DNA from: Squalus acanthias
Lineage: Eukaryota
Assembly (NCBI GenBank): GCA_030390025.1
Contig: CM059432.1
Coordinates: 40,426,001 to 40,490,000 of the forward strand
Direction of reading: 5' to 3'
DNA length: 64,000 nt
Positions 1-64,000 of the stretch are shown piece after piece. A program made the position numbers and the translations under genes. The notes beneath the pieces were generated by a model. That model saw only the letters and a list, made by a program, of their open reading frames with translations, was not told where the DNA came from and ran no database searches. How positions within the stretch are numbered: the stretch's first letter is position 1; every line of letters begins with the position of its first letter.

Positions 1-357
1 AGGATGAACGAGTACAGGCTAGCTGTAGACCACAGAAGTGCTGTGGAGCTGGGAGGGGCACTCCTGCTCCTCTATGCTCCATAGAAGGGTTGTAAAAAAT
101 ATTTTTCCTACCAGTTCTTCAGCAGCCTCCAGCAATCCCTTTAGGCTGCTGTAGAGCTGGCAAAACTAATCAGAGTTTGCATGGCACATGCGCCACTTAG
201 TTTTCACGCATTTTGCAGAAGGCGCAGGACCCTTCTATACATATTTAAATTGATCCAATGCTGATTTGAGGTAGCCATCAGGTACGTCTAAAAACAGTGT
301 GGACCAATATGGCAGCAGCGATTAGGCGCAGGACCACGTGCCCAGAAATTGGTGTAC

Positions 358-1639
358 ATCATGGATTTGTGAAAGGTAGGTCATGCCTGACAAACCCGAT
401 AGAATTTTTTGAGGAGGTGACTAAAGTAGTGGACAGGGGAATGTCTATGGATGTTATTTATATGAACTTCCAGAAGGCATTTGATAAAGTCCCACATAAG
501 AGATTGTTATCTAAGGTAGAAGCCCACAGAATTGAGGGCAAATTATTGACCTGGTTAGGAAATTGGCTGAGCGGCAGGAGACAGAGAGTAGGGATAATGG
601 GTAGGTACTCAAATTGGCAGGATGGGACTAGTGGTGTCCTGCAGGGATCTGTGTTGGGGCCTCAACTATTCACAATATTTATTAACGACTTAGATGATGG
701 CATAGAAAGTCATATATCCAAATTTGCCGATGACACTAAGATAGGCGGCATTGTGGGCAGTGTAGATGAAAGCATAAAATTACAAAGGGATATTTGATGG
801 ATTAAGTGAATGGGCAAAACTGTGGCAAATGGATTTCAATGTAAGCAAATGTGAGGTCATCCACTTTGGACCTAAAAAAGATAGAACAGGGTACTTTCTA
901 AATGGTGAAAAGCTAAAAACAGTGGAGGTCCAAAGAGACTTGGGGGTTCAGGTCCATAGATCATTAAAATGTCATGAACAGGTAGAGAAAATAATTATAA
1001 AGGCTAATGGAATGCTGACCTTTATATCTAGAGGACTAGAGTACAAGGGGGTAGAAGTTATGCTGCAGGTATACAAAACCCTGGTTAGACCACTCCTGGA
1101 ATACTGTGAGCAGTTCTGGGCACCACACCTTAGGAAGGATATATTGGCCTTGGAGGGAGTGCAGTGTAGGTTTACCAGAATGATACCCAGAGGGTTAAGT
1201 TACAGTGAGAGATTACACAAATTAGGGTAGTATTCCCTAGAATTTAGAAGGTTAAGGGGTGATCTGATCGAAGTTTTCAGGATATTATGGGGAAAAAGAT
1301 AGGGTAGATAGAGAGAAACTATTTCTGCTGGTTGGGGAGTCTAGGACTAGCGGCATAGTCTAAAAATTAGAGCCAGACCTTTCAGGAGTGAAATTAGGAA
1401 ACACTTCTACACACAAAGGGTGGTAGAAGTTTGGAACTCTCTTCCGCAAACGGCAATTGGTGCTAGATCAATTGATAATTTTAAATTGGAGAGTGATAGT
1501 TTTTTTGTTAACCAAAGGTGTTAAGGGATATGGGCCAAAGGCGGGTATATGGAGTTAGATCACAGATCAGCCATGATCTCATTGAATGGCGGAACAGGCT
1601 CGAGAGGCTGAATGGCCTACTCCTGTTCCTATGTTCCTA
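358..1639 (+). mobile_element. CR1 LINE, 5'-truncated (RT and 3' UTR), decayed
   Basis: HGFVKGRSCLTN, FQKAFDKVPH, QGSVLGP and KFADDTK motifs; frameshift or stop near 795 and 1228; GTTCCTAT tail. Confidence 0.92.
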
Positions 1640-1670
1640 CATTATGCCCAAATAACAGGCGAAACACATA

Positions 1671-2420
1671 GGGCCGTATTTTCCGATCAGAGGCTTCCCG
1701 CTTGCAGAGGCCTCCGATCTGGAAAAAATCTACAGACTTACCTGAAGGCTCCCGAGGTCCGGACACTTCCGCTCCTGGGCCTCTCCAACTCGGAATGTGC
1801 AGGGCCCACATATCCCAGAGGCGCATGTGGTTCGCATGCATCCCTGGGATCGCGTGGGCCATGGGGAGCCAATCAAAGAAGGGAATCTCCCGTCATACAC
1901 TTGACAGATAGACCTGTCAAATATATGAATGGAGATCACCCCAAAAACACTGTAAAACATTAATGTTTTTTTAAAAAATCACATTTTTAAAATGAGTTGA
2001 AATTACAATAAATTAAATATTTTAAACAAAGATTTAATTTTTTGAAAAAAATAAAGTTTTTTACGGGGCTAAAAATAAACTTACCTTTTTTAAAAAAGTA
2101 TTTTTAAATGATAAATGAGTGAAAAAAAAATGTTTTAAACTTTTTTTTCAAATCTTATGCTGGTAAAAGCAGGCCTTACTTACACCTGTTTTTACCAGGC
2201 GTAAGATTTCTAAGGGTTTTCAGCGGGCGGAGGTTCTCCAGAAAGCGGAACTATCCGCCCGCAGAGGTCCTTCTCCAGGGCAGGCGTCCGATCTGTCAAG
2301 AGCATTCTTGACAGATCGGAAATGCTGGTTTTCAGCGTATGCCTGCAACCGGCATTTCCGATGTCCCTACGGGTGTGTGCACAGCGCATACCCACCCGTA
2401 GTGATCGGAATATATGGCCC
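1671..2420. mobile_element. non-autonomous TIR element (PIF/Harbinger-like MITE)
   Basis: 18-bp TIR GGGCCGTATTTTCCGATC / GATCGGAATATATGGCCC (2 mismatches), no ORF, flanks ATA/ACA. Confidence 0.7.
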
Positions 2421-3152
2421 ACACTAATTTCTACCCAGTGTCCAAATAATTTTTGCTGAATGTGGCCCGTGCCAAGTACCAGGATATCAGATCAGGCCCA
2501 CCATGTAAATTGAGTTTGACACCCCTGCTCTAGAATGTGTTGTAGAAGTCAAAACACTTAGTTTATTTGGTTTTCTTTAAAAAAGCAAGGCTCGGCCTGT
2601 TCATAATAGGAGACAAAAGCCACTCACCATCACAGACCAATAATTGGTTATTAGGCAGTCTGAGTTACACTTCATTTGTCGGAACGATGAGAAACTCTCT
2701 CTCTTTATAACATAGATGGCACCTGCCCTCCCCCCATTACTGGCCTCTTCATAAAGTTAACATTTTGTTTTCTTGTTTTGAAACCCAACAAATTTAGCTG
2801 TAGACTTTGAATCACGGTGAATCTTCTGATAGCTCACTAAACTATGTGCAAATAGCAGCCCAGTCATTCTCCATCAAATCATTGCTTTAAAATCCAAACA
2901 CACTTCTTCACATTGCCTGGGAAAGACGCAGTGAAAACGAATGACTGGGCTTTGAAACCTCAAATTATTTTTTTTTCCACACCCGAAGACCGAGAAACCC
3001 AAATATTCTTCACTCGCTAGCGGCTTATTTTCATGTCTTAGTCCGCAAGGAATCACTGAGCAGCGCTTCTGCACAGCTCCCTCCGCAAAGAAAAACAACC
3101 CCCCATTTTTAACCAAACGATGGTGCTTCCAAATGCATGGTGAAAGACTTAC

Positions 3153-3520
3153 TTCGAGGACGAGCAGAACAACGACCTGCAACTCAGTCCCTCTGTTCCG
3201 CGAGAAACATGTTGCACACTCCATCAAGCACAGCCGGGTCACACCAACACTTCCCCCGGATCCCCGCCGTCGGTCCGTGGAACCTTCCCCGGATCCCCGC
3301 GCGAGTCCGGCGCCCCCTTCCTGCCGCGCGCTGCATCTTTTCTGTCTCTTTTGGTTTCCTCTCAACACTTTCTTCATTAGTTTTGGTTGCTTCGACCACT
3401 TGAGTCGCGCCATTACAAAGTAATGAAGGTGGAAATTCTCTTTTTTTTGGGCGACGGCACGTGTGGCATGGTTTAAATGAGGAAGTAAATATAATGGGGG
3501 GGGGGGGGGGAGAGCGCAGC
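3153..3520 (-). promoter_or_regulatory. CpG-rich putative promoter and first exon of an unidentified downstream gene
   Basis: Dense CpG patch that I did not recognise as a repeat, with CACGTG and GGAAG motifs. It ends in a consensus GTAAGT donor at 3152-3147. ATG at 3224 gives 24 codons MECATCFSRNRGTELQVVVLLVLE in phase 0. Confidence 0.55.
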
Positions 3521-3699
3521 GCAACAAATGCAAGTGCAACCAAACAGTCGGCAGTGTATACATGTATCAAAGTGACATACGTTCTGTTTACATCTTCAGC
3601 AATTTCCCTGTGAAAAGGAGACATCAGCTGGATAAGGTGCAGAACTAGCACCAGGTGGCAAGAGTTCCTTGAGTCGAAGGTATTTTGCACAGATCACTA

Positions 3700-4240
3700 C
3701 CCTGAGCCGTGCATTTATAGACCCCTCCACATGTACCTGGATATGTTAGAGGAGACTTGTATTCGCCACCGACACTTCACAATTCAGGCTCTCAGGGCAG
3801 TCACATATTTGTGCCATCTGCTCAGGCTGACCTGTAAACAACATCTAGAACAGAGATAACTTTTATCCTATGCTACTGAAGGTTACTTCATGAAGCGGTC
3901 ATACTACTGGATCTTTCCACACCCAAGAGACACCTGTCATCTCAGGCAGTCTGCAGTGCACACATGTATCAAGCAAGTAACAGATGCTGTTTGCAAGGGA
4001 CAACACCTTCATCATTGTGCCTGTGAAAAGGAGGCATTAGATGCACAGGGTGCAGATCCTTCACCAGTGGCAAGGTTCCCTTGAGTACAAGGTGTCGCAG
4101 ATAGAAGTCGTGTGTATCATTTCAACCCCATTGCCCATGTAAACAAGGGTTTGTACTCAATAAATGTTCATGTAGTATCTGACCACAAAAGTATTATGCA
4201 TGTCATTATATAGGGCACCTTCATTATGCGGTAGTCCATG
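3700..4240 (+). pseudogene. highly decayed PIF/Harbinger (HARBI1-like) transposase relic
   Basis: Ordered remnants YLDM, TGSF, DTCHLRQSAVHTCIKQVTDA, ARFP*VQGVAD and VNKGLYSINVHVVSDH...IMHV, with stops and frameshifts. Confidence 0.7.
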
Positions 4241-7200
4241 GTGCCCACATTTTCGGAAGAAGTGCTGAGAGAATGGATGTCAGAAGACTGGGGATGACCT
4301 CTCCATCCATGGCTGTTGACCCTACTAAGGAACCACCTAACAGCAGAGGAGAGCCTTGAGCTGGAAACCTGAGCTACCTCTCAGAATGCAGGAGTTTCCA
4401 ACTTAGGTTTATGCCACGCTTGATGGGCTGCACAAGAAATGTGTGCAAAAGTGAGAAACACACTAACCTTTACTTCACTACTGCTACCAGCAAGCTTCTT
4501 CCTCATTTGCAACCATGAACAAGATACTTGGACGACTTCATTGTTTTGGTTGGCAACCTCCCTTTATGCAACTGGCATCTGTGCATTTACTGGAAGGAGG
4601 CCTTCAGACCCAGAAATGGTCACCGTCCTTTGGTGCACCTTCTGCAACAGGATCCAGACCCTTCAGCATCAAAGGGAACAGCGTTACCCACATATCTCCA
4701 CTGTGCCATTGTGAACAATTAGTTCATTTTCCTGCCTCTACCATAACTTCCCCTTTAAGGTCAAGTTGGAGCTCATTCCTGAAGAACTGCTGCCTTTTGT
4801 GCTTCCCAGCCAAGTATGTTACAAGTCAAGCTTTTCATGTGTCAGCAGAAGCGTAATAGACAAAGCAATATAAATAATTTTATGATTCTACATCTTCTAT
4901 CCATTCACCATGGCAGTGTAGATATATCTCTTATCCTGTTTTTATAAGCAGTTATTGCCATCCATTAATCTGTTCAGTTAAACTTAAAAACACTTCACTT
5001 TTTCGTGGTAGGTCTCTTATGTAACTGTTAATAAGTGAACTAGAAAGAACTAAAGGCAAAATACAAATCCAGAAATCACAGTAAATTAGTGGGCATAACG
5101 TAGGAATATTCAATTTGAATAAAATTGTAGCTTGATAGCCATACGCTAAAATTAAAATTTCTTGTTCATTCTACGTCAAGAAAGGTGTATTGATTGATTT
5201 GTAACCAGCATACAACACTGAAAAGAAATTGACAATGACATTTCATTGATGTTCAAGAATGACAAGAAATAGGAACATTTTATTGTGTAGAAAAAAGGCT
5301 TACATTTATATTTACAACCCAGTCGAACCACTTTTGTCTGAAAACCCGTTACTGTGTAACTGTCACATAGATTATTAATTAACACATATAAAGTAGTACA
5401 AAGTATGGCACAGATTTTTGTGATGGTCAATCTGATTGCTTAGATATGGTGTAACCATTGGCATTCCTTGGCTAGCTTCTTACTTTTCCAACTCACATTT
5501 TCTGTGTTGAATACATAAAAGTCACCAACTGCTGATTATTGTTAGCATACTAAATAGCTCTTTGAAAGGCATAGGCTGAGAGCAACTCATATTGTACTAT
5601 TAACATGGAAGGGAGGGAGTACAATCTACTCCTATTAATTCAAAGTTTTTTTGCTAAAACAAAATGAATTATCTAGTAGTACAAATTAAGCAATTTTAGT
5701 AAAACAGCACAGGAGTCTCAATTCAATTTAACAGATAATTCTAATTAAGCAACTTTGAATTGAGATTGGTAGACATCATTCTTGCCCTGTCTCCTGTGCT
5801 GGATTTTGGAATAATGACATTTTTTTCTAAAATTGAGGATAACTTATATTTTGATGTTTAAGTTTACAGTTTCTTTTAAAAAAAGATTGTGCTTTCCTTT
5901 CTCTTACTGTGAGATTCAGTACGCCCCATGTAGTTGTAACTTAGAGATGTTTTTTCAAGGCCTTTCAAAAATGTAGAAGTGAAACTCATGTTTGCGTCTT
6001 TTGGAAATCTGCAAGCATTTATAAAATATTGTACAAATCTAAAATTTTCAAATTCATCTCCACATAACTTTTCCATTATAATTTTATGTAACAACATGGC
6101 TGGATTCACAAACGCAGAAACAACAAACAAGTAAGGTTTGCTCAAAGTGGAAATTACACTTTGCTGCCCTTAAAAATTGTCAAAAATAAAGTTGCTGGTT
6201 TGTTTAGGGAGGACACTGCAGTGCTCTAGCTTGTGCAATGTTAGAAACTTTTTCTATATTTGAGTATAAAAATAGGTATACATGAAAGATGCCTTGTGGC
6301 ACCTGTTGCAAGATCCCTGCAGTGCCTTTTACTGACACTCTGCTCCCTTCAGTCAACAGCTTATAGGTTGCTTGTGGCCTGGATTGACTGTATTTCTGAA
6401 ATTTGTTGCTACATTGCTTGTTACACCCATTCTGTTTCCCCTTTTGATGCTTAAGTTATTAAACTAGTCGATTTTCTGTGGTCAGAGGGAGAGAGATAAT
6501 GAGACTGGGGGGTCAAGACCAAGTGTATTATTCAGGCCAAGCAGGGTCAGGGGACAACTGAACCCAGGCAGGGGAGGGGGATGGGGAAGGTGAGAGGAGG
6601 GAGAAAGAGAGGAGAAAGAGGGAGTGGAGAGGGAAAGGGAGCGGGGTGAAGTGGCAGCAATTCCTATGATGTACTGCTTGCAAAGTGGCCGCAATGAGTT
6701 CGGCCAATACAGTAACTTAGAGGCCTAAACTATCAGGGTTATTATACAGGAAGACAAAAATTTTAAAGCGATATTGATAACTTAAAAGCATCTAATTGAG
6801 ATTTTGATGGGGTTGGGGCTTTCCATGACCCCGGGGTGGGGGGGCTGTGGGCGGAGTTGTTAGTTATAGGAATGCCTGCTAGGTTTTTTCAGGTAGTGAC
6901 GTGGAGGCTGCCTGTTATTTGGGCTGCATGTAGTAAGGTGTTGTTCCAGAGCCACCAGCTGGCCACTGCCTGGAAGTGCAGGACGTTTCACAAAAGTTGA
7001 TTTATTAATATCAAATCCTGCTTTTCCACTTGATATCACTGTGACAAATTTAAAATGGAAATCAGCTATTTATAACACCATCTACAGGAGCTCCTGGTAC
7101 TGCAGAACTAGAGTCATCTATAGACCAGACCAGGTAAGGACGGCAGGTTTCCTTTCCTAAAGTACATTAGTGAACCAGTTGGTTTAATCTGACAACTTCA

Positions 7201-7372
7201 TGGTCACTTTTACTAATGCGAGGTTTTTATTTCTAGATTTTGTAAACTGAATTCAAATTTTCAAACTGCCATGCTGGGATTTGAATTCACATTCTCTGGA
7301 TTACTTTTGCAACAGTTTATTCCGTATGTGGAGCTGAAAATAGGAACAGAATGTTACAACCCACTCTGCAAT

Positions 7373-7762
7373 TTTTTAAATTCATTCTCGGGATGTGGGC
7401 ATCACTGGCAAGGCTGGCATTTATTGCCCATCCCCAATTGCCCTGAGAAGCTGGTGGGCCTTCTTCTTGAAATTCTTTGTAGCGGTTTCACTGAATGGAT
7501 TGCTAGGCCACTTCCGAGAGTAGACAAGAGTTAATCACTTTGGTGTGGAACTGGAGTCATCTATAGACCAGGGCAGGTTTCCTTTCCTAAAGTACATTAG
7601 TGAACCAGTTGGTTCAATCTGACAACTTCATGGTCACTTTTACGAATGCGAGGTTTTTATTTCCAGATTTTGTAAACTGAATTCAAATTTTCAAACTGCC
7701 ATGGTGGGATCTGAATTCACATTCTCTGGATTACTCGTTCAGTATCATAACCACCACACTAG
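7373..7762 (-). mobile_element. tRNA-headed SINE (bipartite partner of the CR1-Zenon LINE), with a partial local duplicate at 7105-7305
   Basis: A/B-box-like head; body matches LINE 50354-50669 and tail matches LINE 3' end. Confidence 0.8.
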
Positions 7763-9101
7763 CATATAATATATATCTGTTTAAAATGAATGATTACTTA
7801 TTCTAATTTCTCCTGAGGGTATTGGTTTTATAATTATTTATCTTTTTGGATGTAGCATCTCTGGCACATTGCCACAGAGCGATCGGAAGCAGCTATGCAT
7901 TTGTGATTCCCTACACAATACCTCGGTTAAGTACTGTCAGAGGGAGGTGACAGGTAAGGCCTGGAACATCCCTATAGAATGGGAGAGGCAAAATGAAAGG
8001 TGTGACTCCTAATGGATGGCTCATGAGTAGCACTGACCGAGGCCTGGGAGAAGGAAACTGGTCTACTGTCTCTAGTATATGGTGTGCTAAGATGTTGAGA
8101 GGAGAAGGGGGAGAAAATAGAAATAAATTTCATTTAATAAAAATAGTTTCGAATATGATTAGGCTAATATACTGTCAAACCAGGGGATCAAGCAAAGTTA
8201 ACAAAATATTAGTTCCAATTAACTTTCAGCACTAACTTCTGCTTAACCTTTCATTCCTTTAAATATATATAAAAATTACCATTGTTACCATGGTGACTAT
8301 TTCACTTGCCCAATTGTTGTCTTCAAGAAAGGAATCACAGGCATCCACTTTTAGGTCCCCAGAATTATTCCTTCAACGCCATGGTGCAATTAAGCTTATC
8401 ACGATAAGGCTTTGCATTCCTTTTAGTAAATCTCAGTAATAGTAAGAGTCTAATATTCAGGCTGGATTTGCCTGTCAGAGCACCGTGCATTGCCCATCAG
8501 TTGTAACAAAACAATCATAATACAATAAAATTCAGTTCAATTCAATACAGAAGACATTCATGCACAAAATAAATACATCTCAAAGAAATATTTAAAGTAC
8601 TATAGTACAAAAATAATTTAACATTTCAAAGAGTTCATTAATGATTGGTACTCATACTGATTTTCTGAGGAACAACAGTCTTAAATGCATAACAGCACAA
8701 TTTGATGGTAGTGAATTACAGTAAGTATTTGATTACAAGTCATGGTTGACACTAAAATGACATTCACATTTCACATAACATACCTATTACTGCAGTGATA
8801 TAGAGCAGAGCACCAACTAGGATGATTGCTTTAATCTTCATCAAGAAGATAGGTATAATTTAAAGGTCACAAGTAGTGGCATGAGGGCACCCAACACTGG
8901 AAAAAAACCATTTGCATTGTACAACTTTCTTTTGAAAGAAGTAGAATACAAGTTAGAATCATTTAGAAGATCAGGTGCCTTGTGATCATTCTTCACTGAT
9001 TATACAGGATTGTGCAAATGATCTCTGGCTACTTTTTCTCATAACTCTTACTCTACCACAGACAAAATTATAAAATCCATGGTAATTATATACCTTCTTG
9101 T

Positions 9102-9107
9102 TTTATT
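9102..9107 (-). terminator. candidate polyadenylation signal AATAAA for the cadherin transcript
   Basis: TTTATT on + about 350 nt past the stop; use cannot be shown from sequence. Confidence 0.25.
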
Positions 9108-9458
9108 ATTACTGTCTGGAAGCCACCAGACCAGTAAAACTGAATGCTGCCTTGTAAAGCTGAAGTGAGAGTATCTGGAATCAAAATAATCCTCACTGCC
9201 AGCATGACTGGCTGAAAGCATCAGAATACAATGAATACTGCTGTAGCAAGATCTATTTCAGAAGAGGCACAACTTGTAGGTTACCTTGCTCTTATATACA
9301 GACCTGCAATTATTTAGAATTAGATATTCAAATCAGATCTCAATCCTTTTGATTATTTAAACAAAAATCTGGAAAGGAAACTGCTAAATAATCATGCCAA
9401 TGATTTCTCAATTAGGATTTTCAAAATGTCCCAGTGATTGTATACGACATTTCTATTA

Positions 9459-9875
9459 TTACACACTATTGTCCTGTTTCTGGCCACAAAATTCTCTCAG
9501 TTTGTCAAACTTTGAGCCCCAGTCTCTGAGATAATCATAATTCAAGTCCTCATCTACGTTGGACGTGTCCACAGAGCTGAGGCTTCCTGCCAGTGACCCT
9601 CGTCCCTCGAAGCAGTAAACATGCACTGTGTCCTCAGGAATAGCTCTCAGGTCATTGTCTGCATCCCAAATAATCCGGGACACATAGTTTTTGAAGTCCA
9701 GTGGATTGGATTGAATAGTTTCAGAAAAGATCACGTTTGGGTGAGCTTTCAGGTTGACCGGCTTCTCTTCTTGTGAATCAGGAGAGGCCTTTACCAGAGG
9801 AGCAGTCGTTGTCGATGAAGACTGAGACAGACTTGCTCGCAGAGGTTTCTTCAGTTCACTGATGTCATAACCATT
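9459..9875 (-). CDS. cadherin terminal coding exon 21, catenin-binding domain (NGYDISELKKP...GSLAGSLSS...DYLRDWGSKFDKL...NSV*)
   Basis: AG at 9877-9876, 417 nt to the TAA; Cadherin_C motifs. Confidence 0.94.
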   Translation of the reverse strand, partial: NGYDISELKKPLRASLSQSSSTTTAPLVKASPDSQEEKPVNLKAHPNVIFSETIQSNPLDFKNYVSRIIWDADNDLRAIPEDTVHVYCFEGRGSLAGSLSSVDTSNVDEDLNYDYLRDWGSKFDKLREFCGQKQDNSV

Positions 9876-10594
9876 CTAAAAAGTAGAAAAAAATCCATTT
9901 ACTCCATTGCGTTTGTGATGCTGATACTGTCAAAATACAGAACCTGTGTTTTCAGCAGAGTGAAAGTTTCAGTCTGGTGTGTTGTCACAATATACCCACA
10001 ATTAAATCCTTTTAGACACATGTGAGAAAGAGTCGAAATTGGAATCTTGATTCATTTTTCTTGTGAAAAGACAGAGATAGCTCACTTGCAATGGTGCCTC
10101 GTATAAGTGCATAGTCTCTTCTGCTGGTGCAGTTAAGGATTGCACTACATATCATATTATCTTACATCCACCTATTCAACTAAACACCCATACAACCATT
10201 CCTGCGAATATCACAAATCACTTTCTATTACAAAAAGCCAAGAAAATTTAATTCAATATACCTCTCAACTTGTAAAGTGTTGAGACGGTGGTGCTTGGTT
10301 TAAGACAAGAGAGCAGTTTTTTGTAGAATCAGCAAATCAAACTAATTTTGCTGGTCTTGTGCATTACTGCTATTTTTTCCCCATCAGTGATGTTTAATAT
10401 CATAACTTCCTAATTAAAACAAGTTCAATATTTCTTTCACTTAACTCAGTTTCTACTGATGATACTGGCATATAGAGAGTTTCACTAGCTATTACTTAAT
10501 TGAATCGGCAATTATGTGACATCATCAAGTGTGTGAAAGAGACAAAAGCCTAGATTTTCTGATTGAAGTAGTTTAAATACCAGTGTTAATGGTT

Positions 10595-13500
10595 AATCAT
10601 AGAATGGTTACAGCACAGAAGGAGACCATTCGGCCCATCAAGCCCGTGCCGGCTCTCTGCAAGAACACTTCAGCTAGTCTCACTCCCCCGCTGCCCTGCA
10701 AATTGTTTTCCTTCAGGTACTTATCCAATTCCCATTTGAAAGCCACGATTGAGTCTGCTTCCACCACCCTTTCAGGCAGTGAATTCCAGATCCGAACCAT
10801 TCGCTGCGTAAAAAAGTTTTTCCTCATGTCGCCTTTGGTTCTTCTGCCAATCACCTTGAATCTGTGTCCTCTGGTTCTCGAACCTTCTGCCAATGGGAAC
10901 AGTTTCTCTCTATCTACTCTGTCTCGACCCCTCATGATTTTGAATACCTCTATCAAATCTCCTTTCAACCTTCTCTGCTCTATGGAGAACAACCCCAACT
11001 TCTCCAGTCTATCCACATAACTGAAGTCCCTCATCCCTGGAATCATTCTCGCAAGTCTTTTCTGCACCCTCTCTAAGACCTTCACATCCTTCCTAAAGTG
11101 TGGTGCCCAGAATTGGACACAATACTCCAGTTGAGACTGAACCAGTGTTTTATGAAGGTTCATCATAACTTCCTTGCTTTTGTACTCTATGCCTCTATTT
11201 ATGAAGCCCAGTATCCCGTATGCTTTTTTAACCGCTTTCTCAACCTGCCCTGCCACCTTCAACGATTTGTACACATATACCCCAGGTCTCTCTGTTCATG
11301 CACCCCCTTTAGGATTGTACCCTTTAGTTTATATTGCCTCTCCTCGTTCTTCCTACCAAAATGTATCACTTAGCACCTTTCTGCGTTAAATTTCATCTGC
11401 CATGTGTTCGCCCATTTCACCAGCCTGTCTATGTCTTCTTGAAGTCTATCACTATCCTCCTCACTGTTCACTATACCTCCAAATTTTGTGTCATATGCAG
11501 ATTTTGAAATTGTGTCCTGTACTCCCAAGTCCAAGTCATTAATATATATCAAGAAAAGCAGTGGTCCTAGTATCGACCCCTGGGGAACATCACTGTATAG
11601 GTTCCTCCAGTCCGAAAAACAACCGTTCACCACTACTCTCTGTTTCCTGTCACTTAGCCAATTTTGTATCCATGCTGCCACTGTCACTTTTATTCCATGG
11701 GTTTCAACTTTGCTGGTAAGCCTATTATGTGGCAATTTATCAAATGTCTTTTGGAAGTCCATATCCACCAAGTCAACCGCATTGCCCTCATCAACCCTCT
11801 TTGTTACCTCATCAAAAAACTCGATCAAGTTAGTTAAACACAATTTGCCTTTAACAAATCCATGCTGGCTTTCCTTATTTAATCCATACTTGTCCAAGTG
11901 ACTGTTAACTTTGTCCCTGATTATCGTTTCCAAAAGCTTCCCCACTACCAAGGTTAAACTGGCCTGTAGTTGCTGGGTTTAACCTTACACCCTTTTTTGA
12001 ACAAGGGTGTAACATTTGCAATTCTCCAGTCCTCAGGCACCACTCGAGTATCTAAGGAGGATTGAAAGATTATGGTCAGTACCTCCGCGATTGCCTCCTT
12101 AACCTCCTTCAGCATCCTAGGATGCATCCCATCCGGTCCTGGTGACTTATCAATTTTAAGTTCAGACAGCTTTTCTAGTACCTCCTCTTTATCAATTTTT
12201 ATCTCATCCAGTAACTCCACTACCTCTTCTTTCACTATGACTTTGGCAGCATCTTCTTCCTTGGTGAAGACAGATGCAAAGTACTCATCTTACTGCAATT
12301 ATATAGGGCCCTGGTGAGACCACACCTGGAGTATTGTGTACAGTTTTGGGGGGGAAAACGTTGGTTGCTTTGCGCCTCCCGTTAGCGCCCTAAGAGCCCG
12401 GACGCGGCGGCGCCAACGCCTCCCGCGAAATTCAGCAGGAGGTTAGCGGCAGCGGTAACCGTTAGCGCCGCCGATGACATCATCCCCTCCAGGACATCCT
12501 CTCTCTCCAGCACTGTAACATTCTCCTTAACCAATACTGCCACCCCACCTCCTTTCTTTCCTTCCCTATCTTTCCTGAACGCCTTATATCCAGGAATATT
12601 TAAAACCCAATCCTGCCCTTTTTTGAGTGAGGTCTCCATTATTGCCACAACATCATATTCCCATGTGGCTATTTGCACCTGCAGCTCACTTACCTCATTT
12701 ACCATGCTTCGTGCGTTTACACACATGCACTGTAAACCTGTGTTAGACCTTCTTGTATTCTCTCTTAATCTGACCCCACCTAATACCTTACTATTTCTTA
12801 CTCTAGTGCTATCTGTCTCGCCCCATCCTTTGTGTGCTCTGTTTCTCCTTTCTTATACTACATCCTGGTGCCCATCCCCCTGCCAAATTAGTTTAAACCC
12901 TCCCAACAGCACTAGCAAACCGCGCGCCCCCCCCCCCCCCCCCCCCCCTTGTTGAGGATATTGTTTCCGGCTCTGTTGAGGTGCAACCCATCTGACTTCC
13001 CCCAGAACTGGTCCTAATGTCCCAGGAATCTAAAGCCTTCCCTCCTGCACCATCTCTCCAGCCACAGATTCATCTGCTCTATCCTCCTATTTCTATACTC
13101 ACTAACTCGTGACACAGGGAGTAATCCAGAGATTACTACCTTTGAGGTCCTGCTTTTAAATCTCTTTCCTAGCTCCCTAAAGTCTGCCTGCAGGACCTCA
13201 CCCCTTTTTCTACCTATGTCGTTGGTACCAATATGGACCTATCCTCTGGCTGTTCAGCCTTCCCCCTCAGAATGTTCTGCAACCACTCAGTGACATCTTT
13301 GACCCCTGGCACCAGGGAGGCAACTTACCATCCTGGAATCACGTCTGCGGCCGCAGAAACGCCTGTCTGTTCCCCCCTAGCGAATCCCTTACCACTATTG
13401 CCTTCCTGATCTTCCTCCTCCCCCCGGTACAGCTGAGCCACCCGTGGTGCTGTGGAATTGACTCTGGCTGTACTCCCTAGAGGAACCAGCACCCTCACCA

Positions 13501-13883
13501 CTGAATACTGGTTGGAGAGCAAGATGCATTCAGGGGACTCCTGCACTACCTGCCTGGTCCTCCTTGTCTGTCTGTCAGTCACCCATTCCCTTTCTGCCTG
13601 CACACTCTTATGCTGCGGGGTGACCACCTCCTGAAACGTGCTGTCCACGTAGCTCTCAGCCTCACGGATACACCGCAGTGACGCCAGCTGCTGCTCAAGC
13701 TCCAAAACCTGGAGCTCGAGCTCCTCCAGCCGACAACATTTCCTGCACATATGGTTGTCCAGGACACGGGAAGCGTCCTGGATTTCCCACGTGGCACAGG
13801 ATGTGCATTCCGCCCGACTGAGGTGCCCTGCCATGCCTGTATTTATTCGACTATTAACTAACTTACAGAAGTAAACTTAAGAC
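10595..13883 (-). mobile_element. CR1 LINE, near full-length but internally deleted (ORF1 zinc-finger/esterase, ORF2 EN+RT)
   Basis: ORF1 MAGHLSRAECTSC...; EN CVNARS...; RT QHGFVKG...PQGS; 3' tail at 10595; foreign filler at 12290-12484. Confidence 0.92.
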
Positions 13884-14227
13884 GAAGGGCTAGAAATTTG
13901 GCTGCTTTGCGCCTCCGTAAATAAAATCCAAAATAAGTAGGAAACCTTCCTGTTTCAGATGGTTTTTTTGTGGAAAGTATGGAGTAATTATGAGTCTGCA
14001 CTGTCAGGGGGGAACCTTGCCAGACAGCAATGAAAATTGGAAATTCGGTGCACACTCTCTGCAATTTTCCAAACAGTCGCTTAATTGTCAGAAAATTGTG
14101 GGTATCACATGCCTGAATTTCTTATTTACAATGCTGGTCGATGAGGTTCCCCATTCGGAACATAGTCATAAGATTATCCTTTATGATCCTTCTTGTCTTC
14201 CAGTTTTTTTCTTATCTTTTTCCTAGT

Positions 14228-14441
14228 TCCTAAGCTCTGGAATTCCTTCCCTAAACCTCTCCGCCTGTCTACCTCGCTCTCTCATCCTTTAAGACACACC
14301 TTAAAACCTACCTAGCTTTTGGTCACTTGTCCTCATATCTCATGTGGTTCGGTGTCAAATTTTGTTTGATAACGCTCCTGCGAAGCACCTTGGGATGTTT
14401 TACTACGTTAAAGGTGCTATATAAATGCATGTTATTGTTGT
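14228..14441 (+). mobile_element. L2 LINE 3' end fragment
   Basis: LWNSLP-coding segment and AAGCACCTTGGGATG...GGTGCTATATAAATG tail; matches 58047-58270 in reverse. Confidence 0.7.
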
Positions 14442-14787
14442 AGTCTCCCAAGCCACATAGGGCGATAGGAAAGGCAACTGCCAATATTGCCAATGAGTTG
14501 TTTACCAGGAGACCAATGTGAGCACAACATTCCTTCCTCACAGTAATGCAGCCGTGACTAGAAACCATTGGTGTGAGAGGTGCTGAGTGTGTCCACTCTG
14601 TGATGCTGCACATTGGTAATCCAACCTGCTGCATACCATTATCGTATCAAAACAAATACATTTTCTCCCTGTTTCTTTAGTTTTCCCTTATTCACCACAT
14701 GTATATAACACATACAAATACACACAGGCACAGACAAATACTTTCTCTCAGACAGCTACATTTTCTTCCCCCTTTTAGAAGCTCTTC

Positions 14788-15172
14788 ACCCACTCCAGAG
14801 AATGGAGCACAAAATCAAGGCTGACACTCCGGTGCAGTACTGAGACAGTGCTACACTGTTGGAGGCGCTGTCTTTCGGATAAGATGTTAAACCAAGGCCC
14901 CATCTGCCCTCGCAGGTGGACGTGAAAGATCCCGTGGCATTTTTTGAAGACTAGCAAGGGAAATCTCCCTGGTGCCCTGGCCAATATTTATCTTTCAACC
15001 ACCATCACTAAGAACAGATTATCAGCTGATTATCACATTGCTGTTTGTGGGACCTTGCTGTGTGCAAATTGGCTGCTGCGTTTCCTAGAACAGTGACTAC
15101 GCTTCTAAAGTACTTAATTGGCTGTAAAGCACTTTGGGATGTCCAGAAGACGTGTAAGGCACTATATAATAC
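14788..15172 (+). mobile_element. DeuSINE (SacSINE1/AmnSINE-type), 5'-truncated
   Basis: Deu domain GTGCAGTACTGAG...GATCCCGTGGCA and L2-like tail; similar to 23727-24180. Confidence 0.8.
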
Positions 15173-15179
15173 CTTGCCT

Positions 15180-15400
15180 TGATCATCTCTTAATGTCTCT
15201 TAATATCTCTTAATCACTCCTTTTGTTCTTTCATCCCCTCCCCCTTTTCCCAGCTTTATCCTTGCCTTAAATCTATTTCATTTCCTGCTATTTCCAGTTC
15301 TGACGAAAGGTCTTCGACCTGAAACGTTAACTCTGTTTCTCTCTCCACGGATGCTGCCTGGCCTGCTGAGTTTTTCCAGCGTTTTCAGTTGTTATTTACT
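15180..15400 (+). mobile_element. Penelope pLTR fragment containing a minimal hammerhead ribozyme motif
   Basis: CTGACGA-AGGTC-TTC-GACCT-GAAAC at 15300-15325; matches the pLTR of the element at 26079. Confidence 0.75.
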
Positions 15401-16592
15401 ATATAATACAAGTCTGTCTTTATTTTCTATGCAGCAGCCTGTAGAGACTGAAGACTAGATTTTCCTCCAGGACAGTTTTGCTGCCAGGGGTGGGTGTGGC
15501 AGGAATAACACCTACCACACCAACCCCCATCCATTTTCCCAGAATGAGGCCTTGTTAAAGATGCAGAGCCAGCCTATGGTGTTATCTCTGCCTGACAGAG
15601 ACAGCCCTCCAGTCAATAGAAGAAAAATTAAATGGTGCTTCAGCAGGACAACCTGAAGGGGAAACAGTGAACATTAAAATGAGCACAGGCCCCCTGAAAT
15701 CTTGGCAAATAGTTTGGAATGAGCCGTGACAGACACTGCAGGCAGAATGAGGGCAGAAGAGAGGGAGTGGTGGCTATTGGTCCTCCCCCCTCATTCAAGG
15801 CCTTTAATGGCCTTCTTGCCACTTCCACAATCAGTTCTGCCACCCCCTGCCCTTTTTCTGGTCTTACCTGGGGTTGGAGGTACCGCAGTGAGAAGGCAGT
15901 GAAATCGACCTGTTTCCCTAGCCCTGCCCCTGTCATCATTTAAATGCAGTGGGTCAGTCAAGGGGCGGACAGCCAAGATACCTAGTAGTAATGGAGGAGG
16001 ATGAAAACATCTAACAGTGTTTTTAGGGGCGGGGATCCAGTGGTAGGCTCCCTGCCCCCAACTTCTCTGCTTCCTCATTGCTAATAGCGCCAGACTCGAG
16101 TGGCATAGTTAAGATCTTCCAGCCCTGAGTGTAATACAAAATGCACCTTTGACATGAAGTACACCGGTACAGGAAAAGGTAACTAGGCATCCTGCTATCC
16201 AGCAGCATAGGTAAGGGCAGCACATCAGGCAGCCTTAGGACTTCAAAACATGATTAGAGGGTCATAAAGCAAACAGGTGTTCTTACAAGGTAAAATTGCA
16301 CTGCATTTTTAAAGGTTAAATTTATGTTTTCTAGGTGACTTTTCTGCACATTGAGGTGGAGCCTATTAGTACTGGGCAATGGAATATGATCCATTCTCAG
16401 CACCCAGTCAGGTAGAGCAAGGGCAAAACACACAGCAAAATTCTCATTTTTCTGTCGAACACTGTACTTTAACTCTAGCACGGAAAACAACCAGACTCCA
16501 CAAATGTGAAACTTTTACACTTCCCTTATTAACCATTCTTTTGATCTCTGATTGAGATTTCCAATCATGCCAATAAATGAGTAGTTTTAAAA

Positions 16593-16885
16593 AATTCATT
16601 CTCGGGATATGGGCATCACGAGCAAACCCAGCATTTATTGCCCATTGTTTGCTACCCTTGAGAAGATGGCAGTGTGCCTTCTAGAGCCACATTCCAGGTG
16701 GTGAAGGTACTCCCACAGTGCTGTTAGATAGGAAGTTCCAGGATTTTGACCCAGCGACGATGAAGGAGCGGTGATATATGTCCGACTCATGATGGTGAGA
16801 GACTTGGAAAGGAACTTGGAGGTGGTGGTGTTCCCATGCGCCTGCTGCCCTTGTCCTCTCAGCTGTGGGTTTGGGAGGTATTTGT
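16593..16885 (-). mobile_element. CR1-Zenon LINE 3' fragment
   Basis: Reverse-complement similarity to 52910-53215. Confidence 0.8.
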
Positions 16886-17144
16886 ATTGTGGCCCATCTC
16901 CAATTGGATTGAAACTGGCCACATTCAGTTTATACAAGATGCTTACTTCCAGCTCACAGAGGAAACTTTTATTCCATCAGTCTGGGCTGGATTATAATTC
17001 AGATCCGAGGGTGAAAGCACGGCGCACCCAGCTTCTCCAGCAGTATTTTGCAAAGCAGAGAAAAAGATTTGAATTGTCAAATAAAAGCAGCACATATATT
17101 TAATTCTATAGTTTGCAGAAGGAATCTGAAAGAACGCTGCATAC

Positions 17145-17299
17145 CTGGTCTTCTTCTCCACCCCCTTCTTCATCATAATTTAGGATGTTTTCCCGTATAT
17201 CCTCCCAGCTCTCATGCTCGACAGGTATGTGGTAAACTCCCCCTTTCTGGAACTTGGTTTTTCCACATAAACCCCATATACTGAAGCCAATCACCAGAA
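17145..17299 (-). CDS. cadherin exon 20, TM end and juxtamembrane p120-binding core (EDIRENILNYDEEGGGEEDQ)
   Basis: AG/GT flanks, 155 nt. Confidence 0.94.
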
Positions 17300-18565
17300 C
17301 TGAAACATCAAAAGGTACAACAGGACTTCAGTCACCAGCAGTAACCTGGAGTCTAAGTTCATAAAATTAGCTCTATGGCTGTAAATGATATTCCACTACT
17401 CAGTGAAAAGGACACAGCATCCGAGATTATCCAATTGCCATTATTTTAAACAGCGGCATTAACCCCTTTAAAATAATTGGGTGAATGCCGGTGTTAAAAT
17501 AATGCCAGTTGCAAAATCTAGGCTAGCATCTATGAGGCAGTACCAGTGCAAACTAATTACTCAATAGATGAAGACAGATACAACCGCTCTCTAGTAAAGC
17601 AAGCAGATGTTAGAACAGTGACCTATTCAGTTTTGGGGGTGGCCACCTGATAATTTTTGTATCTGAAAACCAGTTAAAGCAAAAAATAATTTACAAGTGC
17701 AGTTGGTATAACTCCATTTGTAGCGAGGTTTTCTTTTCTTGGGGGGAAAAGGGTGGGATGGAAAATCACTGTATGCAGGTGATCTTGTCTAGTATAAATA
17801 CTTAGTTCACAAACAATGTAACACTGCAGTTTCCTTTAAATACATTAAAGAAACACAATGCATCGTAATCTTGGGGTGGAAGAATAGATAACCCACCAGT
17901 GCATCAACATATTTGATTAGGGTAGGGCAATGAAATTAATTTTGGATTGTGCCCACAATGGGCTGAATGGCCTCCTTCTGTGCTGTAAGCATCTGTGATT
18001 CTAACAATTTGACAGTCTCCACTACCAGGAAAACCAGCCTATAAAATCTTTGGCGGTGTTGTTGTAATGCAACAGAAGAAATTCTCATTCCCGTGTTCAT
18101 CCTGGTGGCTGGTTACAGAGTAACATCAGCAGGCGTCTGGGAGTAGATCACCTGCCTGCCCTCTCAACCAAGGATTACATGCAGGACAAGTGAGTTATTG
18201 TGGTAAGTGATTTAACATCTGCTCAGAAGTTAGCATTTTCATTGCCTCCGGAACATTTCTCTACAAGATGGCAGTACTGGGGCAGCAAATCATAGCACAC
18301 ATGGCAAGTGTGGAAACTTGTGGAATGCTTGCGCCAAATCACTTGCCCTAATTGGGTGCAGCACAAGGAAATCAGAATGGGGTGAAAGACCGATACTGAA
18401 ACACTTGAAACAACACAAAGAATCTGGTTCTTGAAAGTTTAACACAAAAGGAGAAGCAGACAGGCAAAGAATTAGGGCGCTGTTGGAAAGTGACATCGGC
18501 AGAGATGCCAAACGAGATGGATCAGGTCAGAGCAGGAATAGGCTGGCAATAAATTAATGAGCTAC

Positions 18566-18819
18566 CTAATAAGAGGAGGAGGCACATGCTGATGCCCAGG
18601 ATGGAGATGATGTTCAGCCTTGCTGGGATTCCTGAAGTCACCATGCTGATCTCACAATGCTGTCCTTTGTAACCTTCTGCGCAATGGCAGGCAAACACGT
18701 CCAGTGTTTGTGCGACACAAGTGCCCCCATTCCGACACGTCCACGCTCCACATGGTGACGTCGCACAGTGCTCGAGGCCTGTCTGATTACTTATCACTGA
18801 CACCTGACCAGCTGGACAC
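18566..18819 (-). CDS. cadherin exon 19, EGF4 and transmembrane start (CPAG...CRNGGTC...ISILGISMCLLLLL)
   Basis: AG/GT flanks, 254 nt. Confidence 0.92.
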
Positions 18820-19399
18820 CTGTGTTAGAAATGAACAGGAATGACAACCTGCCAGAACAGAATTAGCTACATTTGTAACCCCCCCCCCCCCCGGCCCCCC
18901 GCTGCCCACATTTTTCCTACTTCTCCCACAAAGCTATACTGAGCGTGCTCATTTTGAGTCAAACGCTGGAAAGCAATTCTACCTCCAATTTTTGCTTCCT
19001 ATGGGAAAGAGCCTGATCTCAACTTTCTTGATGGTAAGTACGAAATCAGAAAGTTGCCAGCTGGGAAATTGAGAGTGCAGATTGTCATCATACATGTTGG
19101 GACACTAACGCGCAGCTGGCATTTGTTGCTTTTTGTATTATGCAGGTTTTTTTTTTTAAGTGCTTTATGTGGCAATTGCATTGAGCATTGTAGGTGCAAC
19201 ATGTATGAAAGCATAAAAAATTGCTATCGTAAAATCACAACACAGCGCATTAGTACATTTTTCCAGCAGTCAGTTACTGGGTAATATACACTACATGGTA
19301 ATAGATATAAATAAATAAACACCTGACTGGATTTTAGACAGTGCAAATCCAGATCTATATACTGACATTCACTGTTTCCTGAATGCTATTTGTAACTAG

Positions 19400-19783
19400 T
19401 AGGGTTGCTGACCCTCCAGGATTGACCTGGAGTCTCCCGGAATTGAAGATTCATCTCTAGGACACTGCTGTGAGCCAACCCAGGAGAAAGATCATTAGGG
19501 CATTAAAAAAAGTGTTTTTTAAAATATTTTCTTTGAACACTTTTGTTTATTAATTATAAAAATAAAGGAATGGGGGGGTGGGGGGAAGCTGTTTGTCTGT
19601 CAAGGGTCATCCAATTGAGTCATGAAGAGGCTGTTTGCTTTCCAATTGGCGTGAGAAGACGGTGTGCCGTGAGGATGGATGAGTCGGCCCACCAATAGCG
19701 GGAGCGTGGGGGCGGAGCATTTGGAGGCAGGACGTCAGGTAATGAAACCGCCAGGAATAATCCAACCACAGTTGGCACCCCTA
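19400..19783. mobile_element. hAT-type MITE
   Basis: TAGGGTTGC...GCACCCCTA termini with a perfect 8-bp TSD GTAACTAG (19392-19399, 19784-19791). Confidence 0.85.
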
Positions 19784-19853
19784 GTAACTAGTGATTCATT
19801 GCATGACATGTTACATTATACAAAGTATTTATGAAGTGTTAATAATCCTGTAC

Positions 19854-20034
19854 CTGCACTCATGTTTTCTCCATAAATCTATACAATAAAATGGGATATA
19901 ACAGGGCCTGCTGCTACAGGCATCCGAGTGGCAGCCGATTGTTACACTCCTTCGCTCCAGAGTAGCAGTTAACATTGTATTCTTTCCATCCATTGGCAAG
20001 AGATGACCATTTAATCGAACATCACGCATGCAGC
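19854..20034 (-). CDS. cadherin exon 18, laminin-G 2 end and EGF3 (GCMRDVRLNG...CIDLWRKHECR)
   Basis: AG/GT flanks, 181 nt. Confidence 0.92.
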
Positions 20035-21030
20035 CTAAATTCAAGCAAAGACACAGCTGTTTAACTCTCATATCACTCCAGCCTTTCAACTACTACTGAA
20101 TACATATTCAGTAAAAAAAAAACACTTCACGATCAATTGCATCCTGTGTTCAATTGCCTTCGTGCTCCAATCAGCTAATTTTCCAACTTGTATTGCTCCA
20201 CTTTTCTGGTTAGTGAGGGGGAGATTTTCCTATTGCTGGGGCTCTGCCTCTGTGCTGATTTTTAGCCTAACTACAAGAGTGGTCCAAGGTGAGTCAACCA
20301 TTTATATTCTATCCATCCCAATAAAAAACTGCTCAGGATGTTTTAAGCTAGCAAAAACACTGGCCAGCAGTTAATTATAAAAATAAAAACAGAAAAAAAA
20401 GACAGTTGGCAGACAAACCAAAATTACACAGGCGACATTGTTAGGAAGCCTTATTTCTGCTTTGCACTCTGAAATGGAGGACAGTAAATGAATGCTGTGA
20501 ATTGAAATGTAAAAAGTAATCAATGTAAAACAGCTGAATACCATGGATATTTCTGGTTACTTAGCATTTCTGGTATGTACCCCTAGGGCCATCTCCCTTT
20601 TAATCAATTTGTTGCCACTATCTTTTGCGATAAATTTCTATGATTAGGAGGGTAAGAGTTGTCAATTTTGGAGAATGGACCGATTTTTTACTGTTTGCAT
20701 CTGAAGGCTAATTGCCTGAATGCACGTTCCCATGGGTGAGGCTGTGTCAGGAGACCACATTTGAAAAATCAGCTATACGGTGACAGCATAAAGCATCCCT
20801 CCGTCAGTTAAAGCAGAACCAGGTACAAAAATAAAACTTTCTCTACCCTCCCCCAACAACCTGCTTCACCCTCAAACTCCTGCAGCAGTGTGAAGTTTCC
20901 ATTTCCTACACCAACCAATTGAGTGAGATTGACCAGTTTCTTACTGTGGATTGTGCCTCCTAAGAACAGGACTGAAATTACATAAACTTGCTTCACACAG
21001 GAACCTCTCAGGGAGATTTGGCTTTCATCT

Positions 21031-21394
21031 TTTTATTCATTCACCGGATGTGGACTTTGTTGGCAAGGCCACAATTTATTGCCCATCCCCAATTGCCCTT
21101 GAAAAGGTGGTGATGAGCCACCTTCTTGAATACAACTGAGTGGCTTGCTAGGCCATTTCAAAGGGCAGTTAGGAGTCACATATAGGCCATACCAGGTAAG
21201 GATGGCCTTCCCTAAATGACATTAGTGAACCAGATGGGTTTGTTACAACAATCCAGTAGTTTCATGGTCACCATTACCAGCTTTTTATTCCAGATTTATT
21301 TAATTGAATTACTGTGGTGGGATTTGAACTTCTGTCTCCAGATTAGTCCAGGTCTCTGGATTACTAGTCTAGTAACATAACCACTATGCTACCA
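21031..21394 (-). mobile_element. tRNA-headed SINE (bipartite partner of the CR1-Zenon LINE)
   Basis: GGTAGCATAGTGG...GTTCAAATCC head; junction CACTCAGTTGTA|TTCAAGAAGG at 21131/21130 joins the LINE 5' and 3' ends. Confidence 0.88.
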
Positions 21395-21780
21395 TACCCC
21401 CTGAAAGAACTATATGCTAACCCATCATACATCCTAGTTCCCCAGCCCTTCAACTGTGGGTATATTCTTTCAGTAATTAATGAGAGTAAAAAAGTCAGTG
21501 CGAGTATGAAACAAGCTTTCCTGTTTTACACTTGCAGAACTTTTTCAATCATCTTAGTGACTAAAGGGAAATATACACTGATATTTAAACAAATATGCCA
21601 ACACTAATTGAGTTTGCAAAAGCCAAACACTTCATAACAATGGGTCTGGCTCATTTATTTTTCAGCTTTCAGGGTAAGCCCATGCGTGGAGATTGCTGCA
21701 ACTACAAACATCACCTTGTCCATCACAGCAGCTTTTAAATAATTTGCTATCCTGATTCAGTGCCAGGTGTTACATCATAC

Positions 21781-22045
21781 CTTGGAAATCACTTGGTGGA
21801 CGCTCAGGGAGGTTCTTTCCCAACACCAGACTTGAAGGATCTATTAGGATTTCTCTGTGGGTGCCGAGAGTCGATGTCACCTCATGGGCTCCTCCTCCAT
21901 TGTTGAGGCGCAGTGTAAATTTATTGTCGTGTCGGTCCACGTTTACGAGAGTCCACTGGCCGTTGTCCACACGCATTGTTTGCAGTTTCAACGAATGTTC
22001 CCAATCACCAAGGTTGACACGGATCCCAAAATATCCACTGGCGAT
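21781..22045 (-). CDS. cadherin exon 17, laminin-G 2 (IASGYFG...VDNGQW...SDFQ)
   Basis: AG/GT flanks, 265 nt. Confidence 0.92.
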
Positions 22046-22277
22046 CTATTTCACAGCAGCAAAACAAAACAGAAAAGAAAAAGAAAATTGAAACTTTCAA
22101 TAATGATCTAAAAGCATTTTAGAAAACAATAAATGCAAATTTAAAGGAGAAGAAAAATCTAGGGGGATATCTTCATGCCCAAGTAGGTCCCACATGCTCA
22201 TTTAAAAAAAGAGAAATGTGCCTCCTACCCAATAGGGAATATCTTTGATTTCATGAGTCATTATCCCTACCATGGAG

Positions 22278-22855
22278 ACATAGGAGCATTCAACTCCTCG
22301 GGCCACTTCCGCCAATCAATTAGATCATGGCTAAGCTGTATCTCAACTCCATTTACCCACGTTTGCTCCATATCTCTTGATACCCTTACCTAACAAAAAT
22401 CTACTAATCTTCCTCATTTCACTCCTAAATGGCCTAGCTCTAATTTTAAGATTATGCCCCCTTGTTCTGAATTCCCCCCACCAGAGGAAATAATTTCTCT
22501 GTATCTAACCTATCAAATCCCTTTATCATTTTAAAGGCGTCAATTCGATCACCCCTCAAACCTTGTGAACTCAAGTGAATACAAACCAAGTTTATACAAC
22601 CTGTCTTCATAATTTAACCCTTTAAACTCTGGTATCATTCTAGAGAATCTGCACCATAGCCCCTCCAAGGCCAGTACATATTTCCTGAGGTTTGGTGCCC
22701 AAAACTGAACACAGCACCCCAGATGGGGTCTAACCTAAGCCTCGACAACAGAAGCATCACTTCCACCTCTTTGTATTCCAGCCTCCTTGAGATAAAGGCC
22801 AACATTCCATTATCCTTTCTGATGAATTTTTCTACCTGTGCACTAACTTTTACTT
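22278..22855 (-). mobile_element. CR1 LINE 3' fragment
   Basis: GMLAFISRRLEYK-coding region and CR1 3' UTR. Confidence 0.8.
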
Positions 22856-22972
22856 GTTCTAGATGCATCACAATCTCTGAGACTTTTGCAGTTAATTCCT
22901 GGGAATATCTGTGGCCAGTGTAAACTCTGTTCATGCACTTAGCAGTGTTTAACAAAAGTTTTTGGTTGCCAC

Positions 22973-23139
22973 CTCCAGTATAATGTATTCGCTTGTGTCC
23001 TTGGATGCTAGGCTGAAGAGAGAACAGTTGGGATTCCGGGTACGAAGCATCAGCTGCACTTGTGTTGTGCGAGTGCTAAGAGCTCCTTTCTGCTGGTACT
23101 GAATCAGACTGTCCTTTTCAAAGGACCATTCAGGCAGAG
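22973..23139 (-). CDS. cadherin exon 16, laminin-G 2 start (ALPEWSFE...LRTR...EYIILE)
   Basis: AG/GT flanks, 167 nt. Confidence 0.9.
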
Positions 23140-23726
23140 CTGCAGGCAAAAAAAACCCACAATAAGTAAATACAGCATAAAGAATAAATCTAATGAAACA
23201 TTATTAAATAGCATTTTATGTATTTTTACATTTATTTTTAAGTTAAAAGCATTTTTACAAAAGCTCCCCCGATGGCTTCATGGGAAAAGGTATTGTCCGA
23301 TGTAGCATTCAGTCATACAAACCAATTATTCGCTAGGTTGATTCCTGGTCTGTGCAGAGTTAATTGATCTCTGCCTGAGCAGCAGTAAGGTTAAGATAAT
23401 TGGCCTCAATTGGACTAGGGAGAGCAAAATCAGCTAGTGGTCTCTGCTGGAAAGTGCGTGTATGTGGACGCGAGAACATTAAAAATATTGGTTGCGAAAC
23501 CTCCGTGGTCCAAGAACCTGCAGACACTCACTGTCTGAACTCATACATGAAGAATGGCCGCTGGAGTGAGGTAACAGAGGGGTGCTGGTACTTGATAACA
23601 GTATCCTAGTCAGTGCCGTCCGGAGATCTGGGAGGGGGGGAAATTCAGATAAAGCAAACATATTTTAACATTTACTCTTCCGCTGCTTTTTTTTCCCCAG
23701 CACCTCACATCACTTCATCAGCTTTG

Positions 23727-24180
23727 TGTGTCAGCCGTGGCTCAGTGGGTAGCACTTTCGCCTCCGAGTCAGAAGGTTGTGGATTCAAGTCCCACTCCAG
23801 AGACCTGAACACAAAAATCTAGGCTGACACTTCAGTGCAGTACTGAGGGAGTGCTGCACTGTCGGAGGTGCCGTCTTTCAGATGAGACGTTAAACCGAGG
23901 CCCCGTCTCCTCCCTCAGGCCAACGTAAAAGATCCCATGGCACTATTCCGAAGAGGAGCAGGGGAGTTATCCTTGATGTCCTGGCTGATGTTTATCCCTC
24001 AATCAACATCACTAAAAACAGATTATCTGGTCATTGGGAGCTTGCTGTGTGCAGATTGGCTGCCGTGTTTCCTACATTACAACAGTGAGTACACTTCAAA
24101 AAGTATTTCATTGGCTGTAAAGCGGTTTGGGATGTCCGGTGGTCATGAAAGGTGCTATATAAATACAAGTCTTTCTTTCT
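23727..24180 (+). mobile_element. DeuSINE (SacSINE1-type), full length
   Basis: tRNA head (TGGCTCAGTGG, ATTCAAGTCC), Deu domain, L2-like tail and (CTTT)n end. Confidence 0.88.
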
Positions 24181-25937
24181 AGATGGTGGCAAGCTGATGA
24201 GAGCGCAGATCAGAGAACTGGGTGCAGTGGTCACTGCACTCAATTTGTGGTGCTCCCAGTTTTCCACTCATTAAAATTTTAATGCAGCCTTTGCAGTTCT
24301 GAAATTAGAAGATAGAAGATTGTGATCTGGAGATGGCTTACCACCTAGGTTCCTTCCCTTTCCATGGGAAAGCACTGGGTCTTCACTTGGCATTTGTTAA
24401 CAGTGATACAATGAGATTGAAAATTCAAATTCAAAGGTGCAGGGAAATCACTGGCATCAACCCACATACAATCACTCTGGCACCTCATAGAACCACTAGT
24501 TAGCAAGGCCATATCGGTTTATATGTTGTCAATATGCTAGGGCCAAATTTCCTCTTTAGTTATGCAGGAACAGAAAATTGGATGGGAAGCCATTCCTCGA
24601 GCTCTCCGACACCACTTCCAGGATTTCTCACCAGCAATGATGTCAGGCATTCAATGGATCCACCCAAGTATGCGTGGGTGTATTGTAATTATACGCAAAT
24701 GACAGCAATACATTATACAACAAATTTCCTGTCATTTGCACCTTAGTAACACTGGGCGCTAGAACACTTTGTGTTCCGGGCATCCAGAGTTGTTATGGGC
24801 TGCGGGGGGGCCGAATTAAAAATTAAAGGGCCACCAGATTTGAAAAAGTATTTCACTTTTTTTCTTATATATTTTGTTGGTGTCGTGGGCCACAGTACAC
24901 TGACAGATGCCACAGCCATTTCCCTCCCCCCCACTTCCCCCAAAGGTGACCAAGTCTCACTGAAAACAGTACTAAATTAATTCTAATTATGCTGACCCCA
25001 GGAAACCAGACAAGATCAGGGGTGGCCTAGAGCAAGTGAACATTACATCCTGCCTAAGTTATGTTGTCATTGCAGTCAACAGGAAATTCTGCCCGTTACT
25101 CATTTCTTAATTTTTTTTGTTCCCATTACCCTTTCATATTCTAAAAGAGGTTCGGCTGTAAAACTTGTTATTCCAAGTTTTTTCCATAGGGTGGCACTGT
25201 TTCCAAATAACAGGACAAGAACTGCTGTTATTCATGCTGCAGGGGTGACACTGTAACCTCTGTCAGCCTGATACAACAAACACAGATAGAAGATATACTT
25301 GGCTTCAATTCTCCTCTGCCATCCTGCCTGAAATCAGACAGGAAAGCGACAGAAAACGGGGCAAAATTAGTCAGCGAGGCCGAATGCCATATCCCTGCCC
25401 CAACCTCAATTTCCTCCCTCGCTTCTGCCAGGATGGCCGCTGGCTGCCTCTTTCCTGCTTGCTGTATGAAAGTGCCAGTGTGGAGGCAGGTTCTTGCAAG
25501 CCGCTCCATTTCCCGGTGTACTGCCATTATCTCCACGAACACGAGGAGAAAGGTGGCGGTAAAAGATCCCGGGGTAGCTGCAGTAAGCCTCCAAGTCACT
25601 GCACAGAGGGAGAGGGCATAGTCGTGGGCTCCTTCCCCTCCATAACAACCCTAACCACCAACTCTTTTTGGGGCCTCGATCTCAGCCAAGGCCTAAAATA
25701 ATTTATTCTCACGGCTCCTCCACCCCTTTAAGTCCCCGGCTGCCTCTACAGGTGCTGTAGTGGTGGTGTCAGCAGAATTTTCAGGGTTGGTAGCAGCGGG
25801 CTCGCTCTTGGTGGTGTGGATCCTGCCGGGGGCCCACACCCCACATGACAAATGAGCCCCGACCCAGAAGAACGGGTCGGGATTATGGTGGGGTCAGGGT
25901 GGCGGGCAGAAGTGCCTTCCTGCTACTACTCCGCCAG

Positions 25938-28900
25938 CAAGGAGTGAATCGAGCCCATCATCCGCAGTGCAGCGAACCTGGTCAGGAACAGAGAGGAGAG
26001 CCGGATATAAGGAGCGGTGGAGAGTAACCCCAGACTCGCAGAGCAGCGAACCTGGTCGGGAACAGAGAGGAGAGCCGGAATAACAACAGAAAATACTGAC
26101 AACACTGAGCAGGTCAGGCAGCATCCGTGGAGAGAGAAAAACAGAGTTAGCATTTCAGGTCGATGACCCTTCGTCAGAACTGGAAAAAGTTAGAGATGTA
26201 ACAGATTTTTAAGCAGGTGTAGGGGCAGGGAAAGGGAGGAGGGGAGGAAAGAACAAAGGGAAGGTCTGTGATAGGGTGGAAGGCAGGAGAGATTAAGAGA
26301 CAAAAGGGATGATGGTGCAAGGCAAAAGGAGATGGTAATGGGACAAGACAAGACACAAAAGATGACTAGATGAGGTGTAAATGGCAATGGCAGAATCATC
26401 AACAGCTGCCATGTGAGAAAATAAAAATAAAAAATATTTAAAAAATATAAGGGCAGAGGTTATGGTCTGAAATTGTTAAACTCGCTGTTGAGTCCAGGAG
26501 GCTGTAAAGTGCCTAATCGAAAGATGAGGTGCTGTTCCTCGAGCTTACGTTGAGCTTCATTGGAACAGTGCAAGAGGCAGAGGACGGTGAGGTCTGAGTG
26601 GGAGTGAAGTGGAGAATTAAAGTGACAGGCGACCGGAAGCTTGGGGTCACACTTATGGACAGAACAGAGGTGTTCCGCAAAGCAGTCACCCAATTTGCAT
26701 TTGGTCTCCCCAATGTAGAGGAGACCGCATCGTGAGCAGCGAATACAGTATACTAAATTGCAAGAAGTACAAGTAAATCGCTGTTTCACCTGAAAGGAGG
26801 GTTTGGGGCCCTGGACAGTGGAAAGGGAGGAGGTAAAAGGGCAGGTGTTGCATCTCCTGCGCTTACACGGGAAGATGCTGAGAGAAGGGGTGTTGGGGGT
26901 GATAGAGGAGTGGACCAGGGTGTCGCGGAGGGAGTGTTCCCTTCGGAATGCCGAAAGGAGAGGGGAGGGGAAGATGTGTTTGGTGGTGGGATCACACTGG
27001 AGGTGGCGGAAATGGCGGAGGATGATCCGTTGAATGTGGAGGCTGGTGAGGTGAAAGGTGAGGACAAGGGGAACCCTATCGTGGTTCCGGGAGGGAGAGG
27101 AAGCGGTGAGAGCAGAAGTGCAGGAAATAGAACGGACACGGTCAAGGGTCGTGTCAACCACGGTAGAGGGGAATCCTCGGTTGAAGAAAAAGGAAGACAT
27201 ACCGGAAGCACTTGTATGAAAGGTGGCGTTGTCAGAGCAGATGCGGTGGAGACGGAAAAACTGGGAGAATGGAATAGAGACCTTACAGGAAGCGGGGTGG
27301 GAGGAAGTGTAGTCCAGGTAGCTGTGGGAGTCAGTGGGCTTATAGTGAATGTTTGTCAATAACCTATCCCCAGAGATGGAGACGGAGAAGTCAAGGAACC
27401 ATGTGAAGGTGAGGGAAGGGTGGAAATTGGAAGTGAATTAAATTTTCTAGTCCATAGCGAGAGCAGGAAACGGCACCGATACACTCATCACTGTACCGGA
27501 AAAAGAGGTGAGGGAGGGGACCTGAGTAGGTCTGGAACAAAGAATGTTCCACATATCCCACGAAAAGGCAGGCATAGCTCGGAGCCATGCGGGTTCCCAT
27601 AGCAACACCTTTAATTTGGAGGATGTGAGTGGAATCAAAGAAGAAGTTGTTCAATGTGAGAACAAGTTCAGCCAGGCGGAGGAGGGTGGTGGTGGATGGG
27701 GACTGGTTGGGCCTCTGTTCAAGGAAGAAGCGGAGCGCCCTCAGGCCATCCTGGTGGGGGATGGAGGTGTAGAGGGATTGGACGTCCATAGTGAAAAGAA
27801 GACGGTTGGGGCCAGGAAACTGTTAAAGTGGCGGAGGGCGTCGGAAGAGTCGCAAATGTAGATGGGAAGAGAAAAAATAGAGTCGAGATAGGAAGAAATC
27901 AGTTCTGTGGGGCAAGAACAGGCTGAAATGATGGGTCTACCAGGGCAGCCCTGTTTGTGGATCTTGGGAAGGAGGTAGACTATGAGGTTGACAACCATGG
28001 AGGGAAGATTTCCAGAGAAGATGAGGTCAGTGACAGTCTTGGAAACAATGGCTTGATGTTTGGTAGTGGGGTCATGGTCCAGGGGGAGGTAGGAAGAGGT
28101 GTCAGAGAGTTGGTGTTCAGCCTCCGCATGGTAGAGGTCAGTTCGCCAAACAACAACAGCACCACCCTTGTCAGCAGATTTAATGGGAGAGGCAGATATA
28201 AGGAGTGGCGGGGAGAAGCCCCAGACTCACAGAGTAGCGAATCTGGTCGGGAACAGAGAGGAGAGAGAAAAATAAAATCCAGGAGTGACATCACAGGATA
28301 GCTGGTAACTGATTGGTTGGTAAAGGTCACATTGTTTTTTTGCTCTTCAAGTTAGGGGCCGGGGTTAAATAGTTGGCGAGGAATTAAGCAGAAACTTGAA
28401 GATTAGTAACAGTTAATACTATATTAAATTAGTTACTGTTATATTATATTAATAACTTGAATCAGATACATCTTAGTCTTAAGTTTCTGTAAGTTAGTTA
28501 ATAGTCTATTAAATAGAGGCATGGCAGGTCAGCTCAGTCCCATGGAATGCACATCCTGTGCCATGAGGGAAATCCAGGACACTTCCCGTGTCCTGGACAA
28601 CCACGTGTGCAGGAGGTATCGTCAGCTGGAGGAACTCGAGCTCTGGGTTTTGGAGCTTGAGCAGAATTTGGCATCACTGCAGTGTATCCATGAGGCTGAG
28701 AGCTTCGTGGATAGCACGTTTCAGGAGGTGGTCACCCCACAGATAAGGAGTGCGCAGGCAGAGAGGGAATGGGTGACCGCCAGACAGAAAAGGAGGACCA
28801 GGCAGCTAGTGCAGGAGTCCCCTGAGTGTATCTCGCTCTCCAACCAGTATTCGGTTTCGAGTACTGGTGAGGGCAATGGTTCTTCTGGGGAGTACAGCCA

Positions 28901-30023
28901 GAGACAAGTCCGCGACACCACAGGGTGGCTCAGCTGTACAGCGGGGGAGGAAGAAGCGTGGGAGAGCAATAGTGGTAGGGGATTCGATAGTTAGGGGAGC
29001 AAACAGGCGTTACTGCGGCCGCAGACATGACTCCAGGATGATATGTTGCCTCCCTGGTACCAGGGTCGAGGATGTCACTGAGCGGCTGCAGAACATTTGG
29101 AGGGGGAAGGGTGAACAGCCAGAGGTCGTGGTCCATAATGGTACCAATGACATAGGTAGAAAGAGGGATGCGGTCCTGCAGGCAGATTTTAGGGAGCTAC
29201 GAAAGATTAAAATGCATGACCTCAAAGGTAGTAATCTCCGGATTGCTCCCGATGCCATGTGCAAGTGAATATAGAAATAGGAGGATAGAGCAGGTGAATG
29301 TGTGGCTGGAGAGATGGTGCAGGAGGGAGGGCTTCAGATTCCTGGGGCATTGGGGCTGATTCTGGGGGAGGTGGGACCCGTATAGGTCGGACAGGTTGCA
29401 CCTCAACAGGGCCGGAACCAATATCCTCATGGGGAGGTTTGCTAGTGCTGTTGGGGAGGGTTTAAACTAATTTGGCAGGGGGATGGGCACCACACTGTAA
29501 CATTAGAAAGGGGAAATAAAGTGCTCAAAGAATTGGGAGAGGCAGAGAGCACTAAAGTAAGAAATAGTAAGGTATTAGGTGGGGTCCAACTAAGAGAGAA
29601 TACAGGATGGTCTAAGATGGATTTACAGTGTACGTGTGTGAACACACGAAGCGTAGTAAACAAGGTAAGTGAGCTGCAGGAACAAATAGCCACATGGGAA
29701 TATGATGTGGCAATAACTGAGACCTGGCTCAAAAAAGGGCAGGATTGGGTATTAAATATTCCTGGTTATAAGGTGTTCAGGAAAGATAGGGAAGGAAAGA
29801 TAGGAGGTGGTGTGGCAGTATTGGTTAAGGAGAGTGTTACAGTGCTGGAGAGGGAGGATGTCCTGGAGGGGTCAAGGACAGAATCTATATGGTTAGAGTT
29901 AAGAAATAATAGAGGTGCCATTACACTACTAGGTGTATTCTATAGACCACCAAATAGTGGGATAGATATGGAGGAGCAAATTTGCAGAGAAATTACAGAG
30001 AGGTGCAAGAACAATAGAGTAGT
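25938..30023 (+). mobile_element. CR1 LINE 5' part (tandem-repeat 5' UTR, ORF1, EN), 3'-truncated and interrupted by Penelope
   Basis: 5' UTR repeats of about 74 bp; GTGACATCAC/CTGATTGG motifs; ORF1 at 28521 with GDS and GTND esterase motifs; EN ITETWL...FYRPP; homology stops near 30023. Confidence 0.88.
26079..28184 (-). mobile_element. Penelope-like element (Neptune-type), 5'-truncated, decayed RT + GIY-YIG
   Basis: YLLPKIHK...GRPI, DVQSLYT, GVAMGTRMAPSYA, Cys linker CKRRRCNTC, VYCIRC...YIGET; pLTR with hammerhead core at 26143-26183. Confidence 0.92.
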
Positions 30024-30559
30024 ATGTCCTCCTTTTGTGCATAAACTTCTATTATTCTATGATTTCAGCTGCTCTGATACACCTCCTAGCAGGCAGCTAC
30101 AGGTAGAGACTTGGGAACAGGTCATGTTGGGCACAGTACATGATACAGGAAGACCTAAAGAGTAGGGATGGGGAGAAATAATAAAATAACACACACATCT
30201 ACACAAAAATTAAACTGCTCGAACAAAAATCATAAACTAACACACATATACACAAAAACGAATCTGATGTTAGAAAAACTGCATGGTGGTGTTTGGATTT
30301 GCAACACACTTGAAAATTTCAGATGCCCAGGCATTGTGCCATTATCAAGCTTTGTGCATAGTGTTTTAATATACAGTGCACTGGAAAAACAACATTATTT
30401 GCTTGCTTTCTCTCACTCCAAAAATCCACACCCAGTTTGAAAATTGGGCCATCGGTTTCAGAAGAAATTACTGAAGCAAAGGAAACAGGTAGCAGGAACA
30501 ATACCTAAGGAACAAAGGGATGACATAATTCATTGTGCTGTTCCCAGAGCTGTCGTTAC

Positions 30560-30740
30560 CTTTGTCGCACTTGTATCCAGCGTAGCCTGGTTTGCAGTCA
30601 CAGCTGAAAGAACCCCATTCTCCTAAACACTTTCCATGAATGCCACAGGAGAATGTTCCAGCGCTGTGGCAGACTCCATCAGTCACGGCACAGCCTGGGG
30701 CGCTGTTTAGGAACTCTGCAGGATTTCCCAGGTCGTACAC
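30560..30740 (-). CDS. cadherin exon 15, EGF2 (VYDLGNP...CDCKPGYAGYKCDK)
   Basis: AG/GT flanks, 181 nt. Confidence 0.92.
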
Positions 30741-31464
30741 CTAGCATCAGAGAGAAATTGCCAGTTTAGGATTTTCACGTGAAGTTTAAATGTTATTGTA
30801 GCACCATATAAATGGGAAACTTTTCAAATTAAAAACACAGTTACTATTTAGGGTATAAATTAAATCATCTAATCTTAAATAACTGTAATTGACACTTACA
30901 ATAAGCATGAATGAATATTGACGAGGATTGAATATTTCACCTCTCAAGCATGTAGAATTTCTAGAATATCAACAAGCATGTTGGTATTATTTTAATTTTT
31001 TGTAACTTAGATTTTCCTCCCTTGTCCCTCTTTCAATCTCTCCATCAAGTCGGAGGGCAGGGATGTGACCTGTTGCCAGGTCTAAGAACATAAGAACATA
31101 AGAAATAGGAGCAGGAATAGGCCACTTGGCCCCTCGAGCCTGCTCCGCCATTCAATAAGATCATGGCTGATCTTGGACTCAAAGCCACCTGCCTGCCTGC
31201 TCCGCATAACCCTTCACTATAAGAACATAAGAAATAGGAGCAGTGATACCCTGGAACTGCCTGTGAGGGAGTGAATGAGAACAGCGTCTAATCTAATTAA
31301 AAAGGAAAATAATTTCAAGTACAATAGCACTAGGTGAAGTGTGGTCAGCCAGAACAGAGTGCGGCTACATGCTCACACCCTCCTGCAGCCTGACTCCATT
31401 GCTCGTATAGTGATAGAGCTGACAGATTCAATATCACCTCTGTCACTCAAACTGATATGAAGGG

Positions 31465-32464
31465 AAGTGAGAAGTCGCACAACACCAGGTTATAGTCCAA
31501 CAGTTTTATTTGAAATCACAAGCTTTCGGAGCTGCTGCCCCTTCGTCAGCTGAAGTAAAGGAATACGAATCGACAAAGCATATATAGATAGAGAACAATG
31601 CATGTGTAGCGTACAATGTCAGATGACTACATTTAATCCTCCTGACTGCCTTTCGTCACACCTCGGCAGAGAAACAATCAGGTCAGTCAGGAAGGCACCA
31701 CATCAAAGACATAGCAAGATACAACTGAGACAATGAGGTGGGGTTACAGGGGGTCTAATGTGTCAAATGCTGCAGTCTGTATGGAAAACCATAAACTTTA
31801 AAATTTTTACTTTTTTTTTAACTGGAAATCACATCTGTGAACAAGCCAACGACGACTCGAGTCTGGATGACTTTACGTCATGTAGCGTGACATGAACCCT
31901 AGATCCCGGTTGAGGCCGTCCTCATGAGTGCGGAACTTGGCTATCAGTTTCTGCTCGATGATTTTGCGTTGTCGTGTGTCTCGAAGGCCGCCTTGGAGAA
32001 CGCTTACCCGCAGATCCGTAAAGTCATCCAGACTCGAGTCGTTGTTGGCTTGTTCACAGATGTGATTTCCAGAAAAAAAAAGTTAAAATTTTAAAGTTTA
32101 TGGTTTTCCATACAGACTGCAGCATTTGACACATTAGACCCCCTGTAACCCCACCTCATTGTCTCAGTTGTATCGTGCTATGTCTTTGATGTGGTGCCTT
32201 CCTGGCTGACCTGATTGTTTCTCTGCCGAGGTGTGACGAAAGGCAGTCAGGAGGATTAAATGTAGTCGTCTGACATTGTACGCTACACATGCATTGTTCT
32301 CTATCTATATATGCTTTGTCGATTCGTATTCCTTTACTTCACCTGACGAAGGGGCAGCAGCTCCGAAAGCTTGTGATTTCAAATAAAACTGTTGGACTAT
32401 AACCTGGTGTTGTGCGACTTCTCACTTTTGTCCACCCCAGTCCAACACCGGCATCTCCGCATCA
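31465..32464. mobile_element. Penelope insertion forming a long inverted repeat of about 412-bp arms
   Basis: Arms 31465-31877 and 32017-32427; the spacer encodes a GIY-YIG C-terminus on minus; 12-bp TSD TGATATGAAGGG. Confidence 0.9.
32339..32376 (+). ncRNA. minimal type I hammerhead ribozyme motif in pLTR
   Basis: TCAC-CTGACGA-A-GGGGC-AGCA-GCTCC-GAAA-GCTT-GTGA: intact core boxes, stem I TCAC/GTGA, palindromic AAGCTT stem III. Confidence 0.7.
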
Positions 32465-32539
32465 TGATATGAAGGGGGCTAGGAACAGCTGGGTTAAGCG
32501 TGCATTCGAGCAATTTTGAAAAATAGGGGCTAGCTGGCA

Positions 32540-32755
32540 GTAATTTAACACACTCGCCTTTCATCTCTGAAGCTTAAGATCATATCAAGTTTATGCTGAT
32601 GGGATGAAGAACTCCTTTGTTTATTGGCTCATTTGGGTTTGAGTACAGACGTTAGTTTGGGCAATCAATAATCCAATGCCTGGTGAGTACTGAACCACAC
32701 TGAAAAATAACTGCCCACAATTCAGGAACAAATTAGCAATCTTACTCAGGAAGGT
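32540..32755 (+). mobile_element. ancient LF-SINE-like remnant (second remnant near 61135-61235)
   Basis: GCCTTTCAyCTCT...CTGATGGGATGAA...CTGCCCACAATT pattern recalled from LF-SINE; heavily diverged. Confidence 0.4.
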
Positions 32756-33465
32756 TACTGGGATGACGAGTGTGAGAAGTGAAAAAAGTAACAGTGGTGT
32801 AGTGGGAAGATGAGCAGATGGGAAGATCTATGAAAAAGGGACAGGGTTTGTTGGGCCTTGTCATAAATCGCAAGTAACAACTCAGGAAGTACTACTGGGT
32901 GGCCAGCTGGGGCGCCGTCCAGGGAGTATAAATACTCAGGCATGGGCCCACCTTGGGCAGAGACAATCTGGAAACAGGAAGCTAGTGACTGCTAACTAGA
33001 CCTCCATGTTTTGTTACAAGTTGATTAAAGCCTTGCTTTATGTTCAAGTGCGTAGTGAGTCTTTATTACGTCAGGCCTTTTCCCAAAAATTCTTGTGTTC
33101 CAGGGGTAGATTTTCAACTTGCCAGCTGAGCGTTAAACTTGCATATTGCCCACCTCTTATACAAACCACCTGCATTTTATTTCCATTGAAATCAATTAAA
33201 TGAAAATCAGGCAGTTTCCATAATGGGCAGCTAATCTGCAACAGCAGTTTTCGGACTGGAAGGCAAGATAAAAATCTACCCTTATATAGTATATAAAAGT
33301 ATCTTTCAAAGGGATGAAGGTAGATTATTACTGATTTTATATAAATACAAATAAAGCACAAAATTTTTTAGGGTCTTAAGGGAAGTGGAAAGTCTCAATC
33401 CTCAGCCAACGTTGCCACAATAAGTTATGAGATAGCAGCAACCATTCACAGCAGAGAGTGCTTAC

Positions 33466-33589
33466 CTTACTATCAACAATCAGATTCCTTATACAGCCCA
33501 TGAATCCTGTGAAACGCAGTTGGTCATTGCGATATGGCAGTGACTCCTTGATTCCGCCCAACTGAAGGGGTTGGTAAACATTTAGAAAC
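33466..33589 (-). CDS. cadherin exon 14, laminin-G 1 end (FLNVYQPLQLGG...GFMGCIRNLIVDSK)
   Basis: AG/GTAAG flanks, 124 nt, LamG GCI motif. Confidence 0.92.
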
Positions 33590-34604
33590 CTGACAGAGAA
33601 AAAAGCAGCTCAGGATGTTTCCTCAGCAAATCTGAACAACACAGTACAAAAATTGAAAGGACAAAGCAAACCAGGACAGAAAATCCTTGTGGTGGCCTTT
33701 CAAAATCATTAAAAAAAAATTGTTGCCACATTCGAATCAACCTTGTCCAGCCTTTGACTCGCTTGACAGTTCAAACATAACTTTTTGTTTAAATCATTGT
33801 CCTGAAGATGGTACATCTGCTTGACCATTTTCCTTTATGTAGGGCCACCACTATATACTGCTGTGCACAATTCCAAGTGCAAAAAATAGTTTGACTTTTA
33901 AGAAAGATGATGCCATGAAGATAATGGCCACACAATTCTGCGTTGCGGTTTGTGTCCCCATTATGCCAGCTAGGCGGAACGGTGTTTGCTGGTGAATTGT
34001 GCTGAAAATCGCGGGGTCAGCTCATTTTAATATGCATTAGTGGGAGAAGAATGCAACTCCTGTGCAACACAGGAGTAAATCACTGCGGGCCGGGGGTGGG
34101 GCTATGGCGGGGGGGGGGATAGAAGGAAACTTGTTGCTGCAGAGTTTAAAAGCATGAAGCAACTTAAGATGGCAGCAAGTTTTTTTTGGAGGTACAGCAG
34201 GTAAGTGGTGCACGTTGTACTGTTTTCTCCCCTAGGTTTTGTCATCTGTGTGCCCTAACTCTGAGGAATCCAAGCTTAGATGGATCCCTGACAGATATTG
34301 CATAAGTCCCCGGTTGCAGCTTTGGAAGGTGCCCGCAGTTACCTATAACCATGAGCAGAGCTGTTCTATTACTTGATCAGGGCTGTGGGTCATTGTGCAT
34401 ATGGTGGGATAGCTCATCCATGGCTTATTTAGTGAAACAAGGTCACTGAAGGCAGAGCACCTCACTCACTTCCCCATAAGATTTGTTGTGTCTGGATACT
34501 TGTTGTGAAGGGGTAACAGTGAGTTGGCCTCATACTTCCTTTGATGCTGCCTCACTCTCCTTTGCTCCCTTCTGTTTTCCACTTCTTCCTTTTTTCTCCA
34601 TCAG

Positions 34605-34970
34605 GATACTTTTATAAATCACTGGTTAAGCCTCAACTGGAGTATTGTGTCCAATTCTGGGCACTGCACTGCGGGAAAGATGTCAAGGCCTTGGAGAGGG
34701 TGTAGAGATGATGTACTAGAATGTTACCAGGGATGAGGGACTTCAGTTATGTGGCAAGACTAGAGAAGTTGGGGTTGTTCTCCTTAGAGCAGAGAAGCTT
34801 AACTGGACCAGTTATATCAACACCGTGGCTATAACAGCAGGGTGAGTACTCTGCAATGAGCAGCTCAGATCTGGACCATCAAAGCCTCTCCACCATTTAT
34901 GAGGCTCAAATCAGGAGTATGATGGAATATTCATCACTTGTCTGGATGCATGAAACTGCAACAACACTCC
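34605..34970 (+). mobile_element. CR1 fragment abutting an internal CR1-Zenon fragment
   Basis: [14 protein letters not shown] segment to about 34800, then similarity to 55573-55752. Confidence 0.7.
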
Positions 34971-35300
34971 TTTATGTGATTAAATAACAATGTGATTAAA
35001 TAACAAAAATGTATAGAGAGGGAATAATTTGATATAATATTTATAGCTTAAAAATGATAAATGGACTTCTCCATACTTGGGGCTTCATTTGGTGAGTAAC
35101 TCCTAGCCATAAACAAAGATATTCTGAAAGGTTCCAGCAAGAGAATGGCAAATAATGCGGCCCACTGACATTTCACTGTGAACTGAATCATATGTAATAA
35201 TAATTGAATGTACAATGCTGCAATCTCGTATCCAGGGGTGTTTGCTAATTCAACAGACCAAGGGTTATTATACTTCAAAATATGTGATCATATTGTTTAC

Positions 35301-35428
35301 CTCGCTTCTCCAGGGGTTTCCCCAGAAACTTCACAGACATTGCGGTCCATTTCTGACAAGCCTCTGCCAGTGCCTTCCTTCTCATTCACTGCAGCACCAG
35401 TGCAATGGTCAAGGATCATTTTCACTCT
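35301..35428 (-). CDS. cadherin exon 13, laminin-G 1 (RVKMILDHC...CEVSGETPGEAR)
   Basis: Not in the ORF track. AG/GT flanks, 128 nt, in phase with neighbours. Confidence 0.87.
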
Positions 35429-35486
35429 CTATAACGGTATTCAAAATTAAGATTTATTTGAATAATGTTCTACTGTATAGCACATA

Positions 35487-36368
35487 GGGGGAGAAATTCA
35501 GTATCGCCCCATTTGGGGCGCAATTATCGGCCGGGCGCAAAGATTAGCGCCTGGCGCTAATTATCGCCACCGACTGCAAACTTGACTTTTATCGCCCCTG
35601 GAGGTGATTGGAGCACTAAATCAGGTGCTTCACACCTGTCTTAAGGCGCAAAGGCCGAGGAGCGAGGCGCTACCTCAGAGCGCTGGCGAAGCTCATGTAA
35701 TGTCAGTCAGCAATGGAACACACGCACAATGGCACGGGCCAGTTCTTAAAGGGGATGGTTAATCTTGCTTTCCATCCACATCCTGCTCATTGCAGCCTTG
35801 AATCTCGGCCTGGAGAGACCTGCACATCAAATCTGCTGGAAAGAACAATGGAGAGTACCAGGCAAAGAGCTCAGAGTGCAGCCCCCACAGTCTCTTCTAA
35901 ATCGATACAAGGAATGGCAAATCAAAATGAACCTGCAAAGTGCTGCTCAGTACCCAGAACTCCTTCACACAATGTTGAATCTCTCCAGAAGTCTCTCTCT
36001 CTCTCTCTCAGAATGCGTAGTTCAAAAATGGCACCAACAATAAAAGGCAGGAAGCGGTCACCTTTAAATAGCACTCCCCCTTTCCCTTCATGACTGCAGC
36101 ACGCTCCCCTCAACCTGTCGTTGCTAGCGTCAGGCGGTAAGGCAGGGGGCGCCACTCAATATCCGCTCCGGGGCGTTGCGCACTCGACTGACGTCACGAT
36201 CTGCCGGCGCAGGAGATCGTGGCGGTAATGTTTCGTGCCGCCGCAAAATGTCTAGTTAATTTCGCGAGCGGTGCAAACTTCGCCGCGCCTGGGCGGTAGA
36301 TGCTTTGCGCCCCATTAGCGCCCTCTTAAGGCGCTAACGGGAGGCGCAACCAACTGAATTTTTCCCCC
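35487..36368. mobile_element. PIF/Harbinger-like MITE, GC/CpG-rich
   Basis: TIR GGGGGAGAAATTCAGT / ACTGAATTTTTCCCCC, 3-bp TSD ATA. Confidence 0.85.
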
Positions 36369-36600
36369 ATAGTCTTTTATGGGAACAATGTCATCCTTGG
36401 GAGTCAGTAACCACAGAATGATAAAGGTTATCTGGGAATCCGGAATACCCAAGACCTGGAGGCAAGTATATAAATTGAAAGGGGCTAAATTCACTGAAAT
36501 GAAGGATTTATTTGTTTTGGGCAGATTGTTTAACAACACATCAGTAGAAGACAAGTGGAACACCTTTAAAGGAATAATGCTGACCATATAGGATAAATAT

Positions 36601-37266
36601 GGGGTAAAAATTGGGCGCTACCTTCGCCAGGGCACTAATTTTAGTGCCCTGAAAAAGTTAGCGCCCCTGCAGCCGATTTTCCCAAGTAGCGCCCCGAGAG
36701 GGAAGAGGGACGCTACTGGAAGCGCCCCGCGTCCCTCTTGGGGTGCTGCGAACCAATATCGCGGCGCTACGTGCCGCAGCGCCACACGTCGCCGCAGCAC
36801 TTCAGACCTTCCTCCCCTTATTAAAGGGGAGGGGCCTGGCGCAGCACGTCCCAGCACCCAGCTGGACCACCAGGGAATCGAGAGTGCCGGCAAATGAGCC
36901 CAGCACTCAAGAGGAGTGCCGGGCTCACGGAGAGCAGCCGGCACTCTGCGGGGGGACTTCACGGGGGCCGGGGACAGCAACGGGGGCAGGTGCTGGCAGG
37001 CTGCCAGCAACAAAAATGGCCGCCCGCCACCTCTCCTTTAACTAGCACCGCCCCGGCCGCAGATAGGCCCCCCTGACCCCGGCGGACATAGCGTCTGGTG
37101 GTAAGTCTAGGGGCGCCACCCAATATTACAGCCAGGGTGCGAGCGAGGCGCTGCGCACGGCGATGACGTCATCGCCGGCGAGGCAGCGTCACTAACGGTT
37201 AGCGGTGCCGCTAACCTCCCTCTTAGGGCGCTAACGGGAGGCGCAAATCAACTGAATTTAGCCCCC
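36601..37266. mobile_element. PIF/Harbinger-like MITE inserted in an old CR1 fragment (about 36385-37690)
   Basis: GGGGnnnAAATT termini, 3-bp TSD TAT; right end shared with 35487-36368 and 12349-12484. Confidence 0.8.
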
Positions 37267-37855
37267 TATATACCTAAAATCAATAAACTTACACTAAACG
37301 AGTGTGACCCTAAATGGAATGACAAATAAATTCACAAACAAATCTAAGGAGGAAAAATTACCTCTACAAATCCTGCAGGGAAAATGGGAAAAGGGTTCAC
37401 CAGGATGAAGCAAATGCAGAAACACATTGAAAGGGTGATCAGAGGCAAAGGGAGTTCTAGAAAAAAAGGAGCAGCAGCAGAAGCTAAACACAACAGTAAA
37501 ACATTCTCTCAGTATGACAACAGTAAGAGGGCAGTCAGAGAGAAAGTGAAAACCATAAAAGATGAAGTCAGGCTTGAAACTGAATATGAGCACAAAACAG
37601 TAAATATTCTGAATAATTACTTCTTCCAAATATTCAGAAGGTAAGATGTGGGCAATACACCCTCTCCAAACAGAGATAGGACAACAGAGCTTGCTACAAA
37701 TTTTGGGTTGCTGCTTGATATTCTCTCAGGTTCAGCATCGTAGTAATAATTCCAGGAGTACCTTCTCATATAAGCAAACAGTGAAGAATATTTAAGGAAT
37801 CAGTTGGTGCCTAAGCAAATTCTGCTTCTAAATATTCCTGTACAATCAAACATAC

Positions 37856-37983
37856 CTTTCCGTCACTTATTATGTCCAGCCTGTGCCAATGCTGGTCTGC
37901 AACAAAGACACCAGATGGCAACTGGAGATGGAGTGATCCTGAACCATGGCTAATGCTGAGTGAAGGAACTCCATTCCTGAGCT
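37856..37983 (-). CDS. cadherin exon 12, laminin-G 1 (ELRNGVPSL...VADQHWHRLDIISDGK)
   Basis: Not in the ORF track. AG/GT flanks, 128 nt, LamG DxxWH motif. Confidence 0.88.
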
Positions 37984-38656
37984 CTGTGGGGGAAAAAGTG
38001 ACAACTTAGAACTTGAGTGGACATAGATCTTAAAAACTCAGATTTTGAAAAGAAAATACTGATTGCTCAAAAGCTTTACCCTCAATTAAAAATGGAGATA
38101 TTCAGTTTACTCAAAATATAAGAATGGTGCTAAGGAGTAAATATAAAAGATAAACTCCCTAAAATATTGAGATGTGTTTTTAAATTGCACATTGAGGTTC
38201 GAGTGGTAAATGAACTTTTCTTGTTTATTCCAACTATATGAATAATGGAGAATTTGTCCAGTCCTCCAACCCTATTGCTTAGTCATTGCTAGATGTCTTG
38301 TGTGTTAGGGAATGCAAAAACGGCTCCCACTCAATCATTGGCCAATTATTCCTCTTGAAAGCCTGCATGAAAGGGCACTAGGTGAGGATGGGAGCCAGGT
38401 TTGGCTTTAATGATCCTCAATATTCACTGTCCAGGATGACACGACAGAAATTAGAGGACCACTGCTGTCCAAGGAACCCATCAAGAGTCACAACCTTTTG
38501 GAGAAAAGGGCATGGGGAGAAATTCAGAATGAAACCAAATATTAAAAAGTTATCAAGTTGAAGGCTAGTAAAAAAAATCTGGTTGAATTATGTTCTATAA
38601 TTATAAAATATTCATAAAATAGAATTTCATATTCCTTCTGTGCCCGACATTCATAC

Positions 38657-38871
38657 CTAACGCGATGAAGTCTTCAAGCTCTCCAGAATGCACATGCGTG
38701 AGTGGTCCATCGTAGAGCATAAGCCCATTGGCAGTTTCAGTGAGGAACTCTAGAGAAATTAGGCTCTTGAAGCAAGGCTTGATGGGAGGAAACCAGGCAT
38801 AACCATGACCTTTAAATGTGTACCTTGTCTGCTGACATTCTGGCCCATCAAACATTGGATTGCATTGACAC
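38657..38871 (-). CDS. cadherin exon 11, end of EGF1 and start of laminin-G 1 (CQCNPMFDGPEC...EDFIAL)
   Basis: AG/GT flanks, 215 nt. Confidence 0.92.
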
Positions 38872-40108
38872 CTATCCATGCAAAGAAGGAACAGATTAAT
38901 AATTGCATAACTCAAAAGCAAAAAACGCATAGGCTTATTATAGCATTTTGAATGACGTGGGAGTTTAGAAGGTAGGAAAGTTTACAAAAGGGAAATCTGT
39001 TGTAGAAATTCACAGGCACAGGTAAGACACAACAGAAGGTGATTCCTGGTGATGACGTCAATGCGCATTTATCTGCTGGGATGCAGCAATGCAGATACTG
39101 CTCCTCTGTTAATGCCATGTAATTGGATTCTGGCTTGTAGACCCATTGGAAGGGATAACGTCTCCTACTGTCTCCTTGTTTTATTCTTTCTCATTCTGCT
39201 ATTGTAAACCATTGGTGAACACTCCACTCATATGCTGAACTGAATAAACTGGCTAAAAGTGAGTAAATGCAACAGCTTTTAAAACGACTGTATTCAAACA
39301 AGTGTATTTAATGCGCCAAATGACCGGTTAGCTCAATGCTATTATGCCTTAACAAATGGTTTAATTGGGGCTTAAGCCTTCCTCTACGAATACTTCACAG
39401 CCGAGTTTGTTTTGTGCACAAGGATCAGACTTGCTAAAAGTGATTGATGCCAAAGGACGTAAGCAGTAAGAAGATGAAAGCATTACTGTACACAGTCGTA
39501 GTAGAAATGATTTAAGTCATATAGAACTCTCCAAAACATTCTGAAGTTTTTAGTTTGTTTCCTTAACTAATGGCTAGTATATTACCTCATCGGTACTACC
39601 TGAACTATGCAATATGCTGTTGAATCTCACCCCAGTTACACTGAAGGGGAGATCTCTGACAGCAGTTGTAACAGAGAAACAACTGCACATGTGCAAACTT
39701 GTTGCACTCAGTTATTGACAAGTTGTGATGCCAACGTTAATTTTCTGGCACTGCACCTTCCTTGATATTAAGGGGAGCTCTGTAGAGGCCAGCAATACAA
39801 AACCCGAGCTTACAGCACACCTGTGGCCAGAGAAATGGCAGCCCGCAGTGTCCAGCGCCATCAATGGTAACCATTTATATTTTATACTTTGACAGTGTTT
39901 GCCTTCAGCAATATGGGGGGGCTAAGCACTTCTTGAGGTTGTCCTCATTTATGTCACAGTGCTGCTCACAGTCAGTGCTGCCTCTGGTGGTAGATTTATT
40001 TGAGGCATTTTCAGCACTTGCAGACAGTAAAATAGCTTAAACAGGGAAATAAACTGATCAGAGGTTAAACCAATAAAGAAGCTAATATGCAACATGCTGC
40101 TGAATTAC

Positions 40109-40386
40109 CTGTAGCCCAAATCAGTATCAACACAAGTGCCACCGTTTAGACATGGATTAACTGGATACGAGGAACAGGTCAAACGTCGCCCTTCCCGAGC
40201 TGTACAGATACACTGAGCAGTGGTAGATGTTGTTATGGAAACTAAGGAAATATTTTCCGCATTCAGCACTGTTGGAATTGGGCTAAAAGCGGTGCTGCTT
40301 GTACAGCCAGTCCCCGTCCCACAGTCTGCATTCACACACTCGTCCACAGCAACCTGGGATACGCTTACATTTAAGGTAACTTCCAG
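40109..40386 (-). CDS. cadherin exon 10, Cys-rich region and EGF1 (LEVTLNV...CLNGGTCVDTDLGYR)
   Basis: AG/GT flanks, 278 nt. Confidence 0.92.
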
Positions 40387-41846
40387 CTACAAGTAAACAA
40401 AAAAAAATCATGATGCTAAATGTAATGTTTTATGTAACATTTTGCAGAAATGAATGATGCAAATATATATAATGAATTAAAAATGGACGCAAGTCATCAC
40501 AAAATATAAAATTCAAGAAATTTTGTTATCACTAATTGTGCACCACAGAAGGATAGGATATGGGTTTTAACCCACTAGTCTCCATCATTTGTCGCCCTGT
40601 CTTGAGAGAGGCCCTGTTGGGGGGGGGGGGATGTTAAGTGGAGGTGAGGCAGTTTCTCATAATGAAGATCAGAGAGGATCAACTCACACTGCTCTCCTAC
40701 ACCTCCTAGTGACCAGCTGCAGAACAGCATTGGCAAGAGCCGAGGAACAGAGCCCCTGGTTTCCCTCGAGGTTAGGAACCGATGTATGATTGGAGGGGAC
40801 CTTAAGGAGGAGCAGAAAATGTCTTACAAATTGGAAAAAATAATGCAAGGCAAACACGTTAGAATTTTGTTGCAACTTTGTTTTCAAATTCTCTCAGGTT
40901 AGAGTTGTTCACGAATATTGTTTGTATCATCCATGAAACATGGATAAACATCTCCGCGAATATGTTTCCCAAGTTTTGTGGAGATCATTTCATATTGGAG
41001 AACTGACAGTATTGTACAAACACAATTATTCTGCAGTGACATCAGTAGAAGTTAAAATGAAACTCTGGCTTTAAAATGAGCTACTTGTGAAATTGTACTA
41101 ACACCACTAACACGCAGTAGCCATTCACAATAATATTCTAATAAATAATGACTGCATTATTAGTTTCATAATTCTTTACCATTAAAGAAACAAAGTCATC
41201 CCACTTCCTTTTTAAAACTTGCTTTTGTATGACCCCCATGAATAGCATTTAGTTAGAGAGCCTGCTGTATTGGTATCATCTGATTCAGAATGTAAAATAT
41301 TAAATTGGAAAGTATGTTTTGCTGAATTGCCTCACAGTGTATTGTCTCATTCATAATATTAGTAGTTTGGAACCTTATGATATCATATATGGAGAGTTCT
41401 ACACAGAGGGGGCAATTTTCCAAATGTACAGTGTTAGCAGGAAACCACACCCACTAGCAGCACATACAGGAAAAACGTGGCGAGGGCCATTAAAATTAAT
41501 GGATGGAAAATTGTGGGCATTGCTGTTTCCCACTATGAGCTATCAGTAGGCGAGGTTCCCCATTGACAGCGATAACTCAGAAAATTACCTCCATAGTTGT
41601 CTGCTGAGACTTCCTCCAGCAAGATGTCTTTAAAGTATAGAATATGGCAACAAAAGGTGACTGAAAGGCTTTGATATGTATACTGATATCTCCCTTTATT
41701 ATATTTAGGTTTTACAGGGCAATTCAGTAGAATATACTCATCCTCTAATATGATTAGCTTTGTAAATGTTAATCATGAGAAACCTTTATGGAAAGTAACT
41801 GTGCAACTTTTAGTGAAACACATCATAAGCTCTAAGAGGTACATAC

Positions 41847-42079
41847 CTTAGCTTTGGAAGCTGCCACGTTGCCATTCATTTTCTCAGCCTTGTAGAATGG
41901 AGACCCTTGTGCCGCATACCAGACATCTACTTCTCTAACTCGACCGTTGACATTCACAACACTGAAAATATCAATGTTATCCAGCTGTGCTGGAATAATT
42001 TCTGCTAAGAACCTCTTTAGCTTGGTGTATTTGCTTTCTTCAGCAGCAGACTGGGAGATAAACTCTTCTGCTGTGATAT
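41847..42079 (-). CDS. cadherin exon 9, NC (non-chordate cadherin) domain (DITAEEFI...AQGSPFY...KAK)
   Basis: AG/GT flanks, 233 nt, IDIFSV and GSPxY motifs. Confidence 0.92.
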
Positions 42080-43458
42080 CTGTTTGGAAAAAAATCCATT
42101 TTACTTGAAGGCTGCATTTATATGTTAACCTGTCTAATGTGCCACAACATGAACCTTTCTTAACTCTTTGAGCATCGTGGCTTTTGAAACTTGTGCAATA
42201 ATTGCACAATAATTACAAATGGTATTTCCTGCTGAAAATGTTTTGAAAGTGATGCTAAGGTAACAAAGAGCCGTAGAATATTTTCTAGTTCACAGTATCA
42301 CTGAATAAACATCAGCAGTAGTCAGCCTCAGAACTGAAGAGCTCCATTGCTGGTCTTGAAATGGCTCATTCTTGGCCAGGCATTCATTTCATTCAAGCAA
42401 GTGAAGGATTCAATTCAAACTTTATTCTGTTTTAACTGGAAAGCCATAGGATAGGTTTCAATAGATTGTAAATTATAAAGATAACATGACAGTGTATTCA
42501 TACTTGATTCAGTAATAGAAGAATTTGGAATTCTGTATTCTCTCAGATTATTATGGTTTGTCTGATTTGCCAACATTATATCCACTGCTATTGGACGTGA
42601 GAGGCTATGAGGATTTTTTGGTAGGCCCGGCCCAAATCAATTTGAGAACCACCTGTTTAGGGCAGAGGCTGAACCAGTTGTAAAGGGCTGGAGATGAACA
42701 TTGGGAGCAATTCTGCATTCTGAGCAGGGGGAAAAAGGAACATAACCAATGCCAAAAAAAATTGGGAAGACACATTTCTCCCTGGTGGTTGTGCCTATGG
42801 TCTAGGGGAATATCCAGGTGTGAGTGTCACTTGAAACTAGGGGCTGGATTTTGGTGTCCAAGTCTGTGGTACAGTGGATTGGCTTGCTGCACCACAAGGC
42901 TTCTAAATAACTAACCTCATGTAAGATCTGAGGTTTGTATGAATTAATGTTTCCCTACAGATATGAGGAATAAACTCCCAGCTGAAGCAATTAGTTCAGT
43001 GCTAGTTAATTGCTTTAATATGAGCTGGGTGAATATCTGGTAAGGAACAGGATTGGGGGGGTGTCACTGTACATGGCTAAATACAGAGATAATTGAATAC
43101 ATTACGGTTACTGAGCTTTGAGGACCATGGTACTGTCAGAAAGTAATTATCAATAATGTATCGTGTTGTATGTATTTTGCTTGATTTATCTTTGGGAAGA
43201 GGGCAGGAAAATCTCTGCAGAATATTTCCTAAGGAGATTGAATAGGTTGGGTAGATGCCATGATACAATAGTTTGTACATGATCTGTGGAAGGAATGGAC
43301 TTGGTGGGCCAAATGGCCTTTTCTCATTCCACCCTTTCTTATACATTTAATGGATGCATATATGTTCTCCTGGTGTTCCTACATTCTTAAGAAATGTGTA
43401 GAAAATTGTATTAATGTTCCAATGAAATCTATAGTATAAGAAATGGTTAGATGCTCAC

Positions 43459-43643
43459 CATTCAGTCTAAGAGAGCCAGCATTGTATATGGCAGCCTCCT
43501 CCAATTCTTTGACAACAACATTTACAGTTGAAACTACATCTGGCCAGGTGCCATCTGCCACTTTGACCTGGAAGCTATACGCACCAGAGGGTGCACCTTC
43601 AATAATACTCAGTAAGCCGGAACTTTCATTGAGGACAAAATGT
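43459..43643 (-). CDS. cadherin exon 8 (HFVLNESSG...AGSLRLN), end of last repeat and start of NC domain
   Basis: AG/GTGAG flanks, 185 nt. Confidence 0.9.
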
Positions 43644-44297
43644 CTGAAACAAACATGCATAATTGATTAATTAATAAAACAAAAGAATTTAGCATCATGT
43701 ATTCTCCCCTTTCTCCACTCTGAGCTGGCATTTATTGCCTCAGGTTGTGCCTCCAAGTTATCTTCTGCAATTGCCCACATATGGTGAGTTCCCAGATTTG
43801 ACTGAGTTTCACAGCAAGCGGAGGTTAGACATTTCTCCAGAGGAAAAGAGGAAAATTGTCAGATAAGTCACTCTAGACGCCTCTTGCACAACCTCCAGGT
43901 AGGACTGTCCAGTCCAAAATCACGTAGGGTTAGTGTCTTGGAAGGTGTTACTCACACATGGACAAAGCTATGGACAACCTTGCTTGCACGTGCATGGACC
44001 TATGGAAACACCCATGAATTCACGAAGACACAGATGGAGTCCAAGCAATTTTCAAAATGCAATGATTGAAAACTGGACAGCAAAACTGTGGATTTCAGTT
44101 AGTTACTGGACCGACACCCCTAAAACTGGAATGTCAGGTCAAAACTGGATGAGTGTCCACCTGACTTCCGGCTCAAGCATGTAATGGAAAAGGCCTCAAA
44201 TAGGCTTGTAGCATAGTTGCCCTCTATAGAATGTTGCATAGTAGCCTAAAGGTAGGGGGAGTTGAAATATGTTATTAAAAATCAGAACAGAGAGTAC

Positions 44298-45428
44298 GGT
44301 CTGGATTTTCATGGGGAAGGTGGGTTGGGGGCGCTGATGTGGACGGGAAACCCGGGAGAATGGGTCTCCCGTAGGCCCTGCCGACTTTAACAGCAGAGCC
44401 TGATTTGCATCTGAAGCCTCTGTTTCCCACCCGCAGCCAGCCAGATGGAGAGGCTGAATGGCTCTGGGCGGGTAGGCCTGCGGCACAGAGGAGGGAGGGA
44501 TCGAGTGGGGTCCGGTGCTGGCCTTCGGTGGATCGGGGGGGTGGGGGTGGATAATGAAGATCGAGGACTCTGGATGATTCGGGGGTGGGGGATGTTGGAA
44601 ATGAAGATCAGGGGCGTCCGGAGGATTGTGAGAGGGAAAGAAGATCAGGGCTGCCCACCAGAGGACCAGGGCCATCCTCAAGATCATTGGTGGGGGCATG
44701 GAGGGAAGAGCAAATCGGGGCCAGCCACCGGAGGATCGGGGCTGGACTCAGCATCATCAGAGGGGGAGTGGGGATCCAGGAAGGCCATCGGCGGCCTCAT
44801 GGGAGGTCTCCGATCACGGGGGGTGGGTTAGGCAGTGACCCTGTATCCAGGAGGTAGTTATAAAGACACGTACCTCCTGGATCCAGCAGTCCTCGCCTTG
44901 CTGTAACTGTCGGGTTTTACGAAGTGTGTAAAACCCGACCAGCTAGAGTTAAAAACAAAATGGTGGTTAACGAGACTTCCAGCCTCATTATAGGAACATA
45001 GGAACAGAAGGAGGCCATTCAGCCCCTCGAGCCTGTTCCACCATTCAATGAGATCATGGCTGATCTGCGATCTAACTCCATATACCCGCCTTTGGCCCAT
45101 ATCCGTTAATACCTTTGGTTAACAAAAAGCTATCAATCTCAGATTTAAAATTAACAATTGATCTAGCATCAATTGCCATTTGTGGAAGAGAATTCCAAAC
45201 TGTGTAGAAGTGTTTCCTAATTTCACTCCTGAAAGGTCTGGATTTAATTTTTAGACTATGCCTCCTGGCAGTGGGTTGGTTGCCCGCCCGCCCCACCGCC
45301 CCATCCCGCCTCTGTTAAAACCGGAAGTGGGTGGGTTGGAGGGGGTTTAGATCGGGATTATGATCTTTAACAATTTAACTACGTCCACAGTCCAAACCCA
45401 CCCATTTTTTTCAGGGAAAAATTCCCCC
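44298..45428. mobile_element. probable non-autonomous DNA transposon with a nested minus-strand CR1 3' end (44990-45265)
   Basis: Imperfect terminal and subterminal inverted repeats; the nested CR1 tail matches 1340-1639. Confidence 0.5.
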
Positions 45429-45607
45429 CCTATAAGTTTAACAGTGACATATTCTCGTATTTGTGGTGTGAAATCTTCTGCGGGATATTAGCACACCAAC
45501 ACTAACACATTTTTATGGTAATACTACACAGTGCGATTTCACTCCATTAGTACTTTTCTTTGTTCAATTTTTTTACGTGCTTGACAGAACAGCAAGAGAC
45601 TACACTG

Positions 45608-46237
45608 AAAGTTAACATGCAGGTACAGCAAGAGTAAAGATGTCTTACTGCAATTATATAGGGCCCTGAAGAGATCACAGCTGGAGTATTGTGTACAGTT
45701 TTGGTCTCTTTACCTAAGGAAGGATATACTTGCCATAGAGGGAGTGCAACGAAGGTGCACCAGACTGGTTCCTGTGATGGGGGGATTGTCCTATGAGGAC
45801 AGATTGAGTAGACTAGGCCTATATTCTCTAGAGTTTAGAATGAGAGGTGATCTCATTGAAACATACAAAATTCTTACAGGGCTTGACAGGGTAGATGCAG
45901 GGAGGATGTTTCCCCTGGCTGGGGAGTCTAGAACCAGGGTTCACAGTCTCAGAATAAGGGATCGGCCGTTTAGGACTGAGATGAGGAGAAAGTTCTTCAC
46001 TCAGAGGGTGGTGAATCTTTGGAATTCTCTACCCCAGAGGGCTGTGGAGGCTCAGTCATTGAGTATATTCAAGACAGTGATCTATAGAGTTTTGAATATT
46101 AAGGGAATCAAGGGATATGGGGATAGTTCAGGAAAGTGGAGATGAGGTAGAAGATCAGCCATGATCTTACTGAATGGTGGAGCAGGCTCAAAGGGCCAAA
46201 TGGCCTACTCCTGCTCCTATTACTTATCTTCTTATGT
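45608..46237 (+). mobile_element. CR1 LINE 3' fragment
   Basis: [19 protein letters not shown] and FFTQRVVNLWNSLP motifs, CR1 3' UTR. Confidence 0.9.
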
Positions 46238-46296
46238 ATACACACACACACATACACTGTACACATTCTTTTCTAATACAATCCAGATTTGCTTAC

Positions 46297-46390
46297 CTTG
46301 GAGATGCTCCTTCAAATCTGTATCTTTTATCGTCCCAGTCATCTAGATCAGGAGCTTGTACCTTTCCTAGCTCAGTGGTAGCAAGTAGAC
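46297..46390 (-). CDS. cadherin exon 7 (GLLATTELGKVQAPDLDDWDDKRYRFEGASPR)
   Basis: Not in the ORF track. AG/GTAAG flanks, 94 nt, bridges phases 1 to 2; carries the DxDDWD motif seen in DN-type last repeats. Confidence 0.88.
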
Positions 46391-47237
46391 CTAATACAAT
46401 CAACACAGCACAGTCTTCAATGATCACTTGTGTTCTACAATAACAACTCTTGGCAGATCACAGATACTGCATTTCAAATATGCTCATGACTTAGATAACA
46501 TAGCTTTCAAAAAGATGAACATTCAGCGATTTAATGTACCATGTCTCAATTTCCAGAGCTTTGGAATGTTAGCTGTACAAAATAAATAAAAGTTAACCAA
46601 TGAATCAGTGACATGACATTGCACATCCACCATTCTTGGAAAACTGCATTATTTGATATATTCTCCCTCTGATTTTCTTCCCTTAACCCTCCTCTCCTCA
46701 AGGCACCAACACATGCTGGGATACTATTGCATGGGTGGCTGTTGCCCTTTGGAACCTCACCAAAATGGTTATTCTTCATGTGAGAGTCTGGACTTAGAGT
46801 GTGATCATGAAATTGTAACATAATGTCCAGATGCAAACTTTACAGCAGGACACACAGATAGTGATCAGGAGTGATGTGCGGAGTCTGTGGGGGGACTGGC
46901 AGCATGATGAGGATCTTAATATTGATATTAAGGGGCATGAGGAAAGTTGGGTGCAACTTATCTAAAACAGAGTTAAGCATTTTACAAAGTATTACCAAGT
47001 ATTTATAGCACAGAAACAGGCCATTCGGCCCAACAGGTCCATGCCAGTGTTTATGCTCCACACGAGCATATTTTGGCTGTGAAGGTCAATTAAAGGCATT
47101 AGTAGCCAAATGGCAGTTGTAGTTGTTAGTGGGTCCATCCTGGTGTCACTAATGGTTTATAAACTACATTTTGTTTAAGAATGCTGGTTATTGCCTCTCT
47201 GGAGATCACATTGCATCTTTATGGAATAACTCCTTAC

Positions 47238-48855
47238 CATTGTAATTATAAACTAGAAATTCCATACAGCCAGCTGAGTGGGGATGGTCATTCACATCTC
47301 CAATGGTGACAGTTAAAGTGTTTGTGGAACTCATGGGTGGGGATCCGCTGTCAGTAATAATCATCGGCAGGTAGAAGATCTTTTGGTCCTCCCTGTCAAA
47401 CATGCGGAGAGCTGTAAGACCAGCGCTGCCATTGCCAAAATCTTTCAAAGCAAAGCCAGTAGAATTACTGTGTTGAGTTAATAAGGTGAATGAGAAGGGA
47501 GCTCCATTCACTGGGCTATCTTTGTCTTTAGCGTAAATCAATGCTGAGGTCTGATTTAACTGGATTACTTGGGGCGCAGCTGTGTTTTCCCAGACAATCG
47601 GTGTATAAGGAACCTCAAATTCTGGCCCATTGTCATTGACATCACGCACAGTTAAAATGACGGCCGCACTCCCCGTCAGAGCTGGATTTCCCAGGTCGGT
47701 GGCCAGCACCACCAGGCGGTGCTGTGGCATTAACTCACGATCCAAAGCACTGGCTATTGTAACCCAACCATTGCTATCAACAGAGAACTGCCCGAGTGGA
47801 TCTGAATCATTTGTGATGTTGTAGGTAAACTTTCCATTCTGGGCAGAATCCAAATCGACCGCTGATACCTGGACAACTCTAGTTCCAATGAAGACATCTT
47901 CCAGCAATGGATCAGCGTCGTAAAACTGTGGGTAGAAGACTGGAGCATGGTCATTGTAATCCTCCACATCAATGATACAGGTGGCGAAGCTGGAAAAGTC
48001 CACATCTTCTGCTTTAATAGTTAAATTGAACCTCCTCTCATGAGACTTCTCGTAATCGAGTTTTTTCTTCAACTTAATCGTGCCACACTTCTTGACTTGA
48101 TTTGTTTCAATGAAAAATTTATGATCTTCGTCACCATCCATGATACTGAATGTTATCAGGGCATTTTCTCCCTCATCAATGTCAGCGGCAGACGCAACAA
48201 GAATCTCATTGTTGATCTCAGTATTTTCAGAAATCTTTGCTCTGAAGACACTTTGCGTGAAGACTGGAGCATGATCGTTCACATCTGAAACAAAAATGGT
48301 GGCTGTCCCCGTCCCTGTCAACCCACCTCCATCTCGAGCTTCTACCACAACTAAATACTTATCTTCTTTCTCTCTGTCCAGAGAACCCAGCACAGTGTAT
48401 ATAGTGCCAGTAGAAGAACTGATGGAAAACAGGTTGAGGTTGATTTCGTTGCGAACATTCTGGATAATTCTATATGTCAATACTGCATTTTTTCCAGTCT
48501 TAGGGTCGTCCAAATCTGTCGCAGTCATTTCCATAATAGAAGTGTCTGCTGGGGAATTTTCTGGAACATATCCCATGAAGCAGCCATCAGAAGCACATAG
48601 AAACAACGGCAGGTTGTCATTCACATCATGCACCTCAACAATTACATCAGAAAAACCCGTGAGTCCTTCACCATTTTCATCAGTGGCGAGAACGAGGAAG
48701 CGCCAGATGGATCGTTCCTCGCGGTCTAATTTTTTTCTTGTGTAGATTTTACCAGTGAGCTCATCAATGGTAAATTCACTGTTAGCCCCCTGCCCATGGA
48801 GAGAGTAACGTAAGGCACTCTGGTCTGCTTCCTGGTCTGGGTCAGTAGCCGAGAC
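47238..48855 (-). CDS. cadherin exon 6, large exon encoding about 5 cadherin repeats (VSATDPD...VYNYN)
   Basis: AG/GT flanks, 1618 nt open frame with five DxND linkers and LDRE/LDYE motifs. Confidence 0.95.
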
Positions 48856-49727
48856 CTGAAGAAGTGGAAGAAAAATATAAGGATCACTTTCTATATAGAT
48901 ATTAGTCCCAGAGCTCATTAAATCTGGTAATGTTTTTAACTAAAGTACAGTGTAGTGCTATTTAAACACTGGTGACAGAAAAAGCTATGTTCCAGATCCT
49001 TGCTAACCATCTTTTGCATCAACTCCCGAAGAAAGCCAACAGTTCAAAATGTGGAAAACTTTTTTTTTAAATGTCAAAGTGTTTTTTGTTAATTTTATTT
49101 TCTCCAACTTCCTTTCCCTGCTAGGTCTTCCTCACCACGCACTGGACCCCAGAGGAAAAGGCAAGCTTGACACATCACTCCAGGCTTCTGCAAATGCCAC
49201 CCTGCCGACTAGGACATGTGTGAGATGTAATTCGCTCACTGATTTCACTTCCCTTCTGTAGGGAAACATCTGATCTCTGCTCAGTGCTTCATAATGGCAA
49301 CGCTGTGGAATCACCGGGTGGGGAACTGTGGGCTTTCTAACAGTTTGTTGCTTCCAGTACTTTTGATGTAACCACTAAAACATTGTACTGCCACCAGTGA
49401 CTTATTAAATGGGGTGCAAAGGCATTTATGTCAACAACTTGATGGATTCCTCACCGGCACACATATGTTCTGTCATTTTGCTCATTAGCCTTAAATAATC
49501 AGCTACTGGCATTTGTAAAAGTCTCTGAAACATTTTTTGAAAAATCATAAATGTTCTAATTTGAATATCAGCTTGAACTTCAATATGCTGACAGCAATCT
49601 CATCAGACAGATGCATCCCTCAACCTCAGAGTTTCATTTGTTTTGCAACTTTACTATGCTCTCCCTTTAACATGTGGTTCCATTGTTCGTGACAAATTGT
49701 GGCACTGATAGGTTTCCTAAATTAGTC

Positions 49728-50033
49728 CTAAAAACAGAAAATGCTGGAAATACTCAGCAGGTCAGGCAGCATCTGTGGAGAGAGAAACAGAGTTAACGTT
49801 TCAGGTCGATGACCCTTTGTCAGAACTGGAAAAAGCTGGAGATCAAACAGGTTTTTAAGCAAGTGCAGGGGCAGGGAAAGGGGGGAGGGGAGGAAAGAAC
49901 AAAAGGGAAGGTCTGTGACAGGATGGAAGGCAGGAGTGATTAAGAGATGGTGCAAGGCCTGACCTGCTGAGTATTTCCAGCATTTTCTGTTTTTATTTCA
50001 GATTTCCAGCATCCACAGTATTTTGCTTTTGTA
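49728..50033. mobile_element. Penelope pLTR inverted/direct fragment pair
   Basis: Minus pLTR piece then plus piece from 49957; flanking 14-bp direct repeat TTCCTAAAT(T/G)AGTC. Confidence 0.85.
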
Positions 50034-50353
50034 TTCCTAAATGAGTCTTTCTGATCAATTTTTATTCATTTGAAATTAACACCCAATTAATCCTAGATTT
50101 ATTAGATTAAATTAAGCCAAGGTAGGACCACAGGACATAAATTTAAATTAGTGGAAAGTAACATTTAAATTAGATAGTGATTATCTTTATATGGATTCTG
50201 TGTTTTATAAATAGTAGCATCGTGAACTAAAACAAATAAATAATGTTAAACCTGTATAAATCATTGGTTTGGTGGCTGTTAAATAGACAGTTTTGGTGCA
50301 GAGAGATTCACTGATGATATCAGGGACGAGAGGCTTTAGTTATGAAGAGAGAC

Positions 50354-53226
50354 GGTAGCATAGTGGTTATGTTACTGGACTAGTAATTCAGAGGCCTGGA
50401 CTAATGATCCAGGAACGTAAAGTTCAAATCCCACCACGGCAGCTGGGGAATTCAGTTTAATTAAGTAAAAATCTGGAGCAAAAAGCTAGTAGCAGTAATA
50501 TTGACCACAAAACTATCGGATTGTCATAAAAAACCATCTGCTTCACGAATCTGCCGTCCTTACCCTGGTCTGGCCAAAATGTGATTCCAGACCCACAGCA
50601 ACGCAGTTGACCCCTAACTGCCCTCTGAAATGGCCTAGCAAGCCACTCAGTTGTAACAAACCGCTACAATAATAAGAATACAACCTAGGCATCGGCTTCA
50701 ACCCTGCAAAGTCCTCCTCACTAACATCTGGGGATTTGTGCCAAAAGTGAGAGAGCTGTCTGACATATTCATACCCACTGAATGATACCTTTCAGCCAGT
50801 GTCCCAGACTGAGAGAACCAACATGAGGGAAAAACCTCGTCTCTCACCAATCTACCTGCCGCAGATGCATCTGTCCATGACAGCATTGGTAGCAGTGATC
50901 ACCACACAGTCCTTGTGGAGACAAGATCCCGTCTTCACACTAAGGACACCCTCCATCGTGGAGTCATAACGGCACAGAAGGAAGCCATTTGGCCCATCGA
51001 GTCCGTGCCGGCTCTCTGTAGAGCAATCCAGTCAGGCACTACCGCTGTGCCAAATGGGATAGATTCAGAACAGATCTAGCAGCTCAAAACTGGGTATCCA
51101 TGAGGCGCTGTGGGCCATCAGCAGCAGCAGAATTATATTCCACCACAATCTGTAACCTCATGGCCCGGCATATCCCTCACTCTACCATGACCATCAAGCC
51201 AGGAGTGCAGAAGAGCATGCCAGGAGCAGCACCAGGTGTACCTAAAAATGAAGTGCCAACGTGGGGAAGCTGCAACGCAGGACTACATGCATGCTAAACA
51301 GTGGAAGCAGCATGTTATAGACAGAGCTAAGCGATCCCACAATCAGCGGATCAGATCAAAGCTCTGCAGTTCTGCCACATCCAGTCTTGAATGGTGGTGG
51401 ACAATTAAACAACTAACTGGAGGAGGAGGCTCCATGAATATCCCCATCCTCAATGATGGCGGAGCCCAGCATGCGACTGCAAAAGACAAGGCTGAAGTGT
51501 TTACAACCATCTTCAGCCAGAAGTACCGAGTGGATGATCCACCTCGGCCTCCTCCTGAGGTCCCCAACATCACAGAAGCCAGTCTTCAGCCAATTCGATT
51601 CACTCCACGTGATATCAAGCAATGTCTGCGTGCACTGGATACAACAAAGGCTATGGGCCCCGACAGCATCTCGGCTGTCGTGCTGAAGACTTGTGCTCCA
51701 GAACTAGCCGCGCCTCGAGCCAAGCTGTTCCAGTACAGCTACAACACTGGCATCTACCCGACAATGTGGAAAACTGCCCAGGTATGTCCAGTCCACAAAA
51801 AGCAGGACAAATCCAATCCGGCCAAAAAGTAGGACAAATCCAATCCAGCCAATTACCGCCTCATCAGTCTACTCTCAATCATCAGCAAAGTGATGGAAGG
51901 TGTCGTTGACAGTGCTATCAAGCGGCACTTACTCACCAATAACCTGCTCACTGATGCCCAGTTTGGGTTCCGCCAGGACCACTCAGCTCCAGACCTCATT
52001 ACAGCCTTGGTCCAAACATGGACAAAAGAGCTGAATTCCAGAGGTGAGGTGAGAGTGACTGCCCTTGACATCAAGGCAGCATTTAACTGGGTGTGGCATC
52101 AATCTAGTAAAATTGAAGTCAATGGGAATCAGGGGGAAAACTCTCTACTGGCTGGAGTCATACCTAGCACAAAGGAAGATGGTTGTGTTTGTTGGAGGCC
52201 ACTCATCTCAGCCCCAGGACATCGCTGCAGGAGTTCCTCAGGGCAGTGTTCTAGGCCAAGTCATCTTCAGCTGCCTCATCAATGACCTTCCCTCCATCAT
52301 AAGGTCAGAAGTGGGGATGTTCGCTGATGATTGCACAGTGTTCAGTTCCATTCGCAACTCTTCAGATCATGAAGCAGTCCATGCCCGCATGCAACAAGAC
52401 CTGGACGACATTCAGGCTTGGGCTGATAAGTGGCAAGTAACATTTGCGCCACACAAGTGCCAGGCAATGACCATCTCCAACAAGCAAGAGTCTAACCACC
52501 ACCCCTTGACATTAAGTGGCATTACCATCGCTGAATCCCCCACCATCTACATTCTGGGGGTCACCATTGACCAGAAACTTGACTGGACCAGCCACATAAA
52601 TACTGTTGCAACAAGAGCAAGTCAGAGGCTAGGTATTCTGTGGCGAGTGTCTCACCCCCTGACTCCCCAAAGCCTTTCCACCATCTACATGAAACGAGTC
52701 AGGAGTGTGATGGAATACTCTCCACTTGCCTGGATGAGTGCAGCTCCAACAACACTCAAGAAGCTCAACACCATCCAGGACAAAGCAGCCCGCTTGATTG
52801 CCACCCCATCCACCACCTTAAACATTCACTCCCACCACCACCAGCGCACCGTGGCTGCAGTGTGTACCATCTACAAGATACACTGCAGCAACACGCCAAG
52901 GCTTCTTCGGCAGCACCTCCCAAACCCACGACCTCTACCACCTAGAAGGACAAGGGCAGCAGGCGTACGGGAACACCATCACCTGCAAGTCCCCCTCCAA
53001 GTTACACACCATCCTGACTTGGAAATATGTCATCGTTCCTTCATCGTCGCTGGGTCAAAATCCTGAAACTCCCTCCCTAACAGCACTGCGGGAGTACCTT
53101 CACCACAAGGACTGCAGCGGTTCAAGGTGGCGGCTCACCACCACCTTCTCAAGGGCAATTAGGGATGGGCAATAAATCCTGGCCTTGCCGGCAACGCCCA
53201 CATCCTAGGAACGTATTTAAAAAAAA
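50354..53226 (+). mobile_element. CR1-Zenon-type LINE with a tRNA-derived 5' end, internally deleted and decayed
   Basis: A box 50356-50366, B box 50422-50431; APE motifs KVLLTNIWG, TE*YL, SDH; RT motifs ALDIKAAF, GVPQGSVLG, MFADD; C-terminal SVMEYSPLAW; host CR1 resumes on both sides. Confidence 0.88.
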
Positions 53227-53544
53227 GAAAATGGAGCTCTTTTCACTAAATCACCAAAGGTTAATAGTAGATCTCATAAAGGTGCTCAAACTTATGAAGT
53301 GTTTTAATAAAGTAATAAGAGAAAAACAATTTCTGCTGGTTGGCGAGTTGGTAACTAGAAGGCATAAATTTAAGATCATCACTTAAAAGAACAAAGGGAA
53401 AGGTTAGGAGATGTTTTGATTTGGAGGGTTATTTGGACATGTTCTTATGTTGCTCCCATTTAAAAAATTATATTTTACCTCGTCAGGTCATATTGGGTAG
53501 ACAACCGATACAACCAAAGTACAATGTAGTGCTATTCACCCCTG

Positions 53545-53845
53545 ATCCTCAACCCATCTGCCCTCACTAACCACCACCCCATCTCCAAATTCTCTTTCCT
53601 CTCCAGGGTCTTCGAACATGTTGCATCCCAGCTTCGTGCCAATCTCTTCTGCATCTTCCTATTTGAATCCCTCCAATCGGTTTTCCACCCATCCCACAGC
53701 ACCAAAATGTCCCTAACCAAAGTCATGAATGACATTGTGACTTTGTTTGCGGTGCATTATCCATGCTTTTCCTTTCTACGGCTATTGACATTTTGACCAC
53801 ACGATCTTTGTCCAATGTCTCTCCTTTGTTGTTCAGCTTACATGG
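53545..53845 (+). mobile_element. old L2 RT fragment
   Basis: PISxxxFLSxV...ESLQSxFxPxHST...KVMNDI remnants. Confidence 0.65.
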
Positions 53846-54049
53846 GACTGAAGTAAGACTAATGAGTCTGTAGAAGCCTGTGTCTATTTTTATTACTCTT
53901 TTTGAATAAGGCATCATGTTAATCTGTCTCCAATCCACTGGTATTACCCAATGTCCAGCTGCTCCCACTTGAAGTTTGTCAGTGCCTCACAAATCTTTTT
54001 CCTAGTCTCTCAGCATTTCGGAATAAAAGTCAACAATCCCTCAGCATCC

Positions 54050-56210
54050 CCGTGCTAAATGGGATAGATTCAGAACAGATCTAGCAGCTCAAAACTGGGC
54101 ATCCATGAGGTGCTGTGGGCCATCAGCAGCAGCAGAATTGTATTCCACCACAATCTGTAACCTCATGGCCCGGCATATCCCTCACTCTACCATTACCACC
54201 AAGCCAGGGAACCAACCCTGGTTCAATAAGGAGTATAGAAGAGCATGCCAGGAGCAGCACCAGGCGCACCTAAAAATGAGGTGCCAACCTGGGGAAGCTG
54301 CAACACAGGACTACATGCATGCTAAAAAGCGGAAGCAGCATGCTATAGACAGGGCTAAGCGACCCACAATCAACGGATCAGATCAAAGCTCTGCAGTCCT
54401 GCCACATCCAGTCGTGAATGGTGGTGGACCATTAAACAACTAACGGGAGGAGGAGGCTCCAAGAATATCCCCATCCTCAATGATGGTGGAGCCCAGCACG
54501 TGAGTGCAAAAGACAAGGCTGAAGCGTTTGCAACCAATTTCAGCCAGAAGTGCCGAGTGGATGATCCATATCGGCCTACTTCCGAGGTCCCCACCATCAT
54601 AGAAGCCATTCTTCAGCCAATTCGATTCACTCCATGTGATATCAAGAAATGGCTGAGCGCACTGGATACAGCAAAGGCTATGGGCCCCGACAACATCCCG
54701 GCTATCGTGCTGAAGACTTGTGCTCCAGAACTATCCGTGCTGCTAGCCAAGCTGTTCTAGTACAGCTACAACACTGGCATCTATCCGACAATGTGGAAAA
54801 CTGCCCAGGTATGTCCTGTCCACAAAAAGCAGGACAAATCCAACCCGGCCAATTACCGCCCCATCAGTCTACTCTCAATCATCAGCAAAGTGATGGAAGG
54901 CGTCATCGACAGTGCTATCAAGCGGCACTTACTCACCAATAACCTGCTCACTGATGCCCAGTTTGGGTTCCGCCAAGACCACTCGGCTCCCGACCTCATT
55001 ACAGCCTTGGTCCAAACATGGACAAAGGAGCTGAATTCCAGAGGTGAGTTGAGAGTGACTGCCCTTGACATCAAGGCAGCATTTGACCGAGTCTGGCATC
55101 AAGGAGCCCTAGTACAACTGAAGACAATGGGAATCAGGGGGAAAACGCTCCACTGGCTGGAGTCATACCTAGCACAAAGGAAGATGGTTGTGGTGGTTGA
55201 AGGTCAATCATCACACATCGCTGCAGGAGTTCCTCAGGGCAGTGTCCTCGGTCCAACCATCTTCAGCTGCTTCGTCAATGACCTTCCCTCCAACATAAGG
55301 TCAGAAATGGAGATGTTCGCTGATGACTGCACAGTGTTCAGCGCCATTCGCAACTCCATAGATAATGAAGCAGTCCATGCCCGCATGCAACAAGACCTGG
55401 ACGACGTTCAGGCTTGGGCTGATAAGTGGCAGGTAACATTCGCGCCACAGAAGTGCCAGGCAATGACCATCTCCAACAAGCGAGAGTCTAACCACCTCCC
55501 CTTGACCTTCAATGGAGTACCATCGCTGAATCGCCCACTATCAACATCCTGGGGGTCACCATTAACCAGAAACTTAACTGGACCAGCCACATAAATACTG
55601 TGGCAACAAGAGCAGGTCAGAGGCTAGGTATTCTGTGGCGAGTATCTCACCTCCTGACTCCCCAAAGCCTTTCCACCATCTACAAGGCACAAGGAAGGAG
55701 TGTGATGGAATACTCTCCACTTGCCTGGATGAGTGCAGCTCCAACAACACTCAAGAAGCTCGACACCATCCAGGACAAAGCATCCCGCTTGATTGGCACA
55801 CCATCCACCACCTTAAACATTCACTCCCTCCACCACCGGCGTACCGTGGCTGCAGTGTGTACCATCTACAAGATGCACTGCAGCAACTCACCAAGGCTTC
55901 TTCGGCAGCACCTCCCAAACCCACGACCTCTTCCACCTAGAAGGACAAGGGCAGCAGGCGCATGGGAATACCACCACCTCCAAGTTCCCCTCCAAGTCAC
56001 ATACCATCCTTACTTAGAAGTATATCGCCGATCCTTCATCGTCGCTGGGTCAAAATCCTGGAACTCCCTACCTAACAGCATTGTGGGAGTACCATCACCA
56101 CACGGACTGCAGCGGTTCAAGAAGGCGGCTCACCACCACCTTCTCAAGGGCAACTAGGGATGGGCAATAAGTGCTGGCATTGCCAGCGACGCCCTGATCC
56201 CATAAATGAT
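54050..56210 (+). mobile_element. CR1-Zenon-type LINE, 5'-truncated second copy
   Basis: Highly similar to 51040-53215; RT motifs NYRPISLL, QFGFR, AFDRVWH, FADD; stops and frameshifts. Confidence 0.9.
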
Positions 56211-56835
56211 TTTTTTTTAATGTATTCATTCTGATCACTTTTATCCTGTCTAAGGAAATCCATCTCATTTATATTTGTTATTGATTTTAATTATTTGAGA
56301 TGGGGATGTTGTTCATATCTTCCCTTGTGAATATTTGGAGGAAGTAATCATTTGAAGTACTTACTATCTCGTGCCTATTATTTGTTCTGAGTCTATTTGC
56401 ATCTTTTATTGTTCTCCCCTCTTCTCTGACTACTCTCTGAAAGATTTTCTGACTGTTATTTTTTTTTAATTATTCCAATTGTGAAAACTATTTTCTGTTG
56501 AATTGCCCACTCGAAACAAAACTGAGGATCCTCAACCTCATTTCACCTGACAGCCATGAGGGAGAGAATGCTTGTGCATGTGTGTATGAGATGGAGAGAC
56601 AGAGAGAGAAAGAGAGAATGGGGAGAGTAGAGGGAACCTCAGACAGACAAGAATTCTTTATTTCATGAACTGGGGCTAAATTCAAATCAGGACTCACAAA
56701 GATGAAAGAACAAAGTTTTAATCTACCGCATCATCCAGCTCCATGGGTCACTTTTTTAAAATAAAATAACTTTCACTTAATATTGTTAGAATTAAGAGAG
56801 TTATTATTTACATGTTTATGCAAGAATTCACGCAC

Positions 56836-57119
56836 CTGTAGGACAAGAACTGGCAGGTCCAACAGCTCCTCTGTGACGCTGTCATGATACTCATTCTGTG
56901 TGAAGATCGGTGCCTCGTCATTCTTGTTGATGACATTGACAGTCACCAATGTTTGATTTTCCCACTTGCCATCTGACGCCACAAGCCGCAGCTCATAGTG
57001 TTGCTCTTGTTCATAATTTAGCCGCTGAGCTATAAAGATTGTTCCAACTTCTGGCTCCACATCAAACATTCCTTTAACATTCCCTGAGGTGATCTGGTAT
57101 CTCAGTTTAGCATTTGCCC
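56836..57119 (-). CDS. cadherin exon 5 (GANAKLRYQI...NKNDEAP...VLVLQ)
   Basis: AG/GT flanks, 284 nt. Confidence 0.92.
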
Positions 57120-57456
57120 CTGTAATGAGATGAAGACAATGAAATGCAACCTTCCTTTGATACTTGTTCATTTGTTATGATGTAGTAATTTTAATCAGGA
57201 TTTTCTTTTTGATGTGCTCCAGTTTTCATGTATTCTTTCCCTATTTTATGAATTAACACACTCCACCGTTAAATCGTCATTTTATTTTTATTGAAGAATA
57301 TTTAAACAAGCTAAAATTTACAGCACCGCCACAAGTGAATCTACCTTGGGTAAAAACTAAATTCAGTTCACTTTACCTCTGCACCTCAATATTGGAACAT
57401 TGAAGCAGTGATCGTAAGATGCTATTTACACAGCTTTCACGTGCTTTAAACAATTT

Positions 57457-57652
57457 TGAGAAGTCGCACAACACCAGGTTATAGTCCAACAGTTTTATTT
57501 GAAATCACAAGCTTTCGGAGCGGCTGCTCCTTCTTCACCTGACGAAGGAGCAGCAGCTCCGAAAGCTTGTGATTTCAAATAAAACTGTTGGACTAGAACC
57601 TGGTGTTGTGCGACTTCTCACTTTTGTCCACCCCAGTCCAACACCGGCATCA
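57457..57652. mobile_element. Penelope pLTR mini-palindrome with hammerhead core
   Basis: 80-bp arms 57457-57536 and 57541-57620; TSD TTAAACAATTTTG; CTGACGA at 57539. Confidence 0.88.
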
Positions 57653-58046
57653 TTAAACAATTTTGGTGGCGAATTCTGGTGCAGGTCAGTTAATGATCAG
57701 AGACAGAAGTTGTTCCCAGCTCAAGGCGAGGAATTTGGAGAAAAGGGTGAGCTAAAAATGGCATGAAAAATTTCAAACCATGCTCCTGAGATCTGACATT
57801 CCTCGGCCTCACCTGAGTGACAACAGCAGAATCACACCGGAATTTTGTAGCTGGGAGAATTAGAGGTCAGAGCAAATCACGAGGGTGTCAGTAGAAGAAA
57901 AATAATTAAAAGTAAGTAAGCTTAAGTGCAAGAGAAATACATTTCAGGCAGGCACAGTAGACAAGTGATGACAAAAGTGTGACAGGAAAGTGATACAGGA
58001 AATGTATGTTATATGCAAGACTTTTAATATATTAATAGATGCACTG

Positions 58047-58610
58047 CAACAACAACTTGCATTTATGTAGCACCTTTATCATAGTAAAACATCCCAAGGT
58101 GCTTCACAGGAGCATTATCAAACAAAAGGGGACACCGAGTAACATATGGAAATATTAGGACAGATGACCAAAACCTTTTTTAAGGAGCGCCTTAAAGGAA
58201 GAAAGAGAAGTAAAGAGGCGGAGAGGTTTAGGGAAGGAATTCCAGAGCTTTGGGCCTAGGCAGCTGAAGGCACGGCTGCCACTGGTGAAATCAGGGATAT
58301 GCAAGAGGCCAGAATTGGAGGAGCGCAGAGATCTGGAAGGGTTGTAGGGCTGGAGGAGGTTACAGAGATAGGGAGGGGCGAGGCCATGGAGGGATATGAA
58401 GACAAGGATGAAAATTTTAAAATTGAAGTGTTGCCGGACTGCTAGGCAATTTGATCAGCGAGCACAGGGATGATGGGTGAATGGGACTTGGTATGAGTTA
58501 GGATACAGGCAGCAAAGGTTTGAATGAGCTCAAATTTATGAAGGGTGGAAGATGGAAGGCCAGCCAGGAGAGCATTGGAATAGTCAAGTCTAGAGGTAAC
58601 AAAGCAACAT
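58047..58610 (-). mobile_element. L2 LINE 3' fragment
   Basis: Reverse of the L2 tail seen at 14228-14441 plus upstream C-terminal coding remnants. Confidence 0.75.
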
Positions 58611-59556
58611 TGGCAGGGACAGTTTTATTTGGCTTTTGGGTAATTTTCTGTTCCACTGGTGAGTGCCATTCTGACTCTATGTAGATGACACATGATGATG
58701 TGCTCACTGAAGGATCAAAGGTGCATAAATGTGGTATAAAAGGTGCAAACATGATTTATGCCAGTAAAGTAAGTTGCAAAAGATAATTTGCTCCAGTAAC
58801 CAAGTTTTCAGGTGAAAAAAACTGAGTGAAGATGTGGCTTATATATGTCCATATGTATTTTTAACTGTGTACACCTATAAGTGTGCAAAAAATACTTTTG
58901 CTTAAGCATGAAAAAAATCAGGGTCAGCCATTTTATTCCTTTGTGTTTATAACATAAAACAGGTTACAGTGGAAGACAACTGTAACAAAGAAACTCTGCA
59001 CAGAAAAACCTGCTATGATACAAACAGGGGAGTCACAGATATCCCTTAACCCAGTAAATGCTCCAGCACCTATGGCTCAGCAAATGATCTGCATTTGAAC
59101 TTCTGGATATAAGGGTGAAAGTTCTAGGTAATTGTAGGAGAGAGGTCCACAGGCAGAATTGGTGAGTGAGGCTTTATTACTAGTTACAACCCAAAATACA
59201 TTGTAGCGACTTTAAGGTAATGCTTGATACACAGTCACCTCTGGTTTCTCTCCAGACTGTTTATCCCAATGCTGTTTCACTTTCTGACATTGATTACTCT
59301 GCAGTATATTAGTAACCAGTCCATTTATTCATGATGAGCAAATGATGAATTGGGAATCCCTTTGCACATTTGCGCCACTGCAGCTTCACCACATTGCAGA
59401 ATCAAACTTCTTTAAGAGATTATTAGAGATTAATTTGTTGATTGAACAATACCCACCTTGCCTGTTTATTTTTAAATTCCCACTCACAAATATTCTCTCT
59501 TTTTTCTGAAAGAGAAAACTTGAGAATGGGAATACAGTTTTATGAACACTGGCAGT

Positions 59557-59613
59557 ATATATATATATATATTTATGAGAGAGAGAGAGAGAGAGTGTGA
59601 GTGTGTGTGTGTG
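59557..59613. repeat. compound microsatellite (TA)n(GA)n(GT)n
   Basis: Read directly from the sequence. Confidence 0.9.
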
Positions 59614-59805
59614 TAGGGGGGATTATTGGCAAGATCAACCCTGTTCATGTCTAGTTCATGTATTTTCCAGTGTGGTTCACTAGACAGCAATCAGCAGCAT
59701 AATCCCTGACTGATTTTATTCAGGAACACCAAGATCAATTGTAAGCGCCTTTTTTTCTGTGAAATCGCATGTGAAAGAATAGAAGCAGGATACATAAAGA
59801 CATAC

Positions 59806-59949
59806 CTTCATCTCCATCATTTGCAGAAACTGTGATAACAACAAACCCAACATCCTTGTCCTCATCTACACTTATTGTGTAGGTTTCCTGTGGGAAGACT
59901 GGTGCGTTGTCATTCACATCACTGACAAAAATCCTCACATATGCTGTGT
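59806..59949 (-). CDS. cadherin exon 4 (DTAYVRIFVSDVNDNAP...ANDGDE)
   Basis: AG/GT flanks, 144 nt. Confidence 0.92.
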
Positions 59950-60540
59950 CTGTGAACAGAAAGAAAAATTGTACACTCACTGTTAAAGAGTAACTATACC
60001 GCAATGTGGAAACATACTCCTGCTGATAGAAATATCACTCAGAGTGTATGCCATATGTAAACATGTGGCCATTATTTGTGCCCTACTGAAGGTTGAATCC
60101 TGGATTAATTCAGGGGTAAAAACACATCACAATAGGAAGCCCATGTCAACCCAGGGTAGTGCTGAAGTATGCTTTCAATGCCAAGCAGGCAGCATTTGCT
60201 GCTGGGATGTTTCTGTATGGTACGGCCTGGTAGATCAGTTCTTTAGGGTTCAGCTCTGCTACTGTGATTATTGAGCAGAACTATGACCTGGAGTGAAGCA
60301 AGTCATAGGGAGTGAAACAAATCACTGAGCGAAGTGAGTCACATGAAATGAATGAGAACTCAGAATGGAAAGCAAATGTATTTTTGATATTACTTGCTGA
60401 TATTATTTTGTTCCGTTGCATAATTTGAAACTAATCTTAGCCAATTAAACTTCCAAACAATGTACATGCTTATGTGTGGGCAAACACGTCCACTCATTTT
60501 CCCATTTTGTTTTAAGAGATGATAATTCTGAAGTCTATAC

Positions 60541-60727
60541 CTGTGTTGGGCTGTCCATGCATGCCAGGCCGAGCAGACTCAGAGTTGTCTTGAGACTGAA
60601 CCTCTATCAGGTAGGACCCTTTCACCTCTCTGTCAAAGGATGTCTGAGTGAATATTACTCCCGTTTCATAATCAATGCTGAAGTAATGGTAGTCTCCACT
60701 GAGGTCCTTCACTATAGCATAATTTAT
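60541..60727 (-). CDS. cadherin exon 3 (INYAIVKD...FDRE...GQPNT)
   Basis: AG/GT flanks, 187 nt, DRE motif. Confidence 0.92.
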
Positions 60728-62990
60728 CTGTGATTGGAACGAAAGTAAAGCAAGTGAGTCCTCAACTTTGAATGAGATCTTTCCACCCTGTGAGGCTTAG
60801 AGTGACAGTTACTTTATATCTTATATACTTTACGGCGTATGGGTTCCTTCTAAATAAATTCAAAATAATTGTGTGTACTTTATCACATTTTGCAATGACC
60901 TTTGTATCACGGCGCCTGCACTAGCAGTAATTACCTCTAGAGTCCAGGATGGCAACTGAGGCACTTAATTATTTGTCTGACAAATATGGTCTGTATTACT
61001 CTATAACAGAAAAATATACCATGGCAATGTTCCAATAACCTCATTCTCTGAAATCTACAAATTGATTTGATATCAATGTGCAGAATTTGTTCAGAAATGA
61101 GATGCAGCCAGGAGTTATGAGTTAGCACATCATCCTTTGACCTCTAAATACGAGGCTTGAAACCAGCGCAGACTGATGGAATAAAAGTCATATCATCTGT
61201 CAACTGTAAAGATATTATATGAAATGAATTTAAGGCACCTTAACCAAGGACTTAATGCATGTAAGTCCACCATAGAAGGCTATTGGAAGATAGCAGGGCA
61301 ATGGGATTAGTTTTGGATTGTTCTAGCAAAGAGCCAGCACAGACATGATGGGCCGAATGGACTCCTTCTGTACTGTAAATTTCTATCGTTCGAAGTGCAA
61401 CCTGATGTTTGCCTCCATAACCTCAATGTCAGACCACCCCCTTCCCTGTAGTGTTGTTTTAGGATTTGTACGGCGGGGTGCTGACTGCACACAGAGTTGA
61501 AAACAAGGTTTTGGTTCAATTAGATTTTACTGCAGGGATGCACAAATTGGTTTGGCTATCCATTTTTACAATACCCTTTTGTACAGTGACAAACCCAATA
61601 ATACAAAGCACATCCAGATAAAGGTTTTACAGTCCAGTGAATACACTCTTCTAGGTTCCTTTGTACCTCTACGATGTAGCTAAGACACTTGTTTGATAAT
61701 ATTTGCAATCTTTGCAGCAGCTGTCTGAACACTGTCTACAACAGAACGCCATGACCCAACTAAGGTTGAGGTAGTGTATTACACATTGGAATTGCTGCTT
61801 TCTCTGTCAGGTAATGTCTATTTTGTTATGTTCGTTTTCAGCATCATGAAATGGCCTGGTTGGAACAATAATATTATGGATTTACGAGATATTAGGTTGC
61901 ACAATAGAATATGAAACAAATGTTGCGTTTGTAAGAAACAAAGAATATCCAAAAATGTCAAAGACATGGATCTCTGGAAATCGGTAGAGTTTACCCTCAG
62001 TGTTCTAGTGATGCTGTTGGTATAGATATATGAGGACCTACAGCTCCTGGAGCTTAAAAGGTTCCATTTAGTGGTAGGAAATGAACCAGAATTTCCTATA
62101 ATACTGTACAACTGATGCAATATTGGATAAAGCTGCAGCTTCAGTCGTGACAAGTTTAAGTCCCACTGCCCTCCCATTGTAACTATTTATTTTTGATTTT
62201 TGTATGTCATAAAGGAGGCTATAGGGTTTCAGATTTCACAGAAAAACAAACTGAATTGGAAATGTGATCCCAAAACATCAACTGAAATACTGAAATCCAA
62301 TGTGATAAAACAGAATGCAATTTATTCAATTGCCTTGAAGCAGTGTCCTTGGTCACAGGCCTTTATTGTGGGCTTGTTTGTTAGTAGTACATTGTATTAC
62401 TCGGATGCTCGGGGCCAGTGATTCTTGATGTCCAGGTCTTATGCAGCCAGCAGCAACCCTAAAGTAAACTTGTCAGATTTGCTAAGCCTGAATACTGGGA
62501 AGACACATTTTGTACTAGGTCTTCCCAGTAGCTGCCCTTAACGAATCTGAGGTTACTGTAGGCTATGCGACATCCGCATGTCAGGATCTGCGCCCTAGCC
62601 TCCCACAAAGTGCAATATTAAAACAGCTTTAAGCAATGTGATCTGTACATGTCAGACACCGAGCTGACCAAAAATAAAAATTCACTCCAGTGAGTCCCTC
62701 ACTTTTTTCAGTTGCAATATATCCTTTGTTTTTTAAAAAGCATTTATTTGGCATATAAAAACATATCAGGCTGTGAACGTTCAACATAAAGAATCTAATG
62801 ATATTTGAATCATTCAGTAAAAATGTCTACAATCCTTGTGTTACCTCTGGGACCCGCACTGTGCCCCTACCCACCCAAGTCCATGAGCATGAATCACGTG
62901 AGGAAGCTGGTTATCCAACATGCTTCAAAAAATTACATGAATGAGCCCAATGTAAATAGAAATACTTGGAGAACCGCGGCAATTTCTGAC

Positions 62991-63118
62991 CTTTCCATGC
63001 CATCCTGAATCCAGATCAGTTGCTGCTACCTGCACAACTGACATGCCGACTGCAGCACCTTCAGGGACCGTGGCCTCATATGTGGACGAGGTAAAGAAAG
63101 GAACATTGTCGTTCACAT
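62991..63118 (-). CDS. cadherin exon 2 (DVNDNVPFF...ATDLDSGWHGK)
   Basis: AG/GT flanks, 128 nt, DxNDN and AxDxD motifs. Confidence 0.92.
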
Positions 63119-63558
63119 CTGAAAAATGGAACAACTAAAAAGATCAAAGTGTACTTCATCTTGAACCACAACAAAAGAAGGAACCTTGCACAGTTAAAGG
63201 GCCAATGTCATCATTAACATTGTTTGTTGCATTTTATTTTTATTTTTTTTAAACAGTTTTAAAAGAATCACCCAGCACAGACCACACAATGAGCTTAGAA
63301 ACATAATTTCAAACGAAAGTGCAGAATGAGGAAAGAACATTTTGCCAATCAAGCCTGCTTCTCCCATAGGTTCTGTACAATATGCCATATCGGAGACTCT
63401 ATCCCACTTATTTCCAATAAGTTTTTTCTCTATTTTCCTGGAAACTGGGAAAACAATATTGAAGTACCTCAGCAATAGAGGGGAACCTTCTAAGAGGCCA
63501 AGAATATGGGCAGATGCCCTGGGAAACAGCATCTAAATTTGGGATATCTCAAACATAC

Positions 63559-63808
63559 CTGTCACGTTGACATAGATGGTGGTGAAGGAGGCTAATGGAA
63601 CTGCAGCCACATTCTGAGCCCTGACTCTAAGTGTGAAAAACTTTGTTCCCTCAAAATCCAGTGGTTCTGCCACTAAAATTGAGGCAGATCCATCAGCACG
63701 ATTGGGTTTCAGGTAGAATCGAACAGGCATGTTTGTTTCTGGAACCTGACCTTCTTCCAGGTTGTATGTAACTCTTGGATCCCCAAGAGGAGATGTTGCC
63801 TTGATAGT
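63559..63808 (-). CDS. cadherin exon 1 of 21 in window (cadherin repeat: TIKATSPLGDPRVTY...PLDFE...IYVNVT)
   Basis: AG acceptor at 63810-63809, GT donor at 63558-63557; 250 nt, phase 0 to 1. Confidence 0.9.
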
Positions 63809-64000
63809 CTAAAAATCACAAAAGGTGAAAACTCAACATTAAACCCACTATAATCACTGATCAGAACAGTCTGCATTGAAAACAATTACATATCTCACTC
63901 TGAATAAAGTAAAATACATGCAACATCAACAGTGCTACACCTAATATGTTGGGGGGGGGGGGTGTTGTATGATATTTATATTTTCTTGCCATCCTTCCTA

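Follow-up and report, generated by a model that had tools for sequence, protein, structure and literature searches.

Which RNA polymerase transcribes a protein-coding LINE that begins like a SINE? Textbooks class LINEs as coding, autonomous elements transcribed by Pol II, and SINEs as non-coding parasites transcribed by Pol III. The LINE at 50354-53226 of a 64,000-nucleotide stretch of the Squalus acanthias genome (hereafter the window) belongs to a family that puts a SINE promoter on a coding element with no Pol III stop signal and no normal start codon. A preliminary description of the locus had proposed that its tRNA-type head and coding body are one unit, which may be transcribed end to end by Pol III with a coding sequence purged of T runs. 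A type 2 Pol III promoter consists of A and B boxes, and vertebrate Pol III stops at four or more T (T4+).

Architecture of the window copy

The element at 50354-53226 is a decayed copy of an abundant elasmobranch Zenon-type LINE, with one ORF that encodes an endonuclease and a reverse transcriptase and with ORF1 absent. GGTAGCATAGTGG begins at 50354, the A box TAGCATAGTGG occupies 50356-50366 and the B box GTTCAAATCC occupies 50422-50431. The family 5′ terminus lies 6 bases upstream of 50354 and reads GGGAAC elsewhere and AGAGAC at 50348-50353 here. The features of this copy and of its neighbours are as follows.

50348..50440, + strand: tRNA-derived head (sequence and family 5′ ends), 50348 being the likely true 5′ end
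50441..50685, + strand: remaining 5′ leader, which with the head makes up the 5′ portion of the SINE in this genome (SINE-type loci, contig joints)
50678..50680, + strand: ATA, a remnant of the sole ATG site that the family has nearby, which is not in the frame of the main ORF (copy alignment)
50700..50960, + strand: APE endonuclease remnant, with ~350-390 bases deleted at ~50810 (family copies, tblastn, Pfam)
50961..51034, + strand: private insertion, a piece of another repeat, missing at this place in all other copies
51035..53162, + strand: linker and reverse-transcriptase coding region, broken (tblastn, Pfam RVT_1)
53075..53226, + strand: 3′ tail common to LINE and SINE, namely the last ~29 codons, the 64-base 3′ UTR and A8
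53228..53419, + strand: right half of the older CR1-type element hit by the LINE insertion (protein and nucleotide matches)
54050..56209, + strand: second family copy, 5′-truncated, without head, T4+ run or poly-A tail, then T9

By tblastn of the family ORFs onto the window, endonuclease remnants were found at 50672-50941 and reverse transcriptase at 50843-52862, the latter 67-85% identical to the family ORFs, in which Pfam recognized Exo_endo_phos (5.1e-8, on L042) and RVT_1 (1.2e-27). This bears out the earlier reading of an A/B-box head followed by APE and RT coding sequence without ORF1; an endonuclease frame that opens ~330 bases into the element leaves no space for ORF1, and no second ORF upstream of that frame was found in the family copies. 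The window copy is damaged at several places: between element bases 457 and 457 other copies have 350-390 additional bases, the private insertion (element bases 608-681) matches elsewhere in L007, L029 and L031, and a 27-base tandem duplication carrying a stop lies in the reverse-transcriptase region at 51797-51850. The ORF terminates at the TAG of 53160-53162, an end set by better-preserved copies, and is followed by the 64-base 3′ UTR, which has an AATAAA-like motif, and by A8 at 53219-53226. Classification of the element itself as a SINE was rejected, the family being ~3.25 kb long with a ~965-codon ORF as against a short non-coding element.

The proposal that the LINE had interrupted an older CR1 held firmly on one side. 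The right flank matches CR1 protein at 53228-53377 (E 2.5e-7), and 53242-53419 aligns to window positions 1233-1435 with a score of 86 against a shuffle maximum of 57. On the left, 50296-50352 is colinear with 1159-1212 in a weak alignment that 11% of shuffles equal in score, and this segment is probably the left half of the interrupted CR1. The T9 run begins at 56210, directly after the second copy. The sole Rfam hit in the window, a sub-threshold match to MIR396, lies outside the element.

The head belongs to a LINE family and to a SINE

The family is ~3.25 kb long and comprises a 334-base leader (head plus SINE body), an ORF of ~965 codons, a 64-base 3′ UTR and an A tail. With an endonuclease-only query, which carries no head sequence, 29 other loci were retrieved; 20 of these reach the head terminus GGGAAC-GGTAGC, the remaining nine are truncated at scattered positions, and no alternative 5′ leader occurs among the 29. 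With a query spanning the head/body junction, head, leader and coding body were found to follow one another in this order at 24 of 29 loci, and continuity from head to tail was seen in 9 of 19 extended loci. The claim that head and body are one unit is thus strongly supported across the family, and a different 5′ UTR on other full-length copies, which the preliminary description had named as grounds for abandoning it, was looked for in the 29 loci and is absent. Copies at unrelated loci start at the identical base, (G)GGAAC being the 5′ end in 11 of 17 full copies, whose flanks are unrelated. Most copies end in an A5-A12 tail, and no target-site duplications were evident in the 17 full copies. 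None of the 51 copies retrieved is intact at full length, and the longest open frames (815-887 codons) lie mostly within 5′-truncated copies. All full-length copies examined are broken, and therefore present activity cannot be assumed.

The head is also present in published Zenon elements. Zenon LINEs are consistently described as lacking ORF1 and having a poly-A tail (Stuart et al. 2026, Genome Biol Evol, PMC13343379), and the consensuses SquAca_Zenon-1 to -3 and CarCar_Zenon-1 (Supplementary Table 2, PMC13343379) were compared by eye over their first ~400 bases. Over this 5′ region the SquAca consensuses are nearly identical to the family copies, head included, with no structural difference noted, which agrees with the 'CR1-Zenon type' label given earlier. 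The consensuses, which come from two shark orders, begin with such heads, and by eye the variation within the A and B boxes is confined to degenerate consensus positions. The head on the Zenon consensuses is already published as sequence, and its nature is not described in the main text of PMC13343379, where tRNA, Pol III, polymerase III and promoter do not occur. Our literature search found no description of a tRNA-headed, Pol III-type coding LINE. In the same by-eye comparison of the first ~400 bases, the hagfish consensus has several T4+ runs and no head, and the four shark consensuses have no T4+ run.

The same 5′ sequence also makes up the genome's SINE. SINE-type loci (L022, L029 and L030) consist of element bases 1-332 fused directly to the last 118-152 bases, and contigs of four sequencing runs contain the family together with joints from 50633-50669 to 53096-53160. 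These results demonstrated that the genome's SINE is the LINE with the ORF removed. Internal-deletion forms with varied junctions exist as well (L015, L019, L026 and L027), and the contig joints also vary. Such variation is what would be expected if the window element were a chance adjacency or a one-off chimera, formed by a SINE landing beside a 5′-truncated LINE or by a LINE-to-SINE RNA template jump in one insertion; against this, the identical head-to-ORF junction recurs at independent loci with unrelated flanks (24/29 and 20/29) and in the published consensuses of other species. Chance adjacency was accordingly rejected for the family, and we consider an accidental origin of this kind extremely improbable.

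The head retains promoter elements better than tRNA structure. Among 34 family heads, the A box is at its expected position in 26 and the B box in 28, with 65 bases from start to start in most. ARAGORN reported zero tRNAs in the whole window, and in pseudogene mode it scored 7 of the 34 heads as tRNA-like, four of them as Thr-AGT. The cloverleaf with acceptor stem of a tRNA gene is missing; by contrast with that class, the head has the tRNA-derived sequence with A and B boxes of SINE2, and the ordered boxes at workable spacing, with no T4+ run before the intended end, of a type 2 Pol III unit. The folding of the head is no better than that of shuffles (z = -0.70), so that a stable tRNA fold was not found, a point against a Pol III reading of the head.

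The same structural data bear on a further explanation, that the head acts as an RNA module for 5′ processing of read-through transcripts, stability, protein binding or ribosome recruitment. The precise common 5′ end could also arise by processing, as in R2, where a ribozyme sets the 5′ end from a Pol I co-transcript, and the stem of the second arm seems, by eye, to be kept by paired changes in two published consensuses. However, there is no acceptor stem, most heads are missed by ARAGORN, the fold equals that of shuffles, and the best-kept parts of the head are the A and B boxes; we therefore regard a role as RNA module as unlikely.

T-run depletion on the sense strand

The earlier by-eye count was confirmed: the sense strand has zero T4+ runs in 50354-53226 and zero in 54050-56209, the T9 follows the second copy, and A4+ runs are frequent (18 and 8, respectively). 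Across 32 aligned copies there are 24 T4+ runs in total, and 16 copies have none. No T4+ column bin is common to more than two of the 32 copies, and therefore the ancestor had zero, while 14 A4+ bins are common to at least half. Other LINE families had been named as the proper comparison, and the two controls from the same genome show no avoidance, with 9-11 shared (ancestral) T4+ runs in 2.7 kb and 5 in 1.67 kb. As for the CR1 copies in the window that had been said to contain T4+, 358-1639 does (four runs, sense strand +), whereas 28521-30023, labelled CR1 earlier, had no match to any LINE protein query used.

The depletion extends to shorter runs. The observed/expected ratio of TT is 0.75 in the family versus 1.14 and 1.16 in the two control families, T3+ runs number 9.0 against 21.4 expected (controls, 38.8/29.9 and 17.6/14.1), and AA is at ~1 in all three. 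At the codon level, TTT makes up 0.20 of Phe codons, the lowest share among 16 pyrimidine-ending codon pairs (the others average 0.39), as compared with 0.65 and 0.56 in the two control families.

The strength of the T4+ absence depends on the null. Mononucleotide shuffling of the window copy gave 4.1 expected T4+ runs and P(0)=0.011. Dinucleotide shuffling gave 1.5-2.3 per full copy and ~1.9 for the ancestor, with P(0) ~0.15, and synonymous-codon shuffling gave ~2.5 per ORF, with P ~0.08; under the synonymous shuffle 29.1 T4+ runs were expected and 10 observed. The absence of T4+ on one ancestral sequence is thus weak evidence (P ~0.01 to 0.15 by null), and the TT depletion could come from another cause. 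The proposed purging of T runs therefore stands in its direction, with an ancestral zero, TT and TTT depleted and controls not, and is weak as a test on a single sequence (P ~0.08-0.15).

Polymerase, translation and related systems

Because a tRNA-type promoter is combined with the absence of a Pol III stop signal, the full-length RNA of this Zenon-type LINE may be made by Pol III from the tRNA-derived head, a reading to which we give only slightly less than an even chance. The head would drive the SINE in this same context, so initiation by TFIIIC and Pol III would be expected on intact LINE copies too; meeting no terminator within the element, the polymerase would read on until the first T run of the flanking DNA. 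Translation of this uncapped RNA would proceed via non-AUG or internal entry, and the protein would use target-primed reverse transcription, beginning at the tail, to copy the RNA that encodes it. We know of no cellular element for which 3-kb Pol III transcripts and efficient translation of uncapped RNA are established. The AATAAA-like motif and the A tail, as in Pol II LINEs, are features that run counter to Pol III transcription.

The coding start was compared in 46 copies. The site equivalent to 50678 is ATG in 31, ATA in 14 and TTA in one; it lies 98 bases from the endonuclease anchor in 20 copies, and in 33 the spacing is 2 modulo 3. The modal ATG is hence out of frame, and in 28 of the 46 copies no ATG precedes the endonuclease domain in its frame. 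By eye, L148 shows no canonical -1 frameshift heptamer that would lead from the out-of-frame ATG into the endonuclease frame. As read from these alignments, the missing in-frame ATG would be compatible with unconventional translation.

Alternatively, the family may be an ordinary Pol II LINE in which transcription starts at or close to base 1 from an internal promoter in the 334-base leader, a reading that we hold to be quite possible, though doubtful. The head would then be a relic of past SINE recombination or template switch, or the SINE would be LINE-derived with only the short form using Pol III, and the scarcity of T runs would reflect codon usage or selection against U-rich destabilizing or premature-polyadenylation motifs. 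According to Kojima 2018 (PMC5786205), LINEs are generally transcribed by Pol II from internal promoters, by which the 5′ end is fixed, and the 3′ end of the present family with its AATAAA-like motif and A tail fits. So does the T-run record, in that the T4 absence is not significant under the dinucleotide or codon nulls and the depletion is visible already at TT and TTT, which is not needed for Pol III termination. However, a SINE of high copy number is driven by this very head and leader, which makes Pol III initiation on the LINE hard to avoid; both boxes persist in the LINEs of two shark orders, the two Pol II-type LINE families of the genome show no T-run avoidance, and cap-dependent scanning would meet no in-frame AUG.

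Extended to the group, Pol III transcription would make the elasmobranch Zenon elements end-to-end Pol III autonomous retrotransposons, with a T-run-free coding strand, uncapped AUG-less translation, and shark SINEs as their ORF-deleted forms; we put this forward more tentatively, as somewhat less than an even chance. If Pol III makes the RNA, the family would supply a natural example of a protein-coding transcript of this polymerase, the origin of a SINE by simple deletion from its own LINE would be shown, and a natural model of cap-independent translation would be at hand. If the wider picture is true, the divide between SINEs and LINEs would be erased by a protein-coding Pol III gene.

Two kinds of SINE/LINE pair are close to what is seen here. 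In sharks and rays, the HE1 SINE and HER1 LINE are listed as a tRNA-derived SINE with a LINE tail (table in PMC3747384). SINEs of this kind likewise have A and B boxes in a head of tRNA origin, and their 3′ tail is common with a CR1-group LINE; HE1 may be the SINE seen in Squalus acanthias here. In the textbook HE1/HER1 type only the tail is common and the LINE starts with a 5′ end of its own, whereas here the coding LINE itself bears the head and the entire SINE 5′ part. Bipartite LINE-derived SINEs, among them Bov-tA and SINE2-1_ACar, consist of a small-RNA head, a LINE 5′ part and a LINE 3′ part (Kojima 2018, PMC5786205), an order that the present SINE has as well. In the model set out there, the head joins an internally deleted LINE, and LINEs are Pol II units (PMC5786205).

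What distinguishes the present family is that the head stands on a full-length coding element. The bipartite pattern is also said to be found only in the RTE and Vingi clades, as against the CR1 group here. R2 non-LTR elements are co-transcribed by Pol I, and their RNA is uncapped, has a ribozyme-made 5′ end and lacks an AUG. If the RNA of the Zenon-type LINE is indeed made by Pol III, this coding LINE would resemble R2 in relying on a polymerase other than Pol II and in lacking a normal start to its ORF; R2 differs in its polymerase, its clade, its site-specific insertion, its restriction-like endonuclease and its lack of an internal promoter.

Anatomy of the Zenon element and its window copies

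The observation of a tRNA-headed LINE without T4+ runs (four or more T on the sense strand) at 50354–53226 was confirmed and extended to the whole family, the elasmobranch Zenon-type LINE of the CR1 group. The window element starts with GGTAGCATAGTGG (sequence, 50354), an AT-rich leader precedes its endonuclease and reverse-transcriptase coding sequence, and its 3′-end reads ...GGGCAATTAGGGATGGGCAATAAA... and then A8 at 53219–53226. Sequence inspection and tblastn bore out the preliminary description of A box, B box, endonuclease and reverse transcriptase.

Features of the two Zenon copies in the window
50356–50366, +, A box TAGCATAGTGG (sequence)
50422–50431, +, B box GTTCAAATCC (sequence)
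50672–50941, +, endonuclease remnants (tblastn of family ORFs onto the window)
50843–52862, +, reverse transcriptase (tblastn of family ORFs onto the window)
54050–56209, +, second Zenon copy, 5′-truncated and headless (sequence, tblastn)

Since ARAGORN called no tRNA gene across the entire window and Rfam gave no match inside the element, the head (the 5′ segment with both boxes) is tRNA-derived, yet not a tRNA. Judged against other family copies, the window element is a dead copy: ~350–390 bases of endonuclease are missing at about 50810, a private insert of 74 bases lies in the endonuclease region (50961–51034), and a 27-base tandem duplication carrying a stop spans 51797–51850. The insert is a fragment of another repeat, and this fragment is also present at loci L007, L029 and L031. 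The proposed splitting of an older CR1 copy by the insertion was clear on the right flank, which continues as CR1, and less firm on the left, which is colinear and weakly aligned. The second copy ends (56200–56218) with ...CCCATAAATGA, without an A tail and directly into T9; two further loci (L080 and L090) end similarly, with AATA/AAT and then T7–T9.

Across the family, a leader of ~334 bases, consisting of the head and a SINE body, is followed by a single ORF of ~965 codons with the endonuclease first and the reverse transcriptase second (Pfam Exo_endo_phos and RVT_1 on the better copies), its stop lying within GGCAATTAGGG (window 53160–53162), and then by a 64-base 3′ UTR, in which an AATAAA-like motif occurs, and an A tail; ORF1 is absent. 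The family is very large (an initial protein-search pass gave 520,138 candidates), and every full-length copy examined was broken, none being intact. The longest open frames (815–887 codons) occur mostly in 5′-truncated copies, and because stop-free frames of 815–874 codons are kept by 5′-truncated L142, L143, L144 and L146, the family was active fairly recently, although an intact full-length copy was not found.

The head as part of the element

Among 34 LINE heads, the A box was found at the expected position in 26 and the B box in 28, with a start-to-start spacing of 65 bases in most. ARAGORN in pseudogene mode gave tRNA-like calls for seven of the 34, four of them Thr-AGT, and the L145 head folded no more stably than its shuffles (z = −0.70).

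Using a head/body junction query against the same genome, with the window element then mapped onto 29 other loci, leader and coding body were found in the same order at 24; three were SINE-like (L022, L029 and L030), with element bases 1–332 adjoining the last 118–152 bases, and two were larger internal-deletion forms (L026 and L027). The element extended from the head's first bases through the tail, about 3.2–3.3 kb, in 9 of 19 extended loci. Because this query itself held the junction, the search was repeated with a head-free one, 361 bases of endonuclease missing from the window copy and present in no SINE. The alignment reached the head terminus at 20 of 29 independent loci, and the remaining nine were truncated at scattered points; no alternative 5′ leader was found among the 29. 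Head and body thus hold as one unit with either query. A SINE adjacent by chance is excluded by the recurring junction and by the lack of another leader at the loci from the head-free query, and chance chimerism is a very improbable account, ranking last among the readings considered. The start (G)GGAAC-GGTAGC is shared by 11 of 17 full copies with unrelated flanks, which places the true 5′-end six bases upstream of the previously proposed 50354; in the window copy these bases (50348–50353) read AGAGAC.

Depletion of T runs

As had been seen by eye, neither window copy contains a T4+ run. Over 32 aligned copies, T4+ runs totalled 24 and were absent from 16 copies; no T4+ alignment bin was common to more than two copies, and 14 bins of A4+ (four or more A) were common to at least half. 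This lack of sharing beyond two copies shows an ancestral sense strand without T4+. About 4.4 runs were expected under a mononucleotide null (P(0) about 0.01), 1.5–2.3 per copy under dinucleotide shuffling (P(0) about 0.15), and about 2.5 per ORF under synonymous-codon shuffling of natural open frames (P(0) about 0.08). Over 33.7 kb of open frames, 10 runs were observed against 29.1 expected by synonymous shuffling, the pieces being related and therefore not independent tests. The proposed depletion against codon-shuffled ORFs was thus borne out in direction, with weak single-sequence statistics. That weakness, like the AATAAA-like tail, favors the main rival to Pol III transcription, namely that the LINE is transcribed as a Pol II unit from an internal promoter; the head would then be a relic, and the scarcity of T runs would stem from something else.

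Other LINEs of the genome provide a clearer contrast than these null-model tests do, and this contrast counts against the Pol II unit. Depletion relative to other LINE families was confirmed with two controls, the CR1 family of window 358–1639 and the family of 11325–12214 (−).

T runs in the Zenon family, the CR1 family of 358–1639 and the family of 11325–12214 (−), in that order
Ancestral (shared) T4+: 0 in about 3.25 kb; 9–11 in 2.7 kb; 5 in 1.67 kb, in all ten copies
TT observed/expected: 0.75; 1.14; 1.16
T3+ (three or more T) observed/expected: 9.0/21.4; 38.8/29.9; 17.6/14.1
AA observed/expected: about 1 in all three
TTT share of Phe codons: 0.20; 0.65; 0.56

Among 16 pyrimidine-ending codon pairs in Zenon ORFs (average 0.39), no share was lower than that of TTT, and the Phe pair was unremarkable in each control family. 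The contrast with both controls indicates that the strand-specific T-run avoidance is real and peculiar to the Zenon family; Pol III termination is its putative cause. The RT-bearing repeat of 11325–12214 (−), traced at L155–L173, is a ~1.67-kb unit whose 5′- and 3′-ends coincide at no fewer than 10 of 19 loci, and looks like a fixed-length partial element, not randomly truncated LINE copies.

Translation start, transcription and prior description

The sole ATG near the ORF start, AAGAATGAAACC, lies exactly where SINE homology stops. It is separated from the endonuclease anchor by 98 bases in 20 of 46 copies and shows one and the same out-of-frame phase in 33; in 28, no in-frame ATG occurs after the upstream stop and before the endonuclease. 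ATA stands at this site in 12 of 17 older-subfamily copies, as well as at window 50678–50680. In one copy (L148, element bases ~333–480), the ATG opens a 48-codon ORF (MKPDGP...) overlapping the endonuclease start, and a few codons past the upstream stop there is an ACG in frame; no canonical slippery heptamer was seen in L148. Because most copies lack an in-frame ATG, translation of the main ORF seems to require initiation at a non-AUG codon or internally, which fits the cap-independent translation proposed in the preliminary description without proving it.

The first ~332 bases are common to SINE and LINE; SINE bodies derived from LINE 5′ parts have reportedly been described in no clades but RTE and Vingi. 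For tRNA-derived SINEs, Pol III drive from the head is generally accepted. Should this hold for the SINE here, intact LINE copies would recruit the identical complex, and, with no T4+ in the LINE, nothing would halt Pol III before the flank. Pol III transcription of the LINE from its head, predicted from the shared head and the absent T4+ runs, is the reading that we tentatively place first, and the earlier interpretation as a whole is partly supported. The Pol II unit, against which the conserved A and B boxes and the missing AUG also speak, is a substantial possibility that comes second; a purely RNA-level role of the head is unlikely and ranks behind both.

Elasmobranch Zenon elements have been described as lacking ORF1, bearing a poly-A tail and being in no repeat database (Stuart et al., 2026, PMC13343379), in a main text where tRNA, Pol III, polymerase III and promoter do not occur. 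The consensuses SquAca_Zenon-1 to -3 and CarCar_Zenon-1 in its Supplementary Table 2 open with the same head, whereas the hagfish Zenon consensus in the supplement, read by eye, starts differently and has several T4+ runs within the leading 400 bases. When the 5′ ~400 bases of the consensuses were compared by eye across the two shark orders, differences in the A and B boxes were confined to degenerate consensus positions, and neighboring head sequence diverged more. In Kojima (2018, PMC5786205), the bodies of SINEs are traced to LINE 5′ parts, and LINEs are treated as Pol II units. Full-text literature searches turned up no account of a LINE that is tRNA-headed or Pol III-driven. The family is already published as sequence, and the head and its implications are undescribed in the literature searched.

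Elsewhere in the window, a sub-threshold Rfam match of 57475–57603 to plant MIR396 (27.7 bits, gathering score 80, E 0.025) is most likely due to chance. A short abundant repeat at 49729–50040 contains an exact 39-base inverted pair (49729–49767 and 49957–49995) and has relatives at 26079–26300, at 15219–15397 and in more than 10 of the loci examined.
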